Assembly (NCBI GenBank): GCA_964016885.1
Contig: OZ024741.1
Span: forward strand, 397,296,001-397,360,000
Source: Eledone cirrhosa
Taxonomy: Eukaryota
Reading direction: 5' to 3'
Length of the DNA: 64,000 nt
The translations under genes were made by a program, and so were the position numbers. Under the pieces are notes generated by a model, which was given only the letters and a program-made list of their open reading frames with translations, was not told the DNA's origin and did not search any database. Below are positions 1 through 64,000 of this stretch, piece after piece; position 1 is the stretch's first letter; every line of letters begins with the position of its first letter.

Positions 1-3000
1 CTCTCTTTCACTCACTACCTCCGTCTGTCTCACTCACTCCTTCTCTCTCTTTCACTCACTTCCTCCGTCTCTCTCACTCTCCCTATCTCTCTCTTTCACT
101 CACTACCTCCGTCTCTCTCACTCTCCCTACCTCTCTCTTTCACTCACTACCTCCGTCCCTCTCACTCTCCCCATCTCTCTTTTCACTCACTACCTCCGTC
201 TCTCTCACTCTCCCCATCTCTCTCTTTCACTCACTACCACCGTCTCTCTCACTCTCCCCATCTCTCTCTTTCACTCACTACGTCCGTCTCTCTCACTCTC
301 CCCATCTCTCTCTTTCACTCACTACCTCCGTCTCTCTTACTCTCCCCATCTCTCTCTTTCACTCACTACCTCCGTCTCTCTCACTCTCCCCATCTCTCTC
401 TTTCACTCACTACCTCCGTCTCTCTCACTCTCCCCATCTCTCTCCTTCACTCACTATCTCCGTTTCTCTCACTCTCCCCATATCTTTTTTCCTCACTACC
501 TCCGTCTGTCTCACTCACCCCTTCTCTCTCTTTGACTCACTTCCTCCGTCTCTCTCACTCTCCCCACTTATCTCTTTCACTCACTACCTCCGTCTCTTTC
601 ACTCTCCCCATCTCTCTTTTTCACTTACTACCTCCGTCTCTCTCACTCTCCCCATCTCTCTCTTTCACTCACTACCTACGTCTTTCTCACTCTCCCCATC
701 TCTCTCTTTCTCTCACTATCTCCGTCTCTCTCACTCTCCCCATCTCTCTCTTTCACTCACTACCTCCGTCTCTCTCACTCTCCCCATCTCTCTCTTTCAC
801 TCACTACCTCCGTCTCTCTCACTCTCCCCATCTCTCTCTTTCACTCACTACCTCCGTCTCTCTCACTCTCCCCATCTCTCTCTTTCACTCACTACCTCCG
901 TCTCACTCGCTCTCCCCATCTCTCTCTTTCACTCACTACCTCCGATTCTTTCACTCTCCCCATATCTCTTTTCCCTCACTACCTCCGTCTGTCTCACTCA
1001 CCCCTTCTCTCACTTTGACTCACTTCCTCCGTCTCTCTCACTCTCCCCATTTCTCTCTTTCACTCACTACCTCCGTCTCTCTCACTCTCACCATCACTCT
1101 CTTTCACTCACTACCTCCGCCTCTCTCACGCTCCCCATTTCTCTCTATCACTCACTACATCCGTCTCTCTCACTCTCCCCATCTCTCGCTTTCACTCACT
1201 ACCTCCGTCTCTCTCACTCTCCCCATCTCTCTCTTTCACTCACTACCACCGTCATTCTTACTCTCCCCATCTCTCTCTTTCTCTCACTACCTCTGCCTCT
1301 CTTACTCTCCCTATCTCTCTCTTTCACTCACTACCTCCATCTCTCTCACTCTCCCCATCTCTCCTTTCACTCACTACATCCGTCTCTCTCTCTCTCCATC
1401 TCTCTCTTTCACTCACTACCTCCGTCTCTCTCACTCTCCCTATCTCTCTCTTTCACTCACTACCTGCGTCTCGCTCACTCTCCCCATCTCTCTTTTCACT
1501 CACTACCTCCGTTTCTCTCACTCTCCCTACCTCTCTCTTTCACTCTCTACCTCCGTCCCTCTCACTCTCCCCATCTCTCTTTTCACTCACTACCTCCGTT
1601 TCTCTCACTCTCCTCATCTCTCTTTCACTCACTACCTCCGTCTCTCTCACTCTCCCCATCTCTCTCTTTCACTCACTACCTCCATCTCTCTCACTCTCCC
1701 CATCTCTCTCTTTCACTCACTACATCCGTCTCTCTCTCTCTCTCCATCTCTCTCTTTCACTCACTACCTCCGTCTCTCTCACTCTCCCTCTCTCTCTCTT
1801 TCACTCACTACCTGCGTCTCGCTCACTCTCCCCATCTCTCTTTTCACTCACTACCTCCGTTTCTCTCACTCTCCCTACCTCTCTCTTTCACTCTCTACCT
1901 CCGTCCCTCTCACTCTCCCCATCTCTCTTTTCACTCACTACCTCCGTTTCTCTCACTCTCCTCATCTCTCTTTCACTCACTACCTCCGTCTCTCGCACTC
2001 TCCCCATCTCTCTCTTTCACTCACTACCTCCATCTCTCTCACTCTCCCCGTCTCTCTTTTCCCTCACTACCTCTGTCTCTCTCACTCTCCCCATTTCTCT
2101 CTTTCACTCACGACCTCCGTCTCTCTCACTCTCCCCATCTCTCTCTTTCACTCACTACCTCCGTCTCTCTCACTCTCCCTATCTCTCTCTTTCACTCACT
2201 ACCTCCGTTTCTCTCACTCTCCCCATCTCTCTCTTTTACTCACTACCTCCGTCTCTCTCATTCTCCCATCTCTCTCTTTCACTCACTACCTCCATCTCTC
2301 TCACTCTCCCCATCTCTCTCTGTCACTCACTACCTCCGTCTCTCTTACTCTCCCCATCTCTCTCTTTCACTCACTACATCCGTCTCTCTCTCTCTCTCCA
2401 TCTCTCTCTTTCACTCACTACCTCCGTCTCTCTCACTCACCCCATCTCTCTCTTTCACTCACTACCTCCGTCTCTCTCACTCTCCGCATCTCTCACTTTC
2501 ACTCACTAACTCCGTTTCTCTCACTCTCCCCATCTCTCTCTTTCACTCACTACCTCCATCTCTCTTACTCTCCCTATCTCTCTCTTTCACTCACTACCTC
2601 CATCTCTCTCACTCTCCCCATCTCTCTCTTTCACTCACTACCTCCATCTCTCTCATTCTCCCATTTCTCTCTTTCACTCACTACCTCCGTCTCACTCACT
2701 CTCCCCATCTCTCTCAATCTCCCATCTCTCTCTTTCACTCACTACCTCCATCTCTCTCACACTCCCCATCTCTCTCTTTCACTCACTACCTCCATCTCTC
2801 TCACTCTCCCATCTCTCACTTTCACTCACTAACTCCATCTCTCTCACTCTCCCAATCTCTCTCACTCTCCCATCTCTCTCTTTCGCTCACTACCTCCGTC
2901 TCTCTCACTCTCCCTATCTTTCTCTCTCACTCACTACCTCCGTCTCTGTCACTCTCCCTATCTCTCTTTCAGTCACTACCTCCGTCTTTCTCACTCTCCC

Positions 3001-6000
3001 TACCTCTCTCTTTCACTCTCTACCTCCGTCTCTCTCACTCTCCCCATCTCTCTTTTCACTCACTACCTCCGTCTCTCTCACTCTCCCCATCTCTCTCTTT
3101 CACTCACTACCCCCGTCTCTCTCACTCTCCCCATCTCACTCTTTCACTCACTACCTCCGTCTCTCTCACTCTCCCCATCTCTCTCTTTCACTCACTACCT
3201 CCCTCTCACTCGCTCTCCCCATCTCTCTCTTTCACTCACTACCTCCGTTTCTTTCACTCTCCCCATATCTCTTTTCCCTCACTACCTCCGTCTGTCTCAC
3301 TCACCCCTTCTCTCTCTTTGACTCACTTCCTCCGTCTCTCTCACTCTCCCCATTTCTCTCTTTCACTCACTACCTCCGTCTCTCTCACTCTCACCATCAC
3401 TCTCTTTCACTCACAACCTCCGTCTCTCTCACGCTCCCCATTTCTCTCTATCACTCACTACATCCGTCTCTCTCACTCTCCCCATCTCTCTCTTTCACTC
3501 ACTACCTCCGTCTTTCTCACTCTCCCCATCTCTCTCTTTCTCTCACTACCTCCGTCTCTCTCACTCTCCCCATCTCTCTCTTTCACTCACTACCTCCGTC
3601 TCTCTCACTCTCCCCATCTCTCTCTTTCACTCACAACCTCCGATCTCTCACTCTCCTCGTCTCTCTCTTTCACGCACTACTTCCGTCTCTCTCACTCTCC
3701 CCGTCTCTCTCTTTCACTCACTACCTCCGTCTCTCTCTCTCTCCCCGTCTCTCTCTTTCACTCACTACCTCCGTCTATCTCCCTCTACCCATCTCTCTCT
3801 TTCACTCACTACCTCCGTCTGTCTCACTCACTCCTTCTCTCTCTTTCACTCACTTCCTCCGTCTCTCTCACTCTCCCTATCTCTCTCTTTCACTCACTAC
3901 CTCCGTCTCTCTCACTCTCCCTACCTCTCTCTTTCACTCACTACCTCCGTCCCTCTCACTCTCCCCATCTCTCTTTTCACTCACTACCTCCGTCTCTCTC
4001 ACTCTCCCCATCTCTCTCTTTCACTCACTACCACCGTCTCTCTCACTCTCCCCATCTCTCTCTTTCACTCACTACGTCCGTCTCTCTCACTCTCCCCATC
4101 TCTCTCTTTCACTCACTACCTCCGTCTCTCTTACTCTCCCCATCTCTCTCTTTCACTCACTACCTCTGCCTCTCTTACTCTCCCTATCTCTCTCTTTCAC
4201 TCACTACCTCCGTCTCTCTCACACTCCCCATCTCTCTCTTTCACTCACTACCTCCGTCTCTTTCACTCTCCCCATCTCTCTTTTTCACTTACTACCTCCG
4301 TCTCTCTCACTCTCCCCATCTCTCTCTTTCACTCACTACCTCCGTCTTTCTCACTCTCCCCATCTCTCTCTTTCTCTCACTATCTCCGTCTCTCTCACTC
4401 TCACCCTCTCTCTCTTTCACTCACTACCTCCGTCTCTCTCACTCTCCCCATCTCTCTCTTTCACTCACTACCTCCGTCTCTCTCACTCTCCCTATCTCTC
4501 TCTTTCACTCACTACCTCCGTCTGTCTCACTCACCCCTTCTCTCTCTTTGACTCACTTCCTCCGTCTCTCTCACTCTCCCCATTTCTCTCTTTCACTCAC
4601 TACCTCCGTCTCTTTCACTCTCCCCATCTCTCTCTTTCTCTCACTATCTCCGTCTCTCTCACTCTCCCCATCTCTCTCTTTCACTCACTACCTCCGTCTC
4701 TCTCACTCTCCCCATCTCTCTTTTCACTCACTACCTCCGTCTCTCTCACTCTCCCCATCTCTCTCTTTCACTCACTACCACCGTCTCTCTCACTCTCCCC
4801 ATCTCTCTCTTTCACTCACTACGTCCGTCTCTCTCACTCTCCCCATCTCTCTCTTTCACTCACTACCTCCGTCTCTCTTACTCTCCCCATCTCTCTCTTT
4901 CACTCACTACCTCTGCCTCTCTTACTCTCCCTATCTCTCTCTTTCACTCACTACCTCCGTCTCTCTCACTCTCCCCATCTCTCTCTTTCACTCACTACCT
5001 CCGTCTCTTTCACTCTCCCCATCTCTCTTTTTCACTTACTACCTCCGTCTCTCTCACTCTCCCCATCTCTCTCTTTCACTCACTACCTCCGTCTTTCTCA
5101 CTCTCCCCATCTCTCTCTTTCTCTCACTATCTCCGTCTCTCTCACTCTCCCCCTCTCTCTCTTTCACTCACTACCTCCGTCTCTCTCACTCTCCACATCT
5201 CTCTCTTTCACTCACTACCTCCGTCTCTCTCACTTTCCCCATCTCTCTCTTTCACTCACTACCTCCGTCTCTCTCACTCTCCCCATCTCTCTCCTTCACT
5301 CACTACCTCCGTTTCTCTCACTCTCCCCATATCTTTTTTCCTCACTACCTCCGTCTGTCTCACTCACCCCTTCTCTCTCTTTGACTCACTTCCTCCGTCT
5401 CTCTCACTCTCCCCATTTCTTTCTTTCACTCACTACCTCCGTCTCTCTCACTCTCCCCATCTCTCTTTTTCACTTACTACCTCCGTCTCTCTCACTCTCC
5501 CCATCTCTCTCTTTCACTCACTACCTCCGTCTTTCTCACTCTCCCCATCTCTCTCTTTCTCTCACTATCTCCGTCTCTCTCACTCTCCCCATCTCTCTCT
5601 TTCACTCACTACCTCCGTCTCTCTCACTCTCCCCATCTCTCTCTTTCACTCACTACCTCCGTCTCTCTCACTCTCCCCATCTCTCTCTTTCACTCACTAC
5701 CTCCGTCTCTCTCACTCTCCCCATCTCTCTCTTCACTCACTACCTCCGTCTCACTCGCACTCCCCATCTCTCTCTTTCACTCACTACCTCCGTTTCTTTC
5801 ACTCTCCCCATATCTCTTTTCCCTCACTGCCTCCGTCTGTCTCACTCACCCCTTCTCTCTCTTTGACTCACTTCCTCCGTCTCTCTCACTCTCCCCATTT
5901 CTCTCTTTCACTCACTACCTCCGTCTCTCTCACTCTCACCATCACTCTCTTTCACTCACTACCTCCGTCTCTCTCACGCTCCCCATTTCTCTCTATCACT

Positions 6001-9000
6001 CACTACATCCGTCTCTCTCACTCTCCCCATCTCTCGCTTTCACTCACTACCTCCGTCTCTCTCACTCTCCCCATCTCTCTCTTTCACTCACTACCACCGT
6101 CATTCTTACTCTCCCCATCTCTCTCTTTCTCTAACTACCTCTGCCTCTCTTACTCTCCCTATCTCTCTCTTTCACTCACTACCTCCATCTCTCTCACTCT
6201 CCCCATCTCTCCTTTCACTCACTACATCCGTCTCTCTCACTCTCTCCATCTCTCTCTTTCACTCACTACCTCCGTCTCTCTCACTCTCCCCATCTCTCTC
6301 TTTCACTCACTACCTCCGTCTCTCTGACTTTCCCCATCTCTCTCTTTCACTCACTACCTCCGTCTCTCTCACTCTCCCCATCTCTCTCCTTCACTCACTA
6401 CCTCCGTCTCTCTCACTCTCCCTATCTCTCTCTTTCACTCACTACCTCCGTCTGTCTAACTCACCCCTTCTCTCTCTTTGACTCACTTCCTCCGTCTCTC
6501 TCACTCTCCCCATTTCTCTCTTTCACTCACTACCTCCGTCTCTTTCACTCTCCCCATCTCTCTTTTTCACTTACTACCTCCGTCTCTCTCACTCTCCCCA
6601 TCTCTCTCTTTCACTCACTACCTCCGTCTTTCTCACTCTCCCCATCTCTCTCTTTCTCTCACTATCTCCGTCTCTCTCACTCTCCCCATCTCTCTCTTTC
6701 ACTCACTACCTCCGTCTCTCTCACTCTCCCCATCTCACTTTTCACTCACTACCACCGTCTCTCTCACTCTCCCCATCTCTCTCTTTCACTCACTACGTCC
6801 GTCTCTCTCACTCTCCCCATCTCTCTCTTTCACTCACTACCTCCGTCTCTCTTACTCTCCCCATCTCTCTCTTTCACTCACTACCTCTGCCTCTCTTACT
6901 CTCCCTATCTCTCTCTTTCACTCACTACCTCCGTCTCTCTCACTCTCCCCATCTCTCTCTTTCACTCACTACCTCCGTCTCTTTCACTCTCCCCATCTCT
7001 CTTTTTCACTTACTACCTCCGTCTCTCTCACTCTCCCCATCTCTCTCTTTCACTCACTACCTCCGTCTTTCTCACTCTCCCCATCTCTCTCTTTCTCTCA
7101 CTATCTCCGTCTCTCTCACTCTCCCCCTCTCTCTCTTTCACTCACTACCTCCGTCTCTCTCACTCTCCACATCTCTCTCTTTCACTCACTACCTCCGTCT
7201 CTCTCACTTTCCCCATCTCTCTCTTTCACTCACTACCTCCGTCTCTCTCACTCTCCCCATCTCTCTCCTTCACTCACTACCTCCGTTTCTCTCACTCTCC
7301 CCATATCTTTTTTCCTCACTATATCCGTCTGTCTCACTCACCCCTTCTCTCTCTTTGACTCACTTCCTCCGTCTCTCTCACTCTCCCCATTTCTTTCTTT
7401 CACTCACTACCTCCGTCTCTCTCACTCTCCCCATCTCTCTTTTTCACTTACTACCTCCGTCTCTCTCACTCTCCCCATCTCTCTCTTTCACTCACTACCT
7501 CCGTCTTTCTCACTCTCCCCATCTCTCTCTTTCTCTCACTATCTCCGTCTCTCTCACTCTCCCCATCTCTCTCTTTCACTCACTACCTCCGTCTCTCTCA
7601 CTCTCCCCATCTCTCTCTTTCACTCACTACCTCCGTCTCTCTCACTCTCCCCATCTCTCTCTTTCACTCACTACCTCCGTCTCTCTCACTCTCCCCATCT
7701 CTCTCTTCACTCACTACCTCCGTCTCACTCGCACTCCCCATCTCTCTCTTTCACTAACTACCTCCGTTTCTTTCACTCTCCCCATATCTCTTTTCCCTCA
7801 CTGCCTCCGTCTGTCTCACTCACCCCTTCTCTCTCTTTGACTCACTTCCTCCGTCTCTCTCACTCTCCCCATTTCTCTCTTTCACTCACTACCTCCGTCT
7901 CTCTCACTCTCACCATCACTCTCTTTCACTCACTACCTCCGTCTCTCTCACGCTCCCCATTTCTCTCTTTCACTCACTACATCCGTCTCTCTCACTCTCC
8001 CCATCTCTCGCTTTCACTCACTACCTCCGTCTCTCTCACTCTCCCCATCTCTCTCTTTCACTCACTACCACCGTCATTCTTACTCTCCCCATCTCTCTCT
8101 TTCTCTCACTACCTCTGCCTCTCTTACTCTCCCTATCTCTCTCTTTCACTCACTACCTCCATCTCTCTCACTCTCCCCATCTCTCCTTTCACTCACTACA
8201 TCCGTCTCTCTCACTCTCTCCATCTCTCTCTTTCACTCACTACCTCCGTCTCTCTCACTCTCCCCATCTCTCTCTTTCACTCACTACCTGCGTCTCGCTC
8301 ACTCTCCCCATCTCTCTTTTCACTCACTACCTCCGTTTCTCTCACTCTCCCTACCTCTCTCTTTCACTCTCTACCTCCGTCCCTCTCACTCTCCCCATCT
8401 CTCTTTTCACTCACTACCTCCGTTTCTCTCACTCTCCTCATCTCTCTTTCACTCACTACCTCCGTCTCTCTCACTCTCCCCATTTCTCTCTTTCACTCAC
8501 GACCTCCGTCTCTCTCACTCTCCCCATCTCTCTCTTTCACTCACTACCTCCGTCTCTCTCACTCTCCCTATCTCTCTCTTTCACTCACTACCTCCGTTTC
8601 TCTCACTCTCCCCATCTCTCTCTTTTACTCACTACCTCCGTCTCTCTCATTCTCCCATCTCTCTCTTTCACTCACTACCTCCGTCTCTGTCACTCTCCCC
8701 ATCTCTCTCTTTCACTCACTACCTCCGTCTCTCTTACTCTCCCCATCTCTCTCTTTCACTCTCTACATCTGCCTCTCTTACTCTCCCTATCTCTCTCTTC
8801 CACTCACTACCTCCATCTCTCTCACTCTCCCCATCTCTCTCTTTCACTCACTACCTCCATCTCTCTCATTCTCCCATTTCTCTCTTTCACTCACTACCTC
8901 CGTCTCACTCACTCTCCCCATCTCTCTCTTTCACTCACTGCCTCCGCCTCTCTCACTCTCCCTATCTCTCTCTTTCACTCACTACCTCCATCTCTCTCAC

Positions 9001-12000
9001 TCTCCCCATCTCTCTCTTTCAATAACCAGCTCCTTCTCTCTCACTCTCCTATTTCTCTCTTTCACTCACTACCTCCATCTCTCTCAATCTCCCATCTCTC
9101 TCAATCTCCCATCTCTCTCTTTCACTCACTACCTCCATCTCTCTCACACTCCCCATCTCTCTCTTTCACTCACTACCTCCATCTCTCTCACTCTCCCATC
9201 TCTCACTTTCACTCACTAACTCCATCTCTCTCACTCTCCCAATCTCTCTCACTCTCCCATCTCTCTCTTTCGCTCACTACCTCCGTCTCTCTCACTCTCC
9301 CTATCTTTCTCTTTCACTCACTACCTCCGTCTCTGTCACTCTCCCTATCTCTCTTTCAGTCACTACCTCCGTCTTTCTCACTCTCCCTACCTCTCTCTTT
9401 CACTCTCTACCTCCGTCTCTCTCACTCTCCCCATCTCTCTTTTCACTCACTACCTCCGTCTCTCTCACTCTCCCCATCTCTCTCTTTCACTCACTACCCC
9501 CGTCTCTCTCACTCTCCCCATCTCTCTCTTTCACTCACTACCTCCGTCTCTCTCACTCTCCCCATCTCTCTCTTTCACTCACTACCTCCCTCTCACTCGC
9601 TCTCCCCATCTCTCTCTTTCACTCACTACCTCTGTTTCTTTCACTCTCCCCATATCTCTTTTCCCTCACTACCTCCGTCTGTCTCACTCACCCCTTCTCT
9701 CTCTTTGACTCACTTCCTCCGTCTCTCTCACTCTCCCCATTTCTCTCTTTCACTCACTACCTCCGTCTCTCTCACTCTCACCATCACTCTCTTTCACTCA
9801 CTACCTCCGTCTCTCTCACGCTCCCCATTTCTCTCTATCACTCACTACATCCGTCTCTCTCACTCTCCCCATCTCTCTCTTTCACTCACTACCTCCGTCT
9901 TTCTCACTCTCCCCATCTCTCTCTTTCTCTCACTACCTCCGTCTCTCTCACTCTCCCCATCTCTCTCTTTCACTCACTACCTCCGTCTCTCTCACTCTCC
10001 CCATCTCTCTCTTTCACTCACTACCTCCGATCTCTCACTCTCCCCGTCTCTCTCTTTCACTCACTACCTCCGTCTCTCTCACTCTCCCCGTCTCTCTCTT
10101 TCACTCACTACCTCCGTCTATCTCCCTCTACCCATCTCTCTCTTTCACTCACTACCTCCGTCTGTCTCACTCACTCCTTCTCTCTCTTTCACTCACTTCC
10201 TCCGTCTCTCTCACTCTCCCTATCTCTCTCTTTCACTCACTACCTCCGTCTCTCTCACTCTCCCTACCTCTCTCTTTCACTCACTACCTCCGTCCCTCTC
10301 ACTCTCCCCATCTCTCTTTTCACTCACTACCTCCGTCTCTCTCACTCTCCCCATCTCTCTCTTTCACTCACTACCACCGTCTCTCTCACTCTCCCCATCT
10401 CTCTCTTTCACTCACTACGTCCGTCTCTGTCACTCTCCCCATCTCTCTCTTTCACTCACTACCTCCGTCTCTCTTACTCTCCCCATCTCTCTCTTTCACT
10501 CACTACCTCTGCCTCTCTTACTCTCCCTATCTCTCTCTTTCACTCACTACCTCCGTCTCTCTCACTCTCCCCATCTCTCTCTTTCACTCACTACCTCCGT
10601 CTCTTTCTCTCTCCCCATCTCTCTTTTTCACTTACTACCTCCGTCTCTCTCACTCTCCCCATCTCTCTCTTTCACTCACTACCTCCGTCTTTCTCACTCT
10701 CCCCATCTCTCTCTTTCTCTCACTATCTCCGTCTCTCTCACTCTCCCCCTCTCTCTCTTTCACTCACTACCTCCGTCTCTCTCACTCTCCCCATCTCTCT
10801 CTTTCACTCACTACCTCCGTCTCTCTCACTTTCCCCATCTCTCTCTTTCACTCACTACCTCCACCTCTCTCACTCTCCCCATCTCTCTCCTTCACTCACT
10901 ACCTCCGTTTCTCTCACTCTCCCCATATCTTTTTTCCTCACTACCTCCGTCTGTCTCACTCACCCCTTCTCTCTCTTTGACTCACTTCCTCCGTCTCTCT
11001 CACTCTCCCCATTTCTCTCTTTCACTCACTACCTCCGTCTCTTTCACTCTCCCCATCTCTCTTTTTCACTTACTACCTCCGTCTCTCTCACTCTCCCCAT
11101 CTCTCTCTTTCACTCACTACCTCCGTCTTTCTCACTCTCTCCCCATCTCTCTCTTTCTCTCACTATCTCCGTCTCTCTCACTCTCCCCATCTCTCTCTTT
11201 CACTCACTACCTCCGTCTCTCTCACTCTCCCCATCTCTCTCTTTCACTCACTACCTCCGTCTCTCTCACTCTCCCCATCTCTCTCTTTCACTCACTACCT
11301 CCGTCTCTCTTTCTCTCCCCATCTCTCTCTTCACTCACTACCTCCGTCTCACTCGCTCTCCCCATCTCTCTCTTTCACTCACTACCTCCGTTTCTTTCAC
11401 TCTCCCCATATCTCTTTTCCCTCACTGCCTCCGTCTGTCTCACTCACCCTTTCTCTCTCTTTGACTCACTTCCTCCGTCTCTCTCACTCTCCCCATTTCT
11501 CTCTTTCACTCACTACCTCCGTCTCTCTCACTCTCACCATCACTCTCTTTCACTCACTACCTCCGTCTCTCTCACGCTCCCCATTTCTCTCTATCACTCA
11601 CTACATCCGTCTCTCTCACTCTCCCCATCTCTCGCTTTCACTCACTACCTCCGTCTCTCTCACTCTCCCCATCTCTCTCTTTCACTCACTACCACCGTCA
11701 TTCTTACTCTCCCCATCTCTCTCTTTCTCTCACTACCTCTGCCTCTCTTACTCTCCCTATCTCTCTCTTTCACTCACTACCTCCATCTCTCTCACTCTCC
11801 CCATCTCTCCTTTCACTCACTACATCCGTCTCTCTCACTCTCTCCATCTCTCTCTTTCACTCACTACCTCCGTCTCTCTCACTCTCCCCATCTCTCTCTT
11901 TCACTCACTACCTGCGTCTCGCTCACTCTCACCATCTCTCTTTTCACTCACTACCTCCGTTTCTCTCACTCTCCCTACCTCTCTCTTTCACTATCTACCT

Positions 12001-15000
12001 CCGTCCCTCTCACTCTCCCCATCTCTCTTTTCACTCACTACCTCCGTTTCTCTCACTCTCCTCATCTCTCTTTCACTCACTACCTCCGTCTCTCTCACTC
12101 TCCCCATCTCTCTCTTTCACTCACTACCTCCGTTTCTCTCACTCTCCTCATCTCTCTTTCACTCACGACCTCCGTCTCTCTCACTCTCCCCATCTCTCTC
12201 TTTCACTCACTACCTCCGTCTCTCTCACTCTCCCTATCTCTCTCTTTCACTCACTACCTCCGTTTCTCTCACTCTCCCCATCTCTCTCTTTCACTCACTA
12301 CCTCCGTCTCTCTCATTCTCCCATCTCTCTCTTTCACTCACTACCTCCGTTTCTCTCACTCTCCCCATCTCTCTCTTTCACTCACTACCTCCGTCTCTCT
12401 TACTCTCCCCATCTCTCTCTTTCACTCTCTACATCTGCCTCTCTTACTCTCCCTATCTCTCTCTTTCACTCACTACCTCCATCTCTCTCACTCTCCCCAT
12501 CTCTCTCTTTCACCCACTACCTCCATCTCCCTCATTCTCCCATTTCTCTCTTTCACTCACTACCTCCGTCTCACTCACTCTCCCCATCTCTCTCTTTCAC
12601 TCACTGCCTCCGCCTCTCTCACTCTCCCTATCTCTCTCTTTCACTCACTACCTCCATCTCTCTCACTCTCCCCATCTCTCTCTTTCGTTCACCAGCTCCT
12701 TCTCTCTCACTCTCCTATTTCTCTCTTTCACTCACTACCTCCATCTCTCTCAATCTCCCATCTCTCTCTTTCACTCACTACCTCCATCTCTCTCACACTC
12801 CCCATCTCTCTCTTTCACTCACTACCTCCATCTCTCTCACTCTCCCATCTCTCACTTTCACTCACTAACTCCATCTCTCTCACTCTCCCAATCTCTCTCA
12901 CTCTCCCATCTCTCTCTTTCGCTCACTACCTCCGTCTCTCTCACTCTCCCTATCTTTCTCTTTCACTCACTACCTCCGTCTCTCCCACTCTCCCTATCTC
13001 TCTTTCAGTCACTACCTCCGTCTCTCTCACTCTCCCTACCTCTCTCTTTCACTCTCTACCTCCGTCTCTCTCACTCTCCCCATCTCTCTTTTCACTCACT
13101 ACCTCCGTCTCTCTCACTCTCCCCATCTCTCTCTTTCACTCACTACCCCCGTCTCTCTCACTCTCCCCATCTCTCTCTTTCACTCACTACCTCCGTCTCT
13201 CTCACTCTCCCCATCTCTCTCTTTCACTCACTACCTCCGTCTCACTCGCTCTCCCCATCTCTCTCTTTCACTCACTACCTCCGTTTCTTTTACTCTCCCC
13301 ATATCTCTTTTCCCTCACTACCTCCGTCTGTCTCACTCACCCCTTCTCTCTCTTTGACTCACTTCCTCCGTCTCTCTCACTCTCCCCATTTCTCTCTTTC
13401 ACTCACTACCTCCGTCTCTCTCACTCTCACCATCACTCTCTTTCACTCACTACCTCCGTCTCTCTCACGCTCCCCATTTCTCTCTATCATTCACTACATC
13501 TGTCTCTCTCACTCTCCCCATCTCTCGCTTTCACTCACTACCTCCGTCTCTCTCACTCTCCCCATCTCTCTCTTTCACTCACTACCACCGTCATTCTTAC
13601 TCTCCCCATCTCTCTCTTTCTCTCACTACCTCTGCCTCTCTTACTCTCCCTATCTCTCTCTTTCACTCACTACCTCCATCTCTATCACTCTCTCACTCTC
13701 CCCATCTCTCCTTTCACACACTACATCCGTCTCTCTCACTCTCTCCATCTCTCTCTTTCACTCACTACCTCCGTCTCTCTCACTCTCCCCATCTCCCTCT
13801 TTCACTCACTACCTGCGTCTCGCTCACTCTCCCCATCTCTCTTTTCACTCACTACCTCCGTTTCTCTCACTCTCCCTACCTCTCTCTTTCACTCTCTACC
13901 TCCGTCCCTCTCACTCTCCCCATCTCTCTTTTCACTCACTACCTCCGTTTCTCTCACTCTCCTCATCTCTCTTTCACTCACTACCTCCGTCTCTCTCACT
14001 CTCCCCATCTCTCTCTTTCACTCACTACCTCCATCTCTCTCACTCTCCCCATCTCTCTCTTTCACTCACTACCTCCGTTTCTCTCACTCTCCCCATCTCT
14101 CTTTTCCCTCACTACCTCTGTCTCTCTCACTCTCCCCATTTCTCTCTTTCACTCACGACCTCCGTCTCTCTCACTCTCCCCATCTCTCTCTTTCACTCAC
14201 TACCTCCGTCTCTCTCACTCTCCCTATCTCTCTCTTTCACTCACTACCTCCGTTTCTCTCACTCTCCCCATCTCTCTCTTTCACTCACTACCTCCGTCTC
14301 TCTCATTCTCCCATCTCTCTCTTTCACTCACTACCTCCGTCTCTCTAACTCTCCCCATCTCTCTCTTTCACTCACTACCTCCGTCTCTCTTACTCTCCCC
14401 ATCTCTCTCTTTCACTCTCTACATCTGCCTCTCTTACTCTCCCTATCTCTCTCTTTCACTCACTACCTCCATCTCTCTCACTCTCCCCATCTCTCTCTTT
14501 CACTCACTACCTCCATCTCTCTCATTCTCCCATTTCTCTCTTTCACTCACTACCTCCGTCTCACTCACTCTCCCCATCTCTCTCTTTCACTCACTGCCTC
14601 CGCCTCTCTCACTCTCCCTATCTCTCTCTTTCACTCACTACCTCCATCTCTCTCACTCTCCCCATCTCTCTCTTTCAATCACCAGCTCCTTCTCTCTCAC
14701 TCTTCTATTTCTCTCTTTCACTCACTACCTCCATCTCTCTCAATCTCCCATCTCTCTCTTTCACTCACTACCTCCATCTCTCTCACACTCCCCATCTCTC
14801 TCTTTCACTCACTACCTCCATCTCTCTCACTCTCCCATCTCTCACTTTCACTCACTAACTCCATCTCTCTCACTCTCCCAATCTCTCTCACTCTCCCATC
14901 TCTCTCTTTCGCTCACTACCTCCGTCTCTCTCACTCTCCCTATCTTTCTCTTTCACTCACTACCTCCGTCTCTCTCACTCTCCCTATCTCTCTTTCAGTC

Positions 15001-18000
15001 ACTACCTCCCTCTCTCTCACTCTCCCTACCTCTCTCTTTCACTCTCTACCTCCGTCTCTCTCACTCTCCCCATCTCTCTTTTCACTCACTACCTCCGTCT
15101 CTCTCACTCTCCCCATCTCTCTCTTTCAATCACTACCTCCGTCTCTCTCACTCTCCCCTTCTCTCCCTTTCACTCACTACCTCCGTCTCTCTCACTCTCC
15201 CCATCTCTCTCTTTCACTCACTACCTCCGTTTCTCTCACTCTCCCCATCTCTCTTTTCACTCACTACCTCCGTCTCTCTCACTCTCCCCATCTCTCTCTT
15301 TCACTCACTACCTCCGTATCTATCACTCTGCCCATCTCTCACTTTCACTCACTACCTCCGTCTCTCTCACTCTCTCCATCTCTCTTTTCACTCACTACCT
15401 CCGTCTCACTCCCTCTCCCCATCTCTCTTTTTCACTCACTACCTCCGTCTCTCTCACTCTCCCCATCTCTCTCTTTCACTCACTACCTCCGTCTCTATCA
15501 CTCTCCCCATCTCTCTCTTTCACTCACTACCTCCGTCTCTCTCACTCTCCCCATCTCTCACTTTCACTCACTACCACCGTTTCTCTCACTCTCCCCATGT
15601 CTCTCTTTCACTCACTACCTCCATCTCTCTCACTGTCTCCATCTTTCTTTTCACTCACTACCTCCGTCTCTCTCACTCTCCCCATCTCTCTCTTTCATTC
15701 ACTACCTCCGTCTGTCTCACTCTCCCCATCTCTCTCTTTCACTCACTACCTCCGTCCCTCTCACTCTCCGCCATCTCTCTCTCTCACTCACTACCTCCGT
15801 TTCTCTCACTCTCCCCATCTCTCTTTTCACTAACTACCTCCGTCTCTCTCACTCTCCCCATCTCTCTCACTCTCCCCATCTCCCTTTTCACTCACTACCT
15901 CCGTCCCTCTCACTCTCCGCCATCTCTCTCTCTCACTCACTACCTCCGTTTCTCTCACTCTCCCCATCTCTCTTTTCACTAACTACCTCCGTCTCTCTCA
16001 CTCTCCCCATCTCTCTCACTCTCCCCATCTCTCTCTTTCACTCACTACTTCATTTTCTCTCACTCTCCCCATTTCTCACTTTCACTCATTACCTCCGTTT
16101 CTCTCGCTCTCCCCATCTCTCTCTTTCACTCACTACCTATGTCTCTCTTTCTCTCCCCATCTCTCTCTTTCACTCACTACCTCTGCCTCTCTTACTCTCC
16201 CTATCTTTCTCTTTCACTCACTACCTCTATCTCTCTCACTCTCCCCATCTCTCTCTTTCACTCACTACTTCCGTCTCTCTCACACTCCCCATTTCTCTCT
16301 ATCACTCACTACATCCGTCTCTCTCACTCTCCCCATCTCTCTCTTTCACTCACTAAATCCGTCTCTCTCACTCTCCCCATCTCTCTCTTTAACTCACTAC
16401 CTCCGTTTCTTTCACTCTCCCCATATCTCTTTTCCCTCACTACATCCGTCTGTCTCACTCACCCCTTCTCTCTCTTTGACTCACTTCCTCCGTCTCTCTC
16501 ACTCTCCCCCATTTCTCTCTTTCACTCACTACCTCCGTCTCTCTCACTCTCACCATCACTCTCTTTCACTCACTACCTCCGTCTCTCTCACGCTCCCCAT
16601 TTCTCTCTATCACTCACTACATCCGTCTCTCTCACTCTCCCCATCTCTCGCTTTCACTCACTACCTCCGTCTCTCTCACTCTCCCCATCTCTCTCTTTCA
16701 CTCACTACCACCGTCATTCTTACTCTCTCCATCTCTCTCTTTCTGTCACTACCTCTGCCTCTCTTACTCTCCCTATCTCTCTCTTTCACTCACTACCTCC
16801 GTCTCTCTCACTCTCCGCATCTCTCTCTTTCACTCACTACCTGCGTCTCGCTCACTCTCCCCATCTCTCTTTTCACTCACTACCTCCGTCTCTCTCACTC
16901 TCCCCATCTCTCTCTTTCACTCACTACCACCGTCATTCTTACTCTCTCCATCTCTCTCTTTCTGTCACTACCTCTGCCTCTCTTACTCTCCCTATCTCTC
17001 TCTTTCACTCACTACCTCCGTCTCTCTCACTCTCCGCATCTCTCTCTTTCACTCACTACCTCCGTCCCTCTCACTCTCCCCATCTCTCTTTTCACTCACT
17101 ACCTCCGTTTCTCTCACTCTCCTCATCTCTCTTTCACTCACTACCTCCGTCTCTCTCACTCTCCCAATCTCTCTCTTTCACTCACTACCTCCATCTCTCT
17201 CACTCTCCCCATCTCTCTCTTTCACTCACTACCTCCGTTTCTCTCACTCTCCCCATCTCTCTTTTCCCTCACTACCTCTGTCTCTCTCACTCTCCCCATT
17301 TCTCTCTTTCACTCACGACCTCCGTCTCTCTCGCTCTCCCCATCTCTCTCTTTCACTCACTACCTCCGTCTCTCTCACTCTCCCTATCTCTCTCTTTCAC
17401 TCACTACCTCCGTTTCTCTCACTCTCCCCATCTCTCTCTTTCAATCACTACCTCCGTCTCTCTCACTCTCCCCTTCTCTCCCTTTCACTCACTACCTCCG
17501 TCTCTCTCACTCTCCCCATCTCTCTCTTTCACTCACTACCTCCGTTTCTCTCACTCTCCCCATCTCTCTTTTCACTCACTACCTCCGTCTCTCTCACTCT
17601 CCCCATCTCTCTCTTTCACTCACTACCTCCGTATCTATCACTCTGCCCATCTCTCACTTTCACTCACTACCTCCGTCTCTCTCACTCTCTCCATCTCTCT
17701 TTTCACTCACTACCTCCGTCTCACTCCCTCTCCCCATCTCTCTTTTTCACTCACTACCTCCGTCTCTCTCACTCTCCCCATCTCTCTCTTTCACTCACTA
17801 CCTCCGTCTCTATCACTCTCCCCATCTCTCTCTTTCACTCACTACCTCCGTCTCTCTCACTCTCCCCATCTCTCACTTTCACTCACTACCACCGTTTCTC
17901 TCACTCTCCCCATGTCTCTCTTTCACTCACTACCTCCATCTCTCTCACTGTCTCCATCTTTCTTTTCACTCACTACCTCCGTCTCTCTCACTCTCCCCAT

Positions 18001-21000
18001 CTCTCTCTTTCATTCACTACCTCCGTCTGTCTCACTCTCCCCATCTCTCTCTTTCACTCACTACCTCCGTCCCTCTCACTCTCCGTCATCTCTCTCTCTC
18101 ACTCACTACCTCCGTTTCTCTCACTCTCCCCATCTCTCTTTTCACTAACTACCTCCGTCTCTCTCACTCTCCCCATCTCTCTCACTCTCCCCATCTCCCT
18201 TTTCACTCACTACCTCCGTCTCTCTCACTCTCCCCATCTCTCTCTTTCACTCACTACTTCCTTTTCTCTCACTCTCCCCATTTCTCACTTTCACTCATTA
18301 CCTCCGTTTCTCTCGCTCTCCCCATCTCTCTCTTTCACTCACTACCTATGTCTCTCTTTCTCTCCCCATCTCTCTCTTTCACTCACTACCTCTGCCTCTC
18401 TTACTCTCCCTATCTTTCTCTTTCACTCACTACCTCTATCTCTCTCACTCTCCCCATCTCTCTCTTTCACTCACTACTTCCGTCTCTCTCACACTCCCCA
18501 TTTCTCTCTATCACTCACTACATCCGTCACTCTCACTCTCCCCATCTCTCTCTTTCACTCACTAAATCCGTCTCTCTCACTCTCCCCATCTCTCTCTTTA
18601 ACTCACTACCTCCGTTTCTTTCACTCTCCCCATATCTCTTTTCCCTCACTACATCCGTCTGTCTCACTCACCCCTTCTCTCTCTTTGACTCACTTCCTCC
18701 GTCTCTCTCACTCTCCCCCATTTCTCTCTTTCACTCACTACCTCCGTCTCTCTCACTCTCACCATCACTCTCTTTCACTCACTACCTCCGTCTCTCTCAC
18801 GCTCCCCATTTCTCTCTATCACTCACTACATCCGTCTCTCTCACTCTCCCCATCTCTCGCTTTCACTCACTACCTCCGTCTCTCTCACTCTCCCCATCTC
18901 TCTCTTTCACTCACTACCACCGTCATTCTTACTCTCTCCATCTCTCTCTTTCTGTCACTACCTCTGCCTCTCTTACTCTCCCTATCTCTCTCTTTCACTC
19001 ACTACCTCCGTCTCTCTCACTCTCCGCATCTCTCTCTTTCACTCACTACCTGCGTCTCGCTCACTCTCCCCATCTCTCTTTTCACTCACTACCTCCGTTT
19101 CTCTCACTCTCCCTACCTCTCTCTTTCACTCTCTACCTCCGTCCCTCTCACTCTCCCCATCTCTCTTTTCACTCACTACCTCCGTTTCTCTCACTCTCCT
19201 CATCTCTCTTTCACTCACTACCTCCGTCTCTCTCACTCTCCCAGTCTCTCTCTTTCACTCACTACCTCCATCTCTCTCACTCTCCCCATCTCTCTCTTTC
19301 ACTCACTACCTCCGTTTCTCTCACTCTCCCCATCTCTCTTTTCCCTCACTACCTCTGTCTCTCTCACTCTCCCCATTTCTCTCTTTCACTCACGACCTCC
19401 GTCTCTCTCGCTCTCCCCATCTCTCTCTTTCACTCACTACCTCCGTCTCTCTCACTCTCCCTATCTCTCTCTTTCTCTCACTACCTCCGTTTCTCTCACT
19501 CTCCCCATCTCTCTCTTTCACTCACTACCTCCGTCTCTCTCATTCTCCCATCTCTCTCTTTCACTCACTACCTCCGTCTCTCTCACTCTCCCCATCTCTC
19601 TCTTTCACTCACTACCTCCGTCTCTCTTACTCTCCCCATCTCTCTCTTTCACTCTCTACATCTGCCTCTCTTACTCTCCCTATCTCTCTCTTTCACTCAC
19701 TACCTCCATCTCTCTCACTCTCCCCATCTCTCTCTTTCACTCACTACCTCCATCTCTCTCATTCTCCCATTTCTCTCTTTCACTCACTACCTCCGCCTCT
19801 CTCACTCTCCCTATCTCTCTCTTTCACTCACTACCTCCATCTCTCTCACTCTCCCCATCTCTCTCTTTCAATCACCAGCTCCTTCTCTCTCACTCTCCTA
19901 TTTCTCTATTTCACTCACTACCTCCATCTCTCTCAATCTCCCATCTCTCTCTTTCACTCACTACCTCCATCTCTCTCACACTCCCCATCTCTCTCTTTCA
20001 CTCACTACCTCCATCTCTCTCACTCTCCCATCTCTCACTTTCACTCACTAACTCCATCTCTCTCACTCTCCCAATCTCTCTCACTCTCCCATCTCTCTCT
20101 TTCGCTCACTACCTCCGTCTCTCTCACTCTCCCTATCTTTCTCTTTCACTCACTACCTCCGTCTCTCTCACTCTCCCTATCTCTCTTTCAGTCACTAACT
20201 CCGTCTCTCTCACTCTCCCTACCTCTCACTTTCACTCTCTACCTCCGTCTCTCTCACTCTCCCCATCTCTCTTTTCACTCACTACCTCCGTCTCTCTCAC
20301 TCTCCCCATCTCTCTCTTTCAATCACTACCTCCGTCTCTCTCACTCTCCCCTTCTCTCTCTTTCACTCACTACCTCCGTCTCTCTCACTCTCCCTACCTC
20401 TCTCTTTCACTCTCTACCTCCGTCTCTCTCACTCTCCCCATCTCTCTTTTCACTCACTACCTCCGTCTCTCTCACTCTCCCCATCTCTCTCTTTCAATCA
20501 CTACCTCCGTCTCTCTCACTCTCCCCTTCTCTCACTTTCACTCACTACCTCCGTCTCTCTCACTCTCTCCATCTCTCTTTTCACTCACTACCTCCGTCTC
20601 TCTCACTCTCCCCATCTCTCTTTTTCACTCACTACCTCCGTCTCTCTCACTCTCCCCATCTCTCTCTTTCACTCACTACCTCCGTCTCTATCACTCTCCC
20701 CATCTCTCTCTTTCACTCACTACCTCCGTCTCTCTCACTCTCCCCATCTCTCACTTTCACTCACTACCACCGTTTCTCTCACTCTCCCCATCTCTCTCTT
20801 TCACTCACTACCTCCATCTCTCTCACTGTCTCCATCTTTCTTTTCACTCACTACCTCCGTCCCTCTCACTCTCCGCCATCTCTCTCTCTCACTCACTACC
20901 TCCGTTTCTCTCACTCTCCCCATCTCTCTTTTCACTAACTACCTCCGTCTCTCTCACTCTCCCCATCTCTCTCACTCTCCCCATGTCTCTTTTCACTCAC

Positions 21001-24000
21001 TACCTCCGTCTCTCTCACTCTCCCCATCTCTCTCTTTCACTCACTACTTCCTTTTCTCTCACTCTCCCCATTTCTCACTTTCACTCATTACCTCCGTTTC
21101 TCTCGCTCTCCCCATCTCTCTCTTTCACTCACTACCTATGTCTCTCTTTCTCTCCCCATCTCTCTCTTTCACTCACTACCTCTGCCTCTCTTACTCTCCC
21201 TATCTTTCTCTTTCACTCACTACCTCTATCTCTCTCACTCTCCCCATCTCTCTCTTTCACTCACTACTTCCGTCTCTCTCACACTCCCCATTTCTCTCTA
21301 TCACTCACTACATCCGTCTCTCTCACTCTCCCCATCTCTCTCTTTCACTCACTAAATCCGTCTCTCTCACTCTCCCCATCTCTCTCTTTAACTCACTACC
21401 TCTGTTTCTCTCACTCTCCCCATCTCACTCTTTCACTCACTACCTCCGTCTCTCTCACTCTCCCATTTCTCTCTTTCACTCACCACCTCCGTCTCTCTCA
21501 CTCTCCTATTTCTCTCTTTCACTCACTACCTACATCTCTCTCACTCTCCCTACCTCTCTCTTTCACTCACTACCTCCATATCTCTCACTCTCTCCATCTC
21601 TCTTTTCACTCACTACCTCCGTCTCACTGCCTCTCCCCATCTCTCTCTTTCACTCACTACCTCTGTCTTTCTCACTCTCCCCAACTCCCTCTTTCACTCA
21701 CTACCTCCGTCTCTATCACTCTCCCCATCTCTCTCTTTCACTCACTACCTCCGTCTCTCTCACTCTCCCCATCTCTCACTTTCACTCACTACCTCCGTTT
21801 CTCTCACTCTCCCCATCTCTCTCTTTCACTCACTACCTCCATCTCTCTCAATGTCTCCATCTCTCTTTTCGCTCACTACCTCCGTCTCTCTCACTCTCCC
21901 CATCTCTCTCTTTCATTCACTACCTCCGTCTCTCTCACTCTCCACATCTCTCTCTTTCACTCACTACCTCCGTCCCTCTCACTCTCCCCATCTCTCTCTC
22001 TCACTCACTACCTCCGTTTCTCTCACTCTCCCCATCTCTCTTTTCACTCACTAGCTCCGTCTCTCTCACTCTCCTCATCTCTCTCACTCTCCCCATCTCT
22101 CTTTTCACTCACTACCTCCGTCTCTCTCACTCTCCCCATCTCTCTCTTTCACTCACTACCTCCGTCTCTCTTACTCTCCCCATCTCTCTCTTTCACTCTC
22201 TACATCTGCCTCTCTTACTCTCCCTATCTCTCTCTTTCACTCACTACCTCCATCTCTCTCACTCTCCCCATCTCTCTCTTTCACTCACTACCTCCATCTC
22301 TCTCATTCTCCCATTTCTCTCTTTCACTCACTACCTCCGCCTCTCTCACTCTCCCTATCTCTCTCTTTCACTCACTACCTCCATCTCTCTCACTCTCCCC
22401 ATCTCTCTCTTTCAATCACCAGCTCCTTCTCTCTCACTCTCCTATTTCTCTATTTCACTCACTACCTCCATCTCTCTCAATCTCCCATCTCTCTCTTTCA
22501 CTCACTACCTCCATCTCTCTCACACTCCCCATCTCTCTCTTTCACTCACTACCTCCATCTCTCTCACTCTCCCATCTCTCACTTTCACTCACTAACTCCA
22601 TCTCTCTCACTCTCCCAATCTCTCTCACTCTCCCATCTCTCTCTTTCGCTCACTACCTCCGTCTCTCTCACTCTCCCTATCTTTCTCTTTCACTCACTAC
22701 CTCCGTCTCTCTCACTCTCCCTATCTCTCTTTCAGTCACTACCTCCGTCTCTCTCACTCTCCCTACCTCTCTCTTTCACTCTCTACCTCCGTCTCTCTCA
22801 CTCTCCCCATCTCTCTTTTCACTCACTACCTCCGTCTCTCTCACTCTCCCCATCTCTATCTTTCAATCACTACCTCCGTCTCTCTCACTCTCCCTACCTC
22901 TCTCTTTCACTCTCTACCTCCGTCTCTCTCACTCTCCCAATCTCTCTTTTCACTCACTACCTCCGTCTCTCTCACTCTCCCCATCTCTCTCTTTCAATCA
23001 CTACCTCCGTCTCTCTCACTCTCCCCTTCTCTCACTTTCACTCACTACCTCCGTCTCTCTCACTCTCTCCATCTCTCTTTTCACTCACTACCTCCGTCTC
23101 TCTCACTCTCCCCATCTCTCTTTTTCACTCACTACCTCCGTCTCTCTCACTCTCCCCATCTCTCTCTTTCACTCACTACCTCCGTCTCTATCACTCTCCC
23201 CATCTCTCTCTTTCACTCACTACCTCCGTCTCTCTCACTCTCCCCATCTCTCACTTTCACTCACTACCACCGTTTCTCTCACTCTCCCCATCTCTCTCTT
23301 TCACTCACTACCTCCATCTCTCTCACTGTCTCCATCTTTCTTTTCACTCACTACCTCCGTCCCTCTCACTCTCCGCCATCTCTCTCTCTCACTCACTACC
23401 TCCGTTTCTCTCACTCTCCCCATCTCTCTTTTCACTAACTACCTCCGTCTCTCTCACTCTCCCCATCTCTCTCACTCTCCCCATCTCTCTTTTCACTCAC
23501 TACCTCCGATTCTCTCACTCTCCCCATCTCTCTCTTTCACTCACTACTTCCTTTTCTCTCACTCTCCCCATTTCTCACTTTCACTCATTACCTCCGTTTC
23601 TCTCGCTCTCCCCATCTCTCTCTTTCACTCACTACCTATGTCTCTCTTTCTCTCCCCATCTCTCTCTTTCACACACTACCTCTGCCTCTCTTACTCTCCC
23701 CATCTCTCTCTTTCACTCACTACTTCCGTCTCCCTCACACTCCCCATTTCTCTCTATCACTCACTACATCCGTCTCTCTCACTCTCCCCATCTCTCTCTT
23801 TCACTCACTAAATCCGTCTCTCTCACTCTCCCCATCTCTCTCTTTAACTCACTACCTCTGTTTCTCTCACTCTCCCCATCTCTCTCTTTCACTCACTACT
23901 TCCATCTCTCTCACACTCCCCATTTCTCTCTATCACTCACTACATCCGTCTCTCTCACTCTCCCCATCTCTCTCTTTCACTCACTAAATCCGTCTCTCTC

Positions 24001-27000
24001 ACTCTCCCCATCTCTCTCTTTAACTCACTACCTCCGTCTCTCTCACTCTCCCATTTCTCTCTTTCACTCACCACCTCCGTCTCTCTCACTCTCCTATTTC
24101 TCTCTTTCACTCACTACCTACATCTCTCTCACTCTCCCTACCTCTCTCTTTCACTCACTACCTCCATATCTCTCACTCTCTCCATCTCTCTTTTCACTCA
24201 CTACCTCCGTCTCACTGCCTCTCCCCATCTCTCTCTTTCACTCACTACCTCTGTCTTTCTCACTCTCCCCATCTCTCTCTTTCACTCACTACTTCCGTCT
24301 CTCTCACACTCCCCATTTCTCTCTATCACTCACTACATCCGTCTCTCTCACACTCCCCATTTCTCTCTATCACTCACTACATCCGTCTCTCTCACTCTCC
24401 CCATCTCTCACTTTCACTCACTACCTCCGTTTCTCTCACTCTCCCCATCTCTCTCTTTCACTCACTACCTCCATCTCTCTCAATGTCTCCATCTCTCTTT
24501 TCGCTCACTACCTCCGTCTCTCTCACTCTCCCCATCTCTCTCTTTCATTCACTACCTCCGTCTCTCTCACTCTCCCCATCTCTCTCTTTCACTCACTACC
24601 TCCGTCCCTCTCACTCTCCCCATCTCTCTCTCTCACTCACTACCTCCGTTTCTCTCACTCTCCCCATCTCTCTTTTCACTCACTAGCTCCGTCTCTCTCA
24701 CTCTCCTCATCTCTCTCACTCTCCCCATCTCTCTTTTCACTCACTACCTCCGTCTCTCTCACTCTCCCCATCTCTCTCTTTCACTCACTACTTCCTTTTC
24801 TCTCACTCTCCCCATTTCTCACTTTCAATCATTACCTCCGTTTCTCTCGCTCTCCCCATCTCTCTCTTTCACTCACTACCTATGTCTCTCTTTCTCTCCC
24901 CATCTCTCTCTTTCACTCACTACCTCTGCCTCTCTTACTCTCCCTATCTCTCTCTTTCACTCACTACCTCTATCTCTCTCACTCTCCCCATCACTCTCTT
25001 TCACTCACTACTTCCGTCTCTCTCACTCTCCCCATCTCTCACTCTCACTCACTACCTCCGTTTCGCACACTCTCCCTATCTCTCTCTTTCACTCACTACC
25101 TCCGTCTCTCTCACTCACCCCATCTCTCTCTTTCACTCACTACCTCCGTCTCTCTCACTATCCCCATCTCTCACTTTCACTCACTAACTCCGTTTCTCTC
25201 ACTCTCCCCATCTCTCTCTTTCAATCACTACCTCCGTCTCTCTCACTCACCACGTCTCTCTCTTTCACTCACTACCTCCGTCTCTCTCTCTCCCTATCTC
25301 TCTCTTTCACTCACTACCTCCGTCTCTCTCACTCTCCCCATCTCTCGCTTTCACTCACTACCTCCGTCTCTCTCACTCTCCCCATCTCTCTCTTTCACTC
25401 ACTACCTCCGGCTCCCTCACTCTCCCTATTTTTCTCTTTCACTCACTACATCCATCTCTCTCACACTCCCCATCTCTCTCTTTCACTCACTAAATCCGTC
25501 TCTCTCACTCTCCCCATCTCTCTCTTTAACTCACTACCTCCGTTTCTCTCACTCTCCCCATCTCATTCTTTCACTCACTACCTCCGTCTCACTCACTCTT
25601 CCCATCTCTCTCTTTCACTCACTACCTACGTCTCTCTCACTCTCCCATTTCTCTCTTTCACTCACCACCTCCGTCTCTCTCACTCTCCTATTTCTCTCTT
25701 TCACTTACTGCCTACATCTCTCTCACTCTCCCTACCTCTCTCTTTCACTCACTACCTCCATCTCTCTCACTCTCTCCATCTCTCTTTTCACTCACTACCT
25801 CCGTCTCACTCCCTCTCCCCATCTCTCTCTTTCACTCACTACCTCCGTCTCTCTCACTCTCCCCATCTCTCTCTTTCACTCACTACCTCCGTTTCTCTCA
25901 CTCTCCCCATTTCTCACTTTCACTCACTACCTCCGTTTCTCTCGCTCTCCCCATCTCTCTCTTTCACTCATTACCTCCGTCTCTCTCACTCACCCCATCT
26001 CTCTCTTTTACTCACTACCGCCGTCTCTCTCACTCACCCCGTCTCTCTCTTTCACTCACTACCTCCGTCTCTCTCACTCTGCCCATCTCTCGCTTTCACT
26101 CACTACCTCCGTCTCTCTCACTCTCCCCATCTCTCTCTTTCACTCACTACCACCGTCATTCTTACTCTCCCCATCTCTCTCATTCACTCACTACCTCTGC
26201 CTCTCTTACTCTCCCTATCTCTCTCTTTCACTCACTACCTCCGTCTCTCTCACTCTCCCCATCTCTCTCTTTCACTCACTACCTCCGTCTCTTTCACTCT
26301 CCCATTTCTCCCTTTCACTCACTACCTCCGTCTCTCTCACTCCCCCCATCTCTCTTTTTCACTCACTACCTACGTCTCTCTCACTCTCCCTATCTTTCAC
26401 TTTCACTCACTACCTCCATCTCTCTCACTCTCCGCATTTCACTCTATCATTCACTACATCCGTCTCTCTCACTCTCCCCATCTCTCGCTTTCACTCACTA
26501 CCTCCGTCTCTCTCACTCTCCCCATCTCTCTCTTTCACTCACTACCTATGTCTCTCTTTCTCTCCCCATCTCTCTCTTTCACTCACTACCTCTGCCTCTC
26601 TTACTCTCCCTATCTCTCTCTTTCACTCACTACCTCCATCTCTCTCACTCTCCCCATCTCTCTCTTTCACTCACTACCTCCGCCTCTCTCACTCACCACG
26701 TCTCTCTCTTTTACTCAGTACCTCCGTCTCTCTCTCTCCTTATCTCTCGCTTTCACTCACTACCTCCGTCTCTCTCACTCTCCCCACCTCTCTCTTTCAC
26801 TCACTACCTCCGTCTCTCTCACTCTCCCCATCTCTCACTTTCACTCACTCCCTCCGTATCTCTCACTCTCCCCATCTCTCTATTTCACTCACTACCTCCG
26901 TATCTCTCACTCTCCCATCTCTCTCTTTCACTCACTACCTCCGTCGCTCTCACCCTCCCTATCTTTCTCTTTCACTCACTACCTGCGTCTCTCTCACTTT

Positions 27001-30000
27001 CCCATTTCTCTCTTTCACTCACTACCTCCGTCTCTCTCACTCTCCCATTTCTCTCTTTCACTCACTACCTCCGTTTCTCTCACTCTCCCCATCTCTCTTT
27101 TCACTCACTACCTCCGTCTCTCTCACTCTCCCCATCTCTCTCTTTCACTCACTACTTCCTTTTCTCTCACTCTCCCCATTTCTCACTTTCACTCATTACC
27201 TCCGTTTCTCTCGCTCTCCCCATCTCTCTCTTTCACTCACTTCCTATGTCTCTCTTTCTCTCCCCATCTCTCTCTTTCACTCACTACCTCTGCCTCTATT
27301 ACTCTCCCTATCTCTCTCTTTCACTCACTACCTCTATCTCTCACACTCTCCCCATCTCTCTCTTTCACTCACTACTTCCGTCTCTCTCACTCTCCCCATC
27401 TCTCACTCTCACTCACTACCTCCGTTTCTCTCACTCTCCCTATCTCTCTCTTTCACTCACTACCTCCGTCTCTCTCACTCACCCCATCTCTCTCTTTCAC
27501 TCACTACCTCCGTCTCTCTCACTCTCCCCATCTCTCACTTTCACTCACTAACTCCGTTTCGCTCACTCTCCCCATCTCTCTCTTTCACTCACTACCTCCG
27601 TCTCTCTCACTCACCACGTCTCTCTCTTTCACTCACTACCTCCGTCTCTCTCTCTCCCTATCTCTCTCTTTCACTCACTACCTCCGTCTCTCTCACTCTC
27701 CCCATCTCTCGCTTTCACTCACTACCTCCGTCTCTCTCACTCTCCCCATCTCTCTCTTTCACTCACTACCTCCGTCTCCCTCACTCTCCCTATCTTTCTC
27801 TTTCACTCACTACATCCGTCTCTCTCACTCACCCCATCTCTCTCTTTCACTCACTACCGCCGTCTCTCTCACTCACCCCGTCTCTCTCTTTCAATCACTA
27901 CCTCCGTCTCTCTCACTCTGCCCATCTCTCGCTTTCACTCACTACCTCCGTCTCTCTCACTCTCCCCATTTCTCTCTTTCACTCACTACCTACGTCTCTC
28001 TCACTCTCCCTATCTTTTACTTTCACTCACTACCTCCATCTCTCTCACTCTCCGCATTTCTCTCTATTATTCACTACATCCGTCTCTCTCACTCTCCCCA
28101 TCTCTCTCTTTCACTCACTACCTATGTCTCTCTTTCTCTCCCCATCTCTCTCTTTCACTCACTACCTCTGCCTCTCTTACTCTCCCTATTTCTCTCTTTC
28201 ACTCACTACCTCCATCTCTCTCACTCTCCCCATCTCTCTCTTTCACTCACTACCTCCGCCTCTCTCACTCACCACGTCTCTCTCTTTCACTCACTACCTC
28301 CGTCTCTTTCTCTCCCTGTCTCTCGCTTTCACTCACTACCTACGTCTCTCTCACTCTCCCCATCTCTCTCTTTCACTCACTACCTCCGTCTCTCTCACTC
28401 TCCCCATCTCTCTCTTTCACTCACTACCTCCGTCTCTCTTACTCTCCCCATCTCCCTCTTTAACTCACTACCTCTGCCTCTCTTTCACTCTCTTTCACTT
28501 CTCTCTTTCACTTCTCTCTTTCACCTCTCTCTTTCACTTCTCTCTTTCACTTCTCTCTCTTTCACTCACTACCCCCGTCTCTCTCACTCTCCCCATCTCT
28601 CTCTTTCACTCACCACCTCCGTCTCTCTCACTCTCCCCAACTCTCTCTTTCACTCACTACCTCCGGGTCTCTCACTCTCCCCATCTCTCTCTTTCACTCA
28701 CTACCTCCGTCTATTTCACTCTCCCCATCTCTCTCTTTCACTTACTACCTCCGTCTCTCTCACTCTCCCCATCTCTCTCTTTCACTCACTACATTCGTCT
28801 TTCTCACTCTCCCCATCTCTCTCTTTCTTTCACTACCTCCGTCTCTCTCACTCTCCCCATCTCTCTCTTTCACTCACTACCTCCGTCTCTCTCACTCTCC
28901 CCATCTCTCTCTTTCACTCACTACCTCCGATCTCTCACTCTCCCCGTCTCTCTCTTTCACTCACTACCTCCGTCTCTCTCACTCTCCCCGTCTCTCTCTT
29001 TCACTCACTGCCTCCGTCTCTCTCTCTCTCCCCGTCTCTCTCATTCACTCACTACCTCCGTCTATCTCCCTCTACCCATCTCTCTCTTTCACTCACTACC
29101 TCCGTCTGTCTCACTCACCCCTTCTCTCTCTTTCACTCACTTCCTCCGTCTCTCTCACTCTCCCTATCTCTCTCTTTCACTCACTACCTCCGTCTCTCTC
29201 ATTCTCCCTACCTCTCTCTTTCACTCACTACCTCCATCTCTGTCACTCACCCCATCTCTCCTTTCACTCACTACCTCCGTCTCTCTCACTCTCTCCATCT
29301 CACTCTTTCACTCACTACCTCCGTCTCTCTCACTCTCCCCATCTCTCTCTTTCACTCACTACCTCCGTCTCTCTCACTCTCCCCATCTCTCTTTTTCACT
29401 CACTACCTCCGTTTCTCTCACTCTCCCCATATCTCTTTTCCCTCACTACCTCCGTCTGTCTCACTCACCCCTTCTCTCTCTTTGACTCACTTCCTCCGTC
29501 TCTCGCACTCTCCCCATTTCTCTCTTTCACTCACTACCTCCGTCTCTCTCACTCTCCCCATCTCTCTCTTTCACTTACTACCTCCGTCTCTCTTATTCTC
29601 CCCATCTCTCTCTTTCACTCACTACCTCTGCCTCTCTTACTCTCCCTATCTCTCTCTTTCACTCACTACCTCCGTCTCTCTCACTCTCCGCATCTCTCTC
29701 TTTCACTTACTACCTCCGTCTCTTTCACTCTCCCATTTCTCTCTTTCACTCACTACCTCCGTCTCTCTCACTCTCCCCATCTCTCTTTTTCACTTACTAC
29801 CTCCGTCTCTCTCACTCTCCCCATCTCTCTCTTTCACTCACTACCTCCGGGTCTCTCACTCTCCCCATCTCGCTCTTTCACTCACTACCTCCGTTTCTCT
29901 CACTCTCCCCATCTCTCTCTTTCACTCACTACCTCCGTCTATTTCACTCTCCCCATCTCTCTCTTTCACTTACTACCTCCGTCTCTCTCACTCTCCCCAT

Positions 30001-33000
30001 CTCTCTCTTTCACTCACTACCTCCGTCTTTCTCACTCTCCCCATCTCTCTCTTTCTCTCACTACCTCCGTCTCTCTCACTCTCCCCATCTCTCTCTTTCA
30101 CTCACTACCTCCGTCTCTCTCACTCTCCCCATCTCTCTCTTTCACTCACTACCTCCGATCTCTCACTCTCCCCGTCTCTCTCTTTCACTCACTACCTCCG
30201 TCTCTCTCACTCTCCCCGTCTCTCTCTTTCACTCACTACCTCCGTCTCTCTCTCTCTCCCCGTCTCTCTCATTCACTCACTACCTCCGTCTATCTCCCTC
30301 TACCCATCTCTCTCTTTCACTCACTACCTCCGTCTGTCTCACTCACCCCTTCTCTCTCTTTCACTCACTTCCTCCGTCTCTCTCACTCTCCCTATCTCTC
30401 TCTTTCACTCACTACCTCCGTCTCTCTCATTCTCTCTACCTCTCTCTTTCACTCACTACCTCCGTCACTCTCACTCTCCCCATCTCTCTTTTCACTCACT
30501 ACCTCCGTCTCTCTCTCTCTCCCCATCTCTCTCTTTCACTCACTACCTCCGTCTCTCTCACTCTCCCCATCTCTCTCTTTCACTCACTACCTCCGTCTCT
30601 CTCACTCTCACCATCTCTCTCTTTAACTCACTACCTCCGTCTCTCTTACTCTCCCCATCTCTCTCTTTCACTCACTACCTCTGCCTCTCTTACTCTCCCT
30701 ATCTCTCTCTTTCACTCACTACCTCCGTCTCTCTCACTCTCCCCATCTCTCTCTTTCACTCACTACCTCCGTCTCTTTCACTCTCCCATTTCTCTCTTTC
30801 ACTCACTACCTCCGTCTCTCTCACTCTCCCCATCTCTCTTTTTCACTTACTACCTCCGTCTCTCTCACTCTCCCCATCTCTCTCTTTCACTCACTACCTC
30901 CGTCTTTCTCACTCTCCCCATCTCTCTCTTTCTCTCACTATCTCCGTCTCTCTCACTCTCCCCATCTCTCTCTTTCACTCACTGCCTCCGTCTCTCTCAC
31001 TCTCCCCATCTCTCTCTTTCACTCACTACCTCCGTCTCTCTCACTCTCCCCATCTCTCTCTTTCACTCACTACCTCCGTCTGTCTCACTCTCCCCATCTC
31101 TCTCTTTCACTCACTACCTCCGTTTCTCTCACTCTCCCCATATCTCTTTTCCCTCACTACCTCCGTCTGTCTCACTCACCCCTTCTCTCTCTTTGACTCA
31201 CTTCCTCCGTCTCTCTCACTCTCCCCATTTCTCTCTTTCACTCACTACCTCCGTCTCTCTCACTCTCCCCATCTCTCTCTTTCACTCACTACCTCCGTCT
31301 CTCTCACGCTCCCCATTTCTCTCTATCACTCACTACATCCGTTTCTCTCACTCTCCCCATCTCTCTCTTTCACTCACTAACTCTGTCTCTCTCACTCTCC
31401 CCATCTCTCTCATTCACTCACTACCTCCGTTTCTCTCACTCTCCCCATCTCTCTCTTTCACTCGCTACCTCCATCTCTCTCATTCTCCCATCTCTCTCTT
31501 TCACTCACTACCTCCGTCGCTCTCACCCTCCCTATCTTTCCCTTTCACTCACTACCTGCGTCTCTCTCACTCTCCCATTTCTCACTTTCACTCACTACCT
31601 CCGTCTCTCTCACTCTCCCCATCTCTCTCTTTCACTCACTACCACCGTCATTCTTACTCTCCCCATCTCTCTCTTTCTCTCACTACCTCTGCCTCTCCTA
31701 CTCTCCCTATCTCTCTCTTTCACTCACTACCTCCATCTCTGTCACTCACCCCATCTCTCCTTTCACTCACTACCTCCGTCTCTCTCACTCTCTCCATCTC
31801 ACTCTTTCACTCACTACCTCCGTCTCTCTCACTCTCCCCATCTCTCTCTTTCACTCACTACCTCCGTCTCTCTCACTCTCCCCATCTCTCTTTTTCACTC
31901 ACTACCTCCGTTTCTCTCACTCTCCCCATATCTCTTTTCCCTCACTACCTCCGTCTGTCTCACTCACCCCTTCTCTCTCTTTGACTCACTTCCTCCGTCT
32001 CTCTCACTCTCCCCATTTCTCTCTTTCACTCACTACCTCCGTCTCTCTCACTCTCCCCATCTCTCTCTTTCACTTACTACCTCCGTCTCTCTTATTCTCC
32101 CCATCTCTCTCTTTCACTCACTACCTCTGCCTCTCTTACTCTCCCTATCTCTCTCTTTCACTCACTACCTCCGTCTCTCTCACTCTCCGCATCTCTCTCT
32201 TTCACTTACTACCTCCGTCTCTTTCACTCTCCCATTTCTCTCTTTCACTCACTACCTCCGTCTCTCTCACTCTCCCCATCTCTCTTTTTCACTTACTACC
32301 TCCGTCTCTCTCACTCTCCCCATCTCTCTCTTTCACTCACTACCTCCGTCTTTCTCACTCTCCCCATCTCTCTCTTTCTCTCACTATCTCCTTCTCTCTC
32401 ACTCTCCCCATCTCTCTCTTTCACTCACTACCTCCGTCTCTCTCACTCTCCCCATCTCTCTCTTTCACTCACTACCTCCGTCTCTCTCACTCTCTCCATC
32501 TCTCTCTTTCACTCACTACCTCCGTCTCTCTCACTCTCCCGATCTCTCTCTTTCACTCACTACCTCCGTTTCTCTCACTCTCCCCATATCTCTTTTCCCT
32601 CACTACCTCCGTCTGTCTCACTCACCCCTTCTCTCTCTTTGACTCACTTCCTCCGTCTCTCTCACTCTCCCCATTTCTCTCTTTCACTCACTACCTCCGT
32701 CTCTCTCACTCTCCCCATCTCTCTTTTTCACTTACTACCTCCGTCTCTCTCACTCTCCCCATCTCTCTCTTTCACTCTCTACCTCCGTCTTTCTCACTCT
32801 CCCCATCTCTCTCTTTCTCTCACTATCTCCGTCTCTCTCACTCTCCCCATCTCTCTCTTTCACTCACTACCTCCGTCTCTCTCACTCTCCCCATCTCTCT
32901 CTTTCACTCACTACCTCCGTCATCCTCACTCTCCCCATCTCTCTCTTTCACTCACTACCTCCGTCTCTCTCACTCTCCCCATTTCTCTCTTTCACTCACT

Positions 33001-36000
33001 AACTCCGTCTCTCTCACTCTCACCATCTCTCTCTTTCACTCACTACCTCCGTCTCTCTCACGCTCCCCATTTCTCTCTATCACTCACTACATCCGTCTCT
33101 CTCACTCTCCCCATCTCTCTCTTTCACTCAATAACTGTGTCTCTCTCACTCTCCCCATCTCTCTCTTTCACTCACTACCTCCGTTTCTCTCACTCTCCCC
33201 ATATCTCTTTTCCCTCACTACCTCCGTCTGTCTCACTCACCCCTTCTCTCTCTTTGACTCACTTCCTCCGTCTCTCTCACTCTCCCCATTTCTCTCTTTC
33301 ACTCACTACCTCCGTCTCTCTCACTCTCCCCATCTCTCTCTTTCACTCACTACCTCCGTCTCTCTCACGCTCCCCATTTCTCTTTATCACTCACTACATC
33401 CGTCTCTCTCACTCTCCCCATCTCTCTCTTTCACTCACTAACTCTGTCTCTCTCACTCTCCCCATCTCTCTCTTTCACTCACTACCTCCGTTTCTCTCAC
33501 TCTCCCCATCTCTCTCTTTCACTCGCTACCTCCATCTCTCTCATTCTCCCATCTCTCTCTTTCACTCACTACCTCCGTCGCTCTCACCCTCCCTATCTTT
33601 CTCTTTCACTCACTACCTGCGTCTCTCTCACTCTCCCATTTCTCACTTTCACTCACTACCTCCGTCTGTCTCACTCACCCCTTCTCTCTCTTTCACTCAC
33701 TTCCTCCGTCTCTCTCACTCTCCCTACCTCTCTCTTTCACTCACCAACTCCGTCCCTCTCACTCTCCCCATCTCTCTTTTCACTCACTACCTCCGTCTCT
33801 CTCACTCTCCCCATCTCTCTCTTTCACTCACTACCTCCGTCTCTCTCACTCTCCCCATCTCTCTCTTTCACTCACTACCTCCGTCTCTCTCACTCTCGCC
33901 ATCTCTCTCTTTCACTCACTACCTCCGTCTCTCTCACTCTCCCCGTCTCTCTCTTTCACTCACTACCTCCGTCTCTCTCTCTCTCTTTCACTCACTACCT
34001 CCGTCTCTCTCTCTCTCCCCGTCTCTCTCTTTCACTCACCACCTCCGTCTATCTCCCTCTACCCATCTCTCTCTTTCACTCACAACCTCCGTCTGTCTCA
34101 CTCACCCCTTCTCTCTCTTTCACTCACTTCCTCCGTCTCTCTCACTCTCCCTACCTCTCTCTTTCACTCACTACCTCCGTCCCTCTCACTCTCCCCATCT
34201 CTCTTTTCACTCACTACCTCCGTCTCTCTCACTCTCCCCATCTCTCTCTTTCACTCACTACCTCCGTCTCTCTCACTCTCGCCATCTCTCTCTTTCACTC
34301 ACTACCTCCGTCTCTCTTACTCTCCCCATCTCTCTCTTTCACTCACTACCTCTGCCTCTCTTACTCTCCCTATCTCTCTCTTTCACTCACTACCTCCGTC
34401 TCTCTCACTCTCCCCATCTCTCTCTTTGACTCACTTCCTCCGTATCTCTCACTCTCCCCATTTCTCTCTTTCACTCACTACCTCCGTCTCTCTCACTCTC
34501 CCCATCTCTCTCTTTCTCTCACTATCTCCGTCTCTCTCACTCTCCCCATCTCTCTCTTTCACTCACTACCTCCGTCTCTCTCACTCGCCCCATCTCTCTC
34601 TTTCACTCACTACCTCCGTCTCTCTCACTCTCCCCATCTCTCTCTTTCACTCACTACCTCCGTCTCTCTCACTCTCCCCATCTCTCTCTTTCACTCACTA
34701 ACTCCGTCTCTCTCACTCTCCCCATCTCTCTCTTTCACTCACTACCTCCGTTTATCTCACTCTCCCCATATCTCTTTTCCCTCACTACCTCCGTCTGTCT
34801 CACTCACCCCTTCTCTCTCTTTGACTCACTTCCTCCGTCTCTCTCACTCTCCCCATTTCTCTCTTTCACTCACTACCTCCGTCTCTCTCACTCTCCCCAT
34901 CTCTCTGTTTCACTCACTACCTCCGTCTCTCTCACGCTCCCCATTTCTCTTTATCACTCACTACATCCGTCTCTCTCACTCTCCCCATCTCTCTCTTTCA
35001 CTCACTAACTCTGTCTCTCTCACTCTCCCCATCTCTCTCTTTGACTCACTTCCTCCGCCTCTCTCACGCTACCATTTCTCACTTTCACTCACTACCTCCG
35101 TCTCTCTCACTCTCCCCATCTCTCCCTTTCACTCACTACCACCGTCATTCTTACTCTCCCCATCTCTCTCATTCACTCACTACCTCTGCCTCTCTCACTC
35201 TCCCCATCTCTCTTTTTCACTTACTACCTCCGTCTCTCTCACTCTCCCCATCTCTCTCTTTCACTCTCTACCTCCGTCTTTCTCACTCTCCCCATCTCTC
35301 TCTTTCTCTCACTATCTCCGTCTCTCTCACTCTCCCCATCTCTCTCTTTCACTCACTACCTCCGTCTCTCTCACTCTCCCCATCTCTCTCTTTCACTCAC
35401 TACCTCCGTCTCTCTCACTCTCCCCATCTCTCTCTTTCACTCACTACCTCCGTCTCTCTCACTCTCCCCATCTCTCTCTTTCACTCACTACCTCCGTCTC
35501 TCTCGCTCTCCCCTTCTCTCTCTTTCACTCACTACCTCCGTTTCTCTCACTCTCCCCATATCTCTTTTCCCTCACTACCTCCGTCTGTCTCACTCACCCC
35601 TTCTCTCTCTTTGACTCACTTCCTCCGTCTCTCTCACTCTCCCCATTTCTCTCTTTCACTCACTACCTCCGTCTCTCTCACTCTCACCATCTCTCTCTTT
35701 CACTCACTACCTCCGTCTCTCTCACGCTCCCCATTTCTCTCTATCACTCACTACACCCGTCTCTCTCACTCTCTCCATCTCTCTCTTTCACTCAATAACT
35801 GTGTCTCTCTCACTCTCCCCATCTCTCTCTTTCACTCACTACCTCCGTTTCTCTCACTCTCCCCATCTCTCTCTTTCACTCGCTACCTCCATCTCTCTCA
35901 TTCTCCCATCTCTCTCTTTCACTCACTACCTCCGTCGCTCTCACCCTCCCTATCTTTCTCTTTCACTCACTACCTGCGTCTCTCTCACTCTCCCATTTCT

Positions 36001-39000
36001 CACTTTCACTCACTACCTCCGTCTCTCTCACTCTCCCCATCTCTCTCTTTCACTCGCTACCACCGTCATTCTTACTCTCCCCATCTCTCTCTTTCTCACA
36101 CTACCTCTGCCTCTCTTACTCTCCCTATCTCTCTCTTTCACTCACTACCTCCATCTCTCTCACTCTCCCCATCTCTCCTTTCACTCACTACCTCCGTCTT
36201 TCTCACTCTCCCCATCTCTCTCTTTCTCTCACTACCTCCGTCTCTCTCACTCTCCCCATCTCTCTCTTTCACTCACTACCTCCGTCTCTCTCACTCTCCC
36301 CATCTCTCTCTTTCACTCACTACCTCCGATCTCTCACTCTCCCCGTCTCTCTCTTTCACTCACTACCTCCGTCTCTCTCACTCTCCCCGTCTCTCTCTTT
36401 CACTCACTACCTCCGTCTCTATCTCTCTCCCCGTCTCTCTCTTTCACTCACTACCTCCGTCTATCTCCCTCTACCCATCTCTCTCTTTCACTCACTACCT
36501 CCGTCTGTCTCACTCACCCCTTCTCTCTCTTTCACTCACTTCCTCCGTCTCTCTCACTCTCCCTACCTCTCTCTTTCACTCACCAACTCCGTCCCTCTCA
36601 CTCTCCCCATCTCTCTTTTCACTCACTACCTCCGTCTCTCTCACTCTCCCCATCTCTCTCTTTCACTCACTACCTCCGTCTCTCTCACTCTCCCCATCTC
36701 TCTCTTTCACTCACTACCTCCGTCTCTCTCACTCTCGCCATCTCTCTCTTTCACTCACTACCTCCGTCTCTCTTACTCTCCCCATCTCTCTCTTTCACTC
36801 ACTACCTCTGCCTCTCTTACTCTCCCTATCTCTCTCTTTCACTCACTACCTCCGTCTCTCTCACTCTCCCCATCTCTCTCTTTGACTCACTTCCTCCGCC
36901 TCTCTCACTCTCCCCATTTCTCTCTTTCACTCACTACCTCCGTCTCTCTCACTCTCCCCATCTCTCTCTTTCTCTCACTATCTCCGTCTCTCTCACTCTC
37001 CCCATCTCTCTCTTTCACTCACTACCTCCGTCTCTCTCACTCGCCCCATCTCTCTCTTTCACTCACTACCTCCGTCTCTCTCACTCTCCCCATCTCTCTC
37101 TTTCACTCACTACCTCCGTCTCTCTCACTCTCCCCATCTCTCTCTTTCACTCACTAACTCCGTCTCTCTCACTCTCCCCATCTCTCTCTTTCACTCACTA
37201 CCTCCGTTTCTCTCACTCTCCCCATATCTCTTTTCCCTCACTACCTCCGTCTGTCTCACTCACCCCTTCTCTCTCTTTGACTCACTTCCTCCGTCTCTCT
37301 CACTCTCCCCATTTCTCTCTTTCACTCACTACCTCCGTCTCTCTCACTCTCCCTATCTCTCTCTTTCACTCACTACCTCCGTCTCTCTCACGCTCCCCAT
37401 TTCTCTTTATCACTCACTACATCCGTCTCTCTCACTCTCCCCATCTCTCTCTTTCACTCACTAACTCTGTCTCTCTCACTCTCCCCATCTCTCTCTTTCA
37501 CTCACTACCTCCGTTTCTCTCACTCACTACCTCCGTCTCTCTCACTCTCCCCATCTCTCTCTTTCACTCACTAACTCTGTCTCTCTCACTCTCCCCATCT
37601 CTCTCTTTGACTCACTTCCTCCGCCTCTCTCACTCTCCCATTTCTCACTTTCACTCACTACCTCCGTCTCTCTCACTCTCCCCATCTCTCTCTTTCACTC
37701 ACTACCACCGTCATTCTTACTCTCCCCATCTCTCTCATTCACTCACTACCTCTGCCTCTCTCACTCTCCCCATCTCTCTTTTTCACTTACTACCTCCGTC
37801 TCTCTCACTCTCCCCATCTCTCTCTTTCACTCTATACCTCCGTCTTTCTCACTCTCCCCATCTCTCTCTTTCTCTCACTATCTCCGTCTCTCTCACTCTC
37901 CCCATCTCTCTCTTTCACTCACTACCTCCGTCTCTCTCACTCTCCCCATCTCTCTCTTTCACTCACTACCTCCGTCTCTCTCACTCTCCCCATCTCTCTC
38001 TTTCACTCACTACCTCCGTCTCTCTCACTCTCCCCATCTCTCTCTTTCACTCACTACCTCCGTCTCTCTCGCTCTCCCCATCTCTCTCTTTCACTCACTA
38101 CCTCCGTTTCTCTCACTCTCCCCATATCTCTTTTCCCTCACTACCTCCGTCTGTCTCACTCACCCCTTCTCTCTCTTTGACTCACTTCCTCCGTCTCTCT
38201 CACTCTCCCCATTTCTCTCTTTCACTCACTACCTCCGTCTCTCTCACTCTCACCATCTCTCTCTTTCACTCACTACCTCCGTCTCTCTCACGCTCCCCAT
38301 TTCTCTCTATCACTCACTACACCCGTCTCTCTCACTCTCCCCATCTCTCTCTTTCACTCAATAACTGTGTCTCTCTCACTCTCCCCATCTCTCTCTTTCA
38401 CTCACTACCTCCGTTTCTCTCACTCTCCCCATCTCTCTCTTTCACTCGCTACCTCCATCTCTCTCATTCTCCCATCTCTCTCTTTCACTCACTACCTCCG
38501 TCGCTCTCACCCTCCCTATCTTTCTCTTTCACTCACTACCTGCGTCTCTCTCACTCTCCCATTTCTCACTTTCACTCACTACCTCCGTCTCTCTCACTCT
38601 CCCCATCTCTCTCTTTCACTCACTACCACCGTCATTCTTACTCTCCCCATCTCTCTCTTTCTCACACTACCTCTGCCTCTCTTACTCTCCCTATCTCTCT
38701 CTTTCACTCACTACCTCCATCTCTCTCACTCTCCCCATCTCTCCTTTCACTCACTACCTCCGTCTTTCTCACTCTCCCCATCTCTCTCTTTCTCTCACTA
38801 CCTCCGTCTCTCTCACTCTCCCCATCTCTCTCTTTCACTCACTACCTCCGTCTCTCTCACTCTCCCCATCTCTCTCTTTCACTCACTACCTCCGATCTCT
38901 CACTCTCCCCGTCTCTCTCTTTCACTCACTACCTCCGTCTCTCTCACTCTCCCCGTCTCTCTCTTTCACTCACTACCTCCGTCTCTATCTCTCTCCCCGT

Positions 39001-42000
39001 CTCTCTCTTTCACTCACTACCTCCGTCTATCTCCCTCTACCCATCTCTCTCTTTCACTCACTACCTCCGTCTGTCTCACTCACCCCTTCTCTCTCTTTCA
39101 CTCACTTCCTCCGTCTCTCTCACTCTCCCTACCTCTCTCTTTCACTCACCAACTCCGTCCCTCTCACTCTCCCCATCTCTCTTATCACTCACTACCTCCG
39201 TCTCTCTCACTCTCCCCATCTCTCTCTTTCACTCACTACCTCCGTCTCTCTCACTCTCCCCATCTCTCTCTTTCACTCACTACCTCCGTCTCTCTCACTC
39301 TCGCCATCTCTCTCTTTCACTCACTACCTCCGTCTCTCTTACTCTCCCCATCTCTCTCTTTCACTCACTACCTCTGCCTCTCTTACTCTCCCTATCTCTC
39401 TCTTTCACTCACTACCTCCGTCTCTCTCACTCTCCCCATCTCTCTCTTTGACTCACTTCCTCCGCCTCTCTCACTCTCCCCATTTCTCTCTTTCACTCAC
39501 TACCTCCGTCTCTCTCACTCTCCCCATCTCTCTCTTTCTCTCACTATCTCCGTCTCTCTCACTCTCCCCATCTCTCTCTTTCACTCACTACCTCCGTCTC
39601 TCTCACTCGCCCCATCTCTCTCTTTCACTCACTACCTCCGTCTCTCTCACTCTCCCCATCTCTCTCTTTCACTCACTACCTCCGTCTCTCTCACTCTCCC
39701 CATCTCTCTCTTTCACTCACTAACTCCGTCTCTCTCACTCTCCCCATCTCTCTCTTTCACTCACTACCTCCGTTTCTCTCACTCTCCCCATATCTCTTTT
39801 CCCTCACTACCTCCGTCTGTCTCACTCACCCCTTCTCTCTCTTTGACTCACTTCCTCCGTCTCTCTCACTCTCCCCATTTCTCTCTTTCACTCACTACCT
39901 CCGTCTCTCTCACTCTCCCTATCTCTCTCTTTCACTCACTACCTCCGTCTCTCTCACGCTCCCCATTTCTCTTTATCACTCACTACATCCGTCTCTCTCA
40001 CTCTCCCCATCTCTCTCTTTCACTCACTAACTCTGTCTCTCTCACTCTCCCCATCTCTCTCTTTCACTCACTACCTCCGTTTCTCTCACTCTCCCCATCT
40101 CTCTCTTTCACTCGCTACCTCCAACTCTCTCTTTCACTCACTACCTCCGTCGCTCTCACCCTCCCTATCTTTCTCTTTCACTCACTACCTGCGTCTCTCT
40201 CACTCTCCCATTTCTCACTTTCACTCACTACCTCCGTCTCTCTCACTCTCCCCATCTCTCTCTTTCACTCACTACCACCGTCATTCTTACTCTCCCCATC
40301 TCTCTCATTCACTCACTACCTCTGCCTCTCTTACTCTCCCTATCTCTCTCTTTCACTCACTACCTCCGTCTCTCTCACTCTCCCCATCTCTCTCTTTCAC
40401 TCACTACCTCCGTCTCTTTCACTCTCCCATTTCTCCCTTTCACTCACTACCTCCGTCTCTCTCACTCCCCCCATCTCTCTTTTTCACTTACTACCTCCGT
40501 CTCTCTCACTCTCCCTATCTCTCTCTTTCTCTCACTATCTCCGTCTCTCTCACACTCCCCATCTCTCTCTTTCACTCACTACCTCCGTCTCTCTCACTCT
40601 CCCCATCTCTCTCTTTCACTCACTACCTTCGTCTCTCTCACTCTCCCCATCTCTCTCTTTCACTCAATACCTCCGTCTCTCTCACTCTCCCCATCTCTCT
40701 CTTTCACTCACTACCTCCGTTTCTCTCACTCTCCCCATATCTCTTTTCCCTCACTACCTCCGTCTGTCTCACTCACCCCTTCTCTCTCTTTGACTCACTT
40801 CCTCCGTCTCTCTCACTCTCCCCATTTCTCTCTTTCACTCACTACCTCCGTCTCTCTCACTCTCCCCATCTCTCTTTTTCACTTACTACCTCCGTCTCTC
40901 TCACTCTCCCCATCTCTCTCTTTCACTCTCTACCTCCGTCTTTCTCACTCTCCCCATCTCTCTCTTTCTCTCACTATCTCCGTCTCTCTCACTCTCCCCA
41001 TCTCTCTCTTTCACTCACTACCTCCGTCTCTCTTACTCTCCCCATCTCTCTCTTTCACTCACTACCTCCGTCCCTCTCACTCTCCCCATCTCTCTCTTTC
41101 ACTCACTACCTCCGTCTCTCTCACTCTCCCCATCTCTCTCTTTCACTCACTACCTCCGTCTCTCTCGCTCTCCCCATCTCTCTCTTTCACTCACTACCTC
41201 CGTTTCTCTCACTCTCCCCATATCTCTTTTCCCTCACTACCTCCGTCTGTCTCACTCACCCCTTCTCTCTCTTTGACTCACTTCCTCCGTCTCTCTCACT
41301 CTCCCAATTTCTCTCTTTCACTCACTACCTCCGTCTCTCTCAATCTCACCATCTCTCTCTTTCACTCACTACCCCCGTCTCTCTCACGCTCCCCATTTCT
41401 CTCTATCACTCACTACATCCGTCTTTCTCACTCTCCCCATCTCTCTCTTTCACTCAATAACTCTGTCTCTCTCACTCTCCCCATCTCTCTCTTTCACTCA
41501 CTACCTCCGTTTCTCTCACTCTCCCCATCTCTCTCTTTCACTCGCTACCTCCATCTCTCTCATTCTCCCATCTCTCTCTTTCACTCACTACCACGGTCGC
41601 TCTCACCCTCCCTATCTTTCTCTTTCACTCACTACCTGCGTCTCTCTCACTCTCCCATTTCTCACTTTCACTCACTACCTCCGTCTCTCTCACTCTCCCC
41701 ATCTCTCTCTTTCAATCACTACCACCGTCATTCTTACTCTCCCCATCTCTCTCTTTCTCTCACTACCTCTGCCTCTCTTACTCTCCCTATCTCTCTCTTT
41801 CACTCACTACCTCCATCTCTCTCACTCTCCCCATCTCTCCTTTCACTCACTACCTCCGTCTTTCTCACTCTCCCCATCTCTCTCTTTCTCTCACTACCTC
41901 CGTCTCTCTCACTCTCCCCATCTCTCTCTTTCACTCACTACCTCCGATCTCTCACTCTCCCCGTCTCTCTCTTTCACTCACTACCTCCGTCTCTCTCACT

Positions 42001-45000
42001 CTCCCCGTCTCTCTCTTTCACTCACTACCTCCGTCTCTCTCTCTCTCCCCGTCTCTCTTTTTCACTCACTACCTCCGTTTATCTCCCTCTACCCATCTCT
42101 CTCTTTCACTCACTACCTCCGTCTGTCTCACTCACCCCTTCTCTCTCTTTCACTCACTTCCTCCGTCTCTCTCACTCTCCCTATCTCTCTCTTTCACTCA
42201 CTACCTCCGTCTCTCTCACGCTCCCTACCTCTCTCTTTCACTCACTACCTCCGTCCCTCTCACTCTCCCCATCTCTCTTTTCACTCACTACCTCCGTCTC
42301 TCTCACTCTCCCCATCTCTCACTTTCAATCACTACCTCCGTCTCTCTCACTCTCCCCATCTCTCTCTTTCACTCACTACCTCCGTCTCTCTCACTATCCC
42401 CATCTCTCTCTTTCACTCACTACCTCCGTCTCTCTTACTCTCCCCATCTCTCTCTTTCACTCACTACCTCTGCCTCTCTTACTCTCCCTATCTCTCTCTT
42501 TCACTCACTACCTCCGTCTCTCTCACTCTCCCCATCTCTCTCTTTGACTCACTTCCTCCGTCTCTCTCACTCACCCCTTCTCTCTCTTTGACTCACTTCC
42601 TCCGTCTCTCTCACTCTCCCCTTTTCTCTCTTTCACTCACTACCTCCGTCTCTCTCACTCTCCCCATCTCTCTCTTTCACTCACTACCTCCGTCTCTCTC
42701 ACGCTCCCCATTTCTCTCTATCACTCACTACATCCGTCTCTCTCACTCTCCCCATCTCTCTCTTTCACTCACTAACTCTGTCTCTCTCACTCTCCCCATC
42801 TCTCTCTTTCACTCACTACCTCCGTTTCTCTCACTCTCCCCATCTCTCTCTTTCACTCGCTACCTCCATCTCTCTCATTCTCCCATCTCTCTCTTTCACT
42901 CACTACCTCCGTCGCTCTCACCCTCCCTATCTTTCTCTTTCACTCACTACCTGCGTCTCTCTCACTCTCCCATTTCTCACTTTCACTCACTACCTCCGTC
43001 TCTCTCACTCTCCCCATCTCTCTCTTTCACTCACTACCACCGTCATTCTTACTCTCCCCATCTCTCTCTTTCTCTCACTACCTCTGCCTCTCTTACTCTC
43101 CCTATCTCTCTCTATCACTCACTACATCCGTCTCTCTCACTCTCCCCATCTCTCTCTTTCACTCAATAACTCTGTCTCTCTCACTCTCCCCATCTCTCTC
43201 TTTCACTCACTACCTCCGTTTCTCTCACTCTCCCCATCTCTCTCTTTCACTCGCTACCTCCATCTCTCTCATTCTCCCATCTCTCTCTTTCACTCACTAC
43301 CTCCGTCGCTCTCACCCTCCCTATCTTTCTCTTTCACTCACTACCTGCGTCTCTCTCACTCTCCCATTTCTCACTTTCACTCACTACCTCCGTCTCTCTC
43401 ACTCTCCCCATCTCTCTCTTTCACTCACTACCACCGTCATTCTTACTCTCCCCATCTCTCTCTTTCTCTCACTACCTCTGCCTCTCTTACTCTCCCTATC
43501 TCTCTCTTTCACTCACTACCTCCATCTCTCTCACTCTCCCCATCTCTCCTTTCACTCACTACCTCCGTCTCTCTCACTCTCCCCATCTCTCTCTTTCACT
43601 CACTACCTCCGATCTCTCACTCTCCCCGTCTCTCTCTTTCACTCACTACCTCCGTCTCTCTCACTCTCCCCGTCTCTCTCTTTCACTCACTACCTCCGTC
43701 TCTCTCTCTCTCCCCGTCTCTCTTTTTCACTCACTACCTCCGTTTATCTCCCTCTACCCATCTCTCTCTTTCACTCACTACCTCCGTCTGTCTCACTCAC
43801 CCCTTCTCTCTCTTTCACTCACTTCCTCCGTCTCTCTCACTCTCCCTATCTCTCTCTTTCACTCACTACCTCCGTCTCTCTCACGCTCCCTACCTCTCTC
43901 TTTCACTCACTACCTCCGTCCCTCTCACTCTCCCCATCTCTCTTTTCACTCACTACCTCCGTCTCTCTGACTCTCCCCATCTCTCACTTTCAATCACTAC
44001 CTCCGTCTCTCTCACTCTCCCCATCTCTCTCTTTCACTCACTACCTCTGCCTCTCTTACTCTCCCTATCTCTCTCTTTCACTCACTAACTCCGTCTCTCT
44101 CACTCTCCCCATCTCTCTCTTTGACTCACTTCCTCCGTCTCTCTCACTCACCCCTTCTCTCTCTTTGACTCACTTCCTCCGTCTCTCTCACTCTCCCCAT
44201 TTCTCTCTTTCACTCACTACCTCCGTCTCTCTCACTCTCCCCATCTCTCTCTTTCACTCACTACCTCCGTCTCTCTCACGCTCCCCATTTCTCTCTATCA
44301 CTCACTACATCCGTCTCTCTCACTCTCCCCATCTCTCTCTTTCACTCACTAACTCTGTCTCTCTCACTCTCCCCATCTCTCTCTTTCACTCACTACCTCC
44401 GTTTCTCTCACTCTCCCCATCTCTCTCTTTCACTCGCTACCTCCATCTCTCTCATTCTCCCATCTCTCTCTTTCACTCACTACATCCGTCGCTCTCACCC
44501 TCCCTATCTTTCTCTTTCACTCACTACCTGCGTCTCTCTCACTCTCCCATTTCTCACTTTCACTCACTACCTCCGTCTCTCTCACTCTCCCCATCTCTCT
44601 CTTTCACTCACTACCACCGTCATTCTTACTCTCCCCATCTCTCTCTTTCTCTCACTACCTCTGCCTCTCTTACTCTCCCTATCTCTCTCTTTCACTCACT
44701 ACCTCCATCTCTCTCACTCTCCCCATCTCTCCTTTCACTCACTACCTCCATCTCTCTCACTCTCTCCATCTCTCTCTTTCACTCACTACCTCCGTCTCTC
44801 TCACTCTCCCCATCTCTCTCTTTCACTCACTACCTCCGTCTCTCTCACTCTCCCCATCTCTCTTTTTCACTCACTACCTCCGTTTCTCTCACTCTCCCCA
44901 TCTCTCTTTTCACTCACTACCTCCGTCTCTCTCACTCTTCCCATCTCTCTCTTTCACTCACTACCTCCGTATCTCTCACTCTCCCCATCTCTCACTTTCA

Positions 45001-48000
45001 CTCACTACCTCCGTCTGTCTCACTCTCCCCATCTCTCACTTTCACTCACTACCTCCGTCTCTCTCCCTCTCCCATCTCTCTCTTTCACTCACTACCTCCG
45101 TCTGTCTCACTCACCCCTTCTCTCTCTTTCACTCACTTCCTCCGTCTCTCTCACTCTCCCTATCTCTCTCTTTCACTCACTACCTCCGTCTCTCTCACGC
45201 TCCCTACCTCTCTCTTTCACTCACTACCTCCGTCCCTCTCACTCTCCCCATCTCTCTTTTCACTCACTACCTCCGTCTCTCTCACTCTCCCCATCTCTCA
45301 CTTTCAATCACTACCTCCGTCTCTCTCACTCTCCCCATCTCTCTCTTTCACTCACTACCTCCGTCTCTCTAACTATCCCCATCTCTCTCTTTCACTCACT
45401 ACCTCCGTCTCTCTTACTCTCCCCATCTCTCTCTTTCACTCACTACCTCTGCCTCTCTTACTCTCCCTATCTCTCTCTTTCACTCACTAACTCCGTCTCT
45501 CTCACTCTCCCCATCTCTCTCTTTGACTCACTTCCTCCGTCTCTCTCACTCACCCCTTCTCTCTCTTTGACTCACTTCCTCCGTCTCTCTCACTCTCCCC
45601 ATTTCTCTCTTTCACTCACTACCTCCGTCTCTCTCACTCTCCCCATCTCTCTCTTTCACTCACTACCTCCGTCTCTCTCACGCTCCCCATTTCTCTCTAT
45701 CACTCACTACATCCGTCTCTCTCACTCTCCCCATCTCTCTCTTTCACTCACTAACTCTGTCTCTCTCACTCTCCCCATCTCTCTCTTTCACTCACTACCT
45801 CCGTTTCTCTCACTCTCCCCATCTCTCTCTTTCACTCGCTACCTCCATCTCTCTCATTCTCCCATCTCTCTCTTTCACTCACTACATCCGTCGCTCTCAC
45901 CCTCCCTATCTTTCTCTTTCACTCACTACCTGCGTCTCTCTCACTCTCCCATTTCTCACTTTCACTCACTACCTCCGTCTCTCTCACTCTCCCCATCTCT
46001 CTCTTTCACTCACTACCACCGTCATTCTTACTCTCCCCATCTCTCTCTTTCTCTCACTACCTCTGCCTCTCTTACTCTCCCTATCTCTCTCTTTCACTCA
46101 CTACCTCCATCTCTCTCACTCTCCCCATCTCTCCTTTCACTCACTACCTCCATCTCTCTCACTCTCTCCATCTCTCTCTTTCACTCACTACCTCCGTCTC
46201 TCTCACTGTCCCCATCTCTCTCTTTCACTCACTACCTCCGTCTCTCTCACTCTCCCCATCTCTCTTTTTCACTCACTACCTCCGTTTCTCTCACTCTCCC
46301 CATCTCTCTTTTCACTCACTACCTCCGTCTCTCTCACTCTTCCCATCTCTCTCTTTCACTCACTACCTCCGTATCTCTCACTCTCCCCATCTCTCACTTT
46401 CACTCACTACCTCCGTCTGTCTCACTCTCCCCATCTCTCACTTTCACTCACTACCTCCGTCTCTCTCCCTCTCCCATCTCTCTCTTTCACTCACTACCTC
46501 CGTTTCTCTCACTCTCCCCATCTCTCACTTTCACTCACTACCTCCATCTTTCTCACTCTCCCCATTTCTCTCTATCACTCACTACCTCCGTCTCTCTTAC
46601 TCTCCTTGTCTCTCTCTTTCACTCACTAACTCCGTCTCTCTCACTCACCCCTTCTCTCTCTTTCACTCACTACCTGCGTCTCTCTCACTCACCCTAGTTC
46701 TCTCTTTCACTCACTACCTCCGTCTCTCTCACTCTCCCCATCTCTCGCTTTCACTCACTACCTCCGTTTCTCTCACTCTCCCCATCTCTCACTTTCACTC
46801 ACTACCTCCATCTCTCTCACTCTCCCCATTTCTCTCTATCACTCACTACCTCCGTCTCTCTCACTCTCCCCGTCTCACTCTTTCACTCACTACCTTCGTC
46901 TCTCTCACTCTCCCCGTCTCTCTCTTTCACTCACTACCTCCGTCTCTCTCCCTCTCCTTATCTCTCTCTTTCACTCACTACCTACGTCTCTCTCACTCTC
47001 CCCATCTCTCTCTTTCACTCACTACCTCCGTCTCTCTCACTCTCCCCATCTCTCTCTTTCACTCACTACCTCCGTCTCTCTCACTCTTCCCGTCTCTCTC
47101 TTTCACTCACTACCTCCGTCTCTCTCACTCTCCCCATCTCTCTCTTTCACTCACTACCTCCGTCTCTCTCACTCTCCCCATCTCTCTTTTTCACTCACTA
47201 CCTCCGTCTCTCTCACTCTCCCCATCTCTCTCTTTCACTCACTACCTCCGTCTCTCTCACTCTCCCCGTCTCTCTCTTTCACTCACTACCTCCGTCTCTC
47301 TCACTCTCCCCATCTCTCTCTTTCACTCACTACCTCCGTCTCTCTCACTCTCCCCATCTCTCTTTTTCACTCACTACCTCCGTATCTCTCACTCTCCCCA
47401 TCTCTCACTTTCACTCACTACCTCCGTCTGTCTCACTCTCCCCATCTCTCACTTTCACTCACTACATCCGTCTCTCTCCCTCTCCCATCTCTCTCTCTTT
47501 CACTCACTACCTCCGTTTCTCTCACTCTCCCCATCTCTCACTTTCACTCACTACCTCCATCTTTCTCACTCTCCCCATTTCTCTCTATCACTCACTACCT
47601 CCGTCTCTCTTACTCTCCCCGTCTCTCTCTTTCACTCACTACCTTCGTCTCTCTCGCTCTCCCCATCTCTCACTTTCACTCACTACCTCCGTTTCTCTCA
47701 CTCTCCCCATCTCTCTCTTTCACTCACTACCTCCGTCTCTCTCACTCACCCCTTCTCTCTCTTTCACTCACTATCTGCGTCTCTCTCACTCACCCTAGTT
47801 CTCTCTTTCACTCACTACCTCCGTCTCTCTCACTCTCCCCATCTCTCGCTTTCACTCACTACCTACGTTTCTCTCACTCTCCCCATCTCTCACTTTCACT
47901 CACTACCTCCATCTCTCTCACTCTCCCCATTTCTCTCTATCACTCACTACCTCCGTCTCTCTCACTCTCCCCGTCTCACTCTTTCACTCACTACCTTCGT

Positions 48001-51000
48001 CTCTCTCACTCTCCCCGTCTCTCTCTTTCACTCACTACCTCCGTCTCTCTCCCTCTCCTCATCTCTCTCTTTCACTCACTAACTACGTCTCTCTCACTCT
48101 CCCCATCTCTCTCTTTCACTCACTACCTCCGTCTCTCTCACTCTCCCCATCTCTCTCTTTCACTCACTACCTCCGTCTCTCTCACTCTCCCCGTCTCTCT
48201 CTTTCACTCACTACCTCCGTCTCTCTCACTCTCCCCATCTATCTCTTTCACTCACTACCTCCGTCTCTCTCACTCTCCCCGTCCCTCTCTTTCACTCACT
48301 ACCTCCATCTTTCTCACTCTCCCCATTTCTCTCTATCACTCACTACCTCCGTCTCTCTTACTCTCCCCGTCTCTCTCTTTCACTCACTACCTTTGTCTCT
48401 CTCGCTCTCCCCATCTCTCTCTTTCACTCACTACCTCCGTCTCTCTCACGCTCCCCATTTCTCTCTATCACTCACTACATCCGTCTCTCTCACTCTCCCC
48501 ATCTCTCTCTTTCACTCACTAACTCTGTCTCTCTCACTCTCCCCATCTCTCTCTTTCACTCACTACCTCCGTTTCTCTCACTCTCCCCATCTCTCTCTTT
48601 CACTCGCTACCTCCATCTCTCTCATTCTCCCATCTCTCTCTTTCACTCACTACATCCGTCGCTCTCACCCTCCCTATCTTTCTCTTTCACTCACTACCTG
48701 CGTCTCTCTCACTCTCCCATTTCTCACTTTCACTCACTACCTCCGTCTCTCTCACTCTCCCCATCTCTCTCTTTCACTCACTACCACCGTCATTCTTACT
48801 CTCCCCATCTCTCTCTTTCTCTCACTACCTCTGCCTCTCTTACTCTCCCTATCTCTCTCTTTCACTCACTACCTCCATCTCTCTCACTCTCCCCATCTCT
48901 CCTTTCACTCACTACCTCCATCTCTCTCACTCTCTCCATCTCTCTCTTTCACTCACTACCTCCGTCTCTCTCACTCTCCCCATCTCTCTCTTTCACTCAC
49001 TACCTCCGTCTCTCTCACTCTCCCCATCTCTCTTTTTCACTCACTACCTCCGTTTCTCTCACTCTCCCCATCTCTCTTTTCACTCACTACCTCCGTCTCT
49101 CTCACTCTTCCCATCTCTCTCTTTCACTCACTACCTCCGTATCTCTCACTCTCCCCATCTCTCACTTTCACTCACTACCTCCGTCTGTCTCACTCTCCCC
49201 ATCTCTCACTTTCACTCACTACCTCCGTCTCTCTCCCTCTCCCATCTCTCTCTTTCACTCACTACCTCCGTTTCTCTCACTTTCCCCATCTCTCACTTTC
49301 ACTCACTACCTCCATCTTTCTCACTCTCCCCATTTCTCTCTATCACTCACTACCTCCGTCTCTCTTACTCTCCTTGTCTCTCTCTTTCACTCACTAACTC
49401 CGTCTCTCTCACTCACCCCTTCTCTCTCTTTCACTCACTACCTGCGTCTCTCTCACTCACCCTAGTTCTCTCTTTCACTCACTACCTCCGTCTCTCTCAC
49501 TCTCCCCATCTCTCGCTTTCACTCACTACCTCCGTTTCTCTCACTCTCCCCATCTCTCACTTTCACTCACTACCTCCATCTCTCTCACTCTCCCCATTTC
49601 TCTCTATCACTCACTACCTCCGTCTCTCTCACTCTCCCCGTCTCACTCTTTCACTCACTACCTTCGTCTCTCTCACTCTCCCCGTCTCTCTCTTTCACTC
49701 ACTACCTCCGTCTCTCTCCCTCTCCTTATCTCTCTCTTTCACTCACTACCTACGTCTCTCTCACTCTCCCCATCTCTCTCTTTCACTCACTACCTCCGTC
49801 TCTCTCACTCTCCCCATCTCTCTCTTTCACTCACTACCTCCGTCTCTCTCACTCTTCCCGTCTCTCTCTTTCACTCACTACCTCCGTCTCTCTCACTCTC
49901 CCCATCTCTCTCTTTCACTCACTACCTCCGTCTCTCTCACTCTCCCCATCTCTCTTTTTCACTCACTACCTCCGTCTCTCTCACTCTCCCCATCTCTCTC
50001 TTTCACTCACTACCTCCGTCTCTCTCACTCTCCCCGTCTCTCTCTTTCACTCACTACCTCCGTCTCTCTCACTCTCCCCATCTCTCTCTTTCACTCACTA
50101 CCTCCGTCTCTCTCACTCTCCCCATCTCTCTTTTTCACTCACTACCTCCGTATCTCTCACTCTCCCCATCTCTCACTTTCACTCACTACCTCCGTCTGTC
50201 TCACTCTCCCCATCTCTCACTTTCACTCACTACCTCCGTCTCTCTCCCTCTCCCATCTCTCTCTTTCACTCACTACCTCCGTTTCTCTCACTCTCCCCAT
50301 CTCTCACTTTCACTCACTACCTCCATCTTTCTCACTCTCCCCATTTCTCTCTATCACTCACTACCTCCGTCTCTCTTACTCTCCCCGTCTCTCTCTTTCA
50401 CTCACTACCTTCGTCTCTCTCGCTCTCCCCATCTCTCACTTTCACTCACTACCTCCGTTTCTCTCACTCTCCCCATCTCTCTCTTTCACTCACTACCTCC
50501 GTCTCTCTCACTCACCCCTTCTCTCTCTTTCACTCACTATCTGCGTCTCTCTCACTCACCCTAGTTCTCTCTTTCACTCACTACCTCCGTCTCTCTCACT
50601 CTCCCCATCTCTCGCTTTCACTCACTACCTACGTTTCTCTCACTCTCCCCATCTCTCACTTTCACTCACTACCTCCATCTCTCTCACTCTCCCCATTTCT
50701 CTCTATCACTCACTACCTCCGTCTCTCTCACTCTCCCCGTCTCACTCTTTCACTCACTACCTTCGTCTCTCTCACTCTCCCCGTCTCTCTCTTTCACTCA
50801 CTACCTCCGTCTCTCTCCCTCTCCTCATCTCTCTCTTTCACTCACTAACTACGTCTCTCTCACTCTCCCCATCTCTCTCTTTCACTCACTACCTCCGTCT
50901 CTCTCACTCTCCCCATCTCTCTCTTTCACTCACTACCTCCGTCTCTCTCACTCTCCCCGTCTCTCTCTTTCACTCACTACCTCCGTCTCTCTCACTCTCC

Positions 51001-51584
51001 CCATCTATCTCTTTCACTCACTACCTCCGTCTCTCTCACTCTCCCCGTCCCTCTCTTTCACTCACTACCTCCATCTTTCTCACTCTCCCCATTTCTCTCT
51101 ATCACTCACTACCTCCGTCTCTCTTACTCTCCCCGTCTCTCTCTTTCACTCACTACCTTTGTCTCTCTCGCTCTCCCCATCTCTCACTTTCACTCACTAC
51201 CTCCGTTTCTCTCACTCTCCCCATCTCTCTCTTTCACTCACTACCTCCGTCTCTCTCACTCACCCCTTCTCTCTCTTTCACTCACTACCTGCGTCTCTCT
51301 CACTCACCCTAGTTCTCTCTTTCACTCACTACCTGCGTCTCTCTCACTCTCCCCATCTCTCGCTTTCGCTCACTACCTCCGTTTCTCTCACTCTCCCCAT
51401 CTCTCACTTTCACTCACTACCTCCATCTCTCTCACTCTCCCCATTTCTCTCTATCACTCACTACCTCCGTCTCTCTCACTCTCCCCGTCTCACTCTTTCA
51501 CTCACTACCTTCGTCTCTCTCACTCTCCCCGTCTCTCTCTTTCACTCACTACCTCCGTCTCTCTCACTCTCCCCGTCTCTCACT
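1..51584. repeat. Tandem satellite array, 44-bp unit (CTCTCTTTCACTCACTACCTCCGTCTCTCTCACTCTCCCCATCT), roughly 1,150-1,200 copies, open at the left window edge
   Basis: The unit can be read directly throughout. It has 38/44 pyrimidines, 5 A and one G (in a CpG), and is built from two related TCTCTC..CACTC subunits (about 26+18 bp). Orientation is the same everywhere. It ends abruptly at ...CCCCGTCTCTCACT|ATTATAAAG. Copy number is estimated as length/44. Confidence 0.98.
28488..28552. repeat. 13-bp sub-repeat (CTCTCTTTCACTT) x5 embedded in the 44-bp satellite
   Basis: Five head-to-tail copies start at 28488, 28501, 28514 (one mismatch), 28527 and 28540. The unit corresponds to the first part of the 44-bp monomer. 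Confidence 0.9.
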
Positions 51585-51696
51585 ATTATAAAGAAGTCTC
51601 GACAGAAAGAAAAGAAGGTTTCCTCACATTCAAGTAAGAAAGGGTTTTATATTGTTAATTACAATCGACCACAGTTGTTGATTATTTTGTTGTGGA

Positions 51697-51850
51697 AGGC
51701 GGAGGATTGCCAGTATCGGTAGATCGGCCGGACGCCATGCGTTGCAGCATAGAGTTACGCCCCTTTACTACCTGAGTCCAAATCCCTCCAAGGTTAACTT
51801 TGCCTTTCATCCTTACGGGGACGATAAAATAAAGTACCAGTTATGCTGGC
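51697..51850 (+). mobile_element. Degenerate tRNA-derived SINE fragment (octopus-type SINE by recollection)
   Basis: It starts with GGCGG and has a decayed B-box-like GAGTCCAAATCC, followed by AACTTTGCCTTTCATCCTTACGGGGACGATAAAATAAAGTACCAGT. That segment resembles from memory the conserved central domain of abundant octopus SINEs (GACTTTGCCTTTCATCCTTTCGGGGTCGATAAA..AAGTACCAGT). Not database-checked. Confidence 0.6.
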
Positions 51851-52144
51851 CTTGTCGAAGTCTTTAACAAATAATTTCTCTTACAATTTTGAAGCAACTA
51901 CTTAAGTATTTGTTCCTAGTTTGGTGACGTCATTGTCCCATATCGGTGATGTGTTGGTGTAATAGTAACACAATGGTCTGGATAACCAAAGATGTATGTT
52001 CGACTCCCATGTACGTCAATACTCATCTTTTTGTCCATTTCTTAGAGGGTTCTAAACCCCACTATCAGGCTAACATTTCTTTAGTAAAAAAAATACGGCG
52101 AAAGCTTCTATTTCTAATTTCAAACTCGCTCGCGGTTTCAAAAT

Positions 52145-52200
52145 ATACATACATACATACATACATACATACATACATACATACATACATACATACATAC
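52145..52200. repeat. (ATAC)n microsatellite, about 14 units; tail of RTE stub
   Basis: Perfect tetranucleotide run directly abutting ATGATGATGGCTGCCCCCTCG. Confidence 0.97.
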
Positions 52201-52244
52201 ATGATGATGGCTGCCCCCTCGTTATCGAGTATGACCATTGCACG
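52201..52244 (-). mobile_element. Extremely 5'-truncated RTE-clade LINE copy (3'-terminal 44 bp only), candidate 6-bp TSD ATATAC
   Basis: Near-identical to the termini at 52598 and 62356 (minus strand CGTGCAATGG[T/C]CATACTCGATAACGAGGGGGCAGCCATCAT). ATATAC occurs at 52143-52148 and 52245-52250. Confidence 0.8.
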
Positions 52245-52399
52245 ATATACCATTATTAATAATGATTACTTATTTTATCATGCAATGCCTGTGCGTGAAA
52301 ATTTTTTTTAAGTGAGGAAAGACTGTGCACTGAGCCAATCCCACTCTTTGAGCGACAGTAGCTATAATCCGAAAAGAAGAAAAGATCAACATCATCGGT

Positions 52400-52530
52400 A
52401 ACGATTGAGCCGCAGGTTTTCTGTCGGAGTTGTCCCAGTTTCCTTAGTTGCCTTCTCCTAGAAGAATGCCCTGACAAAGGCTAGGGGTCCTTCACTCCCA
52501 GTGGTTTAACCGTGCGATCGGGTATCCAGC
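52400..52530 (-). mobile_element. Possible fragment of another retroelement (RTE-type 5'-region or SINE-like motif)
   Basis: The minus strand reads CCTAGCCTTTGTCAGGGCATTCTTCTAGGAGAAGGCAACT, with a CCTAG/CTAGG stem. This recalls from memory the CTAGGAGAAGG(A/C)AACT motif seen in RTE-related repeats. Boundaries are uncertain. Confidence 0.3.
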
Positions 52531-52597
52531 CAGACTATTCTATGTCCCCGCGTAAATAGATACACATGCACACATGCATATACATATATATATATAC

Positions 52598-52712
52598 ATG
52601 ATGGCTGCCCCCTCGTTATCGAGTATGGCCATTGCCATTGCACGAAAAAAAAAAATAAATAAATAAATAAAAAAAATAAAAAAAAAAATAAATAAATAAA
52701 TAAATAAAATAA

Positions 52713-52774
<62 letters not shown>
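52598..52774 (-). mobile_element. RTE copy 1, detached 3'-terminal part of the 3' UTR (split off by the Dong-like insertion)
   Basis: It has the same terminus plus A-rich/(TAA)n tract as the intact copy at 62356-62445, and is collinear with 55606-55883 once 52775-55605 is removed. Confidence 0.85.
52715..52774. repeat. (TAA)20 microsatellite, left flank of RLE element 1
   Basis: Perfect run ending exactly where the element's reading frame (GCT AAA GTC..., AKVTTHLCG) begins. Confidence 0.97.
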
Positions 52775-54652
52775 GCTAAAGTCACCACTCACTTATGTGG
52801 AGTGAAGATGAAAAAACAAAGGAATTCCCACAAGAAATCTACTTGGCAAGAGAACATCAATCGCCAAATAAACCTTCTCCGATCTGACATAGAAATTTTA
52901 ACAAACTATAAAGTAGGTGAACATGTTAAACAAACTAAACTTAGAAAATTGAAAAAAAAGTACAGTATAAAATCAACATGTGACATAGACATGCTGATAG
53001 AAATAATCAAGCAAAAAGTGTCGGCCAAAGCTGCTCGTATAAGGCGCTTTGAAAAACGATCTAGATTCTATAAGGACAATAATATGTTCAAAAACAACCA
53101 AAGAAACTTCTACAGAAAAATTGGTAAGTGCAAGGAGGAAGTGCAAGAATTCTGGGAAAAGATCTGGGCCGAAGAAAAAGTTCATAACATACATGCCCCA
53201 TGGATAGACAGACAAATGAAAGATACAGCTCACCTTGAGGAACAAACATGGGAAAATATAACAGTTGAACAGTTGCGCTTGGCTCTAAGAAAAACCAGCA
53301 AATGGAAATCCCCAGGAAAAGACAAAATACAAAACTTTTGGATAAATGCCTTCACAGAGTCTCATGAGCTGTTAGCCCAACTTTACAATGAAATAGTTAA
53401 GGAGCCAGAAAAGATACCTTCATGGCTAGTTAACGGCATTACATTCCTGCTTCCGAAGAATGATGAGACAAACAATCCCAAAAATTACAGACCGATAACT
53501 TGCTTGACCACAATGTATAAAATGTTAACATCAGTCCTAACTGAATACACATATGACCACCTGATAACAAATGACCTATTTCCCATTGAGCAGAAAGGGT
53601 GTAAACAAGGCTCATATGGCTGTAAGGATCAGCTTCTGGTTAACAAAATGATACTGGAAGATTGTCATAATAGACACACAAATTTATCGATTGCTTGGAT
53701 AGATTATAAAAAAGCATTTGATAGTTTGCCACACAGTTGGATTGAAAAATGTTTAGAGATTTTCAAAGTATCCTCCGTTGTCAGGAGGTTTTTGTCATTC
53801 AGTATGAAGACATGGAAAACGACACTCCTTTTGAATAGTGAAACAAAATCACTGGAAGCTGGAGAAGTTAATATTAAGTGTGGAATTTTTCAGGGTGACT
53901 CTTTATCACCGCTTTTATTCTGCATCGCACTTATACCATTAAGTAAAATGCTCAACGAAACAAAACATGGATATAAAGTCTATGACAAAACCATTAATCA
54001 CCTGTTCTACATGGATGACCTGAAACTATTTGCAAAAAATGATGAACAATTGCAAGGGCTATTATCCACTGTGAAGCAGTTCAGTGATGACATTAAAATG
54101 GAGTTTGGACTAGATAAATGCGCCAAAGTAACGTTCACCAGAGGAAAGCTGCTGAAGAGTTCAGACATTAATCTTGATCGCGGGAACGTGATAAGAGAAC
54201 TTGATCAAGAAAAAACTTACAAATATCTAGGTGTTTGTGAAGGAGACGGAATCAAGCACTCGACAATGAGGGAAAGGATAAGGAAGGAATGTTACCGCAG
54301 AGTGAGAGCAATCTTAAAAACGGAATTGAATGCAAGGAATAGGATAGATGCCATAAACACGCTTGCCATACCAGTAGTAACCTACAGTTACAATGTCATC
54401 AACTGGTCAAGCACAGAGATCCGTAGGCTCGATACAAAAATTCGAAAATTCTTAACCATGCACAGAATGCATCACCCTAAAGCAGATATAGATAGAATAT
54501 ATCTCCCTAGGAAAGAAGGAGGACGTGGGTTAATCCAGTTAGACATTGCGTTGAAAACTGCAACAATTGGATTATCTACATATCTAAGGGAATCACATGA
54601 TTGGATGATCAAACTGCTGAAATGGAAAACACAGAAAAAGCAAAGCAGGTAA
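52775..54652 (+). pseudogene. Reverse transcriptase portion of RLE element 1 (5'-truncated, frameshift/deletion near 54620)
   Basis: Motifs KSPGKD, NYRPITCL, QKGC, WIDYKKAFDSLPH, GIFQGDSLSPLLF, LFYMDDLKL, YKYLG and GGRGL lie in ORF 52802-54652. The frame is open back to 52775. Confidence 0.92.
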
Positions 54653-55461
54653 AAGTAACTGCAAAGAAAGAACTGCTACAGAAACTGGCTAAGAAATGGC
54701 AAGAAAAGCCTCTGTATGGAAAATACCCAGAGCGAGCTAACAATCCTGATGTTGACAAAACTTTAACCCATCAGTGGTTGGCATCCTCTGGACTGAAATC
54801 GGAGACTGAAGGACTGATTATATCGGCACAAGATCAGTGTCTGCCAACAAAAAAATACCAATCCAACATAATAAAAAATGGGTGCAGCCCATTATGCCGT
54901 GTATGCAAAAAACAACCAGAGACCATTGACCATATAGTTTCAATGTGCAGTCCTATAGCTCCAACCGAATACCTAAACAGGCATGACAGAGCTGCACAAT
55001 ACATACATTGGATAATGTGTAAGCATTTTGACCTGCCCCATCAAAAGAATTGGTGGGAGCATCAACCACCTCCCATACTTGAAAAAGATCACATCTCAAT
55101 CTTGTGGAACTTTAGCATCCAAACAGACCGAAAAATAGATGCAAACAGACCTGATATAATATTGAAAGACTTTCAAAAGAGGGTATGCCTGCTAAATGAT
55201 ATGTCTGTTCCAATAGACAAGAATGTATCTATAAAAACATTTGAAAAATTGAGCAAGTATAAGGACCTGGAGATAGAAATTGGAAAAATGTGGAAATTGA
55301 TAACTAAAACAATACCAGTGGTTGTAGGCGCTCTGGGAATGATACCTAAGGGGTCTAATGATTACATATCGCAAATCCCAGGAAACCCGCGTATAGGAGA
55401 AATACAAAAGATAGTACTAATGGGAACTGCCCATATACTAAGGAAGATTCTGTCAATATAA
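54601..55461 (+). pseudogene. C-terminal CCHC zinc knuckle and restriction-like endonuclease of RLE element 1
   Basis: CRVC-x8-H-x4-C, RHD, RPD...D and K..KY.DL motifs are present, and the ORF ends with MGTAHILRKILSI*. Confidence 0.92.
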
Positions 55462-55605
55462 GTACATCACAAGTCTAAACACTAAAGATGCATGTGTGAA
55501 TATGTATGTTCTTTCTTGAACATGGCGGACCTTGTTGTCTCTTGAGGTCACTGGTTGTGACTTGGTGATAACTCGTATGAACATGAAGCAAGATAAATGC
55601 AACTG

Positions 55606-55636
<31 letters not shown>

Positions 55637-55643
55637 AAAAAAG

Positions 55644-55680
<37 letters not shown>

Positions 55681-55883
55681 CATACATATATACATACACA
55701 CATACATACACACACACATATACACACGCATACATTAATAACAATAATAATAATAATAGCAATAATAATAGCAATAATAATAATAACGACAACAACAATA
55801 ATAATATACATATTCATATATATATACACACACACGCACGCACATAAGCATATCTACACACACACACACACACACGATAGCAA
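55606..55883. repeat. Compound microsatellite (TAA/A-run/TA/TACA/CA/TAA/CAA/TA/CA) forming the RTE 3' UTR
   Basis: The same order of repeat blocks and unique anchors (ACATTAATAACAATAATA, ACGACAACAACAATAATAATATACAT, AAGCATATCTACACAC, GATAGCAACTAAC) recurs at about 62425-62690. Confidence 0.9.
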
Positions 55884-56770
55884 CTAACAGTGCTGCGATC
55901 GAATGTGGCTTTTTAGCCCAGCCAATGATCTAAAATGTCTTGCACAGAGTCGGCAACCAAAACATTCACTGGGAATAGTCGGCTGTGGTTGGAGTTCGTG
56001 TACTTTTGCATGTCGCTTGAGCCCTCCTGCTGATTTACATTCTCTACCACATGTTTGGCAAGCATGATGAGTAGCATCTCCAACAGCAGCCTGGTAGTCA
56101 ACCACTGGTCTTACTTTATGACTGCGAAGATGACTTTCGAGTCCAGCTTTGCTTAGGCAGAGTCTCGCACAGACGCTGCATGTCAGCACCATAGGAGGAC
56201 CCTCGCCGTCTGGAAGTGCAACAGCAATGCCCTTCCTCACATCCCGCTTTACTTTCTCGTGTCGATTGGAGATGCCTCAAAGGCAACTTTTCCCTTATAT
56301 ACAGTCTTTCTCCATTTATTACGATCAGCAGCAATATTTTCCCATGTATCAGCAGAGATGTTAGCGTCTTTCAGAGAGGCTTTCAAGGAATCCTTATACC
56401 TCTTTTTTTGGTTTATGTGGCGGTCGTTTTCCTTTAACCAACTCTCCATAGAAGAGTTGTTTTGGTATTATAGAATCCTTCATCCTGGCAAGGTGACCAC
56501 TCCAACGGAGTCGTTGCTTAAGCACAAGAGCTTCTATACTGTCACATATAGAGCTTTCCAAAATCTCGACATCACTGATGTGGTCCCTCCAGTGAACGCC
56601 ATGGATCCGTCTGAGACACATCTGATGGAAACGCTCCAATTGCTTAAGGTGGTGTCGATATGTGACCCAGGTCTCGCAGGCATAAAGAAGACAAGAGAGT
56701 ACACATGCCCTGTACACCTTTACCTTTGTCCTCCTGCATATGTCTCGCCGACCCCAGAGTCGCCTTTCTA
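55884..56770 (-). pseudogene. RTE C-terminal region ending in three C2H2 zinc fingers (frameshifted)
   Basis: Fragments read VYRACVLSCLLYACETW, RLRWSGHLARM and RYKDSLKASLK, then CSVC..HLRSH, CQTC..HAKVH and CRLC..HIRSQH. The stop TAG is at 55886-55884. Confidence 0.88.
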
Positions 56771-58129
56771 GCTTTCCGAAAGCATCACTTTCCTAATCCT
56801 AAGTGAGATTTCACCGTCAAGGTTGCCGTATCGATTGACAGTGCTTCCCAGGTAGACAAACTGAACAACCACTCCAAGTCGTTTGCCATACACATAGATG
56901 TTTGGTTCAGTGTACTGCTTACTAGGGGCAGGTTGGTACATGACGACGGTTTTCTTGAGACTGACAGTCAAACCCAGGGCAGTGCAAGCGTCAGAAAATG
57001 CATTCAAAATGTGCTGCATATCACTCTCTGTGTGCGCTACAAGATCGCAATCATCTGCATACAAGAGGTCTCTTATGACTGATGTAAATACTTTTGTCTT
57101 CGCAGCAAAGCGCCTGATGTTAAATATGCTGCCTGAGGTTCGATATCGGATGTAAACACCAGGCTCGCAATTCCTGAATGCAATACAGAAAACCATTGCA
57201 AAGTATATGGCAAACAGGGTCGGTGCTGGAATATCCCCCTGTTTCACTCCATTTTTTACTGAGATAGGCTCCGACATGTTACCTCCGACATTAACCCAAG
57301 CCTTCATGTCGTCATTGAAAGACTTAACTAAAGCAAGGAACTTATCAGGGCAACCAAGTTTCTGGAGAACCTTCCATAATGCATCTCTGTTGACAGTATC
57401 GAAAGCCTTTGTCAGATCGACAAAAACCTGATACAGATCCAAGCGTTGTTCAATGCACTTCTCCTGGAGCTGTCTAGCTGAGAAGATCATATCAGTAGTG
57501 CCGCGTCCAGCACGAAAACCAGATTGACTTTCAGGAAGAACACAATCTGCAATGTGTGTCACTAGACGGTCCAGAAGCACCCTACATAAAACTTTCCCTA
57601 CGACAGAAAGCAATGATATACCTCTGTAGTTCCCACAATCATTCCTGTTACCCTTTCCCTTGTACAAGACCACCATTACTGCATCTCTCCAGTCCTCAGG
57701 TACGGATTCATTAGCACATATCCCTCCAAACAAAGAGTGAAGATGTTGCAGGAGTCTCTCACCACCATATTGTAGGAGCTCAGCATGTATGCCATCCATA
57801 CCTGGAGATCTTCCACTGTTCAGCTTCGAAATAGCCACTGCAACCTCCACAAGCGTCGGAGATTCTGCGAGAGCTACTTTCACAGGACTTTCTGGAATGA
57901 GATTGAGGAAATTTTCACTGACGACAGACGGCTGATTCAAAAGATCATCAAAGTGCTCTCGCCACCTTCGTAGAATTCCCTGTGAGTCACGAAGAAATTC
58001 TTTGCCATCCTTGCTGCGAAGCGGTGTCACCAGAGAAGAAGACGGTCCATAAACCTCACGCAAGAGACTGTACAAACAGCTTTGTGTTATTGGAATCAGA
58101 CGCAGTTTGTATCTCACCAGCCTTCTCAC
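56768..58129 (-). pseudogene. RTE reverse transcriptase domain
   Basis: SPGMDG, NYRGISLLSVVGKV, QSGFRAGRGTTD, FVDLTKAFDTV, GVKQGD, LLYADD, FVYLGS. Confidence 0.94.
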
Positions 58130-59423
58130 TCCACCACTGATCCTTCATCTGAGAAAGACTCCGCCTAACACGTGATTTTACATCCCTGAGTTCCTCATGC
58201 AACGTATTCCTCTCCTGTGGTTTTGCCGTCAAGTAGCGTGACAGAGCACGCCTCTTATCAGCCAACAAGTCTTCTATATGTACATCATTCTCATTAAACC
58301 AGTCCTGATGTGTTCTCTGCACCAATCCCAGAACACACCTGCCTACATCATAAACCGACTTTTTAAGGGTCGGCCAATCCTCACCAAGATCTGCAGCCTG
58401 CATCTCTTCTTCCAATGTCCTCTTCACATTTTTATCCTTAAGACGAGCAGCATTCAATCTTTTGGGCAGGGTAACACCAGGAGCCCGGATTTTACGTTTG
58501 GTGATTAGTTTCACTTTTGCGCGTACCAGGCGGTGGTCCGCCCAACACTCAGCTCCACGAAGAACACGAACACACTGCACATCCTGTCTGTCACGCATCC
58601 TGACTAGGACGTAGTCCAAAAGATACCATTCCTTAGATGCAGGATGCATCCATGTGGTCTTGAATTTGTTCTTTTGTTGGAACATGGTGTTGGTAACACA
58701 CAGATCCAGCTCCTCACACATCTGCAGCAGGAGCATACCATTGCTGTTACACTTTCCCACCCCATGCCTTCCGATTACATTCCATGTGTTAAAATCCCTA
58801 CCCACTCTAGCATTAAAGTCACCAAGCACGATGACTTTGTCTGCCTGAGGGATATTTCTTAGAACACCTTTCAAGGCATGGTAAAAGGACAGTTTTTCTT
58901 CATCGACAGAATTCATAGTTGGAGCATACACACTCACCGGGGTAGCATATCTTCCCTTGTCCAGCGGAACTCTCATGGACATAAGACGCTCACTAATCCC
59001 TACTGGGAATTCTTCTAATTTATTCACAAGTACAGTCTTAACAGCAAATCCTACCCCAGCCTCTCTTCTGGTTCCTTCATCTCTTCCTTTCCAGAAGAAT
59101 GTATATTCTCCACAAAATTCCGTAAGATGACCATCTCCAGCTAACCTCGTCTCAGATAAAGCCACGATGTCAAGATCGTAACGTCGAAGCTCCTTTGCAA
59201 CAAGAGCGGTCCTTCGTTCAGGACGCTCCAAGGAATCCCTGTCAAGCAGCGTCCGTACGTTCCAGCAGCCAAAACTAAATGCCCTGTTTGGCTCTATTAC
59301 AATGGCACGATGACGAGCGGGCCCAGGCTGTGATAACTTGGGGCCCCTGCCCTTATTGCCAATGATCTTTTTTGTTCCAGAACCTAAATTGCCAATTATC
59401 TCTTTTACATTGTTCTGGAACAT
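58056..59423 (-). pseudogene. RTE apurinic-like (APE) endonuclease domain and linker
   Basis: Motifs GCWNVRTL, ERRTALVAKELRRY, VALSETR, SVYAPT, VLGDFNARVG, LDYVLV and ADHRLV give the complete APE motif set. A frameshift near 58090 separates it from the RT. Confidence 0.93.
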
Positions 59424-59440
59424 CGTTGAATTGGAAAAAA

Positions 59441-59554
59441 ATATATACATACATATATATACATACATACATACATACATACATACATACATACATACAT
59501 ACATACATACATACATACATACATACATACATACATACATACATACATACATAC
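59441..59554. repeat. (TACA)n microsatellite (about 23 perfect units after a short TA/TACA mix), left flank of RLE element 2
   Basis: Read directly; it ends where RT-upstream coding sequence (VTEAPSQKDIDSFW) begins. Confidence 0.97.
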
Positions 59555-62036
59555 GTGTCACTGAGGCCCCATCCCAGAAAGACATAGATTCCTTTTGGAG
59601 AAAAATATGGGGTGAAAAGAAGAATTTCAACCAAGATGCAGTGTGGCTAAGAGAAATCCGAAAGAACTATTGCTCCTACACTACAACAAAAACATACGAA
59701 ATAAGTGAGGGTACCCTTGAAACTGTGATAGGAAAACTCCAAGATAAGAAAACACCAGGAAGAGACATGATTGTCGGCTACTAGTACAAAAAAACTGATA
59801 TTCTATCGGAGGTATCTTACTGACCTCTACCAACAAGTTCTTAAGGGAGATACACTTATACCAGAATGGTTGACATTAGCACAAACATTACTGGTCCCCA
59901 AGAATAAAAACACCCACTTGGCAAAAAACTACCGACCCATTGCATGCCAGAACCTGATGTATAAGACGTATACAGCCTGCTTAAACCTATTCCTCCAAGA
60001 TCACTGTGAAAATAATAACATCATCACAGATGAACAAGCAGCTGGAAAGAAAAGGGTTTGGGGATGTGCTGAACAACTCCTAATCAACAAAATTGCGATG
60101 TCAGAGGTGCGACAACTTAGGTTGAAATATGGCTACAGTCTGGCTGGACTACAGGAAAGCTTTCGATTCTGTTCCCCACTCTTGGATGATAGAGGCCCTC
60201 CAACTTGCTAAAGTCCCAGACATTATTGTCAGAGCCATAGAGAGGCTGTCTTCTTCTTGGGCTACTATCCTAAGGTTAAAGACAGAGAGGGATGACTCTA
60301 TTTTCACTGATAAAATAAAATATTGCAGGGGTATATTTCAGGGGGACAGTCTCTCTGTGATATTATTCATCTTGTCATTAAACCCCTTGTCCTTTCTACT
60401 CAAGAAATGTGAGGGATACATCATTGGCTCACAGGAGGACAGAAATATGAACCTAACCCATAATCTCTTTGTAGACGATCTGAAACTCTATGCCAAGAAC
60501 ATGGATGGGATGAAGAAAAATCTTGACATGATTACAACGTTCTCAAAGGATATAGGAATGGAGTTTGGCCATGATAAGTGCTCATACATGACTGTAAAGC
60601 GGGGAAAAACAACACCCCAATCTAGCAACATTGTCATCAATGGCCTAACTATTTCACAGATATCTGATGAGGACTGCTACAGATACCTGGGGATAGATGA
60701 GAACATATCTTATAATGGTATCTGTAATAAAGAACGCGTAACCAGGGAATACTACACCCGATTAAGAAAGATCTGGTCATTGGAACTCTCTGCGCAAAAC
60801 AAAACAGTGGCTCATAATGTGTTTGCTGTGTCTGTCCTAACACCAACGTTTGGAATACTCAATTGGACGATAGACGAAATCCGAGCAGTTGATGTTGGAA
60901 CTCGAAAAATACTGAACAACACCGGAAACTTCCACATCAACAGTGACATAGACCGCCTTTACTTGAAACGTAAGCAGGGAGGCAGAGGCCTAACATCAGT
61001 TCAGACAACATTTGAATGTCACATCATATCGCTCCGACAACATCTACGAACCTCGAAGCGTAGGAGCCCGTTTCTCGAGCAAGTCTATCTGCATGAAACA
61101 GATAAGATCATGAGAGTTGGGAAGGAACTCCTCGAGAGATATTCCCTGTGTGATAATCAAACATTCACACCCAGGGAATTCACTCAGCAGTATCGCAGTG
61201 AATCCATGGATGAAAAACTGCATCCTTATCAGGAAAAAATCATGCATGGATATATTGCCAGGAAGCTCCAGAGTGAGAGTAATATAGATAAGGAAAGTAG
61301 TCTATCTTGGACCAACAACCGCTATATTGGCTCCCACTTTGAAGGATATGCTTTTGCAATCTAAGAACAGGAGATTAACACGAAATACCTGATTCACAAA
61401 AGAGATAGGGATGCAGGCAAAAGACCTAGATGTGATAACAAGTGCAGACTCTGCAGAACTAACATCGAGGATATCACCCATGTCATCAGCAGCTGTCCAA
61501 AGATGTCATCGCGGTACTATCTACCTCTGAGGCATGATGTAGTGGCCAAAACACTGTACAATGCAGTTCGTAAAAAAGATAGCCCCGATAATAAACACAT
61601 TAAAAGCTACAGTAATGTGGAAGACATCCATGTACATAATATGAAAGAGTACTGGTGGAACGTTCCAGTAAAAACCCCAATAAAATGCAGGCATAACAGA
61701 CCAGATATTATGATATGGGACAGGGAGAAGAAAACATGCACAGTAGTGGAAATTAGCTGCCCAGCAGATGCCAATATAATATCAAAGATTAGTGAAAAAG
61801 AGAATATTTATGCAGAACTGATGAGAAATCTGCAGATACTCCACCTTGATTACACCTTCAGATTTATGCCTGTGATTATTGGGGCACTGGGATATGTTAG
61901 TAACTGCCTCAATACAAATCTTGAGAAGCTAGGCTTCACAGGAACAGAAAGAACACAACTAGTTAGAAAATTACAAGTACAATCCATTAATGGAACAGTA
62001 AAAATATGTAAAACATTCCAAAAATGTTGCATCTAA
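59555..62036 (+). pseudogene. Disrupted RT/RLE ORF of RLE element 2
   Basis: Motifs are TPGRD, NYRPIAC, WLDYRKAFDSVPH, GIFQGDSLS, LFVDDLKLY, YRYLG, GGRGL, CRLC-x8-H-x4-C (61443-61496), RHD and RPD...E. Lesions are TAG at 59782, frameshifts near 59790 and 60125, and TAA at 61362. Confidence 0.92.
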
Positions 62037-62280
62037 TAACTGCATATACACATGTACAGATACAAAGCATATACACATGCACACATACAACTCAAAACAT
62101 ACACATCCACACATACAATAACATCCATATCTACACATGCATGCATGCAGACATACATACATACATATCTACCTAGTTGATGTTGTGTAAATTCCAATGA
62201 GAGAGTCTTGTGTCTATGTTAGAAACCGACTCTCTCTCTCTATTGGTAAAACTTTGTGAAATTATAAAACCAGAAGAAAA
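59555..62280 (+). mobile_element. 5'-truncated RLE-type (R4-like) non-LTR retrotransposon, second family, flanked on both sides by (TACA)n
   Basis: It carries RT + CCHC + RLE motifs and a 244-bp 3' UTR ending ...CCAGAAGAAAA, immediately followed by (TACA)n. Its protein is clearly divergent from RLE element 1. Confidence 0.88.
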
Positions 62281-62355
62281 TACATACATACATACATACA
62301 TACATACATACATACATACATACATACATACATACATACATACATACATACATAC
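62281..62355. repeat. (TACA)n microsatellite, about 19 units, between the 3' ends of RLE element 2 and RTE copy 2
   Basis: Perfect run read directly. Confidence 0.97.
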
Positions 62356-62933
62356 ATGATGGCTGCCCCCTCGTTATCGAGTATGGCCATTGCACGAGAA
62401 AGAAAAAAAAAAAATAAAGAAAAATAATAATAATAATAATAAATAAATAAAAAGAAAATAAAAATTTAAAAAAAAAAGAAATATATATATATATATACAT
62501 ATACATACATATATACACACACATACTCACACACACATACATTAATAACAATAATAATAATAATAATAATAATAACAACAATAATAATGACGACAACAAC
62601 AATAATAATATACATATACATATATATATACACACACACGCACACACACAAGCATATCTACACACACACACACACATGATAGCAACTAACAGCGCTGCGA
62701 TCGAATGTGGCTTTTTAGCCCAGCCAATGATCTAAAATGTCTTGCACAGAGTCGGCAACCAAAACATTCACTGGGAATAGTCGGCTGTGGTTGGAGTTCG
62801 TGTACTTTTGCATGTCGCTTGAGCCCTCCTGCTGATTTACATTCTCTACCACATGTTTGGCAAGCATGATGAGTAGCATCTCCAACAGCAGCCTGGTAGT
62901 CAACCACTGGTCTTACTTTATGACTGCGAAGAT
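62356..62933 (-). mobile_element. RTE copy 2, 5'-truncated (last two zinc fingers + intact 3' UTR)
   Basis: 62678-62933 matches 55876-56130 with only one difference seen by eye (AGCGCT vs AGTGCT). It has an uninterrupted microsatellite 3' UTR and the CTCGATAACGAG terminus. Confidence 0.93.
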
Positions 62934-63033
62934 ACATACATACATACATACATACATACATACATACATACATACATACATACATACATACATACATACA
63001 TACATACATACATACATACATACATACATACAT
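62934..63033. repeat. (TACA)n microsatellite, about 25 units, at the 5' junction of RTE copy 2
   Basis: Perfect run; the junction GAAGAT|ACATAC shares 'AT' between element and repeat. Confidence 0.97.
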
Positions 63034-63096
63034 GTAACAATTTAGAATCTTAAAGACTGATAGATAGAAATGACGTGTGCAGAAGAATGTTCTAAG

Positions 63097-63132
63097 GTTT
63101 CTAGTAAAACATCGCAGTGATTTACTAGAAAC
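63097..63132. repeat. Perfect 12-bp inverted repeat with 12-nt spacer
   Basis: GTTTCTAGTAAA (63097-63108) and TTTACTAGAAAC (63121-63132). Confidence 0.85.
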
Positions 63133-63140
63133 ATCAAAGA

Positions 63141-63566
63141 GGAGAGAACTCTCCCAGTTGTCAAGTAAACAGTACTTTATGATGTCCCGTCAAGCCGCAT
63201 AGCCTAATGGTTAGGATTGCAATGTTGTTGGTTCAATTCCTGGTCAGGCTGCTGTGTTGGGCAAAACACGTTGCTCCAATACACTCACTTGAGATGAGTA
63301 CCAGCTGGGGAGTTAATTCTGCGATAGACCAGCGTCCAGACCAGGGCGAGTGTTATACTCTTAGTCGCTTAAGGCCAAGGAAACGGAGATAAACACCGGC
63401 TTGAGCCTTCGTCCTAGAATAGACTTTTTACTTTAAAAGCTAAATCAAAGATCATCACACATCCTGTCATAAGGGAGAACACTCTCCCAGTTGTATAGTA
63501 TTTTCAAGGATAACCACATCTTGAATTAAGCTGGCTAACGGAGGGGAGAGCACTCTCACAGTTGTC
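63141..63566. repeat. Three dispersed copies of an approximately 22-bp quasi-palindromic motif GGGAGAG-CA-CTCTCCC-AGTTGT
   Basis: GGAGAGAACTCTCCCAGTTGT (63141), GGGAGAACACTCTCCCAGTTGT (63473), GGGAGAGCACTCTCACAGTTGT (63544). Confidence 0.8.
63193..63435 (+). mobile_element. tRNA-derived SINE with Pol III internal promoter
   Basis: It has an A-box-like TAGCCTAATGG (63200-63210) and a B-box GGTTCAATTCC (63230-63240). The central GTGTTGGGCAAAACAC and CTGCGATAGACCAGCGTCCAGACCAGGG segments resemble, from memory, CORE/V-type SINE domains. It ends in an AGACTTTTTACTTTA tail. Confidence 0.72.
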
Positions 63567-63680
63567 TACAATCCGACCTATAGGCGGAAAGCTACGATAA
63601 GACTCATTCACTCGGACCATCACGAATAAAAGATATAGAAAGAAATGTAAAATTGATTTCACTTTGATTTATCGATATAT

Positions 63681-63757
63681 TTCTTCTTCTTCTTCTTCTT
63701 CTTCTTCTTCTTCTTCTTCTTCTTCTTCTTCTTCTTCTTCTTCTTCTTCTTCTTCTT
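63681..63757. repeat. (TTC)n microsatellite, about 25 units
   Basis: Perfect run read directly. Confidence 0.97.
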
Positions 63758-63856
63758 GACTATAGTGATTTGGCCCCAAAATATATTACAAATCATTAAA
63801 GGATTTAATTGAGAAATATTTCGTAATAGACTCCCAAACAGTTACATCAACATCTA

Positions 63857-63944
63857 GAGGATCAATGGAGGAACAATCGAGGACCAATGGATGACCAATC
63901 GGGGACCAATCGAGGACCAATCGAGGACCAATCGAGGACCAATA
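63857..63944. repeat. 11-bp minisatellite (GAGGACCAATC) x8
   Basis: Eight consecutive 11-mers; six of them contain CCAAT. Confidence 0.92.
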
Positions 63945-64000
63945 GACAGTAGGTCAAATATGAGAGACAGCTGGAAATTTCATGAGCTAAAAAGTTCATA

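What the first reader, a model, noticed from the sequence alone, without database searches (positions are those of the whole stretch)
52143..63033. Microsatellite relay: one RTE LINE carries the landing pads used by two different site-specific RLE retrotransposons
Seen: the RTE family has (TAA)n inside its 3' UTR and (TACA)n-type repeats at its 3' end (three copies: 52201, 52598, 62356). RLE element 1 (52775-55605) splits RTE copy 1 exactly inside that (TAA)n, and RTE copy 2 shows the empty site. RLE element 2 (59555-62280) splits the (TACA)n tract that abuts the 3' end of RTE copy 2. Both guests are antiparallel to the RTE. Established: Dong/R4-clade elements are sequence-specific for TAA repeats. 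Inference: the RTE spreads or expands target sites for two hyper-parasitic families, which would give self-reinforcing nests. I am not aware of this three-way dependency having been described.
Basis: partly seen in the sequence, partly recalled or inferred. Interest (0 to 1): 0.75.

Follow-up and report, generated by a model that had tools for sequence, protein, structure and literature searches.

The report
Retrotransposons sharing two microsatellite targets
Five jumping-gene copies are stacked in one TACA repeat: the RTE element sits inside TACA/TA repeats itself, so it likely shares that target rather than supplying it, while the TAA runs in its untranslated ends host a TAA-seeking family only occasionally, about as often as their share of all TAA runs.

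Summary
The nest is real; the 'relay' is half right. One (TACA)n tract holds a non-autonomous RTE derivative (52201, not an RTE copy), two RTE LINE copies (-) and RLE-2 (+). RLE-1 (+) sits in the (TAA)n of RTE copy 1's 3' UTR. TAA half: the UTR TAA runs belong to the family (16 of 16 copies), but hold only 1 of 50 RLE-1 and 3 of 30 RLE-3 ends, against a 10-20% share of TAA tracts. TACA half: the tract is not an RTE tail. RTE-type elements have TA/CA/TACA on both flanks, some pure (TA)n. RLE-2 abuts an RTE-type end in 19 of 57 loci (the LINE itself in 2), against 16-31% of background tracts, and is older (2.8% vs 1.5-2.0%). Best reading: strand-opposed sharing of pre-existing microsatellites, with the RTE as a minor passive bridge from TACA stacks to TAA stacks. 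The new part is a TACA-specific RLE and an RTE lineage that likely targets microsatellites. This scan had already noted both on other DNA of this genome.

The parts
52145..52202 (+). (TACA)14, left end of the shared TACA target tract
52201..52597 (-). Non-autonomous RTE derivative ('SINE-A', my label). It has the LINE's 3' terminal 40-45 bp joined to sequence like the LINE's 5' UTR, is 5'-truncated here at an internal TA/CA run, and is 5.7% from its family majority
52598..52645 (-). 3' terminal segment of RTE copy 1 (predicted stem-loop only weakly supported, z -0.3 to -2.2)
52645..52774 (+). A-rich/(TAA)n run of the RTE 3' UTR, left of RLE-1 (about 20 TAA units)
52775..55605 (+). RLE-1: Dong-like non-LTR element (RT, CCHC knuckle, RHD, PD..D..K), 5'-truncated, with an internal gap of about 94 bp relative to sister copies and a frame change; TAA-specific family with at least 2341 3' ends
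55606..55878 (-). Rest of the RTE 3' UTR: (TAA)7, A run, TA/CA run, second TAA/CAA run, CA run; same layout in sister copies
55879..59440 (-). RTE copy 1 coding region (APE endonuclease, RT, two C-terminal C2H2-like fingers; frameshifted). It stops at the T-rich start of the 5' UTR; family has at least 2142 ORF ends
59441..59554 (+). (TACA)29 between the 5' end of RTE copy 1 and the 5' end of RLE-2
59555..62280 (+). RLE-2: RLE-type non-LTR element (RT, CCHC, RHD, PD..E), 5'-truncated, with stops and frame changes; TACA-specific family with at least 5501 3' ends; 38-40% identical to RLE-1 over RT, 26-29% over the C-terminus
62280..62357 (+). (TACA)19 between the RLE-2 3' end and the RTE copy 2 3' end
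62356..62931 (-). RTE copy 2, 5'-truncated, with empty UTR TAA sites; 1 difference from copy 1 in 253 coding bases
62932..63033 (+). (TACA)25 at the 5' truncation point of RTE copy 2, right end of the shared tract

Best explanation
This is a stack of retrotransposons in one TACA microsatellite, in which the RTE family and RLE-2 sit on opposite strands of the same repeat and likely each target it independently, while RLE-1 sits in a TAA run that the RTE carries in its UTR and likely found it as one ordinary TAA site among many. Steps. (1) Shown: RLE-2 ends in TACA repeats and RLE-1/RLE-3 in TAA repeats, with the repeat on their sense strand. RTE-type elements lie in TA/CA/TACA repeats with the complement on their sense strand. 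(2) Inferred from target-primed reverse transcription: the RLE nicks the ATGT (or TTA) strand and the RTE endonuclease nicks the TACA/TA strand, where the RNA 3' end can pair. Opposite orientation then follows automatically. (3) Shown in part: each insertion leaves repeat on both sides, with short duplications of about 10-15 nt. Inferred: each insertion thereby leaves sites for the next, whichever family makes it. (4) Shown: RTE UTRs carry TTA on the sense strand, so a TAA-seeking RLE entering them must be antiparallel. Inferred: this lets TAA-type elements nest inside TACA stacks, a passive bridge that supplies a few percent of their sites.
For: Target specificity: TAA follows 50 of 50 RLE-1 and 30 of 30 RLE-3 3' ends. 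A TACA-type repeat follows 29 of 30 and 30 of 30 RLE-2 ends and precedes 37 of 43 mapped RLE-2 5' ends (counted by eye). RTE-type elements as guests of the repeat: in the first 1.0 Mb of evenly spaced sample, 17 of 22 3' flanks are alternating TA/CA repeat against 7% of random 24-mers, and 10 of 22 have fewer than two ACAT units beside the end. 44 of 45 heads of the non-autonomous derivatives are followed by such repeat, 13 of 14 in the evenly spaced sample, and several have (TA)n on both sides with matching short duplications (L128, L138, L195, L205, by eye). RLE-2 5' junctions abut RTE-type heads or truncation points in 10 of 43, so the association is not tail-specific. No excess over length-matched tracts: p=0.33 and 0.83 for TACA>=4 and >=6; LINE itself 2 of 57 vs 8 of 148, p=0.73. 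RTE-borne TAA: 4 of 80 RLE ends vs 10 of 102 tracts (p=0.27) or 7 of 40 (p=0.04, depleted). On C1, 0 of 100 RLE-1 and 5 of 100 RLE-3 lie in an RTE 3' UTR. Ages: RLE-2 2.8%, Tx1 2.8%, SINE-B 2.0%, RTE 1.5%, RLE-1 1.0%, RLE-3 0.7%. In 7 of 9 datable tail-to-tail pairs RLE-2 is the more diverged partner.
Against: Against all short tracts RLE-2 is about 2-fold enriched next to RTE-type ends (19 of 57 vs 24 of 148, p=0.012). If RTE insertions themselves lengthen TACA tracts, length-matching hides a real RTE contribution. Only 6 of 9 RTE LINE 5' junctions away from the intact 5' UTR are clearly in TA/TACA repeat, two of them the window's own; three join other sequence (by eye). The background is small (1.4 Mb, 140 stretches), clumped in 6-11 stretches, and includes tracts already occupied by elements. 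Three of the five RLE samples are the first 30 hits on C1 and two share a rare terminal variant. Per-copy ages on 400 bp are noisy: RLE-1 must postdate RTE copy 1, yet scores 1.0% vs 0.7%. No enzyme assay and no empty-allele data.
Confidence: 0.72

Rival explanations
1. Relay or hyper-parasitism: the RTE machinery creates or lengthens TACA tails and spreads TAA runs, and the two RLE families depend on these.
For: UTR TAA runs are heritable parts of the RTE. RTE-borne runs are 10-20% of TAA tracts, and 5 of 78 RTE copies on C1 0-89 Mb carry RLE-3. 31% of TACA>=6 tracts abut an RTE-type end, and RLE-2 is about 2-fold enriched against short tracts. RTE elements generating microsatellites is published for Lepidoptera (PMC2887409, abstract).
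Against: At least 90% of sampled TAA-RLE ends and 55 of 57 RLE-2 ends are not at the RTE LINE. RLE-2 is older than the RTE and SINE-B. Pure (TA)n flanks show no obligate TACA tail. A Tx1-like LINE end (17 of 80) and other RLE copies are commoner neighbours of TAA-RLEs than the RTE.
Confidence: 0.13
2. Passive accumulation: the elements insert broadly but survive mainly in repeat-rich, low-recombination DNA (here beside a 51-kb satellite), so the nests reflect retention rather than targeting.
For: Proposed for Waldo-A/B in CA repeats (PMC3812793, passages). The nest sits next to a 44-bp satellite array. (TA)>=8 tracts are very common, 661 per Mb.
Against: Junctions are base-adjacent and strand-fixed in every family sampled, which retention alone does not predict. 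Young copies (about 1%) show the pattern as fully as old ones.
Confidence: 0.1
3. Mis-assembly joined through microsatellites.
For: All joints are simple repeats, and no spanning long reads were examined.
Against: The same junction types recur elsewhere: 401 RLE-2/RTE-type joints, and RLE-1 in the same UTR run at L045. The two halves of RTE copy 1 continue the family's UTR layout across RLE-1.
Confidence: 0.03

Closest known systems
Dong, DongAg, DongBg (TAA-targeting; R4 clade by recall)
   Same: RLE-1 and RLE-3 are followed by TAA in 80 of 80 sampled ends and have RT + CCHC + RLE motifs. TAA targeting by Dong, including a snail member, is stated in PMC3812793 (passages). A Dong is reported in Octopus bimaculoides (PMC9115989, passages).
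   Different: RLE-2 has the same domain order but uses (TACA)n and is only 26-29% identical to RLE-1/3 in the endonuclease region. No TACA-specific RLE turned up in searches; Repbase could not be searched.
Octopus vulgaris brain-expressed RTE LINE (Petrosino et al. 2022, PMC9115989)
   Same: EN + RT + C2H2 finger, UTRs of about 600 nt, and a 3' UTR made mostly of microsatellite (passages).
   Different: Its 12 published primers match the window RTE with 4-8 mismatches each, so it is not the same family at DNA level. The passages read do not describe insertion into microsatellites.
RTE-clade insertion signatures (Nishiyama and Ohshima 2018, PMC6007223; Bov-B/Sauria 2026, PMC13295347; Tay et al. 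2010, PMC2887409)
   Same: 3' microsatellite-like ends that may guide cleavage or priming, TA at cut sites, and non-autonomous partners sharing the 3' end.
   Different: [quoted passage not shown] Here both flanks are TA/CA/TACA repeat, and the repeat type varies with the site.
Waldo, Mino, Kibi, Koshi (APE elements targeting ACAY, AC, TC, TTC repeats); Togen and some HERO (RLE, microsatellites)
   Same: Microsatellite targeting has arisen in several clades, and WaldoAg targets ACAY, which overlaps TACA.
   Different: Those are R1/Tx1 or NeSL/HERO lineages (clade labels partly recalled). The passages read do not describe opposite-strand sharing of one tract or an RTE member.

Membership tests
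RTE clade LINE | Single ORF with APE endonuclease followed by RT | tested here: met
   Pfam Exo_endo_phos E=2e-12 and RVT_1 E=2e-31 in consecutive frames of copy 1
RTE clade LINE | Microsatellite-rich 3' end and non-autonomous partners sharing the 3' terminus | tested here: met
   16 LINE-type and 14 derivative-type loci among 30 with the same 3' terminus
RTE clade LINE | RT phylogeny groups with named RTE elements | not testable with these tools
   No named reference sequences were available; assignment rests on architecture and recalled motifs
R4/Dong clade (RLE-1) | RT followed by CCHC knuckle and PD-(D/E)xK restriction-like endonuclease, no APE | tested here: met
   CxxC-H-C, RHD, RPD..D..P and K..KY motifs; no APE hit
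R4/Dong clade (RLE-1) | Insertion into (TAA)n | tested here: met
   50 of 50 other 3' ends followed by TAA
R4/Dong clade (RLE-1) | No N-terminal zinc finger/Myb as in R2 (feature recalled) | tested here: inconclusive
   The N-terminal ORF of a full-length sister copy (L040) shows no CxxC..H motif by eye; no profile test
R4/Dong clade (RLE-2) | RT + CCHC + RLE domain order | tested here: met
Dong proper (RLE-2) | TAA target | tested here: not met
   59 of 60 3' ends in TACA-type repeat; it works like Dong but on another repeat
R4/Dong clade (RLE-1, RLE-2) | RT phylogeny with named R4, Dong, Rex6 | not testable with these tools
   The 120 listed best of 628 homologs carry no informative names; PDB search of the RLE region gave no relevant hit
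TE-targeting (hyper-parasitic) retrotransposon | Most copies lie in the host element | tested here: not met
   RLE-1 1 of 50 and 0 of 100; RLE-2 2 of 57 at the LINE, 19 of 57 at any RTE-type end

The most novel reading that the evidence does not exclude
An RTE-clade lineage has become a true microsatellite targeter (TA/TACA, fixed strand) and shares that repeat with a new TACA-specific RLE branch. Because its UTRs carry TAA runs, it couples the genome's TACA and TAA insertion communities into mixed self-extending stacks, and it may lengthen TACA tracts enough to be a main supplier of long RLE-2 sites.
Probability: 0.45. Interest if true: 0.55.

Novelty: new variant of a known kind. Interest (0 to 1): 0.4.

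Why it matters
RTE elements are usually described as having only weak site preference, and known Dong elements target TAA. A microsatellite-homing RTE and a TACA-homing RLE in one genome, beside TAA-homing sisters, give natural enzyme pairs for asking how endonucleases and RNA 3' ends choose targets, which bears on site-directed retrotransposon tools. It also explains why microsatellite markers and assemblies are difficult in such genomes. The three-way dependency that made the finding striking is not borne out, which lowers the interest.

Tried and rejected
(1) A DNA similarity search of the own genome with the RTE finger region returned nothing, because common words are skipped; exact patterns were used instead. 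(2) The first terminal patterns for RLE-2 and RLE-1 (31 and 21 hits) carried rare variants; the general patterns gave 5501 and 2341. (3) Rfam found no ribozyme or structured RNA in the nest or in three loci with full-length derivatives or the 5' UTR, only microsatellite-driven miRNA matches below threshold. (4) A stem-loop at the shared 3' terminus is not clearly better than shuffles (z -1.1, -0.3, -2.2). (5) Identity with the O. vulgaris brain RTE is rejected at DNA level by primer mismatch. Its sequence was not found in the 4 of 8 supplement files searched; 4 were not searched and 2 more were too large to read. (6) Protein homolog and PDB searches gave no named clade anchors. (7) The spacer between the RLE-2 end and an RTE-type end peaks at about three TACA units (29 of 100 listed), but this fits either order of insertion. 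(8) The sequencing-run search listed short-read contig and RAD-seq data only; nothing was laid, so the assembly was not checked with reads. (9) A genome-wide count of derivative heads followed by TA/TACA was not obtained; that claim rests on 45 sampled heads. (10) The evenly spaced background stayed at 1.4 Mb. Rows dropped before counts: RLE-2 57 of 60 loci (window copy, a 25-bp fragment, one tandem duplicate); RLE-1 50 of 51 (window copy); heads 45 of 47 (two wrong-strand matches). L006 has a further RTE-like end variant and L051 a Tx1-like end that the scripted patterns missed.
Full report
Setting. The window lies on contig C2 (416 Mb) of a 3.0-Gb animal genome. Bases 1-51581 are a 44-bp satellite. 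The repeat content resembles that of an octopod (inference from the RTE architecture in PMC9115989; not established here). The labels RLE-1/2/3, SINE-A/B and RTE-A are mine.

Anatomy. From left to right, one TACA tract is interrupted four times: (TACA)14, a non-autonomous element (52201-52597, minus), RTE copy 1 (52598-59440, minus), (TACA)29, RLE-2 (59555-62280, plus), (TACA)19, RTE copy 2 (62356-62931, minus), (TACA)25. RTE copy 1 encodes APE and RT and two C2H2-like fingers, with frameshifts. RLE-1 (52775-55605, plus) interrupts its 3' UTR, with about 20 TAA units on the left and 7 on the right; copy 2 has six at the empty site. Both RLEs show RT, a CCHC knuckle and restriction-like endonuclease motifs, and are 38-40% identical over RT and 26-29% over the C-terminus. 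The 52201 element shares only the last 40-45 bp with the LINE. Among 30 loci with that terminus, 16 continue into the LINE's UTR and 14 into this short family (a few lines of that output were cut). Full-length LINEs continue at their 5' end through a TAA run into sequence like this short family, so it is likely an internally deleted derivative (SINE-A). A related family, SINE-B, has at least 7838 heads.

Family sizes, as exact-match lower bounds: shared RTE/SINE-A 3' end 5028, RTE ORF end 2142, RLE-1 2341, RLE-2 5501, and a third TAA-type family, RLE-3, 3714.

The TAA half. All 16 LINE-type loci carry at least four TAA units in the 3' UTR and two hold an RLE-3 there, so the pad is a real, inherited part of the RTE. 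TAA follows 50 of 50 RLE-1 and 30 of 30 RLE-3 ends, but the tract belongs to an RTE UTR in only 1 and 3 of them. Cross-referencing listed coordinates on C1 gives 0 of 100 RLE-1 and 5 of 100 RLE-3 within 600 bp of an exact RTE ORF end. In 1.4 Mb of evenly spaced stretches, RTE-borne tracts are 10 of 102 at four or more units, 7 of 40 at six or more, and 5 of 25 at eight or more. So there is no enrichment (p=0.27; p=0.04 towards depletion). The commoner neighbours are an antiparallel Tx1-like LINE ending in ATT repeats (17 of 80; clade label from recalled motifs) and other RLE copies (17 of 80 RLE-1 within 7 kb of a same-strand RLE-3, 0.6 expected; 1 on the opposite strand). RLE-1 and RLE-3 are as young as or younger than the RTE (1.0%, 0.7% and 1.5%; differences not significant), which allows the nesting seen.

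The TACA half. RLE-2 is TACA-specific: 59 of 60 3' ends and 37 of 43 mapped 5' ends (by eye). 401 of 5501 ends lie within 35 nt of an RTE-type 3' end, about 100 times the uniform expectation. In 57 loci, 19 abut such an end: 14 SINE-B, 3 SINE-A and 2 the LINE. The background share of TACA tracts with such an end is 24 of 148, 17 of 68 and 12 of 39 at three, four and six or more units, and 29-32% when weighted by target sites (p=0.012, 0.33, 0.83). The tract is not an RTE tail. Both window copies have TACA at their 5' junction. 44 of 45 derivative heads are followed by TA/CA/TACA repeat, and several copies lie in pure (TA)n with matching short duplications on both sides. 17 of 22 3' flanks in the first 1.0 Mb of the sample are alternating repeat, against 7% of random 24-mers. 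RLE-2 5' ends abut RTE-type heads in 10 of 43. RLE-2 is older than the LINE and SINE-B (2.8% vs 1.5% and 2.0%; p=2e-4 and 9e-6 without CpG columns) but younger than SINE-A (4.5%, p=0.035). Of 9 datable pairs among the 19, RLE-2 is more diverged in 7, equal in 1 and less in 1. In most tail-to-tail pairs the RTE-driven element is therefore more likely the later arrival.

Mechanism. By established target-primed reverse transcription, the strand nicked first is the one complementary to the element's sense strand at its 3' junction. RLE-2 would nick the ATGT strand, the RTE the TACA/TA strand, and RLE-1 the TTA strand (inferred). Antiparallel order thus needs no co-adaptation. Each insertion leaves repeat on both sides, so stacks grow from any family. 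The RTE's one special role is that its UTRs import TAA runs into TACA tracts, which lets TAA-type RLE and Tx1 elements nest there (seen at L045, L073, L079, L084, L158, L182). That bridge is real but supplies roughly 1-10% of their sites.

Limits. The background is small and clumped, and it includes occupied tracts. Several samples are the first hits on C1. Per-copy ages are noisy: RLE-1 scores older than the RTE copy it interrupts. Length-matching could hide an RTE role in lengthening TACA tracts. Three of nine LINE 5' junctions are not in repeat. No reads, empty alleles or assays were examined.

Literature. What I saw: passages of PMC3812793 (Dong targets TAA; Waldo ACAY; Kibi, Koshi); the abstract and outline of PMC2887409 (RTEs generate microsatellites); passages of PMC6007223 and PMC13295347 (RTE insertion signatures); passages of PMC4640811 (RLE clades target repeats, including transposons and microsatellites); and passages, section 27 and 4 of 8 supplement files of PMC9115989 (octopus RTE with a microsatellite 3' UTR, and a Dong). 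Seven full-text searches showed no paper on a TACA-specific RLE, a microsatellite-targeted RTE or this nesting; for most hits I saw only the listing. Repbase, Kojima and Fujiwara 2004, and the unsearched supplements could hold such families. Earlier notes of this scan report the same opposite-strand sharing at CATA and TAA repeats elsewhere in this genome. They are unreviewed AI notes and not independent support; my counts were made before I saw most of their content.

Verdict. A real nest with a real but minor TAA hand-over. The proposed three-way dependency on the RTE is not supported. The lasting points are a TACA-specific RLE family and an RTE lineage that likely targets microsatellites: a new variant of known kinds, interest 0.4.

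Noticed in passing
window 1-51581: Uninterrupted array of a 44-bp CT-rich satellite, about 1178 copies; the nest begins about 560 bp after its end.
   Followed up: no
window 51947-52019 (+): tRNA-Ser(GGA)-like sequence found by ARAGORN and Rfam (34.7 bits), between the satellite and the nest; may be a tRNA gene or a SINE head.
   Followed up: partly
window 63190-63430: A tRNA-like, SINE-looking stretch right of the nest (seen; not called by ARAGORN), followed by (TTC)25 at 63681-63757 and an 11-bp tandem at 63857-63943.
   Followed up: no
L100, L103, L104, L109 (downstream of RLE-3): Abundant Tx1-like LINE (RT plus zinc-binding motif, polyadenylation signal, ATT repeat end) lying antiparallel to TAA-type RLEs; 14 ends in 1.4 Mb; one copy sits inside an RTE UTR (L158).
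   Followed up: partly
L016:216-890 and L024:1597-2029: RTE fragments in the opposite orientation to the usual one beside TACA; possibly 5' inversions or a second RTE family (85% identity in L024).
   Followed up: no
L008, L016, L075, L081, L236 (left of TACA tracts): A recurring unidentified element end abuts TACA tracts; other unidentified ends abut TAA tracts repeatedly (L048, L050, L244, L253, L255), suggesting more repeat-targeting families.
   Followed up: no
L156:5700-8600: Head-to-tail array of SINE-B copies separated by (TACA)8-19, followed by SINE-A.
   Followed up: partly
L005, L020, L235 (right of RLE-2 plus TACA): More diverged RLE-like sequence in the same orientation as RLE-2, suggesting at least one further TACA-type RLE family.
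   Followed up: no
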